A stretch of 64,000 bases of DNA from Haliotis cracherodii (lineage: Eukaryota), in contig NW_027266280.1 of the NCBI RefSeq assembly GCF_022045235.1, positions 2,108,001 to 2,172,000 of the forward strand, in the 5' to 3' direction. Position 1 is the first letter of the stretch, and each line of letters begins with the position of its first letter. This document shows, in pieces, positions 1 to 64,000 of the stretch. Under the pieces are notes generated by a model. That model worked only from the letters and a program-made list of their open reading frames with translations, had not been told where the DNA came from and searched no databases. A program made the translations under genes and the position numbers.

Positions 1-41
1 TACATCACCGTGGCCAGCAGTGAGGAGGAATTCGTCATCAG
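1..41 (+). CDS. BCKDK: BCKDK internal exon (5'-truncated by window edge)
   Basis: Reads YITVASSEEEFVI(R), like BCKDK ITIANN..LIIR; donor CAG|GTATGT, phase 2, matching the exon at 15120. Confidence 0.85.
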
Positions 42-439
42 GTATGTCATCTTTATGTTGTCGTGACACCATAGTTATTCGTCAGCAATGTGCTTGACCT
101 TAACAGCAGTTTCGGCAGCTTGACTTCTGAGAGTTTCTAGTCCACTTCGGTCCTGCCCCACACTGAAGCACATGTAACACATGTGGCGTCTCCTTGGGCA
201 CGTGACTTTGTTCGAAATCCAGCAGTGAATGGGTATCCAGTGGGTTGTTAACCTGGTAGCGCCTAACATGCAGCTTAGGTTATATTCTCCCCAGGGAGCT
301 GAGAATGATTCTTGAGTGCACACTGATTCAGTGATCAGGGTACTAATAGCGCTTTGAGCATGTCCCTGAGTGTTGTGGATATATGCACAATATAAATGGC
401 CTATTATTGTTGTTGTTGTTGTTATTATAAGCTTTGTGG

Positions 440-812
440 TATAAAAACGGGGGACGCATAAAACCCCATGTACCCCTCCTGATCCTGCTACAACGGATTT
501 ATCTTACCGACATGTTGTAAAATGACATTGTAAAAGAATTCAAACAAATTCAAAATTGATAGAAAACAGCTGTTGGTTAACTTGCGCTATGTCACATGAC
601 TTCCATTGACTCAGTGTAGCTTTTTGCTTTGAAGTGGATTTATTCTGCCCCTCGAGAGATCTATGTGCAGCCTGTATTGCTCATGGCGGGGTATAAGAGA
701 TTTATTCCCTCGCTGAGAAATATATTACCCTCCAAGGTGGGTTACACAGTATTTTATCAAGATCACGTGGACCAATCAGATCTTATCAATCTGATGTGGA
801 GGTATGATAATG
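440..812. mobile_element. Interspersed MITE-like repeat; second copy at 51145-51660
   Basis: Long colinear similarity between the two sites; inverted ends TTTATCTCACC..CATG / CATG..GGTGAGATAAA. Confidence 0.7.
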
Positions 813-1445
813 TTGAGTGTACCTTGCTCACGATCCGATACGTATCAGAATACTTGCAAGGGCTCTTATCTGGGTACGTAAGACATCTTTTTCATAGACA
901 GGATGGCCAAACCAACATTTTACATTTGGCAGTGTCAAGTATGCCGCAATGGATGAAAATATTTATGTTTTCACTACTCATTTTCACTAGTAATTAAGGT
1001 TTTGTGTAACATTTATTAAAGAATACATTTGATATAAGATTCGATCCTTTTTATTTAGTGTGTGCGACTGTGATCTATACTTGTATCAAGAAGTTAAAAG
1101 CCGCGATCAACCAATGTATCGCTGTATCGTCCCACCACTAATGTTCAATAATATTCTGTTAATGATGACCCTGAATACACAGAGACAATGTTTCAGTTTC
1201 TCACATGGCACTAATAGCAATGTCTCGATATTGACGAGAAACGGGCACGAGACCATGAAATATGTGTTAATGTATCGACAACCCTGCAGAGATTTCCGGT
1301 TACAATAGGCCCAAGAAAAATATGTTGGCGCAAGAGCTGATTGTAAGTGACTGGTTAATCCAGCCTCCATTGCCAGTCTACAGGTAACAGTAACACAGCA
1401 GACCCAGGTTCTATTCCCCAGAGCATAAGACAATCCTCACTCTCT

Positions 1446-1840
1446 TAGGGCTGGGACGGGTAACTTGGGTACCCGGGTCGGATGGGTACTGAATAGGACC
1501 TGGGTACCACAGGACTGCCCGGACCCGTGGTTAGACATGTGATAGAAGTTTATAGAAAAAAATTATCTGGAAATCTATGGTTACACTACAAGTCGTGAAT
1601 GTTGCATTTCTTTCTGACTTTTTATATGGTTGAATAAAGTTAGAGCTTATGTCAACTTCAGTGTATGCATGACCAGATCGTTTAATACATGTATCTGAAT
1701 ACGTTTTGCTAGTGCTGTGGTGAAAAGAAATCCCAATCGGACACTTTGTATCTCTTGAGACCTACAGTGGGTACCTGGGGAGGGTCGGGCAATAGGGGGA
1801 CGGGTACCTGGGTTGTAGATTTGGACTCGTCCCAGCCCTA
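1446..1840. mobile_element. hAT-type MITE
   Basis: TIRs TAGGGCTGGGACG / CGTCCCAGCCCTA; exact 8-bp TSD CACTCTCT at 1438-1445 and 1841-1848. Confidence 0.9.
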
Positions 1841-1862
1841 CACTCTCTCACCCATATTGTCA

Positions 1863-2011
1863 TGAGTGAGTTTGTGAGTGAGTATGGTTTTACGCCGCTT
1901 TTAGCAATATTCCAGCAATATCATGGTAGGGGACACTAGAAATGGGCTTCACACATTGTACCCATGTCGGGAATCGAACCCAGGTCTTCGGCATGACGAG
2001 CGGATCGCCCC
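1863..2011 (-). mobile_element. tRNA-derived SINE family 1
   Basis: Reverse complement of the 9213-9375 copy. Confidence 0.85.
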
Positions 2012-2127
2012 GCTGATGAAGAGTCAAGAAGTAGCCCTGAATTTGGCTGAAACCAGATTACATATATAGTGTATGAAGGTGTATGTGAAGTGAATATATA
2101 AACTACGGACGTAGCTACCGAGGGGCC

Positions 2128-2290
2128 TGGGGCGGTCGGGTAGCCTAGTGGTTAAAGCGTTCGCTCGTCACGCCAAAGACCCGGGTTCGATTCCTGACAT
2201 GGGTACAATGTGAGAAGCCCATTTCTGGTGTCCCCCGCAGTGATATTGCTGGAATATTGCTAAAAGCGGCATAAAAACATACTCACTCAA
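2128..2290 (+). mobile_element. tRNA-derived SINE family 1
   Basis: A box TAGCCTAGTGG, B box GGTTCGATTCC, (ACTC)n tail. Confidence 0.9.
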
Positions 2291-3143
2291 CCAACTCAGC
2301 ACGAGGTCTTAGAACCAACCCACTCGCCTGTTCAACCTGTAGTTGTCAGTGTGCCCTATGGACTAGAAGGACTATTTGTTTCATATCAAATATACATGGT
2401 CACCTCCATGGTCTAGTGGATGGAGCGTGTGCCTAGACAGCAGAAGGTTGGTGGTTCAATCCCTAGCCGCATCATACCAAAAGACGTTACAAAATGGTAC
2501 TTTTTGGATGAGGGATCGTGGGGTAGACCTGGGTTCGATTCCCCAAAAGTGTACATTGCGTGAAGCCCTTTTATCATCCAAAACTGGTTCCCACAGGAGA
2601 TATTGCTTGGGTGAGATCAAGCGATATCTACATTGTAGATATTGCTGTTATAAATCACTGATTTTCTTTTGGTTGAAAATTCAGTTTAAGAATGCGATTG
2701 AATGATAAATAAAATCTCACCCTCGTGTCTTTTGATATCAAATATATCAACACATGTTGATATATTTGATATCAAAAGACCCTTGGATGAGATTCTCTAT
2801 TTCTGATGTCCCCTGTCATGATATTGCTGGATTATTTCTCAAAGCAGCGGAAAACCTCACTCACTCTAGACATGATGTCTGATCCACTCAATTACCGAGA
2901 AACTACAAGAGTATCCGTTTTTAGAACTATGTACAATTTATTTCACTGTAAGCCACATAACAGGATTTGTAAAAATGTGTTGAATTGTTTAGAAAATAGA
3001 AAATGCAGCTACAGGCGTTGTCTTACGTTGACACAGTTCAATACAAGCTTGTACCTCGTCACACTGAGCCTCCGTGTAGCGATGTGTCTCACTTAATGCA
3101 TACAGTCAACATACTACATTTGCTTTTTCAAAAGGGTGTGTGA

Positions 3144-3490
3144 GCTGACAAGGCAGGGGACATCTATGTTTAGTTCAGCACCCGTCTGCAACAGCTACAA
3201 GGCAGGGGACATCTGTGTTTAGTTCAGCACCTGTCTGCAACAGCTACAAGGCAGGGGACATCTGTGTTTAGTTCAGCACCTATCTGCAACAGCTACAAGG
3301 CAGGGGACATCTGTGTTTAGTTCAGCACCTATCTGCAACAGCTACAAGGCAGGGGACATCTGTGTTTAGTTCAGCACCCGTCTGCAACAGCTACAAGGCA
3401 GGGGACATCTGTGTTTAGTTCAGCACCTGTCTGCAACAGCTACAAGGCAGGGGACATCTGTGTTTAGTTCAGCACCCGTCTGCAACAGCT
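3144..3490. repeat. 49-bp minisatellite, ~7 copies
   Basis: Unit ACAAGGCAGGGGACATCTGTGTTTAGTTCAGCACCTGTCTGCAACAGCT. Confidence 0.95.
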
Positions 3491-3581
3491 GATGACCGCG
3501 GTAGTTCTGTTACTGATCACGTCTCCACTGACCTGAGTCAAGTGCATAGTCAACAATGAACACAACCAATCGCTATTTGAT

Positions 3582-4769
3582 TCACTTTGAGACTGGAGGA
3601 CTCGTCTCTGTTATGAGTCGTTCTGAAAACGATATCTCTGACGATGACAGTTGCTCATCCCCTTCCTTGTGGCCACTAGTCACTGAATGTTTCCTTGTCT
3701 GCGTTTCATGGCGGTTTCTACGACCAGAACTTATTTGAATTGGTGGTAACGGAACTGGACCCTCATGAGAAATAATATCGGGTGAATCCATGGTTGTATT
3801 GTAGTCTGAGAAGAATTCTGCATCAGATTCATACTGCTCCCGTGTGTAGTCCAGTTGGTTGAGATGTTGAGAGTTATCTCCCTTACCTTTCCTTTTGTGC
3901 CGAGGAGTTCCAATAGAGGGCAGAATGGAATACTTCCTTTCTTGAACTTGGTGTGCTTGAATGTAATCAAGGGGGTCCGATATTTCCTTTGGTTTCATTG
4001 TAAAATTGTCTCTAGGAGTTGAACTGAAGCACGGACCAGTATTCTCCGGTGCCGTGGGCGTAGTTTGAATACCTGATCGCCGAGAATATTCAACAAGTGT
4101 GTTTTCCCTGCTTAGTCCCAGATCAGGAGGAAGGTTGAGTCTGGGCACCAAGCTATGTGGGTTCGGGATTCGGGGCATGGGAGAGTATGTTCTGCCCTCC
4201 ACATCGTGACTTACAGACGGTCTTCTCCTCAGCAGCACGTCGTGTTTCATCACAGACTCACCCCGACAATACATCGACTGACTGCTGTTAGGCTGCAATG
4301 TCTGTAACTGCTGCGTGAAGGCCAACCGGTGCTGTGGAGCAAACGAACCAATGTTCTCCAGATTCAAACCCTTTTCTCGAGGGGATGGAGCAACATCCAT
4401 CTCTCTCCTGCCTCTTTCACTATAGAAGCCTGCATTGTATTTAAGTCTCTGCTCGTCTTCTTTCGAGCTCTTCAACCTCCGACTTAGGTTTCTGGCACTT
4501 GGAAGTTGGGTATATGTTTCCGAAGGAACCACGTGGACAGAATCAGCTGGTCTCCTGTTCTGTGGTATAATCGTAGTGTGGTCTGGGAATGGAGAAATAT
4601 TTTCACAAACAAGTTCCGGACTTTCGTGATTGGGTCTAACATGATGTGGTTTGTTTTGTCTGCTTCTGTGCGACTTGTGTTGAGCCCATGTGGTTTGTGA
4701 ACGCTCCACTCGGGGTAAGGTGTTTTCAGAGTACCCAAAGCTGTGGTTGTCATCAAAACTACGACTCAT
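3582..4769 (-). CDS. Uncharacterised ~395-aa Ser/Arg/Pro/His-rich, probably disordered protein nested antisense in the BCKDK intron
   Basis: 1.2-kb non-repetitive stop-free frame; ATG at 4769; strong acceptor tttctatatttcag ending at 4805; no recognised domain. Confidence 0.7.
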   Translation of the reverse strand: MSRSFDDNHSFGYSENTLPRVERSQTTWAQHKSHRSRQNKPHHVRPNHESPELVCENISPFPDHTTIIPQNRRPADSVHVVPSETYTQLPSARNLSRRLKSSKEDEQRLKYNAGFYSERGRREMDVAPSPREKGLNLENIGSFAPQHRLAFTQQLQTLQPNSSQSMYCRGESVMKHDVLLRRRPSVSHDVEGRTYSPMPRIPNPHSLVPRLNLPPDLGLSRENTLVEYSRRSGIQTTPTAPENTGPCFSSTPRDNFTMKPKEISDPLDYIQAHQVQERKYSILPSIGTPRHKRKGKGDNSQHLNQLDYTREQYESDAEFFSDYNTTMDSPDIISHEGPVPLPPIQISSGRRNRHETQTRKHSVTSGHKEGDEQLSSSEISFSERLITETSPPVSK

Positions 4770-6204
4770 CTTGACAGCAAACAAAACGGGAAAATGAGTT
4801 GAAGCTGAAATATAGAAATGAATTCACAATATTCATAGCACAAAATATTTGAAGAATTTCACTACATTTACTACATCAGAAATAAATTTGACTGAAAACA
4901 GTTACGATCTATAGGACAATAGTGATGAGTTAATCTTGGTGATAATAGTTCTCTGTGATAACAGTAAAATGCGATTGGTTAATCTTGGTGATAGACGTTG
5001 TGTGATAACAGTATTATGCTACAACTATCAGTTGTAACATGAAACCCCATTCCCTAATCTTTATTTATCATTTACATTGAGAAAGTCATAAATAATTAAT
5101 CTCTTGGTTCAGTATTGACATGAATGAAGGTTCATGTTTCTCATATCTATGGCGATCTGTGGACGCAAGATCAAGCTCTGGCTGCCCTGTGTGAGGAGCC
5201 AGGGAGCTCCGCTTTCATCAGTTGGTGCAAACTCGGCCGTATCAACCCAATTACAGTTTCTGGTCACTGAGTACTGGATGTTTATTGGATCATTAAAAGG
5301 TTGCATGATCCCCTGCAGAGTGAAACTATTCACCACACAAACAGTGTTGATTTGGGCAGGTTTTGTTGATCCCCTGTCGACAGAAACTATTCACTACACA
5401 AACTGTTGATTTGGGCAGGTTTTGTTTTGTTTTGTTTGTTGTGTTATGCTGAACCAGACAATCCAGTGATTGATATTATGAGTAACATCCCAAGCAATCT
5501 CTTCTTCCCCCCCACTCCTGTTCCTTCAGGTGTGAAGGGGGCCAGTGAAAAGAGGCAATAAGGGTCAAGTTATCACAACACAATTCTTGCTATCGTCCAT
5601 GAATAAAGTGCACAGTTATCTCCCCTGGGCTGGGCAGGATAGGGTCCTGTATTCTGATACTGGTATCTTTTATAACCTGAACTTTGGATCACAGTTGGAA
5701 AATGGTATTATTTTATCCCATGTTTGAAGTTAACAGTTATTGTGTCATCTTGCTATTGTGGGTATTGTGTAATGACATCTTAATTTGGTCCCCAGTAACC
5801 CATGTTTGTCTTTGGGGTGACTAAACTGGATCATGTGATAAGGCTCTTTGACCTTGCTGAATGCGTGACCTGATTGCATGTCATTGTGCCCTGATGGCGT
5901 GAGTCAGTGCTCATGCTGTTGATCACTAGTCTGTCTGGTCCCGGAGTTGATAATTAACAGACCTTCGTGATTCAGCTTGAATATTACTGACTGCAGCATT
6001 GAACAATATTGACTCACTAACTCTATGAGAACATTGTGTATTCACCTTATCAGTTTGATAATATTTCAAAAATAAGTTTGCATTTCACATGTAGCTGTCA
6101 TTGCAAGGTTCATATGGCATTAGAGAAGGCTGTAGTATATTTTTAGACACGTCATTGTGGTCACATAGGGACTGTGGGCTTAAACATACTGACAACTAAC
6201 ACCT

Positions 6205-6365
6205 GTGGTGCAGTTGCCTAGTGGTTAAAGCGTTCGCACGTCACGCCAAAGGCCCAGGTTTCGATTCCCCACATGGGTACAAAGTGTGAAGCCCATTTCT
6301 GCTGTCCCCCCCGTCGCGATATTGCTGGAATATTGCTAAAACGTCGTAAAACCTCTCACTCACAC
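6205..6365 (+). mobile_element. SINE family 1
   Basis: Same body and tail as the other copies. Confidence 0.85.
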
Positions 6366-7939
6366 ATTCAAAGAGGCATTAAAACACTAAATCATAGTCC
6401 TTACAACTTTCATTCAGAGTGTTTAACCTTACTGACAGTACTTTAAATGCTAAACAGTAATTGGGCTGCTTTTAATGCTACCAAAAGATCTGTTTAGGCT
6501 GAAGAGGGAAAATGGGACATACCTTGTTGTGATGGACACACCAGTTATTCCAGTTGAGGTTGCCGGGGGTTTCTGTAGACCTTCCACATGCTGTAGACGG
6601 GGTTGTGTATGGAGTATATTGCAGTCAATTAACACAAGCAGCCTTGGGGGAAATGGCCCACTATATATACTATGCCAGTGTTTTTACATAACTAATGAAT
6701 ATCAAATTCTTCATCACTTGTTCAGTGTTATAAGTTGCATGAATGAGCTATCAGTGTCGATTCAGCTCCATGAGTAGGATACGAGACCGTATGTACCTGC
6801 TGTCCATGGTATATTAGTGCCCTGAGTAGCGGTGGATAGGACACTCAGTGATGGATATCTGTACCGTGAAGAAACAACACAGACCGGAATGGGTGGAAGC
6901 AAGTGTCAGCAATTGGAGGATTTACGTCTTCTCCAAGAATAGGTTGTATTTCAGTCTTCTGAAGTGTGTGTTCGTGAAGGTTCTTCAAAGCTGAGTGAAT
7001 ATGCTCCTTCTCATGTGTGTCCCTCTTGAAATGTACCTTGTCAACCGTCTGTTTCATAGGGTCTTGTCAGGGTATAACACAATCACATGAGTTTGTGACT
7101 CTTGAAAGTGTTTCCTCTATGGCTTGTTCTCATGGCAGGGTGATTTGGCCAGTATGTGTCAGGGATTTATCTGGTCCTGCTCGGAGATTGATGAAGTCTG
7201 CAGCCAATGGCAGTACAAGTTTCCAAATTGGAATTATGAATTTCCCATTTCATGTACTTCTAGGTATTACCAATGATAACCAATGTTATGGCTTTGTAGA
7301 GTTGACTCGTATTTCACTGATTACAGGACCAATAAAGAATTTCAAAAACGGTTTTGTGCTTATTTTTCACAATTGCATTGAATGCTATGTGAAAACAACT
7401 CCTAATTTGAGAAAATGAAAACATTAACAAAAATCCTAATTTTGAAAATAATAAGTTTGGAATCCTAGATAAATCCTGGGTGAGGTTGTTGATAGGTCCT
7501 CATGAATGTTGTAACTTAAGTGTAGACAACTTCCCAGTAAAAGACAGTGCCATCTACTGTCCCAGCCTACAGCCTCCAGTATGTCTCTGTGCAGCAGCCA
7601 TCACTCACACACTAGCTTCCACACAGCGGACACTTGAACCAAGCTGATAATCCACATGCAGGCTTTTGTTGAAATCCACCCCACTTGTCCTGAGCTGCTT
7701 GGAGTACTCCTTACCTGCAAACTAACACTGTAACAATGTAGAGGTTATCAACACCTGAACTCAGCAGTAGCTGCAAGTACAGTTGACGGTTGTTAGGCAG
7801 ACAGGACCACAAGGAAACAGGGGAGTCCATTGTTACATCGGATATATGCGATGAAGGGGACAGAATAAAATTTTGGAATCTGTATGCTACCATACAAAGT
7901 TACACATGATGTTGTAAAATAACTATTACTTCTATCAGT

Positions 7940-8575
7940 GATAGTCCTTATAATGATAACATATTGCATAACCCTTAAAAAGGGCAATTATATACTAGTC
8001 CTTAATACCTTCATACCTTAACTATTGGGCAGTTTGGAAAGGACGCCAGGACTAGTGTGAATTTTGAATGCCATCTATGATGAGATGTGTCCAACATCTG
8101 TTTGATGCTGTATAGATGCTGGGTTGTTGTCACAACTTGACCCCAGAAGCGTCTCAGAAGCACCGTGGTACACTCATCTGACTCACTCAAGCACTGCGCT
8201 ACTTACACATACTTACAGGGTAGGAAATACCTTGTATCAGAGCCCAAGTGGCACAGTTAAACATTAGGACATGGTTAAGGTACAGGCCTGGTGCCTTAAG
8301 GGCACACTTAACAATAATGCAGAAATGAAAAGACCACGCCAGTGACAAATGTCCTTTGCCAAAGTAGCCTGGACAAATGTTTAAAATGAACATACTTCAT
8401 GCACATTCATAAACAACCCTGGTATTCGGAAGCTGAATAGCATGTCAGCATTAGAAATTATCACTAGTCCTGTAGTCCTTGTCAAACTACCCAATAGTTA
8501 AGGTATCATAAGGACTAGTAGAAATATGCCATTTTTAAGGGTTTTGCTATAATTATGTTATCATCATGGACTAAA
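7940..8575. mobile_element. Foldback/MITE-like element with ~120-bp diverged inverted arms
   Basis: 7940-8058 is the reverse complement of 8462-8575 (ACCCTTAAAAA..CTAGTCCTTA..TAACTATTGGG..AGGACTAGTG). Confidence 0.75.
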
Positions 8576-9212
8576 AATGTTAGTTTCTACCACTGGATGT
8601 TATTTAGTTCATGAAAACTTATTGTCTAGTGTGGTGAAATGACTTTCACCAAGACTTTAGTGGATCATAAGTCGTCTTCTTTGAACACTAGAATTCCAAA
8701 AGGCATACCTCAACCTGTGCATTGTAAAACACCAACATTTGTACCCTCACCTTGGTAAGGCCCATGAACCTTGCAGCACAGGAGACCCTCTGCTGGCCAA
8801 CACACGGTAACAGTGTTGCTGTTACTCAACCCCAGGCAGGTAATAATACCCTGATCCAATCACACGGCTAGCCGACGGTCACATGTCAAGGAGTAATGTA
8901 CTGACATTGGTTATCATCAGGTAAATCACACAGCCTTGTAATCAGTGAAACCTGCTTCAAATACTGCAGTGGGAATAAGGGTGTCGGTTACAATTCCTGC
9001 TGGAATAAGATGAGATATTCAGCTGCATCTATTATTGATGGTGGTTGGTGTTCAGTGGCAATAAGATTGGGATCAGCTCATGGTCGAGTCAGTTTGAGAG
9101 TTGGGGAATAACAGCAACTTGTCACATTAGGATGTTTATTACAAGTGATGGCAGTCATAGATCTATGAATAGAATACCACATGTCTACTGTCTATGACAT
9201 CAGCTACCAAAA

Positions 9213-9375
9213 GGGGCGGTCGGGTAGCCTAGTGGTTAAAGCGTTCGCTCGTCACGCCGAAGACCCGGGTTCGATTCCCGACATGGGTACAATGTGTGAA
9301 GCCCATTTCTGGTGTCCCCCGCCATGATATTGCTGGAATATTGCTAAAAGCGGCGTAAAATCATACTCACTCACT
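9213..9375 (+). mobile_element. SINE family 1, tRNA(Asp)-like head (reference copy)
   Basis: GGGGCGGTCGGGTAGCCTAGTGGTTAAAGCGTTCGCTCGTCACGCCGAAGACCCGGGTTCGATTCCCG; further copies near 17478, 25290, 25455, 50330. Confidence 0.9.
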
Positions 9376-10207
9376 TCAAGTCCAAAGCCTGGGTCTAAGG
9401 CGTTAGGAAGTAAACTTTGTTTGTTTGTTTGGTTGTTGTTTAATGCCGCACTCAGCAATATTCCAGCTATATGTTACCAGTTTCAAGCTTGCGACTTCCA
9501 TTCCAGACTATACTTTTAAAGTATTTTGAATAAGTAATACAGCCTGTAACAGTAGATTTGTGTTAAACTTTAGAGGTTGCATGATTACAAAGCATATTCT
9601 GCTTACAATGTAACATAACAGTATGAATATTTATTTTTTATTGTATTTTTTTTTTACGCCTTTGAATTGTTATCGATCATGTAGTTGTCTGATTTTCGAT
9701 CACAAACGTTGATTCTACTTCATTTCATTTATCCGACATACTCGTTAATCCGGCATAATCATATGCAACCATCGATGTCGGATTAACGGGACTTGACTGT
9801 ATATGACTATTTGGGTAGATTAGAATGTGGTTGTGTGGTAAGCACTGACATTGGCTTCTCCACCTGTGTTGAACTGATATGGTACGTCATATGAATTATT
9901 AACGACACTGGCCTTGGTGATTTGCGTCGTGGTGATGAGGTGCATCTGTTTCTCTAAATAGGAGGAATTATTGATACGATCTATCAGCAGTCACATCACT
10001 AGGATCATGTACATTGCTCTGGATCGTCTGTCAGATCACATTAGTCAAATTGGATGAAATGCTGTGGTACAACCTTGGTGCACTGTATATATACTGATCA
10101 AAAGAAGTGCCATGGCAAATTAACTATTGTCATAGGAAAAAAATCAGGTGTTCTTAAACTTCTTTTGAGTAGTATACAGTAAGGGTGGTCATTTTTCACA
10201 TTTTTGT

Positions 10208-10445
10208 GACCCGTGAAATCCAGGGTAGAATAGGTCCACAGCAACCCATGCTTGCTGTAAAAGGCCACTAACGGGATCGGGTGGTTTGACTCGCTAACTT
10301 GGTTGATGCCTGTCATCATGTCCCAATGCGTAAACGATGCTCACGTTGTCAATCACTGGATTGTCTGGTCCAGACTTGATTATTTACAGACCACCATCAT
10401 ATAGCTGGAATATTGCTGAGTGTGGTGTAAAACAACAAACAAACA
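10208..10445 (+). mobile_element. SINE-like family 2, (AAAC)n tail
   Basis: GACCCGTGAA..AACGGGATCGGGTGG..CACTGGATTGTCTGGTCCAGAC..GCTGGAATATTGCTGAG; copies near 5790, 18734, 21775, 49390, 59365, 62103. Confidence 0.85.
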
Positions 10446-10856
10446 TATCATTTTATTGTGGATAAAAATTTGATTGTATTTCTTGACGGAATGCACTCAT
10501 CTCTGGTGTCAGGGAAATGCTCATTTGGGACTTGATACCTTCCCTAGTACAGGATTGTATCCAGGTTTCCAAACAAAGTGCCTTTTGTAGGCAAATTGGT
10601 AAAAAAGAATTAACTTGTTCAAAATTTGGATTTTCCAAAACAAATTATTTGCTTATATTCAGAGGTAGCTGACATTGCATTCAATGCGTAAATGTAAAAC
10701 TAGACTCTAGATGAGTCCTAGACTCTAGATGTGTCCTGTTGTTGGTTAAGTACAAAGTCACCTCTACTAATCATAACATGAGAAATATATTAACAGGAAT
10801 ATTAACAGGGACATTTTAGTTCCAGTTTGGGAAGTTTTGTTGTCAAACTCAGTGCC

Positions 10857-13005
10857 GAATATTGGCCTCGGGGGTGGTGTACATAAATCCCTGTAGTATG
10901 TTGGTAGAGAATATCGGCCTCCTGGCTGGTGTACATAAACCCCTGTAGTATGTTGGTAGAGAATATCGGCCTCCTGGCTGGTGTACATAAATCCCTGTAG
11001 TATGTTGATAGAGAATATCGGCCTCCTGGCTAGTGTACATAAATCCCTGTAGTATGTTGGTAGAGAATATCGGCCTCCTGGCTGGTGTACATAAATCCCT
11101 TTAGTATGTTGGTAGAGAATATCGGCCTCCTGGCTGGTGTACATAAATCCCTGTAGTATGTTGGTAGAGAATATTGGCCTCCTGGCTGGTGTACATAAAT
11201 CCCTGTGGTATGTTGATAGAGAATATCGGCCTCCTGGCTGGTGTACATAAATCCCTGTAGTATGTTGATAGAGAATATCGGCCTCCTGGCTGGTGTACAT
11301 AAATCCCTGTAGCATGTTGATAGAGAATATCAGCCTCCTGGCTGGTGTACATAAATCCCTGTAGTATGTTGGTAGAGAATATCAGCCTCCTGGCTGGTGT
11401 ACATAAATCCCTGTAGTATGTTGGTAGAGAATATTGGCCTCCTGGCTGGTGTACATAAATCCCTGTAGTATGTTGGTAGAGAATATCGGCCTGGCTGGTG
11501 TACATAAATCCCTGTAGTATGTTGATAGAGAATATCGGGCTCCTGGCTGGTGTACATAAATCCCTGTAGTATGTTGGTAGAGAATATTGGCCTCCTGGCT
11601 GGTGTACATAAATCCCTGTAGTATGTTGGTAGAGAATATCGGCCTCCTGGCTGGTGTACATAAATCCCTGTAGTATGTTGATAGAGAATATCAGCCTCCT
11701 GGCTGGTGTACATAAATCCCTGTAGTATGTTGGTAGAGAATATTGGCCTCCTGGCTGGTGTACATAAATCCCTGTAGCATGTTGGTAGAGAATATCAGCC
11801 TCCTGGCTGGTGTACATAAATCCCTGTAGTATGTTGGTAGAGAATATTGGCCTCCTGGCTGGTGTACATAAATCCCTGTAGTATGTTGGTAGAGAATATC
11901 GGCCTGGCTGGTGTACATAAATCCCTGTAGTATGTTGATAGAGAATATCGGGCTCCTGGCTGGTGTACATAAATCCCTGTAGTATGTTGGTAGAGAATAT
12001 TGGCCTCCTGGCTGGTGTACATAAATCCCTGTAGTATGTTGGTAGAGAATATCGGCCTCCTGGCTGGTGTACATAAATCCCTGTAGTATGTTGATAGAGA
12101 ATATCAGCCTCCTGGCTGGTGTACATAAATCCCTGTAGTATGTTGGTAGAGAATATTGGCCTCCTGGCTGGTGTACATAAATCCCTGTAGTATGTTGATA
12201 GAGAATATTGGCCTCCTGGCTGGTGTACATAAATCCCTGTAGTATGTTGGTAGAGAATATCGGCCTCCTGGCTGGTGTACATAAACCCCTGTAGTATGTT
12301 GGCATCCTGGCTGGTGTACATAAATCCCTGTAGTATGTTGGCCTCCTGGCTGGTGTACATAAATACCTGCAGTATGTTGGCCTCCTTGCTGGTGTACAGA
12401 AATACCTGCAGTATGTTGGCCTCCTTGCTGGTGTACAGAAATACCTGCAGTATGTTGGCCTCCTGGCTGGTGTACATAAATACCTGCAGTATGTTGGCCT
12501 CCTGGCTGGTGTACAGAAATACCTGCAGTATGTTGGCCTCCTTGCTGGTGTACATAAATCCCTATAGTATGTTGGCCTCCTGGCTGGTGTACATAAATAC
12601 CTGTAGTATGTTGGCCTCCTGGCTGGTGTACAGAAATACCTGTAGTATGTTGGCCTCCTTGCTGGTGTACAGAAATACCTGTAGTATGTTGGCCTCCTGG
12701 CTGGTGTACAGAAATACCTGCAGTATGTTGGCCTCCTGGCTGGTGTACAGAAATACCTGCAGTATGTTGGCCTCCTTGCTGGTGTACATAAATCCCTATA
12801 GTATGTTGGCCTCCTGGCTGGTGTACAGAAATACCTGCAGTATGTTGGCCTCCTGGCTGGTGTACATAAATACCTGTAGTATGTTGGCCTCCTGGCTGGT
12901 GTACATAAATACCTGCAGTATGTTGGCCTCCTTGCTGGTGTACAGAAATCCCTGTGGTATGTTGGCCTCCTGGCTGGTGTACATAAATACCTGTCGTATG
13001 TTGGC
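10857..13005. repeat. Compound minisatellite: 52-bp units then derived 39-bp units
   Basis: GAATATCGGCCTCCTGGCTGGTGTACATAAATCCCTGTAGTATGTTGGTAGA; 13 bp lost after ~12290. Confidence 0.95.
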
Positions 13006-13627
13006 AGAGCGTGAAAGGGGCAGACATTTTCTACTGCCATGACACCTGTAATCATATCAGTTAAGGATATTGACTGGATTAGCTTGCTATTGTTTGATAA
13101 CTGGTTTAGGGTTGATCTGTGCTTACTGCACCGGGGGACCATCTCCACAGTGAAGTTCATGTTTTCAGGACACACAGTAATATGTCCAATTACTTTGCTT
13201 TCTGCCAAGGGGACCATCTCCACAGTGACATTGCTGTTTTCATGAGGCATTGCAGGCCACATGTAGTATTCATTGGTTCTCTGAGCAGAAACATTTGAAT
13301 GTTCATGTAAATGCTAACTTTTAAGAGCATGATACCTGCTGGAGGTTAGGTGGCTTGGCTAATAGAGCCTTGGCATGTCAACTCTCAAGCCCGGTGAGGT
13401 TTTTACTGAAACTAGTGAAAGTCCAATCTAACCACACTCCCTCACTCACTTTAGGGACTGGTCATTTATTATTGAGTCCGGGGGAGTGAGATTGTACTCA
13501 GGACTGTATCACATTTTGTTGACTCCCCTTTTATGTAACATTCTTCATGCAACCCCCCAATATATGACCCTCCTCCCTATGATAAATTACCAGTACCCAA
13601 ATTTATTTGAAAACTTAGAACTGTCTG

Positions 13628-13689
<62 letters not shown>

Positions 13690-13692
13690 AAT

Positions 13693-13910
13693 ATGTTTAC
13701 TACCCTTGTGTACATAGTAGGCTTCTCACCCCAGTGTAACTACATCTGATATCCGCTCTACTGTATAAACACTGCCTCCTACCTGTATATATACTTGTCA
13801 ACCACACTCTACACATCACTTGCTTGATAACGGTGTAGAAACCTACACCGAAACATTGCTCCTAATTGTAATAAAGAAGTTGTCCATTCACATACCTTTA
13901 CCTTACCCAA
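13693..13910 (+). mobile_element. Penelope-like terminal repeat fragment; copies at 23707-23925 (+) and 23120-23670 (-)
   Basis: Near-identical ~215-bp dispersed repeat with TTGATAA-hairpin-GAAAC motif followed by AATAAA. Confidence 0.55.
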
Positions 13911-14770
13911 CATGTACCGTGTATTGAAAGGGTACAGCTGTAATTTTTAAACAAATTTAGACATTTCTAGTAATTGAAGCACTGCTGCTGTACTCGTTGT
14001 ATTAGAAAGGTATCCGTTATGCTGTGTTGTTTTCACATGATAATAACGGAAGGCAAGCTTGGGTCGGATTTGTTAGAAATATTTTGTTTGCACATGGGTA
14101 TGGATTCCTTCAGTTAAATCAGGGTTGTTGGAAACACGCAAAGAGTGTTTGTTTCTTCAGCTCAATGATTGAAAGATATATCATGTCTAAGAACCATTTT
14201 GACATTATGAACATAATGTTTCTTCGTGCAAAATATTTCCCCATTGTCTGAACTCAATACATTATTTACGATTTTAGCAACAGAATTTACTTAAGCATTT
14301 CTTAAATAACTGACTCTTTGCATTTACCAGATACTGTTCAGGTTGCAACACAACGTAAAACTGTTTGTAAAATGTTAATGTTAGTTTCTGATGTAGATTA
14401 CAAAGCCAAGTTAAAAGAAGGATATCTAAGATGAAGATCATTTTCTCTTGATCTTTCCTTTGTATGACATTCGAGGAGTCAGTATTTTAGCGCTGTGAAA
14501 GGACAATATCAATATTGTCAAAATTTGTGACAACCAACATGCATGGAAACTAGGTGCACTATTATTTTTTGGTATAAGTGTGAGAAACCATTGGATTTTG
14601 AAAAACACCATGAATTGAATTAATAGCATTTGGTGATCATTCATTTTGATAGTAATGCATTAATGTACAAAGGCAGACCTTTCATCGATGTATCGTTGTA
14701 AATTGTTCATGAATTATGGAGGGCATACATTTCTGGAATAAAGTGGCATACATACTTACATAGAACAAAA

Positions 14771-14960
14771 AGGGCGGTCGGGTAGCCTAGTGGTTAAAGC
14801 GTTCGCTCGTCACGCCGAAGACCAGGGTTCGATTCCCAACATGGGTACAATGTTTGAAGCCCATTTCTGGTGTTCCCTGCCGTGATATTGCTGGAATATT
14901 GCTAAAAGCGGCGTATAACCATAAGCACTCACTCACTCACTCACTCACTCACTCACTCAC
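14771..14960 (+). mobile_element. SINE family 1 with TSD
   Basis: Flanked by ACATAGAACAAA direct repeats. Confidence 0.9.
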
Positions 14961-15119
14961 ATAGAACAAAGACTCTCCTGAGCAGTGCTCAGTATATGAA
15001 GTTTAGTCTCAATTCTACCTTTCCAGCTACATTAAGCTGACACGCCGTGATATACTTGAATACTGTTCAAGGTGGCGTTAAACTGAACTCGCTCACTCAC
15101 CAGCTGTGATTTCTTGCAG

Positions 15120-15284
15120 GATCTCAGACCGTGGTGGCGGTATCCCCCCGAAGGTCCTCGCTAAGGTCTGGGACTACAATTTCACCACCTCGGGGGCTGT
15201 GACTGACGACCGCGTGGATGGAGGTCTCTTCGGACAGATCATGAACACTGACAACTCCGGACCTGCACCTGGCAAGATGCATGG
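15120..15284 (+). CDS. BCKDK: BCKDK penultimate exon (GHKL ATP-binding DxGxG box)
   Basis: ISDRGGGIPPKVLAKVWDYNFTT...PGKMHG; acceptor ttcttgcag, donor ATGG|GTAGGT. Confidence 0.93.
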
Positions 15285-16890
15285 GTAGGTACATGACAGA
15301 CCTGCACTGGGGAAGATGGGTAGGTACATCACAGACCTGCACTGGGGAAGATGGGTAGGTACATCACAGACCTGCACTGGGGAAGATGGGTAGGTACATC
15401 ACAGACCTGCACTGGGGAAGATGGTAGGTACATCACAGACCTGCACTGGGGAAGATGGTAGGTACATCACAGACCTGCACTGGGGAAGATGGTAGGTACA
15501 TCACAGACCTGCCCTGGGGAAGATGGATAGGTACACATTATGACAGACCTGCACTGGGGAAGATGGGTAGGTACATCACAGACCTGCACTGGGGAAGATG
15601 GTAGGTACATCACAGACCTGCACTGGGGAAGATGGTAGGTACATCACAGACCTGCACTGGGGAAGATGGTAGGTACATCACAGACCTGCCCTGGGGAAGA
15701 TGGATAGGTACACATTATGACAGACCTGCACTGGGGAAGATGGGTAGGTACATCACAGACCTGCACTGGGAAGATGGTAGGTACATCACAGACCTGCACT
15801 GGGGAAGATGGGTAGGTACATCACAGGCCTGCACTGGGGAAGATGGGTAGGTACATCACAGACCTGCACTGGGGAAGATGGGTAGGTACATCACGGACCT
15901 GCACTGGGGAAGATGGATAGGTACATCATGGACCTGCACTGGGGAAGATGGGTAGGTACATCACAGACCTGCACTGGGGAAGATGGGTAGGTACATCACA
16001 GATCTGCACTGGGGAAGATGGTAGGTACATCACAGACCTGCACTGGGGAAGATGGATAGGTACATCACAGACCTGCACTGGGGAAGATGGGTAGGTACAT
16101 CACAGACCTGCACTGGGGAAGATGGATAGGTACATCACAGACCTGCACTGGGGAAGATGGGTAGGTACATCACAGACCTGCACTGGGGAAGATGGGTAGG
16201 TACATCACAGACCTGCACTGGGGAAGATGGGTAGGTACATCACAGACCTGCACTGGGGAAGATGGGTAGGTACATCACAGACCTGTACTGGGGAAGATGG
16301 GTAGGTACATCACAGATCTGCACTGGGGAAGATGGGTAGGTACATCACAGACCTGCACTGGGGAAGATGGTAGGTACATCACAGACCTGCAGTGGGGAAG
16401 ATGGGTAGGTACATCACAGAACTGCACTGGGGAAGATGGGTAGGTACACATTATGACAGACCTGCACTGGGGAAGAGGATAGGTACGTCTCAGACCTGCC
16501 CTGGGGAAGATGGATAGGTACACATTATGACAGACCTGCACTGGGGAAGATGGGTAGGTACATCACAGACCTGCACTTGGGAAGATGGTAGGTACATCAC
16601 AGACCTGCACTGGGGAAGATGGGTAGGTACATCACAGACCTGCACTTGGGAAGATGGTAGGTACATCACAGACCTGCACTGGGGAAGATGGTAGGTACAT
16701 CACAGACCTGCACTGGGGAAGATGGTAGGTACATCACAGACCTGCACTGGGGAAGATGGGTAGGTACATCACGGACCTGCACTTGGGAAAATGGGTAGGT
16801 ACATCACGGACCTGCACTGGGGAAGATGGGTAGGTACACATTAAGATAGACCTGCACCGGGGAAGATGGTAGGTACACTTTATGACAGAC
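15260..16890. repeat. 35-bp minisatellite (~45 copies) derived from the BCKDK exon/donor junction
   Basis: Unit GACCTGCACTGGGGAAGATGGGTAGGTACATCACA. Confidence 0.95.
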
Positions 16891-17053
16891 CTCGTTCAGT
16901 TTTCAGCTTATGGGGGATGAGAGTGACGTAAAACCTCACTCACTCACTCACTCACTCACTCACTCACTCACTCACTCATTATCTAAATAATATAGCAAAG
17001 AGGAGGCATCATATCGTCACCATAACGCAGCTAACAAAATGGTGGTGTTTCAG

Positions 17054-17198
17054 GTACGGCTTCGGCCTACCCACAGCCCGGGCTTATGCTGAGTATCTTG
17101 GAGGCCGCCTCACCCTGGAAACACTGGAGGGCATCGGCACGGATCTCTACCTGCGCCTCGCACACATGGACAGCAAGTCCGACAAGTTCCGAATCTAA
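17054..17198 (+). CDS. BCKDK: BCKDK last coding exon
   Basis: [47 protein letters not shown], closely resembling the BCKDK C-terminus; acceptor tttcag; TAA 17196-17198. Confidence 0.93.
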
Positions 17199-19534
17199 AC
17201 AGTCAGCTTGGATGCCAACTTGACGATCGTGGGGTGGAAACTGTTGGCCACTGTCAGTTGATCATCGATTGTGGTCCTGGACACACTCCAGGATTTCAAG
17301 ACTTCCCACTGTCCCAGCATTGTAACTTCATTTACGCCGGTACACTTGTACCAAATTTGACGTATTTGTGCCCCGACACTTGAACGTTGTTTTGGGAGGT
17401 TTTTGTCTGACTTTGCAATTTGTTTGTACGGTGATTGAAGATTTAATGTTTGACGCAAAGAACAATATATAACATGGTTGGTAGGGTAGCCTACTTGTTA
17501 AACCGGTCACTTGTCTCGGGTTCGATTCCCATATTGGTAAATTGTATGAAGCCAATTTCTGGAGTCCCTTTCCGTGATATTGCTGGAATATTGCTAAAAG
17601 CAGTATTAGCCTATACTTACTCACTCGCTCACTAAACACTATAAACATTGTTTAGAGGGACAGGGCACGGATACTGTTGAGTACATACTCAGTTATAGAT
17701 CATACATGAATCTCATTTAAAGCTTATCTTGAATCGGAGGACACATTGTAGACTGTTTGTACGGAAGACAATGATTTGTGTTTCTGTGTAGTTCGGTCAT
17801 AAATTTTTGGGGTAGATGGTCGGCCATACCTTGTTACCTCCCTTTGATGTTTGGGATGCAATGCTATGGTGATTAATAGGGGATTGGATGTATATTGTTT
17901 ATTGTTTCTGCCAGTATAGGAGAGGCAGGGAATTCCTATGGATGTTGTCCTTGTTTATATTTGTTGCCATGGTTGCCCTTATCGCCATGGTAACACCCAC
18001 TGTAGTAAAATTTGTCACCATCAGTCTCATCATTCGTAAATTCATATGAAATATATTTGATGGTCGTATATGAGCTACACTGATGTGAATGTAGAATATG
18101 TTGGACATGTGGACTCATTTGTAGATCTCACGACGTTTTTTGTCAGTATGTAGTTTAAGTTGGTTATTCCGGTTTGAGGAATGTACTCAATCGTGTGTGC
18201 CATTCTGGTACAACGTATCTGAAGGTCTCTGAACTCAGACAGAAATTAAGTTTGAGGATGCACTTCTTGTGTCATGTTTTGAGTCATATTTAGCAGATTG
18301 TTATGTTTGTATTTTAGTCTGGGATGTACTTTCCTCCCTGTGTGTCCTGCATCATGTCTGTGGATGGTGTGGTATTTCACCGTATGGCATTGTCAGTTGC
18401 TAACAGATTGAACCAACCACAGCTAGTTGTCGACCTGCACCATTTGTGATCAAGCACGACTGAACATCATATCAAGTTTGTCTGTGATTGAGCCAAGTCA
18501 CATTAAAGACAGCTTTGTTCACATATCACTTGATCAAAGTTAGAGGTTTTCTATTTGTCTCAAACCATCCTCTGTTATCTAGTGTAGTGTTCTGTTGTGA
18601 TAACTACCCTGTACCGACTCACCACCAAAGCTTCGTTTTGGAAATCACGTCACTATATGACGTTCTCATTCAGCCCAGACTTTATTTTGTACATGAGTGT
18701 AAATTGATTTGATGGCTATTTGAGTGTCACAAGATGTCATTGTATCCCAATTGCGTGGATTGATACTCATGATGTCAATCACTTGATTGTCTGGTCCAGA
18801 CTCGATTATGTACAGACAGCCGTCATATAGCTGAAATATTGTTGAGAGCGGCATTAAACAACAAACAAACACAAGATGTAAATGGGTCTGGGAAAAGAAA
18901 TACAATACATGGGATAATTGAAGATGGTTGCAAATGTTACAAGTTGAATCAGCTGTGCTTTGAGTCGTCTGTTAACGCTATTGCTTAATTGATAATTGTT
19001 GTTGAATATTCCTGACACAATCTTACAGCATGCTGGTTTGGTCTGTTGGATGACGTTGTCCAAGGTTTTCCCATATTGGGGGACTTGTTTCCGCCTGATG
19101 CTAGTGCTATTGTCTTTGTTTTGTTTGTCTTATTATTCTCCACCATCGATATAGATGGCACCACACACACACACACACATTGTTTAGCTCCTGATGGCAG
19201 ATGGTATTGATCTGCTTCCTTTATTGTATTCTGTCTATTGTATCTGGCACATTGCGATGTAACAGTTTGAAATGAATCAGATTTTAATCTGGTTATGTGC
19301 CTCAGTTTTCATTCAGAATGTATTTTCAACATGTTTCAATATAGAAAACTATTTTTGTTGTATCAAGATCAATTACTCTCCCGCACTGTACAATATAATC
19401 TTTAATGGCTTTTTAGCATGGGGAACTATTTAGCATGGATAGATGCACATACACATTAGTTATGGAACTACTTTTATCACTGGAATATGTTATGCGGGTT
19501 ACAATGCTGCTATCCTCAAGCAGACTCCCATCAT

Positions 19535-20435
19535 TCCTACGCCTGGACTAGCCATACAGAGGCAAGAATCTCGACCTACGCCTGGACTAGCCATACAGAG
19601 GCAAGAATCTCGACCTACGCCTGGACTAGCCATACAGAGGCAAGTATCTCGACCTACTCCTGGACTAGCCATACAGAGGCAAGTATCTCTACTTACCCCT
19701 GGACTAGCCATACAGAGGCAAGAATCTCGACCTACTCCTGGACTGGCCATACAGAGGCAAGTATCTCTACCTACGCCTGGACTAGCCATACAGAGGCAAG
19801 TATCTCTACCTACGCCTGGACTAGCCATACAGAGGCAAGAATCTCGACCTACTCCTGGACTGGCCATACAGAGGCAAGAATCTCGACCTACCCCTGGACT
19901 AGCTGTACAGAGGCAAGAATCTCCACTTAATCCTGGACTAGCTACACAGAGGCAAGAATCTCCACTTAATCCTGGACTAGCCGTACAGAGGCAAGAATCT
20001 CTACCTACTCCTGGACTAGCCGTACAGAGGCAAGAATCTCCACTTACTCCTGGACTAGCCATACAGAGGCAAGAATCTCCACTTAATCCCGGACTAGCCG
20101 TACAGAGGCAAGAATCTCGACCTACTCCTGGACTAGCCATACAGAGGCAAGAATCACGACCTACTCCTGGACTAGTCGTACAGAGGCAAGAATCTCTACC
20201 TACTCCTGGACTAGCCATACAGAGGCAAGAATCTACACTTAATCCCGGACTAGCCATACAGAGGCAAGAATCTCGACCTACTCCAGGACTAGCCATACAT
20301 TCAGAAATCTCGACTTACTCCCGGACAAGCCACACAGAGGCAAGAATCACGACCTACTCCAGGACTATCACGACCTACTCCAGGACTATCACGACCTACT
20401 CCAGGACTAGCCATACAGAGGCAAGAATCTCAACA
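19535..20435. repeat. 39-bp minisatellite, ~22 copies
   Basis: Unit CCTGGACTAGCCATACAGAGGCAAGAATCTCGACCTACT. Confidence 0.95.
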
Positions 20436-20439
20436 CCAG

Positions 20440-20660
20440 TGGAAGAGTTGCGTCCCTTTGGTACGCCAGAAACCTATGACTGTCCTGTTTCGCCTCAATT
20501 ATGTTTCTAGGTTTGTCCTCACCATACCCATGCTCATGGGTATCACCAAAGTGGTAAACGTCTGAGATCTGCATTACTTCGGGCTTTCCTCCCACATCAA
20601 GCTGACACGCCTGGATATAACTGGAACAGTGTTGAGAACAGTGTGAAACCCAACTATCTC
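20440..20660 (+). mobile_element. SINE-like family 3
   Basis: Reverse complement of the copies at 23193-23449, 23462-23615, 24620-24855 and 50885-51070. Confidence 0.75.
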
Positions 20661-21960
20661 ATGCTAGGAGGTGTCATGTAATGATAAGTGAAGCTGCATG
20701 TCCGTCTCACTCACACTGACTACTGTGTGTTGGACTCACGGACAAATGCAAATGTGTTTTCTTAGTGTCTTGGTAATGGATGCCAGTCCTGATGCCAACT
20801 TCCAGTACTTTGTTGCACAATTCTTTCTTCAGACCTATCCACGGGTGATGTCTTCGTGTAAAGTACCCAGGAGTACAGGCCAGGACCAGGTTGCCAGTCC
20901 GGGGTCATTTCCAGGAGTATTTGAAAACTATTGAGAAGGGAAAATGGTAGATTGTGACAATGGCTTGAAAAGAAATCACAACTCTCCTTATATTTTGTAA
21001 TGTATCAAAACCAAAGAGTAAATACTGGGCATTCAGCGGAGTATCAGTCATTTTGTACTGTGTCTAATATTGTTACTTTAGTTACTGATCAAAATTGTCA
21101 GGATAAACAATCAAAAAAATTTGGGAAGGTTGTCAATATAATGTTGTGTGGTCTTTGTCATCATGGCTTCTAGTCATTATTAAGTGCTGCTCAGAAAGCT
21201 GCTTGGCTGAGCAATACTATATAACAGGTTAGCAAAAGCCAGTTTCCCTGCTGTGGAGTTATGAATTAACATGAGAACCTTATTACAAAGTATTTCGATT
21301 TTGGGTCTTAGTAGACTACTGACCAGGGGGGGTAACTCTCAGTATCACTGGTCAGGGGAGATAACTGTGCAGCACCACATTAATGAAATGATTGTTTTTT
21401 CCTGTACATATACATGTTTGTGGCAATACAGGTTGGTCTTTTACATCATGAGTGTTCATGTATATACACCGTAAGCAACTGCTGTGTACATAAACATAAC
21501 ACTTTCCAGGATATTTTATAGGTGTGGTTTGATACATATATATATATTTACAAAGGTGTGGATGTGGATTACTGATTCACTACATAATGAATCTCAGAAT
21601 AGTCTGTGTTTTGTAGCGAGCAAGTTGGGATGCTTTGTGAAAGCATCAACTAAACTTTTATTTTCATTATTGCTTGGATTTGCAGTTGCTTATTAGTAGT
21701 AAAAATTGATGTCAACTTTGAGTTGTCTGTTATTTCCCATGTAAATTGAACTTTCAAGCTGCTGTCATGCATCATGCCACACTCAGCAATATTCCAGCTA
21801 TATGACTACACAATTGGGATATGATGACATGCATCATCAAAGTCAGCGAACCTGACCACTCGATCCCGGTAGTCGCCTCTTACAATAACAAGTGGATCCT
21901 GGCACTGCTAAATACCCTCTGAAAGCAGTTTCTGGTGATGAATTCTGTCAATCTCATTAA

Positions 21961-22435
21961 AATCAGACCTTAGTTCTCGCTAAACAAACATCTGAGGACA
22001 TCCCATTACGAGTCATGTCAGAACGACCTTTCATCCAACCAATCAGAGCTTACCAGATCATGAAAGTGACAGACGGAATGTGTTTTCTAATCATGCAAAC
22101 TCGAAATATTTAACTCGGGGTATTCCGAATGACAGTTACAGGTTTTATGATTATGTCCATACAAACTAGGCCATCTATAAGCCATTCCAGAATGTTCTTT
22201 TTATCAGTTTCAATTTTTTAAATTGAGAATACATCAAATTATGTTTCGAAGCGTAGTCGCCAGTTTGAAACTAGTGTCATAAGCTCGAGAAAAGTGCCTT
22301 CTGATTGGCTCATGTCGATTTCATTGTCAGTCATTTCATTGGTTGGTCAAAATTCGCCAAAGGTCGTTCTGACGTGACCCGTAATGGGATGTCCTCAGAT
22401 CTTTGTTTAGCGGTAGCGAAAACTAAGATCTGATT
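21961..22435. mobile_element. MITE with ~70-bp TIRs
   Basis: AATCAGACCTTAGTT..CTGAGGACATCCCATTACG..AGAACGACCTT inverted at 22359-22435. Confidence 0.85.
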
Positions 22436-23192
22436 GTAATGAGATTGGAATTCTGTCAGCAGTGTATAAGGGATGAGACCCTCACTAGAAGAACAAATTC
22501 GAAAAACCAGGTTCGTCTGCCCTTGCCTGAATATGGCCCCTTGTGAAGAGGAAGAATCACCGTTCAAAGTTGAATCCTAACTGCAGATGTCCATGCCGAA
22601 CTAAAAGGACCACAATGTCATATGATGAATGTAACTTTAATGATTGACGATATACATGAGTTCAGTTATAGCGATGCATTCACTAAGAAACGATTCTGAC
22701 ATACCTTAAAAATTCACATCGAACGGAACAATCTACTTAACTGTCAAAGATATCCCTAACACAAGATACAAACAGATGACCAACTGCACACATAGGTCGT
22801 CGTCATCATCACTGCTTTGTTCTTGTCCTGACAGCATCAATTTTCCACACCTGTACATGAATCAAATGAACACATACAACAAACATTTGCTGCTACCTAT
22901 AAAATCTGAAAACTTATGAAGAGGAAAATGTCCTGTACAGTGGATACATGTATTAGTGTTTAAGGAAATTATTTTTTCTACAGCCACGGATGGAGGTCAC
23001 AAGCACCTATCACATTATGGCCGAGAAATTCCGCACATGACATTATTTTTTAAGTCACTCTAATTGTCTCCATGGTGATACAACTAAACAACAGTATTAA
23101 GTAAGGATCACATTTAAGGGTGAACAACTTCTTTACTACAATTAGGAGCAACGTTAAATGCAGGTTCTAACACCGTTAGTTACACTGGAGTG

Positions 23193-23615
23193 GTGAGTGA
23201 GTGAGTGAGCGATTTGGGTTTAACGCCGCTTTTAACAATATTCCAGTTAAATCGTGGCGTGTCAGCTTAATGTGGGAGGAAAGCCCTAAGTGATGCAGGT
23301 CTCAGAAACCCACGAGCACGGGTATGGTGCTGACCAACCTAGAAACACTATCGGGGTGAACCCACTATCATAGGTTTCTGGCGTGCCCAAGGGACGCAAC
23401 TCTGCACAGCGCATCGCTGTGCCTTAGACGACTGGGCCACCCATGCCCCAACTGGAGTGGAGAGTGAGTGAGTGAATTGGGTTTAACGCCGCTTTTAACA
23501 TTATTCCAGTTATATCACGGCGTGTCAGCTTAATGTGGGAGGAAAGCCTGAAGTGATGCAGGTCTCAGACGTTTACCACTTCGGTGAAACCCACGAGCAC
23601 GGGTATGGTGCAGAC
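23193..23615 (-). mobile_element. Two tandem SINE family 3 copies inserted in a Penelope-like fragment
   Basis: Separated and flanked by three ACTGGAGTGG direct repeats. Confidence 0.8.
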
Positions 23616-25654
23616 AAAACTGGAGTGGGTAAGTCTGTTAAGTACACAAAAGGGTAGTAAATTAAACATATTGACCGGCGAAGTCAGTAATAACAAGGGT
23701 TCACAGTGTTTACTACCCTTGTGTACATAGTAGGCTTCTCACCCCAGTGTAACTACATCTGATATCCACTCTACTGTATAAACACTGCCTCCTACCTGTA
23801 TATATACTTGTCAACCACACTCTGTACATCACTTGCTTGATAACAGTGTTAGAACCTACACCGAAACATAGCTCCTAATTGTAATAAAGGAGTTGTTCAT
23901 CCATATATGTTATCCTTACTCCAACTTCTAAATGCCTCTCCAAGAAGTCAAACTACAGTATCTCGACTTGGTGCAGATAATGTTAGTAGTAAACTGAACA
24001 AAAAGGTAAAGGATCATGAATATTTTGGGATATTTTAATAAAATTATGTGCCGTCTTTCTTTGTACAAAAAAATATCCCCAAAATATTCATGATCTTGTA
24101 ACTTGTTTTGTTCAGTACTGATCCAAGACGTTTGCATATTTCGATATTTAGGCATATGGCGAATATATAAATTAAATGTTACTATTCCGTTATTTTTATG
24201 ACAATCTATAAAAATAAGGTTCATTGTGACTTGTTAGCATTGAATTACACTAACAACCTCTTTCTAAACAATTGAAATAAGAGTTCACTGAAGGGATGAA
24301 TTCTGTTCATTCGTCAATTCCAGTTTTTGGATCATGAATATTTTTGGATATGTTTTGTAACGAAGACTCTTCACACAATTTTATTAGAATATCCCAAAAA
24401 ATATTTATAATCCCTAGGTTTTTTTGTTGCACATATTTTTTTCTATTATTGATGACAGTCCTGTCCAGAAGCTATAGACTATGTACAAAACAAAAAAATC
24501 CCAACAGCCTATAAGGTGCATCATCAGATGGCAGAGTCTTTTCTATGGCCTGTTTCTGTACATCTATATAATAAACGAAATATCCCACCTGCTCGCTGTT
24601 GAAGAAATCGTTCAAGGATTGAGTGAGCGATTTGGGTTTAACGCTGATTAGTAATGTCATATCATGTCACCTTAATGTGTGAGGAAAGCCTGAAGTGATG
24701 CAGGTCTCAGACGGTTTCCACTCTGGTAAAACCCACCAGCACAGGTGCTGACAAACCAAGAAACATAATCGGGGCGAACCGGGATTCGAACCTATCATGC
24801 CATGCCATGTGACGCAACTCTGCACAGTGGTATGCAGCCTTCGACGACAGGGCTGTGTTTGTTTGTTTGTTTGTTGATTAACGCCGCACTCAGCAATATT
24901 TCAGCTTAATGACGGCGGTTATGAGGTATGTTTAAAGGAATGAGACATTTAATTGAATGTTTTCCAATGAATCTATATTTAGCAAATAACCCTGCTGGGC
25001 TTACCCTTTTCTTTGAAGCCCACAATAAAAGCAAAATTTGCAGATCTGACCTTGCACCTTAAACGAACATCATGCCGTCTAAAGTGCTCTGCGATGTGTC
25101 ACCATGCTGCCCCATGTTTATGATAATATAAACAATAAATAAGAGTGATAACCGATATGGAAAAAAAAGACCCGAATAAATACTTCAGCCCAGACATTGA
25201 GTTAAACATGCTGGTCAACAATTTTGTGATATACCGGTACCCGTTCTGCTAACTGTGGTGGTACACAGTTTCGAAAATGTAACTCAGTATGGCGGTGAGG
25301 TAGTCTAGTGGTTAAAATGTTAGCTTGTCACGCTGAAGGTCTGGGTTCAAGTCCCCACATGGGTACAGGGTGTGAAGCACATTACTGCTGTTCTTTGCAA
25401 TAATATTGGTAAAATTAGTGCAAAGCTTACTTACTGTACAAAATGCAATGATGCAAGCGAATGGGTTTTATGCTGCTTTTAGCAATATTCCAGCCATACC
25501 AGAGGACACCAAGAATGGGCTTCACACCTAAGGGAAGAATCAAACCCAGTCTTCAGTGAACCACTCGGCTAGCCCGTATTCCCCCAACTCTCTATGTCAC
25601 TGTTGGTCTGCTTCATCTATTTTTTCTTCTGGCTCGTTGTTTTCAAGACATGAG

Positions 25655-27235
25655 ATCAGTCCCAAGTCTGGAGGCTCAGTTCTACTTGCAGTGACTCTCC
25701 CTTGTTGCTTTCGACACAGTCCGCAGTTTGAATGATCAGTTCTACTCGCAGTGACTCTCCCTTGTTGCACTTCGACAGTCCACAATCTGAGGGATCAGTT
25801 CTACTCGCAGTGACTCTCCCTTGTTGCTTTCGACACAGTCCACAGTCTGAGGGATCAGTTCTACTCGCATTGACTCTCCCTTGTTGCTTTCGACACAGTC
25901 CACAGTTTGAAGGATCAGTTCTACTCGCATTGACTCTCCCTTGTTGCTTTCGACACAGTCCACAGTTTGAAGGATCAGTTCTACTCGCAGTGACTCTCCC
26001 TTGTTGCCCTTCGACAGTCCACAATCTGAGGGATCAGTTCTACTCGCAGTGACTCTCCCTTGTTGCTTTCGACACAGTCCACAGTCTGAAGGACCAGTTC
26101 TACTCGCAGTGACTCTCCCTTGTTGCTTCCAAGACAATTCACAGTCCACAGTCTGAAGGACCAGTTCTACTCGCAGTGACTCTCCCTTGTTGCTTCCAAG
26201 ACAATTCACAGTCCACAGTCTGAAGGACCAGTTCTACTCGCAGTGACTCTCCCTTGTTGCTTTTGACACAGTCCGCAGTCTAAATTATCAGTTCTACTCG
26301 CAGTGACTCTCCGTTGTTGCTTTAGACACAGTCCACACAGTCCGCTGCGTGAAGGATCAGTTCTACTCGCAGTGACTCTCCGTTGTTGCTTTCGACACAG
26401 TCCACACAGTCGGCAGTCTGAATGATCAGTTCTACTCGCAGTGACTCTCCGTTGTTGCTTTCGACACAGTCCACACACACAGTCCGCAGTGTGGAGGATC
26501 AGTTCTACTCGCAGTGACTCTCCCTTGTTGCTTTCAACACAGTCCACAGTCTGAATGATCAGTTCTATTCGCAGTGACTCTCCCTTCTTGCTTTCAACAC
26601 AGTCCACAGTCTGAATGATCAGTTCTATTCGCAGTGACTCTCCCTTCTTGCTTTCAACACAGTCCACAGTCTGGAGGATCAGTTCTATTCGCAGTGACTC
26701 TCCCTTCTTGCTTTCAACACAGTCCACAGTCTGGAGGATCAGTTCTATTCGCAGTGACTCTCCCTTCTTGCTTTCAACACAGTCCACAGTCTGGAGGATC
26801 AGTTCTATTCGCAGTGACTCTCCCTTCTTGCTTTCAACACAGTCCACAGTCTGGAGGATCAGTTCTATTCGCAGTGACTCTCCCTTCTTGCTTTCAACAC
26901 AGTCCACAGTCTGGAGGATCAGTTCTATTCGCAGTGACTCTCCCTTCTTGCTTTCAACACAGTCCACAGTCTGGAGGATCAGTTCTATTCGCAGTGACTC
27001 TCCCTTCTTGCTTTCAACACAGTCCACAGTCTGAATGATCAGTTCTACTCGCATTGACTCTCCCTTCTTGCTTTCAACACAGTCCACAGTCTGAATGATC
27101 AGTTCTACTCGCATTGACTCTCCCTGATTGCTTTCAACACAGTCCACAGTTTGAAGGATCAGTTCTACTCACAGTGACTCTCCCTTGTTGCTTTCAACAC
27201 AGTCCACAGTCTGAATGATCAGTTCTATTCGCAGC
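25655..27235. repeat. ~60-bp minisatellite, ~26 copies
   Basis: Unit AGTTCTACTCGCAGTGACTCTCCCTTGTTGCTTTCGACACAGTCCACAGTCTGAAGGATC. Confidence 0.95.
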
Positions 27236-27692
27236 ACACAATCACCACATGTTCACCGCACGTCCATCACCCAGTGTATCACATCCTTCTATCATGATAC
27301 AAACCCTGGACCCACCCTAGGAGAACTTCACATGTGAAGGGATATCCCCATCTCAATGCCAAATTTCTCTTGCATGATTGTAATTTTAAATGGATGGCTA
27401 TTTTTAACATGTCAACTGAAATCAGACTAAGAAGCACTGTTACAAATGGGTATTTATCGTAATAAAATGGACAACACTATTTGAGGATTGTCAACTTCAG
27501 TTCTGAACGTTTCATGGCAACATCCATCAACAATATAGCATTCATCCACCCATATCGTCATTCTGTATCAAAATATCCATCCACTGACAAGGCCTTCTGC
27601 AAAATGGACACTCCCCTCACCTAACTTGGCCTCCCAACATGGTCCCACACCTCAACGGCCTCCTTAACAGCGACATGCTATGTCCAAGCTGG

Positions 27693-28050
27693 GAGTGTCA
27701 CGCATCTACACCTCACACGGTCTCCCCAACATGGCTGTCCCACAGAGTGTCACGCATCTACACCTCACGCGGTCTCCCCAACATGGCTGTCCCACAGAGT
27801 GTCACGCATCTACACCTCACGCGGTCTCCCCAACATGGCTGTCCCACAGAGTGTCACGCATCTACACCTCACGCGGCCTCCCCAACATGGCTGTCCCACA
27901 GAGAGTCACATATCTGCACCTCACGCGGCCTCCCCAACACGGCTGTCCCACAGAGTGTCACATATCTGCACCTCACACGGCCTCCCCAACACGGCTGTCC
28001 CACAGAGTGTGACATATCTACACCGGACACAGACTCCCGAACACGGCTGA
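27693..28050. repeat. 52-bp minisatellite, ~6.5 copies, downstream of the KDM2 stop
   Basis: Unit GAGTGTCACGCATCTACACCTCACGCGGTCTCCCCAACATGGCTGTCCCACA. Confidence 0.92.
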
Positions 28051-28599
28051 CACAGCCTCCTTCCCACCCAGTGGCCTCACCTCACAAGGAAACTGTATAC
28101 GGATGTGTCCATCTCGTGCACTGCTGGAATGAATCTGCGTCCTCTGTTCACAAGGATTCTTACCAAAAGAAAACTAAAGTAACCTGTCACCCGCATCAGA
28201 CCTAAATATCTCACTCAGTCTGTCACCCCTTACAAGGATAATCCACTCCGAAATCAAAATTATTATATCAACATGACCTGAGTTCAAACCCTCACTTTCC
28301 TTCCACCACTATTATAGTTTAAATCTGTCTAGGACAACAGAATCTATATTTGGCATCTGTGACACAAGAAGTTAATTTTCATCGAGCAAATTAAAGAAAT
28401 TGGGGCAATTTATTTTTTCCATTTTATTTTTAAATTTTTTGTCAAATGGTCACTCCCATCTTTGTGTGATACACAGAATATATCACCATTAAGACAAATA
28501 ATATCAACATTTAAAACTTGGTTTCAGACTGTACCCTACCCTCTGCTCTAGCCATCACTGGCTTCACGCTATACATTACCCTCCCACACCATTGCCTGT

Positions 28600-29841
28600 C
28601 TAACCATCACTTGTGTCTGGCGTGGTGATAATCATTTTATCCACCTGTACGGAGAGCTGATGGCAGATGTAGGAATCCACAAACTTTTGACATGCATGCC
28701 GTGTGACTTTCGGACAGCCGTGAAACTTGACCGTCTCGAGTTGGGAGCATCCTTTCAGGAAGTGAAACACGTGATCCGTAATCTGCAGACATCCTGAGAG
28801 GTCAAGCTGTTTCAGCTTGTTCATCAAGGGACTGTCCCTCTTGGTCAGCGCCACCACGGTCGCATTGGTCAGCTGGACGCAGTAGCTCAAGTTCAGGCTC
28901 TCCACGTTGTGCATGTGCTGCAACAGGATCTCAATTGATTGGTCAGTAACCTCAGTTCCAGCCAATGACAGCGTGTGAACCTTGTGGAGGCGGCTGATGA
29001 CCTTGAGAGCAGGCTTCCTGTCTGCTGGAGGAAGGACAAGGTCGCGGAAGGAGTCCTCGCTGAGTCCGACGGCCCAGTTGAGAGAGAGGGAGCGTAGGAG
29101 GGGGCATGAGGAAGAGCAGAGGCCGCCAATAGTTCCCCACGACAGATACGACAAGTCAAGATGGTGGAGTTGAGGCAGACGAACCACCAGCCAGGATAGC
29201 TGTTTTGGGGTCATGACACTCCGTGCCAGGATCAGAGATTCTGGCTGTCGACGAACAATCCCCACCAGGTGGCTCTGTCGGATTCGTGTCTGTCGCAGAT
29301 CGATCTCCTTCCACAGACATCGGTTGATGCACCACCGATTCCACGTCTTACACACACACAAACACCGGGCTAAGTCGCCCAAATCCAGTTTCTTAAACAC
29401 ACTCATCCACATCTGGCGCTTAAGGACATGGACGTCTCCCGTGTCCAGCTCCACTGTATCGGCTGGCGGCGGGATTGGCGCAGGACGTACAACATATCTG
29501 TTAATCACTACCCGTAATTCCTTATCACACACAGGACCTGCTCCATCCCCACGTCTTGACCTTGACCCTGAAAACCCAGCCGGCTGATCAGGATTCTGAC
29601 CTTCACCTCTGTCGGATGGGGGATTGGACCTTTCATTCGATCGGTCCCTGTTTGAACCCTTTCCCTTTGGTGATTTGTTCTGATGGCCACTTGACCCTTG
29701 ACCTCCACCATGACAGCCTCGCTTGGCAGGTGATGTCTGCAGCTGACCCACACCTCTGTCCTGTCCACGACCAGCCGTCTTGAAGAAGCGAGGCCGTAGT
29801 TTGGTGCGGGAGGCTGCCATGATGCGAGCTCGCGTGCGGCC
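28600..29841 (-). CDS. KDM2: KDM2 last exon: F-box plus leucine-rich repeats
   Basis: RYVVRP motif, F-box WMSVFKKLDLGDLARCLCVCKTWNRW, LRRs (LDLSY, LSLNW, LSLAGTEVTD, LNLSYC, LDLSGC); acceptor ttacag, phase 0. Confidence 0.93.
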   Translation of the reverse strand, partial: GRTRARIMAASRTKLRPRFFKTAGRGQDRGVGQLQTSPAKRGCHGGGQGSSGHQNKSPKGKGSNRDRSNERSNPPSDRGEGQNPDQPAGFSGSRSRRGDGAGPVCDKELRVVINRYVVRPAPIPPPADTVELDTGDVHVLKRQMWMSVFKKLDLGDLARCLCVCKTWNRWCINRCLWKEIDLRQTRIRQSHLVGIVRRQPESLILARSVMTPKQLSWLVVRLPQLHHLDLSYLSWGTIGGLCSSSCPLLRSLSLNWAVGLSEDSFRDLVLPPADRKPALKVISRLHKVHTLSLAGTEVTDQSIEILLQHMHNVESLNLSYCVQLTNATVVALTKRDSPLMNKLKQLDLSGCLQITDHVFHFLKGCSQLETVKFHGCPKVTRHACQKFVDSYICHQLSVQVDKMIITTPDTSDG

Positions 29842-32563
29842 CTGTAACGACAAGGAACAGGCGTCGGTGTGGTGGACACAACATGAACATCAACACAGCA
29901 CATTAACAGGACAGGGTCAAGGTCAAGTCTTCTGGCTGGTGCTGCTGAAAATCTTTACTTCAAACTTCCAAAAAGTCAGAATGTATTAATCATGTGTTCA
30001 AACAATATAGTGTGTTGTATTATTGAAAGTTCACATTAATATTGAGTCATTTTGTTAATTGATAGTCTTGAATTGCAAGTTAAGGGAAAAGACTTTCTGA
30101 AATTGAAATTTGAATTTTTTGTCTCGGAGTTGTAACTTTTTCTGTAATGGAAAAAAGGTGAAAATCTTCAAGTTTCAGGTGAGGCTTAAAAGAAAAACTG
30201 TTGTTGCTTTTCCACTAGTTCTAGTGATCTGAACTGGCAGTACTCTGACAGGGACTCTGGGAAATGAAAACAAAGCCTGGACGTCAATGTTAAGCTTTAT
30301 TTCCTGGTGAATTAGAAACCTGTGAAGCAATAAAATAAATATCTACAGGATTCACTTTCATTGAACATTGTCAAATCAGAACGAACGACTTTGGGGCCGA
30401 AGATCAAACATGAAGTGTACAATCACTCATTAAGATACTTAAGGCTAAAAACAATATGGTGGCGATCAGGCACAAACTGCATTGGTTAAATCAGACGCTG
30501 CCCAGTATCATAGATCTGCCCCACGATAAACAATGGAACATGTGACAGATGATGTGGAACATGTGACAGATGATGCAGAACATGTTTCCCCCCCCCCCCG
30601 AGGGGCAACACCACCACAATTTTCTACTTTCTGCCTGTCAACAAATTGTTTTCTTCCTTTCTTCCATCAACGACATAACCCATCAAATGAATCTATGCAT
30701 TTGCCTGTGTCAAATTTCAGTGTTATCTAGGGTTTAATACTGTTGATTTCTGGGATAATTGTTGCTATGGTAACCTACTATTTGCATCACTAACAGTGCT
30801 CACTAATAAAGTTAAAAAAATCCTTTCGATCATACACCATAAAAAAGACTCTTTCAACTAATTTGGAAAAAAAATGGAAACATTTCTTTCAATTGAAACT
30901 TAGTTTACAAATTGTTAATATAGTTAATGATTTTGATGGATTGTTAACTTGAAGCTGCAAATCATATGAAACTAAGTTTCATCGACATCTGCCCATTTAC
31001 TGACTAACTGCTGCCCAGTGAGTTGGCTTTTCATATCACTTCTTGTTTAAAAAATCCCGAACACATAAGATTTTTTCTGATAAAAAATGTTTGACAACCT
31101 TTCATTTTTTAAATAGCAAACATTTCTATTTACAAAAAAACACATGATTAAAGAAAATATTTTAAACATTTCAAACAGTATTGATACAAAAGCCAATCAC
31201 CAAATCAAGTACATCAATTCTGATAATAAAGTGAACTTGGCCCTGAAACAAATACTGTTAAAATTAAATAAAATATTAGAGAAATGTTCAAATTTGATAG
31301 TGAAATATTAAGAGACTGTACTTCTCCCGACCTTGTGTGTTCAGAAATCACTTTTTGAAATAATTTCTGTTAGACACTTCGTATATCAGAGGCCATGACA
31401 AAAGCTGTTAAGCCGTGTTAAAATCCCTCCAATTTTGACAATAAAATGACCTCTTCTACTGTAATAGACCAAGAGGTGACACTTCATACCAGTAATAGTA
31501 GTTTCCTATGTACCATCGTACCTGGCTCAAGACAGTGTATGTATTGCGAAACTGTACACCGACAAATTGTTTGTACAATTATTTCATTTACATATACCCA
31601 CCCCCCCCCCCAACCCAACAAAGAGCCACAAGGCTGTTGAGGTGAAACAGAAGAAGATGCATATTAAATCAGGGACATGTGATATGATGACTTGCCTCCC
31701 CAACTGACCAACATTGAAGTTTGTTTTCATTTCTGAAAGAAGTCAAACTCCATCCAGTCATAGTTTGAATATGATGCCGGAATGTATTGTTCAATGGAAC
31801 TGCTTTTGTCAAGAAAATTTCAAGTTTGAAAATGGGCCTCATCTCAGCCGAAGTCTTGATGAAGCAAATATATAAACATTGATAGCTACCAGTATGAAAT
31901 AGGTGTAAGTATCGCAATACTGGTACACACAGGAGCCAGGTCCCATGATGCATCTGTAGTTAATTGCCCCCCAGGTAAAAAAATACAACAAACATTATCA
32001 AACACAGTGGAGGAATGCAGGTGATATCAGCGTTATCATCACACTCAGGTCCACGCTGTCAAACTGGTGGTCAATAGCATGAACACCACCTGACTCGGTG
32101 CAGATAAAGGGACAATGTCCGCCAGAGTGAGAGGGTGTATTTTGGTTACTACCCAACTCTGTCCACATGAAGCTGACATTGTGTTCATCCAATCCCCCAG
32201 AGTCCTTGTACACTAGCCAGGCTGATGATATGGGCTGGAACGATACACACCGTTGAGATATGGCTCATATCTCGTATCTCGTATCTAGTAGTCAGGATAA
32301 GTTGACTTGGATGCAAATGATAAAACTGAAAATAATGACACTGAAACTGGTTTGAAAACTCTTGCTCACACAAAAAGAAAAACGTCATTAAAACTTTTCT
32401 AGCATTTGATCATTGCAGCAATAGGGTGAAGAACCCCAACTCACTCACTCACTCACACATATAATTGTATCATCTTCCATTGAGGCCCAACTTCAAAATG
32501 CATCCTATACTGGCACAACATATTGGAATGTACCAAATCTTCGGTGGATCGTTACAGCCCTAG

Positions 32564-32595
<32 letters not shown>

Positions 32596-34279
32596 GTAAT
32601 GATGATGATGATGATGGTGACATGACACTATATACAACACAAGATCAGCAACATCAAAATACGTCCTGTCTACACACTGACAGCAGCATGCGTCTCACAA
32701 AACTGTCGTGACATTTTCCGAACAACCACTTATTTCACATTCCAACTGTCAAAGACAGCCTTCTTTTCTTTATCCCAGAGTACCTGTTTTCTCAAACAAA
32801 TGCCTTGTACTTATACTTGCTTAACCTGAAGTGTATGTCATCTTTAACATGCTTAACTTGAAGAACCAGATTATCTTAAATACAAAAACGGATTTAATCC
32901 AACCTCGTTCTACTGACTGACGTCTGTGTCTGCAGAATCACCTGCATGTTCAGGTATTTGTTTTCAGATTACAGATTCCACAGAAACCAAACTTTCCCAA
33001 ATGTGTAATTAGACATAAAACAGACTTCAATTTTTATTATTTTGTATTTTATTTTACCTTTTTGGACAATATTCTTTAGAGATTATTTCCAAACTATATG
33101 TTTATTTGATTTGATTCTTATTAATATTTTGAAAATACAAAGCATGTATTTACAGGAAACAGGTATAATATATTACAGAGTAGAGTGGAACAAGTCAACA
33201 CAGATTTCCATTTTCATTTCTTCGTATATTTTACCTTTCGGGACAAGAGATTGATTCTAAGAAATATGTTTATGGGATTTAATTTTTATTACAATTTTGA
33301 AACTACATTTCTCAATGTTGTTATATTGTAATATTTCTACCTCCTCTGATTCGTAAGGTGGTGACAAGCACAATACTGATAAATACTGGCAGCGACACTA
33401 TGTACAGCGACACTATGTACAGCGCATGCTTGCAACAAGCTTCACAATCTCAGCCACACCCTTTCCCTTCCATGCCAACCTTCCATTCAACAAGCAATAC
33501 ATGCTACTTTTATATTTAAAAGATGTGTTTTTTTCTTCACCCTCGCTTTTCACTCATAAAATTTTATAAATGATATTCAGGCTTGTGGATCTACACAAAG
33601 TGTGTATACATGTCCTCTAATTTAAACAGAATACAGAAAATCGAAATATAAGTAAGGTTTTGTAAAATATATATTATTTTGCCTTGTATATTTCTAACTT
33701 TTTTCAGCCAGACAAATGTTTTTATTTCACAGAAGAGTCAACCCAAATGCTGTGATTAAAAGCATGCTATCTCTTCTCCATAGCGGTTTTATTTAAGCTA
33801 ATATATGAAGACATTTATCACAAATAGCTTATCAAACAAATGGCCTTAAAATCAAAATAACTATTTTCTAAAAATCCTGAAATTGTAGGTCATCAAATTT
33901 CCATTCACAATTTATGGGGTCTATTTTGCCCATAAAACTCTCATAAAAAAGAATAGAATACTTGGTCTGGCCAAATTAGAGAACTATCCCCTGTGATCAG
34001 GGAGCATGTCCAGTCTTGTAGCATCTTTCAAACTATCTCCTCCTTCACCCCGTCTCCGCAACCTTCCTGAGGGCAACTTACATCAACACATCGACAAACT
34101 TTCATAAAATATCCATCTGGTGTATGTACAACACAGGTCACAATAAATCAACACAGTTATTTACACTCTGCAAATCTTTTGCAAATTTGATAAAAAAACA
34201 CACATAAATTTGTCTTCACAAATGCTACCCCTGGTCAATCTGTTGGGGTCTACTTATACCTGTAACACAGGTCTACAAC

Positions 34280-35066
34280 TAAGGTGTCACGATATTCCTG
34301 CCTCACGTATAGATACACCTCGCAATACACGACTCACGATATTGTAGCCACTGTCATACTACTTTGTGCCGTTTTGTGGACGGTCTAGCAAGACGTTGTT
34401 GCTAGGAACCAGCTTTTATAGTTTGGTGATAGACAGTATGGTAACACGAACTTGAATAGTGATCAGGTCTAGTTATTGCAAAACCTTTCCTCAAATATAA
34501 CTGTTTGAAAATTAGAAATGTTACTGAAATACAGAACAAAACCATGAATGGTAGGCGGATAATGTATACTATCGTCCAGGGGTCGATTTAACTAGTGGCC
34601 GGTGAAAATTACAAAAGGATTTGTGAAACAAAGTATTTGGCCGTCTGGTCAAATTTCCCTATTCTCTGTGTATTTTTAATATTTGTAATTGGACAATGCT
34701 CATGAATTACGTAATTTCAATGAGAAAATATTTAGGGGGGATGAGTTCGTGTGAATGGTCAACTCAAAGAACATCTCAGTAGAATGACACAACCTACAAC
34801 CATTTTGTACAACTATTTGCTCATAAATCGCCACGAAATGAAGCAAATGGAAGCCAAAATTTAATCTTATGAGACGCTCTAAAATTACCTCCCCCTGGGT
34901 AACTCAGCCATGGCCTCCCATACTTAGTTGAAGGCCAGTTAGTTTGGAGAAGGGCCAGTAACTTCTGAAAGGAGCAATCCCTGCCGGCTACAAACAACAT
35001 TTGTTGTTAAATCTACCCCTGTCGTCAAGTGAAAATCATTGATGCATCAGTGAATCGTGACACCTA
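34280..35066. mobile_element. Nested MITEs
   Basis: Outer TIR AGGTGTCACGAT/ATCGTGACACCT; inner element 34577-35021 with TIR CAGGGGT(C/A)GATTTAAC and TCGTC direct repeats. Confidence 0.7.
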
Positions 35067-35379
35067 TTTCTAACACACGGGGTTCAGACGCCCAGGTCGA
35101 GGTGCAGGGCGGATCTAGCATACTCGGAGTACTCTGTCCATACACAGACCTCTTGACACCTCATCAACCTAGGAGATAACTGTCTGTTATTCTGAGATAA
35201 ACTGCGGTACAATTACTGGTAAAGTATGACTGCGATACAACTGTGGTAAGTAGTTTGGTGCTATTACTAACCTAATTTTCTTGCAAGTAAGTTAAGTCTG
35301 TAGTAGACGAATAGGCACAGATCAGGACAGCACATGCAGCTCACATAAACAATCATAACGTGACGCAGGAGTTACTGAT

Positions 35380-38300
35380 TAATGTTATCAAGCCAAATAC
35401 CAATGTTATCAAGCTATACACATTGTCAGTACAAGTCTGATACCAATGTTATCAAGCTATACACATTGTCAGTACAAGTCTGATACCAATGTTATCAAGC
35501 TATACACATTGTCAGTACAAGTCTGATACCAATGTAATCAAGCTATACACATTGTCAGTACAAGTCTGATACCAATGTTATCAAGCTATACACATTGTCA
35601 GTACAAGTCTGATACCAATGTTATCAAGCTATACACATTGTCAGTACAAGTCTGATACCAATGTTATCAGGCTATACAGATTGTCAGTACAAGTCTGATA
35701 CCAATGTTATCAAGCTATACACATTGTCAGTACAAGTCTGATACCAATGTTATCAAGCTATACACATTGTCAGTACAAGTCTGATACCAATGTTATCAAG
35801 CTATACACATTGTCAGTACAAGTCTGATACCAATGTTATCAGGCTAAACACAGTGTCAGCACAAGTCTGATACCAATGTTATCAGGCTATACACATTGTC
35901 AGTACAAGTCTGATACCAATGTTATCAGGCTAAACACATTGTCAGTACAAGTCTGATACCAATGTTATCAGGCTAAACACATTGTCAGTACAAGTCTGAT
36001 ACCAATGTTATCAAGCTATACACATTGTCAGTACAAGTCTGATACCAATGTTATCAGGCTATACACATTGTCAGTACAAGTCTGATACCAATGTTATCAA
36101 GCTATACACATTGTCAGTACAAGTCTGATACCAATGTTATCAAGCTATACACATTGTCAGTACAAGTCTGATACCAATGTTATCAAGCTATACACACTGT
36201 CAGTACAAGTCTGATACCAATGTTATCAAGCTATACACATTGTCAGTACAAGTCTGATACCAATGTTATCAGGCTATACACATTGTCAGTACAAGTCTGA
36301 TACCAATGTTATCAAGCTATACACATTGTCAGTACAAGTCTGATACCAATGTTATCAAGCTATACACATTGTCAGTACAAGTCTGATACCAATGTTATCA
36401 AGCTATATACACATTGTCAGTACAAGTCTGATACCAATGTTATCAAGCTATATACACATTGTCAGTACAAGTCTGATACCAATGTTATCAAGCTATATAC
36501 ACATTGTCAGTACAAGTCTGATACCAATGTTATCAGGCTATACACATTGTCAGTACAAGTCTGATACCAATGTTATCAAGCTATACACATTGTCAGTACA
36601 AGTCTGATACCAATGTTATCAAGCTGTACACATTGTCAGTACAAGTCTGATACCAATGTTATCAAGCTGTACACATTGTCAGTACAAGTCTGATACCAAT
36701 GTTATCAAGCTATACAGATTGTCAGTACAAGTCTGATACCAATGTTATCAAGCTATACACATTGTCAGTACAAGTCTGATACCAATGTCATCAAGCTATA
36801 CACATTGTCAGTACAAGTCTGATACCAATGTTATCAAGCTATACACATTGTCAGTACAAGTCTGATACCAATGTTATCAAGCTATACAGATTGTCAGTAC
36901 AAGTCTGATACCAATGTTATCAAGCTAAACACATTGTCAGTACAAGTCTGATACCAATGTTATCAAGCTATATGCACATTGTCAGTACAAGTCTGATACC
37001 AATGTTATCAAGCTGTACACATTGTCAGTACAAGTCTGATACCAATGTTATCAAGCTATATACACATTGTCAGTACAAGTCTGATACCAATGTTATAAAG
37101 CTATACAGATTGTCAGTACAAGTCTGATACCAATGTTATCAAGCTATACACATTGTCAGTACAAGTCTGATACCAATGTTATCAAGCTATATACACATTG
37201 TCAGTACAAGTCTGATACCAATGTTATCAGGCTAAACACATTGTCAGTACAAGTCTGATACCAATGTTATCAGGCTAAACACATTGTCAGTACAAGTCTG
37301 ATACCAATGTTATCAGGCTAAACACATTGTCAGTACAAGTCTGATACCAATGTTATCAAGCTATATACACATTGTCAGTACAAGTCTGATACCAATGTTA
37401 TCAAGCTATACACATTGTCAGTACAAGTCTGATACCAATGTTATCAAGCTATACAGATTGTCAGTACAAGTCTGATACCAATGTTATCAAGCTATACAGA
37501 TTGTCAGTACAAGTCTGATACCAATGTTATCAAGCTGTACACATTGTCAGTACAAGTCTGATACCAATGTTATCAAGCTGTACACATTGTCAGTACAAGT
37601 CTGATACCAATGTTATCAAGCTATACACATTGTCAGTACAAGTCTGATACCAATGTTATCAAGCTATACACATTGTCAGTACAAGTCTGATACCAATGTT
37701 ATCAAGCTATACACATTGTCAGTACAAGTCTGATACCAATGTTATCAAGCTATAAACATTGTCAGTACAAGTCTGATACCAATGTTATCAAGCTATACAC
37801 ATTGTCAGTACAAGTCTGATACCAATGTTATCAAGCTATAAACATTGTCAGTACAAGTCTGATACCAATGTTATCAAGCTATACACATTGTCAGTACAAG
37901 TCTGATACCAATGTTATCAAGCTATACACATTGTCAGTACAAGTCTGATACCAATGTTATCAAGCTATACACATTGTCAGTACAAGTCTGATACCAATGT
38001 TATCAAGCTATACAGATTGTCAGTACAAGTCTGATACCAATGTTATCAAGCTATACACATTGTCAGTACAAGTCTGATACCAATGTTATCAAGCTATACA
38101 CATTGTCAGTACAAGTCTGATACCAATGTTATCAAGCTATACACATTGTCAGTACAAGTCTGATACCAATGTTATCAAGCTATACACATTGTCAGTACAA
38201 GTCTGATACCAATGTTATCAAGCTATACACATTGTCAGTACAAGTCTGATACCAATGTTATAAAGCTATACACATTGTCAGTACAAGTCTGATACCAATG

Positions 38301-39195
38301 TTATCAAGCTATACACATTGTCAGTACAAGTCTGATACCAATGTTATCAAGCTATACACATTGTCAGTACAAGTCTGATACCAATGTTATCAAGCTATAA
38401 ACATTGTCAGTACAAGTCTGATACCAATGTTATCAAGCTATACACATTGTCAGTACAAGTCTGATACCAATGTTATCAAGCTATACACATTGTCAGTACA
38501 AGTCTGATACCAATGTTATCAAGCTATACACATTGTCAGTACAAGTCTGATACCAATGTTATCAAGCTATACAGATTGTCAGTACAAGTCTGATACCAAT
38601 GTTATCAAGCTATACACATTGTCAGTACAAGTCTGATACCAATGTTATCAAGCTATACACATTGTCAGTACAAGTCTGATACCAATGTTATCAAGCTATA
38701 CACATTGTCAGTACAAGTCTGATACCAATGTTATCAAGCTATACACATTGTCAGTACAAGTCTGATACCAATGTTATCAAGCTATACACATTGTCAGTAC
38801 AAGTCTGATACCAATGTTATCAAGCTATACACATTGTCAGTACAAGTCTGATACCAATGTTATCAAGCTATACACATTGTCAGTACAAGTCTGATACCAA
38901 TGTTATCAAGCTGTACACATTGTCAGTACAAGTCTGATACCAATGTTATCAAGCTATACACATTGTCAGTACAAGTCTGATACCAATGTTATCAAGCTAT
39001 ACACATTGTCAGTACAAGTCTGATACCAATGTTATCAAGCTATATACACATTGTCAGTACAAGTCTGATACCAATGTTATCAAGCTATACACACTGTCAG
39101 TACAAGTCTGATACCAATGTTATCAAGCTATACACATTGTCAGTACAAGTCTGATACCAATGTTATCAAGCTATACACATTGTCAGTACAATGTC
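35380..39195. repeat. 43-bp satellite, ~88 copies
   Basis: Unit AAGTCTGATACCAATGTTATCAAGCTATACACATTGTCAGTAC. Confidence 0.97.
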
Positions 39196-39516
39196 ATCAG
39201 GCCACAAATACAAGCCCAAATATCAAAAGCACAAAAACGAACGTACAATCATGGTGGCTAAATATGCTGCATCTCACAACTGCACAAACCTCAAATTTTA
39301 GTAAACATTCAACTCTGCTGCCAAGGGAAGTTTGAAACGAAATAACTGTCTGAACTCGTCTGAACTTGAACGGTATCTGAACTCGAACGGTATCTGAACT
39401 CGAAAATTCTGACGTCCAACATGAATTAAAAACCTTAAACCTCAACATAGCAAAACGTGGAAGGCGAAATCGACATGGCAACCAACACGTCAGATAAGTT
39501 TTGTATGATGGATGGC

Positions 39517-39800
39517 GTGAAACATCTACGTAAGACATCTACATGAGACATCCACGTGAGACATCTGCATGACACATCTACGTGAGACATCTACATGAGA
39601 CATCCACGTGAGACATCCACGTGAGACATCTGCGTGAGACATCCACGTGAGACATCCACGTGAGACATCTGCGTGAGACATCTACATGAGACATCCATGT
39701 GAGACATCCACGTGAGACATCTGCGTGAGACATCCACGTAAGACATCTGCGTGAGACATCTACGTGAGACATCTACATGAGACATCCACGTAAGACATCC
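39517..39800. repeat. 13-bp minisatellite
   Basis: Unit GTGAGACATCCAC and variants. Confidence 0.92.
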
Positions 39801-39867
39801 GTGCCAGGGACAATGAGGATGATGGGTGGGAGGTGGTTTAATCGAGATAACGGCGAGGCAGGACTAC

Positions 39868-40020
39868 CTCTCGGCGGGGACGCTTTCTACTAGGGGCATC
39901 GTCATCATCGTCATCATCGTCTTCGTCGCTGCTGTCTGTTAACGCCCGTTTGCTGCTGCGACTGATGAACTGAGGAGGAGACTTTGGGATGATGGTAGCT
40001 CGCACTTGAGGCAGAACTCT
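39868..40020 (-). CDS. KDM2: KDM2 exon 14 (internal via weak donor, or terminal reading to TAA at 39838)
   Basis: tttttcag|RVLPQVRATIIPK...DDDDAPSRKRPRRE; donor GAG|GTAGTC is weak. Confidence 0.65.
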
Positions 40021-40327
40021 CTGAAAAAATAGGTCATGGGGAGTTTCTAAGCAGTTCAAATCAAATCAAAGATTTATTCATTGCACGACAGGCCTCATGA
40101 CCAAATACACTTTCGTACAATTCTACATTTGGACACAATCACATAGTATTAATGTTACATGAGCTACAAAGATTTCACTTCATCAGTTGTAAAATTAAAA
40201 CATGGGACATATACAAATTGACATGACGTTGTATGGTTTATCTTTTGATGTAAAAAGCTTCACAAATGTATTGAATTTGCAGTTTGATAATAAAGTTCTT
40301 AGATCTCTGTACTGTTTGTCTCCTTGT

Positions 40328-40555
40328 CAGCAATATTCCAGCTATATGATGGCGGTCGGTAAATAATCGAGTCTGGACCAGAAAATCCAGTGATTCACAT
40401 CATGAGCATCAATCTACTCACTTAGGGTACAATGACACATCAACCAACTCAGCGAGCCTGACAACCCCTTCACGTTAGACGTCTCTTACAACAAGCATAG
40501 TCGCCTTTTACAGCAAGCACGGGTTGCTGAGGACCAATTCTAACCCGGACATTCA
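40328..40555 (-). mobile_element. SINE-like family 2
   Basis: Reverse complement of the 56688-56950 copy. Confidence 0.8.
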
Positions 40556-40664
40556 AAGGTCTCTCAACACTGCCTATCAGTGGTATTTATTCCCAGGGGA
40601 TGGAAGAACATACAAAACTGGTGAGGAATTGACTATGCATGTCTCCTGCTTGGCTATTAAAGTA

Positions 40665-40973
40665 CCGTATTTGCCTTAAAAAAGCACCCTGGTCACCTAG
40701 AAAATTGACAAAGGGTCACTTAAAACCATACACAGATTGAGTGGTGAACAAACCTAGCTCAAACATCCATGAAACTAACACCTTTTGGATAAGTTACCAG
40801 GCAACCATACCCCTTCAGCGCTTCTGTTTTCTGTAAAACAATGTGTAATATACAAAAGTATCTATGGACTGTAATGTCTGAGTAGGGGGCGCTTATAAAG
40901 ATTATATACATGTTGGTCCAGAAGTAGAGCGAAGGCACTCATTGGAGCATTGTGCTTAATATGGCAAATACGG
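40665..40973. mobile_element. Tc1/mariner-type MITE
   Basis: TIR CCGTATTTGCC/GGCAAATACGG flanked by TA on both sides. Confidence 0.75.
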
Positions 40974-41045
40974 TATTTGTCTAACAACCCATACATCAAC
41001 GGCATGCAGACCTCAAGTCTCAGATGTTTCCAGCATGCATCTTAC

Positions 41046-41393
41046 CTTGACTGTGTCAGACGATTGCAGACGTCTCACATGCTTCAGTCTGTCTCTCTTC
41101 AGTGCCCTCTGTTGGCTAACTCGATGTTGGACAAGTTTCTCTCGTTTTATGAGTTTGGGTGGTGTGGGAATGGGTGTTGGGGAGGGCGTGGGTTTCGGGG
41201 GAGCTGGTGTTTCCTTGGACGTGACCCTCTTTCCCTCGACGGCCTTCACTGGCGCCATCTTTGTGTTGTTATTGTCCAAGGTCACCTCCAACTCGACCTC
41301 CTCCTCCTTTACGTCAAGGTCACCCACACTGCTGGCGGACGACCGTCTACTGTCAATTCCTTTAGGTCGGCCGATTGGTTTAGGTGTTTTAGG
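41046..41393 (-). CDS. KDM2: KDM2 exon 13 (low-complexity linker)
   Basis: PKTPKPIGRPKG...SSDTVK; donor AAG|GTAAGA; only in-frame acceptor found is tttaag. Confidence 0.72.
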
Positions 41394-41735
41394 CTTAAAT
41401 CAAAATACAACCCTTTACAACTCTAGCAGCTGAATACAACACTTACAAACTCAAAACAGCCATGTTTAAAAACAATTATACAATATTTTCAAGTTTCTTG
41501 GATAACACAATTACCATGAAACACACCCTCCATGTTCACTGACCATCATGAAGTTTCTCTCACAATTTACTGAATTTCCCCCATATTTTTTCACCCCATC
41601 AGAAATGTATCCCCTGTAACTACACTTGTTGAGAGTTACCTACCTTGAGCTGGGTCCATTTTCTTTTGTTATAACGCATGATCAGAATTACCTCCCTTGA
41701 GCTTCCCGTTTGCCCTCATTACAAGACTTGGGGAA

Positions 41736-41900
41736 TGAGTGAGTGAGAATGGTTTTACGCCGCTTTTAGCAATATTCCAGCAATATCACGGCGGGGGACA
41801 CCAGAAATGAGCTTCACACATTGTACCCATGTCGGGAATCGAACCCGGGTCTTCGGCTTGACGAGCTAACGCTTTAACCACTAGGCTACCCGCCCGCCCC
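41736..41900 (-). mobile_element. SINE family 1
   Basis: Full-length reverse copy. Confidence 0.9.
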
Positions 41901-41922
41901 TGACTTGGTGAGAATTACCTAC

Positions 41923-42168
41923 CTTGAGCTGCCCCTGTTTTCCTTCGTTACAACACTTGGCGCACTCCCAGCTGTTGGGGAGGTCCTCATTGACAATGCC
42001 ATCACTGTCGAGAGAGTCGTGCTTCTCCTTGAGACAGGCGGGATGGACGATCTCCCAGCAGAGGCTGCACTCCATGACCACTGTCTCCATCTCATCCGGG
42101 TTGTCCTCACTCGCCATCTTGCCGTCCTTCTCACAGATGCAGCAGGTGACAGTGTGCGGCAACACAGG
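41923..42168 (-). CDS. KDM2: KDM2 exon 12 (PHD finger)
   Basis: PVLPHTVTCCIC...MECSLCWEIVHPACL...NEDLPNSWECAKC. Confidence 0.95.
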
Positions 42169-42383
42169 CTGCCAACAGCAGAGATGTGAATATCAGTCCA
42201 TATCAAGGGCCAACTTTCAGGAAGTTGAAAAAACAGATTGTGTTCGTAAAAGTGTAACCTTTACACAGGCTGTATTAACAGCTTTCATCTTATGATACAC
42301 TAATACACAAAAACATGTTGGAAACAGAAGAACAGAGAGTGTCATCATTCTTAAATGCTCTGCCAAATGTAAAAGATATTGTT

Positions 42384-42732
42384 GGGACTGAACTTAGAGG
42401 GGACTGAACTTAGAGGGGACTGAACTCCAGGGGACTGAACTCTGGGGGACTGAACTTAGGGGGGACTGAATTTAGGGGGGACTGAACTCCGAGGGACTGA
42501 ACTCTGGGGGACTGAATTTAGGGGACTGAATTTTGGGGGGACTGAATTTAGGGGGGAATGAATTTAGGGGGACTGAATTTAGGGGGGACTGAATTTAGGG
42601 GGGACTGAATTTAGGGGGGACTGAACTTTGGGGGACTGAAATTTGGGGGACTGAACTCTGGGGGACTGAACTCTGGGGGACTGAACTCTGGGGGACTGAA
42701 CTCTGGGGGACTGAACTCAGAGGACTGAACTA
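42384..42732. repeat. 14-15-bp G-rich minisatellite
   Basis: GGGGGACTGAA(C/T)T(C/T)N repeated ~23 times. Confidence 0.92.
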
Positions 42733-42755
42733 GGGAGTGTGGGGGGGGGACTTAC

Positions 42756-42983
42756 CGCCATACACTTCCTGCTGATACAGGACTGCTTCATCCTGCCAGG
42801 GCCACCGAACTTGCGCATGTCTTTACAGAAGTTGCATTCCCCGCAGTCGGACCTCGTACATGCCTCGCACTTCTTGCACCTTGTGCGTCGCCGCCGGTTT
42901 CCAGACGCCACTTTGTTCGCTGTGCTGCCTTTTGGTGTCTTCCCTCCTACGTACGTCGTCGTTGTCTTCAGCTTCTTCACTTT
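42756..42983 (-). CDS. KDM2: KDM2 exon 11 (CXXC zinc finger)
   Basis: [45 protein letters not shown] with KFGG motif. Confidence 0.96.
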
Positions 42984-43084
42984 CTGGGGAGCAGGGAAAC
43001 AAAGAAGGAGTGAAAGAATGAATGATTGTCACAACCAAAACATCAGTTCCATATAATAACAACAACAATAACCAACAACAACAA

Positions 43085-43945
43085 TAACAAGCATGAAATA
43101 CTCACATCCCCCGCCAATATGACATGTCGGGTGTGTGCAATGCATTAGCACCTGTGAACTACGTTCACTGGGCCTTTTTGTAAAGAAATATAGTACGGTT
43201 TTCAAGATCTGCTCCGGAAACAAGGACTACCTCCATTTTCAGTCTAAATCAAAGTCGTTGCAATGGAAACTCGAAAAATAACTTTTTTTAAAATCCCAAA
43301 CTATCCAAAGGCACCAGTTCACCACTAGACCTATCTATGTGCAAAATATGGTGAAGAAAAATGGTACGGTTTTCGAGATCTGCTCCAGAAACGAGGACAA
43401 CTGCCATTTTCAGTCTAAATCAAAGTCGTTGCAATGGAAACTCGAAAAATACTTTTTTTAAAATCCCAAACTATCAAAAGGCACCAGTTCACCACTAGAC
43501 CTATCTATGTGCCAAGTATGACGAAGAAATATGGTACGGTTTTCAAGATCTGCTCTCGAAACGAGGACTACTGCCATTTTCAGTCTAAATCAAAGTTGTT
43601 GCAATGGAAACTCGAAAAATAACTTTTTTAAAAATCCCAAACTATCCAAAGGCACCAGTTCACCACTAAATCTATCTATGTGCCAAGTCTGGTGAAGAAA
43701 TATGGTACGGTTTTCAAGATCTGCTTCGGAAACGAGGACTACCTCCATTTTCAGTCTAAATCAAAGTTGTTGCAATGGAAACTCGAAAAATAACTTTTTT
43801 TAAAATCCCAAACTATCAAAAGGCACCAGTTCACCACTAGATCTATCTATGTGCCAAGTTTGGTGAAGAAATATGGTACGGTTTTCAAGATCTGCTCCGG
43901 AAACGAGGACTACCGCCATTTTCAGTCTAAATCAAAGTCGTTACC
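43085..43945. mobile_element. Helentron/HINE-like element with ~171-bp internal tandem repeats (~4.5 copies)
   Basis: Repeat core (AAAGGCACCAGTTCA..CTCCGGAAACGA..CATGGAAAC) shared with 48325-48900, 49560-49870 and 61640-62070. Confidence 0.65.
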
Positions 43946-44292
43946 ACTGAATCCTACTGGGTACCCATTCACTGCTGGGTAAGCAGAGGCACGTGCCTAA
44001 AGAGACACCACATGTCCTACATGTGCTAGAGTGTGGGGCAGGAATGAAGACCTGGAAACTCTCCGGAGTTATGCCGCCAATGGCAGTCACCCCTCAAATT
44101 ATTGTGACCTGTGTGCTGTGCACAGGACCATGTGCCACCACTAGTCTTGACTACAGGTGAGACAAATGCTTGGATAACCTCGGAGTAACAGTGTTAAATG
44201 TTGCTGATGTTGGCGGCAATTGGGCCAACAATGCCCTGGAGTTGGAGGATGGCAGGACAGAGAGTTGACATTGACAGACAGGGACTCAGTAC

Positions 44293-44376
44293 CTTGGTGG
44301 TTTCCGGCACCCAGCACGTGGGCTCTCCACTTGCCGCCGCCTTCGTGTTGTCGTATTTGTGATCTGCCAGAAGTTG
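44293..44376 (-). CDS. KDM2: KDM2 exon 10
   Basis: QLLADHKYDNTKAAASGEPTCWVPETTK; 84 nt, AG/GT sites. Confidence 0.8.
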
Positions 44377-44784
44377 CTGCAATAGAAGTGGCACCGGAGG
44401 TGTTATAACATGCAGCACCACTGTACCAGACTGTTGGATATATATAACAATTATACCAGACACATTGTTCTCCTACAGCTTTATAGGAGAATAATCCACG
44501 TCATGTAATTATTTTGTGAATTTCTTTACATGTGTGAATCTACACACACACACAGGTACATGTAATAATGTAATATATGTAATGTAATCGGACTGTCTTT
44601 TTTCCTATTGATCAAAAACATAATGGCTACACTGTGAAGGAAGTCCATGGCAATTGTAGAACCAACAACAATAGATGTACGTTTTGGTCAGTGAGTGAGT
44701 TAAGTTTGAGAATTTAAGAAATATTATATACAAAACCTATTATATATTAAACATAGACGTGAAACCCACTATCATAGTTTAGAA

Positions 44785-47420
44785 TTCTAGAACCCACAAT
44801 CGTAGGCTTCTAGAACCCACAATCATAGGTTTCTAGAACCCTCAATCATAGGTTTCTAGAACCCACAATCATAGGTTTCTAGAACCCACAATCATAGGCT
44901 TCCAGAACCCACAATCATAGGCTTCCAGAACCCACAATCATAGGCTTCTAGAACCCACAATCATAGGTTTCTAGAACCCACAATCATAGGTTTCTAGAAC
45001 CCACAATCATAGGCTTCTAGAACCCACAATCATAGGCTTCTAGAACCCACAATCATAGGTTTCTAGAACCCACAATCATAGGCTTCCAGAACCCACAATC
45101 ATAGGCTTCTAGAACCCACAATCATAGGCTTCTAGAACCCACAATCATAGGTTTCTAGAACCCACAATCATAGGCTTCTAGAACCCACAATCATAGGTTT
45201 CTAGAACCCACAATCATAGGCTTCTAGAACCCACAATCATAGGTTTCTAGAACCCACAATCATAGGCTTCTAGAACCCACAATCATAGGTTTCTAGAACC
45301 CACAATCACAGATTTCTAGAACCCACAATCATAGGCTTCTAGAACCCACAATCATAGGTTTCTAGAACCCACAATCATAGGCTTCTAGAACCCACAATCA
45401 TAGGTTTCTAGAACCCACAATCATAGGCTTCTAGAACCCACAATCATAGGTTTCTAGAACCCACAATCACAGATTTCTAGAACCCACAATCATAGGCTTC
45501 TAGAACCCACAATCATAGGTTTCTAGAACCCACAATCATAGGCTTCTAGAACCCACAATCATAGGCTTCTAGAACCCACAATCACAGATTTCTAGAACCC
45601 ACAATCATAGGCTTCTAGAACCCACAATCATAGGCTTCTTGAACCCACAATCATAGGCTTCCAGAACCCACAATCACAGATTTCTAGAACCCACAATCAT
45701 AGGTTTCCAGAACCCACAATCATAGGCTTCTAGAACCCACAATCATAGGCTTCCAGAACCCACAATCACAGATTTCTAGAACCCACAATCATAGGCTTCT
45801 AGAACCCACAATCATAGGCTTCTAGAACCCACAATCATAGGTTTCTAGAACCCACAATCACAGATTTCTAGAACCCACAATCATAGGCTTCTAGAACCCA
45901 CAATCATAGGTTTCTAGAACCCACAATCATAGGCTTCTAGAACCCACAATCATAGGCTTCTAGAACCCACAATCACAGATTTCTAGAACCCACAATCATA
46001 GGCTTCTAGAACCCACAATCATAGGCTTCTAGAACCCACAATCATAGGCTTCCAGAACCCACAATCACAGATTTCTAGAACCCACAATCATAGGTTTCCA
46101 GAACCCACAATCATAGGCTTCTAGAACCCACAATCATAGGCTTCCAGAACCCACAATCACAGATTTCTAGAACCCACAATCATAGGCTTCTAGAACCCAC
46201 AATCATAGGCTTCTAGAACCCACAATCATAGGCTTCTTGAACCCACAATCATAGATAGGCTTCTAGAACCCACAATCATAGGCTTCTAGAACCAACAATC
46301 ATAGAAAGGCTTCTAGAACCCACAATCATAGGTTTCTAGCACCCACAATCATGTTTCTAGAAACCCACAATCAGAGGTTTCTAGAACCCACAATCATTGG
46401 TTTCTAGAACCCACAATCATAGGTTTCTAGAACCCACAATCATAGGCTTCAAGAACCCACAATCATAGGTTTCCAGAACCCACAATCATAGATTTCTAGA
46501 ACCACAATCATAGGTTTCTAGAACCCACAATCAAAGGCTTTAGAACCCACAATCATAGGCTTCTAGAACCCACAATCATAGGTTTCCAGAACCCACAATC
46601 ATAGGTTTCTAGCACCCACAATCATAGTTTTCTAGAACCCACAATCATAGGTTTCTAGAACCCTCAATCATAGGTTTCAAGAACCCACAATCATAGATTT
46701 CAAGCACCCACAATCATAGGCTTCTAGAACCCACAATCATAGGTTTCTAGAACCCTCAATCATAGGTTTCTAGAACCCACAATCATAGATTTCAAGCACC
46801 CACAATCATAGGCTTCTAGAACCCACAATCATAGGTTTCTAGAACCCTCAATCATAGGTTTCTAGAACCCACAATCATAGGTTTCTAGAACCCACAATCA
46901 TAGGTTTCAAGCACCCACAATCATAGGCTTCTAGAACCAGCAATCATAGGCTTCTAGAACCCACAATCATAGGCTTCTAGAACCCACAATCATAGGCTTC
47001 TAGAACCAGCAATCATAGGCTTCTAGAACCCACAATCATACTCATAGGCTTCTAGAACCCATAATCACAGCTTTCTAGAACCCACAATCATAGGCTTCTA
47101 GAACCCACAATCATAGACTTCAAGAACCCACAATCATAGACTTCTAGAACCCACAATCATAGGCTTCAAGAACCCACAATCATAGATTTCAAGCACCCAC
47201 AATCATAGGCTTCTAGAACCCACAATCATAGGCTTCAAGAACCAACAATCATACGCTTCTAGAACCCACAATCATAGGCTTCTTGAACCCACAATCATAG
47301 GCTTCTAGAACCCACAATCATAGGCTTCTTGAACCCACAATCATAGGCTTCTAGAACCCACAATCATAGGTTTCTAGAACCCACAATCATAGGTTTCTAG
47401 AACCCACAATCATAGCCTTC
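44785..47420. repeat. 23-bp minisatellite, ~114 copies, inside a SINE family 3 remnant
   Basis: Unit TAGAACCCACAATCATAGG(C/T)TTC. Confidence 0.96.
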
Positions 47421-47521
47421 TAGTACATCAAAGGGACACAACTCTTCAAAGCAAACTGCGCCGCCTTCAACAACGAGGCAACTCGTTCCTGCCAAAAACA
47501 GCCCCAAGTTTCATATCTCAC

Positions 47522-48115
47522 CCTAACATCCCTTATCACCGCGTCGGGATCCAGGAGATCTTTGGGAACCCCCCGTTTGTTAAGTGGTAAGTTCTCCACC
47601 TTCTCCACCAGCTTGGCAAGTCCGTCCAACTCATACTTGGTCAAATGTATCCACCGCCTCCCACCATCACTACTTCTCTTGTCCATGTCACCATTTTCAG
47701 CAAAACCATTTTCAGAATGCACCGAGTCCGTTGATAATTTCCGAACTGATCTTGAATTCCTCAACGATTCGTCATCACTTTGTGATTTCTTGATCCCAGA
47801 ATCATCAATTCTAGTAAGCGGGATGGTGATGCTCTTTGACAGCTTCTGTTCTTCATCCTTCTCCAGCTTGATCTTTGAAAAGTCCACCGGTGAATGTTCC
47901 TCTGGGTTCCGGGATGGCGGTCGGGAGTCGGGGTTCCGGGAAGGTGGCCGGGAATCATCGCTGGTGAAGAAGGATCCCGGAGACTCTGGCTGCTCATCGA
48001 GGTCGATCTTCTCGGGTTTTTTCAGGTACGATTTCTTGCCCACACATTCCACGTAGCGAGTCAACACGTACCACATGATCTCGTTGTAAAATGGATATCG
48101 GAATTTCTGTGGAAC
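47522..48115 (-). CDS. KDM2: KDM2 exon 9
   Basis: VPQKFRYPFYNEIMWYVLTRY...IHLTKYELDGLAKLVEKVENLPLNKRGVPKDLLDPDAVIRDVR; 594 nt, phase 0/0. Confidence 0.92.
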
Positions 48116-48324
48116 CTGATAGGGGAAAACATATCATGATTAAAGCATCATTAACGGGGTTGGTGATAATCTTGACATATATTTCTACGGGGTTCACGTG
48201 CTGACATATTTACAGGAAAATAGGTAGGTGGGGGTGGGGGGTGGGTGGGTGAGGGGGTGGTGGTGAGGGTGGGAAGCAATTAAAATTTTGTTTTTGATTT
48301 GTGCCACTACAGGTGAGCTGGTAT

Positions 48325-48900
48325 AAAACAAGAGTCATCAGAAAGATGACATATCCCCCCGGCAGCTGTCTGTAAAGTAACCACTAGTAAATGTGCAATT
48401 CTCTATGTAATGAGTCAACAGTTGAATGTTCTTTAAGAAGCATACATTGTTTACCCACTGAATGGTTTTCGAATTCTGGCCCGGAAACGAACCCGTTCCC
48501 CAATGGAGTCTAGGTCCAACTTCTTTCCATAAAAATTGTAAAAAATAAAGATTCGTAATTTTTTTTTATCAAAATGCACCACTGCAGTATGTTTCTGATA
48601 GATTTGCCAAGTTTCGATCAAATACACTGAATGGTTTTGGAATTCTACCCCGGAAACAAACCCCATCCCTAATTGAGTCTATGTCCAACTTCATTCCATA
48701 AAAATTTAAAAAAAAAAAAATTAGAAAAATCCCAAAATATCAATTGGCACCACTTCAGTATGTGCCTGATAGATTTGCCAAGTTTCGATCAAAAACACTG
48801 AATGGTTTTGGAATTCTGCCCCGGAAACGAACCCCATCCCCAATTGAGTCTATGTCCAACTTCATTCCATAAAACTTTATATGCCGGGGGGGGTAAAAAA
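48325..48900. mobile_element. Helentron/HINE-like element
   Basis: AACAAGAG start, inverted CCCCCCGGCA/TGCCGGGGGG, internal ~175-bp repeats. Confidence 0.6.
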
Positions 48901-49087
48901 GGTATAATGTGAGACGAGATTCTGCATGCTCCATACACCAAGGAGGCAGTCTCACCTAGCTTTAATCTTTAAACTTAATGACTAAAAAAAATGGCATTGA
49001 CATAATCCATGTACATGTTTCTATCAAATCAGCTTAATTATTCAAACACCAATACTCATCTATAAAATTGATAAAATTTGTGATTTA

Positions 49088-49264
<177 letters not shown>

Positions 49265-50526
49265 TTAGGAAAAGCAGGTAAGTTGTTTGTTTGTTGTTTA
49301 ACACCACACTCAGCAATATTCCAGCTACAGGACAGGAAACTATGTCAAGTACATGAAGTGACCCGGTCAGTAACAGTGTTATACCATGTTTTTTTGTTTT
49401 GTTTGTTTTTTGGTTAACGCTGCACTCAGCAATATTCCAGCTATATGACGGCAGTCTGTAAATAATTAAGTCTGTGCCAGACAATCCAGTGATTAACATC
49501 ATTAGCATCAATCCATAAATACTAGTCGTGAAAATATCAACTGGTTATGCTAACGGCATAACAACCCCCATTTTCAGGTCAAAGTCAAAGTTGTTGCAGT
49601 TGAAATTAAAGATAAACCACTAGACCTATCTATATATGTGCCAAGTTTGGTGAAGAAGTATTGTGCAGTTTTCACGATCTGCTCTGGAAACGAGACAATC
49701 ATCATTTTCAGTCTGAGTCATAAGTTATTGCCATGGAAACTCGAAAAATAGATTTTTTAAAAATCCCAAATTATCAAAAAGCACCAGTTCACCACTTGAC
49801 CTATAATGTGCCAAGTTTGGATAAAAATACAGTACAGGATTCCTGATGTTCACAAAATGTGTCTGACAGTGGCCGTGACGTCTCATAGACTAGGGTAAGA
49901 GTAGCTTCCCTTTGACAAAGGGCAGTTACTCTAGCAGACAGACCGATGGATTGCCGTGAAAGGCAATTAAAAACAATAAATATTGTTGTTTTGCGTATAT
50001 GTTGCTTCGCCACTAGATAAGAAACAGATTTCAGTTGGAACTATATTGGCTACTGTCACTGTCCGACTGACACATCACTTACCCTATTACGTAATAAATA
50101 TTAATGCGCGCATTCCAGGAAAACTCGCAAAGTTTCGGTAATGTTTGTGAGAGAGAGAAAGCGATTTTGAAGCACAGAATTAAAGAATGACATTATATGA
50201 TAAAGAGGTTATCAAGCTTGTGTGTTTGGGGATGGTAAATATCCTGTATTAGTAATAAACACTATGTATTTAGCTCGCCAAACACACTCGCGTGGGTACA
50301 GGCTACATATTCTGCCTCCAGATGAACAACTTGGCTTTTATGCCACTTTTAGAATATTCCGCTATAAAGTACACCACAAACAGGCTTCACACATTGTACC
50401 CATTTTGGGAATCAAACCTGGTCCTATGGGGTGATGAGCAAACCCTTCAACCACCAGGCTACCCCACCGCACCTCACAGGGAGACAAGATTCCAACACAC
50501 ACCATGACCCCAACATATTCTCTGAC

Positions 50527-50774
50527 CTGAAGGAATGATGAATGTATCGCCGGCCTGGAGATGGATCTTCTGACATTCCGACACCTGGTCCGGGAGAAAT
50601 ATGTCCCCTTGTTTGGCGGACAGCACCCAGTTTTCGTACAGCTCCACGTTAGCCTCTGTCGGGGGGATGAGCCAGAATATCTTCTCTCCATGGAGGATGT
50701 GGTACCACACCGAGGTGCCGCCGAAGTCGATGTGGAAGTCCGTGTAGCACCCCGCCACACTCATCAAGCAGTAC
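50527..50774 (-). CDS. KDM2: KDM2 exon 7 (JmjC core, HxD iron ligands)
   Basis: [39 protein letters not shown]...TFIIPS(G); ends phase 1. Confidence 0.96.
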
Positions 50775-51144
50775 CTGTGGGAGGTGACAAGAGTGAGTGA
50801 GTGAGTGAGTGAGTGAGTGAGTGAGTGAGTGAGTGAGTGGGTGAGTTGGTGAGAGTGAGCGGGCAAGAGAGAGAGAGATAGAGAGCGAATTGGGTTTATT
50901 GCTGATTTGAACAATATTTCAGTTATATGATGGCGTTGATTCGGGATGCAAGTTGTGACGTTTACCAAATAGGGTGAAACACTTGAGCATGGGTATGGTG
51001 CTGACAAACCTTGAAACATAATCAAAGTGAACCAAAACCTACGACTCAAACCTACGATCATAGCAGCGTGCAACTTTTCATATTTTTTAATTCATCCTCT
51101 TACTTGGAGAGACCCACAGAATAGAAAATGAAAAGAAGACACTA

Positions 51145-51660
51145 TAAGTTGTAGCAGGATCACTCACGGGAACATGGGGTTGTATGCGCTATGCGTCTTG
51201 CCTCCGGATCGAGGTATAAAACCTAACACAGGAAGCATATAACCCCCGTGTGCCCCTCATGATCCTGCTGCAATGAATTTATCTCACCTACATGTTTAAA
51301 TGTGACATTGTAAAAGAATTAACAAAAATTCAAAATTGATAGAAAACAACTTGTGCTATGTCACGTGACTTCCAGTGACTCAGAAAAAGTGTGTAGCGTT
51401 TTGCTTTTGCTTTGAAGTGGGGTATAAGGGATTCATTCTGCCTCTCAGGTCTATGTGCAGCCTGTATTGCTCATGGCGGGGTATAAGGGATTCATTCTGC
51501 CTCTCAGATCTATGTCCAGCCTGTATTGCTCATAGCGGGGTATAAGAGATTTATTCCCTCACTGAGAAATTAAGTACCCTCCAAGGTGGGTTACACAGTA
51601 TTTTATCAAGATCACATGGACCAACAGATCTCATGATTCTGACATGGAGGTGAGATAAAG
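51145..51660. mobile_element. MITE-like repeat (copy of 440-812)
   Basis: Direct sequence similarity. Confidence 0.7.
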
Positions 51661-51775
51661 CATTTTTATTTGTTTTGTCATCATCAACCCCAATAATGGT
51701 TTTAACCCTTTGAATACAGAATGCATGGACCTTATCATTGCTTATGGAGACTGAGTATGCTGTGATGGGTCTTAC

Positions 51776-51882
51776 TTCTGAACTTTAGGGTACTTCATCT
51801 TCTCTATGATGTTGGTAGATTCTGTCTGGCAGTCCTTGAGATGTCTCGGCCACACTCGGTCCACCCAGTCGACCTGCCTCAC
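51776..51882 (-). CDS. KDM2: KDM2 exon 6 (JmjC)
   Basis: [36 protein letters not shown]. Confidence 0.95.

Positions 51883-64000: not shown

What the first reader, a model, noticed from the sequence alone, without database searches (positions are those of the whole stretch)
49335..49384. Inverted 50-nt copy of the KDM2 exon-2 donor placed next to the exon-8 acceptor: possible RNA bridge removing the JmjC core in frame
Seen: 49335-49384 is the reverse complement (47/50) of 58233-58282, which spans the exon-2 3' end and donor. It includes exon-only bases (GGAAAC) that are absent from the array units. It lies in intron 7, 113 nt upstream of the exon-8 acceptor, between two SINE-2 tails. Exon 2 and exon 7 both end in phase 1, and exons 3-7 total 654 nt (218 codons). 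Inference: in pre-mRNA it can pair with the real donor (masking it) or with any of ~30 intron-2 array units, looping out exons 3-7. That would give an in-frame exon2-exon8 mRNA lacking the HxD iron ligands but keeping CXXC/PHD/F-box/LRR, and/or a 654-nt circRNA. Known: mammalian KDM2A/B make JmjC-less short isoforms from internal promoters, so this would be a different route. It may also be a neutral templated insertion.
Basis: partly seen in the sequence, partly recalled or inferred. Interest (0 to 1): 0.8.

Follow-up and report, generated by a model that had tools for sequence, protein, structure and literature searches.

The report
Inverted splice-donor copy in KDM2 intron
Intron 7 of an abalone KDM2 histone-demethylase gene holds a real, unique, backwards copy of the gene's own exon-2 splice donor. 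Together with a neighbouring SINE it makes introns 2 and 7 complementary, an arrangement known to promote circular RNAs, but the main mRNA is spliced normally and no JmjC-less isoform was seen.

Summary
It also matches each of the 30 units of the 44-nt donor-spanning array at 86-92%. In the 1.18-Gb genome this sequence occurs only at this locus. Exon coordinates, phases and the 654-nt sum for exons 3-7 are all correct.

The 'exon-only GGAAAC' is real, but only 3 of its bases tell exon from unit, and they could come from SINE A or its target-site duplication.

The element abuts a SINE tail, just as the far end of the array does. The result is a collinear 177-nt inverted repeat between intron 7 and intron 2. 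These are the only inverted repeats in this 14.5 kb of pre-mRNA.

Spliced contigs from two abalone species show only the canonical e6-e7-e8-e9 joins. A published RNase-R data set from Pacific abalone lists a low-count KDM2 circRNA. It ends exactly at a 248-nt exon (the length of exon 7) and starts where exon 3 is expected.

Best reading: a templated inverted insertion that now forms part of an ordinary circRNA-promoting intronic repeat. The in-frame exon2-exon8 mRNA is untested. Presence in congeners could not be checked. The scan noted donor arrays elsewhere in this genome, but no inverted copy.

The parts
49335..49389 (+). The element. It reads on the + strand like the sense sequence of the KDM2 exon-2 end, donor and first 24 intron bases. 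In the - strand pre-mRNA it is therefore antisense to the donor and to every array unit.
   Evidence: 55 nt, 93% to 58228-58282 and 86-92% to 30 units. Unique to this locus in the genome.
58228..58282 (-). Source region: the last 31 nt of exon 2 (58282-58252), the donor G|GTCAGT, and the first 24 nt of intron 2.
   Evidence: The exon-2 peptide aligns to human KDM2A residues 17-59 including this end, so the exon is ancestral and the copies are derived.
56956..58278 (-). 44-nt donor-spanning ('mirage') minisatellite, 30 units. Each carries a donor-like G|GTCAGT followed by an in-frame TAA.
   Evidence: Each unit pairs with the element at -60 to -77 kcal/mol.
49283..49327 (-). SINE A: tail plus the last ~32 nt of a SINE, 5'-truncated, antisense to nothing in the same intron. 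It is also present in organisms B and C.
   Evidence: Contigs of other SINE copies diverge from the window at 49327 (table 7). DNA contigs of B and C run from unique intron sequence into it, ending at 49307 and 49312 (table 8).
49390..49520 (-). SINE B: T/G-rich tail (49390-49416) plus ~105 nt of SINE 3' body, 5'-truncated. With the element it forms the intron-7 arm of the inverted repeat.
56690..56956 (+). SINE C, oriented opposite to SINE B. Its tail abuts the last array unit. 56838-57004 is the intron-2 arm of the collinear 177-nt inverted repeat.
   Evidence: (49339-49515 vs 56838-57004, 82.5%).
56351..56688 (-). 42-nt array, a diverged (~73%) relative of the 44-nt unit, on the other side of SINE C. 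ACTAT flanks SINE C on both sides, which suggests the SINE landed inside an older array.
59375..59514 (+). SINE D in intron 1, a second inverted partner of SINE A and SINE B. Pairing here would bracket exons 2-7.
   Evidence: (140 nt at 80.7%; 47 nt at 95.7%).
50527..50774 (-). Exon 7 (248 nt): JmjC core with the H-x-D iron ligands. Its donor at 50527 is the predicted back-splice donor.
   Evidence: PF02373; KDM2A 199-280, E=2e-41.
56057..56135 (-). Exon 3 (79 nt). Its acceptor at 56135 is the predicted back-splice acceptor.
49106..49221 (-). Exon 8 (116 nt), encoding the third iron-ligand histidine region. Its acceptor lies 113 nt downstream of the element in the RNA.
   Evidence: KDM2A 282-318. 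Spliced contigs join it to exons 7 and 9.

Best explanation
The element is a one-off inverted copy, by templated insertion, of the exon-2/intron-2 boundary or of an early array unit beside it. It sits among SINE insertion debris in intron 7.

In the pre-mRNA, the element and the abutting SINE B form the downstream arm of an intronic inverted repeat. The upstream arm is in intron 2: 30 array units, the true donor, and SINE C. Pairing of the two arms brings the exon-7 donor close to the exon-3 acceptor and favours back-splicing of exons 3-7 into a 654-nt circRNA. I expect this to be a low-level and probably non-adaptive side product. The bulk of the transcripts is spliced canonically.

Shown: the copy, its uniqueness, the direction exon to copy, the inverted-repeat map, the duplex energies, and canonical e6-e9 splicing.
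From the literature: a circRNA with fitting boundaries in a congener.
Inferred: that the pairing forms in vivo, that it causes the circRNA, and how the copy arose.
For: - Copy and uniqueness.
- Exon is ancestral.
- All 33 inverted matches in 47.0-61.5 kb involve 49282-49515, and 31 of them pair with intron 2 or the exon-2 end. None lies within a single intron to compete.
- Duplex energies: element with donor -85 kcal/mol; element with units -60 to -77; SINE C with SINE B -158; composite arms -221.
- The element is not locked in a local fold (z = -0.24).
- Inverted repeats of 30-40 nt suffice for circularisation in reporter genes (PMC4201285).
- PMC11764893 Table S1: novel_circ_0000955 in the KDM2B-like gene of H. 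discus hannai. It ends at the 3' end of a 248-nt exon and contains a 173-nt exon (the lengths of exons 7 and 5 here). It starts 351 nt before the end of the exon that corresponds to exon 4, against 339 nt here from the exon-3 start. It has 3+2 junction reads after RNase R.
- Of 13 minisatellites in the window, only this one has a solo copy outside its array. That fits a single accidental event.
Against: - No back-splice or skip junction was seen in this species. Only assembled contigs could be laid, and they drop rare forms.
- The published circRNA has 5 reads in 2 of 6 libraries, from one caller (find_circ), in another species whose intron 7 I could not inspect. Exon identity there rests on lengths and annotation, and the start is 12 nt off.
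- The SINE B / SINE C pair alone could do the job, so the 55-nt element may contribute nothing.
- Intron 2 may be removed before intron 7 is transcribed, about 9 kb later.
Confidence: 0.5

Rival explanations
1. Neutral filler DNA with no measurable effect on RNA processing. The copy arose by template switching or repair at a SINE insertion site and simply persists. Any KDM2 circRNA arises independently of it.
For: - It is wedged between a 5'-truncated SINE and another SINE's tail.
- It is about 7% diverged from its source, similar to SINE B's ~9% from the family consensus.
- None of its 4 differences is mirrored in any array unit, so there is no sign of co-variation.
- Only canonical joins appear in spliced contigs of two species.
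Against: The architecture is exactly the one known to promote back-splicing, with no competing intra-intron repeats. A circRNA with fitting ends is on record in a congener.
Confidence: 0.3
2. One reading: a selected RNA bridge or donor mask. Pairing with the true exon-2 donor or with the decoy units loops out exons 3-7 and yields an in-frame exon2-exon8 mRNA. The protein would lack the H-x-D ligands but keep the CXXC domain and the downstream domains.
For: - The frame is preserved.
- The strongest single duplex is with the authentic donor (-85 kcal/mol), and it extends 4 nt into exon-only sequence.
- Exon-skipping lariats are one accepted route to multi-exon circRNAs (my background knowledge), so the congener circRNA is compatible with this reading.
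Against: - No such contig or loose end appears at 49221 in the listed output for two species.
- The product would retain KDM2A-equivalent residues 282 onward, i.e. an incomplete cupin barrel. I infer it would probably misfold.
- The informative exon-only bases number only 3 and have other possible sources.
- The donor is transcribed about 9 kb before its mask.
Confidence: 0.07
3. An editing-complementary or dsRNA-forming sequence. The 31 exonic bases of exon 2 stay able to pair with the element (-47.5 kcal/mol) until intron 7 is removed. That would make a substrate for ADAR recoding of the exon-2 end, or for small-RNA production from the element/array duplex.
For: Duplex energies. Exon plus distant intronic complement is the classical ADAR site layout (my background knowledge).
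Against: No RNA/DNA comparison over exon 2 was possible. No A>G differences were listed in the element, but depth there is swamped by SINE copies.
Confidence: 0.05
4. Assembly artefact: the inverted 55-mer is a mis-join in a repeat-rich intron.
For: Independent DNA contigs break in the flanking SINEs, so none of the listed pieces crosses the element (table 8).
Against: The element carries 4 private differences from every possible template, which a chimeric read or mis-join would not create. The flanks are ordinary SINE fragments, and SINE A is confirmed at the same place in two other species.
Confidence: 0.02

Closest known systems
Intronic complementary sequences flanking circularised exons (inverted Alu/SINE pairs; short-repeat reporters of Liang & Wilusz 2014, PMC4201285)
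   Same: Reverse-complementary arms lie in the introns upstream and downstream of a block of exons. The arms are well above the 30-40 nt that suffices in reporters. No competing repeats lie inside either intron. A fitting back-spliced product is reported in a congener.
   Different: One part of the arm is not a transposon but a copy of the gene's own exon-2 donor. Its partner is a 30-copy array, giving 31 alternative registers, one of which covers the authentic 5' splice site. Dependence of the circRNA on the repeat is untested.
Long-range pre-mRNA base pairings that regulate splicing by looping out exons (PMC8052449; Drosophila cases in PMC2724269)
   Same: Complementary boxes several kb apart bracket exons whose removal keeps the reading frame.
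   Different: Those cases are defined by evolutionary conservation or compensatory change and by an observed alternative isoform. Neither is available here.
'Mirage' minisatellites: tandem duplications of exon-intron boundaries (amphioxus Adh3 and globins, PMC3087553)
   Same: The 44-nt array is a textbook example: the unit is 32 nt of exon end plus 12 nt of intron including the donor. The element is a stray unit-like copy of it.
   Different: As that paper describes them, mirages are tandem and direct. A solitary inverted copy 9 kb away in another intron is not part of that description, and none of the other 12 arrays in this window has one.
JmjC-less short isoforms of mammalian KDM2A/KDM2B
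   Same: The outcome would be a KDM2 protein without demethylase activity that keeps the CXXC domain.
   Different: The route differs (exon skipping rather than an alternative promoter), and so does the product, which would keep the C-terminal part of the JmjC fold. No such isoform was observed here.

Membership tests
circRNA-promoting intronic inverted repeat | Reverse-complementary sequences in the two introns that flank the circularised exons | tested here: met
   49339-49515 (intron 7) vs 56838-57004 (intron 2), 177 nt at 82.5%, plus 29 further element-unit matches. The pair flanks exons 3-7.
circRNA-promoting intronic inverted repeat | Arms long and stable enough to pair (at least ~30-40 nt) and not out-competed by repeats within one intron | tested here: met
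   -77 to -85 kcal/mol for the element alone and -221 for the composite arms; no intra-intron inverted repeats in 47.0-61.5 kb. Threshold taken from PMC4201285.
circRNA-promoting intronic inverted repeat | A back-spliced RNA joining the downstream donor to the upstream acceptor | tested here: inconclusive
   Not observable in this species, because only contigs could be laid on a stretch that lacked exon 3. In H. discus hannai, novel_circ_0000955 fits the exon-7 donor exactly and the exon-3 acceptor to within 12 nt, with 5 reads.
circRNA-promoting intronic inverted repeat | Circularisation depends on the repeats (deletion or mutation test) | not testable with these tools
   Needs a minigene or genome edit.
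Regulatory long-range RNA bridge (exon looping-out) | The alternative isoform that lacks the bracketed exons exists | tested here: inconclusive
   contigs of organisms A and C show only e9-e8-e7(-e6). No loose end at 49221 appears among the listed rows, but contigs drop rare forms and 2534 rows were not shown.
Regulatory long-range RNA bridge (exon looping-out) | Conservation or compensatory substitutions of the paired boxes across species | not testable with these tools
DNA contigs of congeners break in the flanking SINEs. Within the locus, none of the element's 4 differences is matched in any unit.
'Mirage' exon-boundary minisatellite (for the partner array) | The tandem repeat unit spans an exon-intron boundary, and the first copy is the functional exon end | tested here: met
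   unit 1 is 58278-58235 and contains the exon-2 end and donor. One search shows the exon end is conserved coding sequence. Which copy is used as the donor was not tested here.
KDM2 (JHDM1) histone demethylase gene | JmjC domain with the H-x-D...H ligands, followed by a CXXC zinc finger; best match to KDM2A among solved structures | tested here: met
   (PF02373 in exon 7, PF02008 at 42720-43028). (exons 2, 7, 8 match KDM2A 17-59, 199-280, 282-318, with E down to 2e-41). PHD, F-box and LRR were not tested.
ADAR editing-complementary sequence | A-to-G differences between RNA and the same individual's DNA inside the duplex | not tested
   The single read-laying run was used on 47430-51890 with contigs. 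Exon 2 was outside the stretch.

The most novel reading that the evidence does not exclude
The element is a maintained riboregulator built from the gene's own splice site. As an antisense copy of the exon-2 donor, it could pair either with the authentic donor or with any of 30 decoy donors, and so set the balance between catalytic KDM2 mRNA, an in-frame JmjC-less exon2-exon8 mRNA, and an exon 3-7 circRNA. This would be a different route to the catalytic / non-catalytic KDM2 switch that mammals achieve with internal promoters.
Probability: 0.06. Interest if true: 0.75.

Novelty: new member of a known kind. Interest (0 to 1): 0.4.

Why it matters
If the pairing works as predicted, this is a clean natural example of how a random templated insertion plus a donor-spanning minisatellite can create circRNA-promoting architecture from a gene's own splice site. 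It has a built-in multi-register partner and gives a simple deletion test. It also gives a concrete, checkable candidate cause for a KDM2 circRNA already listed in an abalone data set. If the pairing does nothing, it is a useful caution: striking self-complementarity around catalytic exons can be SINE-era debris. Either way, no new kind of mechanism is implied.

Tried and rejected
1. Genome-wide repeat family. Rejected: the 64-nt query hits only this element and the array in 1.18 Gb.
2. SINE B plus element as a recent segmental copy of SINE C plus the array end. Neither supported nor excluded. B-C identity (80.7%) equals what two independent copies would show, with a single shared CpG-to-TpG change. 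The junction phase and the collinearity remain suggestive.
3. A SINE target-site preference for ATACCATG that would explain the shared junction phase. Rejected: 103 genomic matches against 44 for a control 8-mer, many from another repeat.
4. A target-site duplication around the whole SINE A-element-SINE B block. None was convincing. The only candidate is a weak one for SINE A alone: GCAGGTAAG at 49274-49282 against ACAGGAAAC at 49332-49340, sharing 6 of the 8 bases of CAGGTAAG / CAGGAAAC. It could account for the 'exon-only' GGA.
5. Presence of the element in congeners through DNA contigs. Unresolved: contigs stop in the SINEs at 49307/49312 and restart at 49628/49635.
7. Known RNA family or strong local structure in intron 7: none.
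8. Solo copies of the other 12 minisatellites in the window: none.
9. A joined exon2-exon8 or fully spliced model was deliberately not built, searched or folded. Exons were analysed one by one.

Full report
OBSERVATION. On the + strand, 49335-49389 reads GGAAACTATGTCAAG...TTATACCATGT. The - strand at 58282-58228 reads the same with four differences. A search of the window's whole 1.18-Gb assembly with 49335-49398 returned only the element itself, the exon-2 copy (E=1.2e-14) and the array units. The sequence is therefore not a dispersed repeat, and the match is far beyond chance.

GENE MODEL. The gene lies on the - strand. GT-AG boundaries give:
- e2 58390-58252
- e3 56135-56057
- e4 55843-55797
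- e5 55027-54855
- e6 51882-51776
- e7 50774-50527
- e8 49221-49106
- e9 48115-47522

Exons 2 and 7 both end after the first base of a codon, and exons 3-7 total 654 nt. An e2-e8 join would read ...CCC G|GC TGG... in frame. The element ends 113 nt upstream of the exon-8 acceptor.

The exons were searched one by one. Exon 7 hits Pfam JmjC, and a downstream ORF hits zf-CXXC. Exons 2, 7 and 8 align to human KDM2A residues 17-59, 199-280 and 282-318. Because the exon-2 end is conserved coding sequence, the direction of copying is exon to array and element, not the reverse. I did not build or search any joined exon model.

THE PARTNER. 56956-58278 is a 44-nt minisatellite of 30 units at 96% identity. 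Its first unit is the exon-2 end plus donor. This kind of array has been described in amphioxus as a 'mirage' (PMC3087553). Earlier notes of this scan report more of them in this genome (s1-834572, s1-845432, s1-823192, s1-834554). Those notes also name the genome as black abalone, which I did not verify independently. A 42-nt array at 56351-56688 is a ~73% relative of the same unit. SINE C (56690-56956) lies between the two arrays with ACTAT on both sides, so it probably inserted into an older array.

NEIGHBOURHOOD AND ORIGIN. On the + strand the order is:
- unique intron sequence;
- SINE A (tail plus ~32 nt, 49283-49327, 5'-truncated);
- seven uncertain bases;
- the element;
- SINE B (tail at 49390, about 130 nt, 5'-truncated);
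- another repeat.

Both SINEs have the orientation opposite to SINE C (intron 2) and SINE D (intron 1).

BLAST joins the element and SINE B into one collinear 177-nt inverted match with the last array unit plus SINE C (49339-49515 vs 56838-57004, 82.5%). In both places the unit is cut at the same phase (TTATAC, 5 nt, then the SINE tail). This suggests that the element and SINE B were copied together from a unit-plus-SINE-C arrangement. Two routes would give that result: an inverted DNA duplication, or reverse-transcriptase template switching onto a SINE C read-through transcript, which would be antisense to KDM2 and so give the observed orientation.

The SINE sequences cannot confirm this. B and C are 80.7% alike, exactly what two independent copies (83% and 94% to consensus) would give, and they share one CpG-to-TpG change. 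A target-site preference that could explain the shared phase was not found.

The 'exon-only' GGAAAC is truly absent from all units. However, only 3 of its 6 bases distinguish exon from unit. They overlap a possible continuation of SINE A and a possible SINE A target-site duplication (contigs of other SINE copies diverge at 49327).

Two of the element's four differences coincide with the state of the 42-nt units (my rough estimate is p about 0.04). This hints that it was copied from an older unit type, before the present 44-nt array was homogenised. Of 13 minisatellites in the window, only this one has a copy outside its array. I conclude that it is a single accidental templated insertion of SINE-era age. 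The exact mechanism is inferred, not shown.

PAIRING POTENTIAL. As RNA, the element pairs as follows:
- with the authentic donor region: -85 kcal/mol (shuffles -18 +/- 4);
- with the 30 units: -60 to -77 kcal/mol;
- with the 31 exonic bases alone: -47.5 kcal/mol.

The SINE C / SINE B pair gives -158 kcal/mol and the composite arms -221. Every inverted repeat detectable in 47.0-61.5 kb has one arm in 49282-49515. There are 31 partners in intron 2 or the exon-2 end, 2 in intron 1, and none inside a single intron. The element is not held in a strong local fold (z = -0.24), and no Rfam family matches intron 7.

This is the standard architecture for repeat-driven back-splicing. Inverted repeats of 30-40 nt suffice in reporter genes (PMC4201285), and long-range pairings are associated with exon skipping and back-splicing (PMC8052449).

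EXPRESSION EVIDENCE. Runs of four coded organisms hold the stretch. A 1,274-nt contig of organism A joins e9-e8-e7. A 1,580-nt contig of organism C joins e9-e8-e7-e6 and runs 585 nt further upstream. These contigs skip the introns exactly, so they come from RNA, and canonical splicing is the main form. Among the rows shown, none links exon 8 to anything else, but contigs drop rare variants and most rows were not shown.

DNA contigs of organisms B and C enter SINE A from the unique side and stop at 49307 and 49312. SINE A is therefore shared by three species. The element itself could not be resolved.

LITERATURE. Table S1 of a Pacific-abalone circRNA study (RNase R treatment, find_circ; PMC11764893) lists novel_circ_0000955, chr10:51585100-51589715(+), in a KDM2B-like gene. 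Its end coincides with the 3' end of an annotated 248-nt exon, and it contains an annotated 173-nt exon. These are exactly the lengths of exons 7 and 5 here. Its start lies 351 nt before the end of the exon that precedes the 173-nt exon's intron. Here the exon-3 start is 339 nt before the exon-4 end. This fits an exon 3-7 circle. The support is thin (3+2 junction reads in 2 of 6 libraries), the species is different, and I could not see its introns.

MECHANISM, COMMITTED. Most likely (about 0.5), the element together with SINE B is the intron-7 arm of an inverted repeat that promotes low-level exon 3-7 circularisation as a by-product. Next (about 0.3), it is inert debris. It is frame-compatible and could be the linear partner of a lariat-derived circle. 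It is unobserved, though, and would keep KDM2A-equivalent residues from 282 on, an incomplete cupin barrel that I infer would fold poorly. An editing or small-RNA role (about 0.05) and an assembly artefact (about 0.02) complete the list.

NOVELTY. This is a new member of a known kind, intronic complementary sequences around circularised exons. Its unusual twist is that one arm derives from the gene's own 5' splice site and its partner is a 30-register mirage array.

LIMITS.
- There were no raw RNA reads.
- The joined exon2-exon8 model was left out on purpose.

Noticed in passing
window 51899-54830 (intron 5) and 51870-51900: The 25/50-nt minisatellite that fills almost all of intron 5 is built from copies of the exon-6 acceptor region. 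The true site reads GTGTGTCGCTACAG|GTGAGG; the units read ...GTGTGTCGCTACATGTGTGG / ...TTACTACATGTGTGG. So it is an acceptor-side 'mirage' in which AG has become AT in nearly all copies. At least one of the 19 near-matches to the acceptor motif, at about 54543, keeps CAG|G.
   Followed up: partly
window 56351-56956: SINE C separates the 44-nt donor array from a diverged (~73%) 42-nt array of the same origin, with ACTAT on both flanks. This implies an older array that was split by the SINE and then homogenised separately on each side.
   Followed up: partly
window 50775-50846: The pyrimidine tract in front of the exon-7 acceptor is a (CTCA)n microsatellite, (GAGT)14 on the + strand. It has the same motif as the tail of the second SINE family in the window, so a repeat tail may be serving as the polypyrimidine tract.
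   Followed up: no
window 59470-59514 and 49381-49398: SINE D (intron 1) and SINE B are both preceded by the same 9-mer, ATACCATGT, just outside their tails. A genome-wide count showed no general preference for this motif, so the coincidence is unexplained.
   Followed up: yes
window, whole: There are thirteen minisatellites with period of at least 15 and at least 5 copies in 64 kb, several of them inside KDM2 introns (23-nt at 44785-47423, 44-nt at 55120-55613, 43-nt at 35397-39191). That is an unusually high density.
   Followed up: no
PMC11764893 Table S1, rows such as novel_circ_0000104-0000107: The published abalone circRNA table contains runs of entries shifted by 5 nt with identical lengths. 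These look like tandem-repeat mapping artefacts, so low-count entries in that table need re-checking, including the KDM2 entry used here.
   Followed up: no
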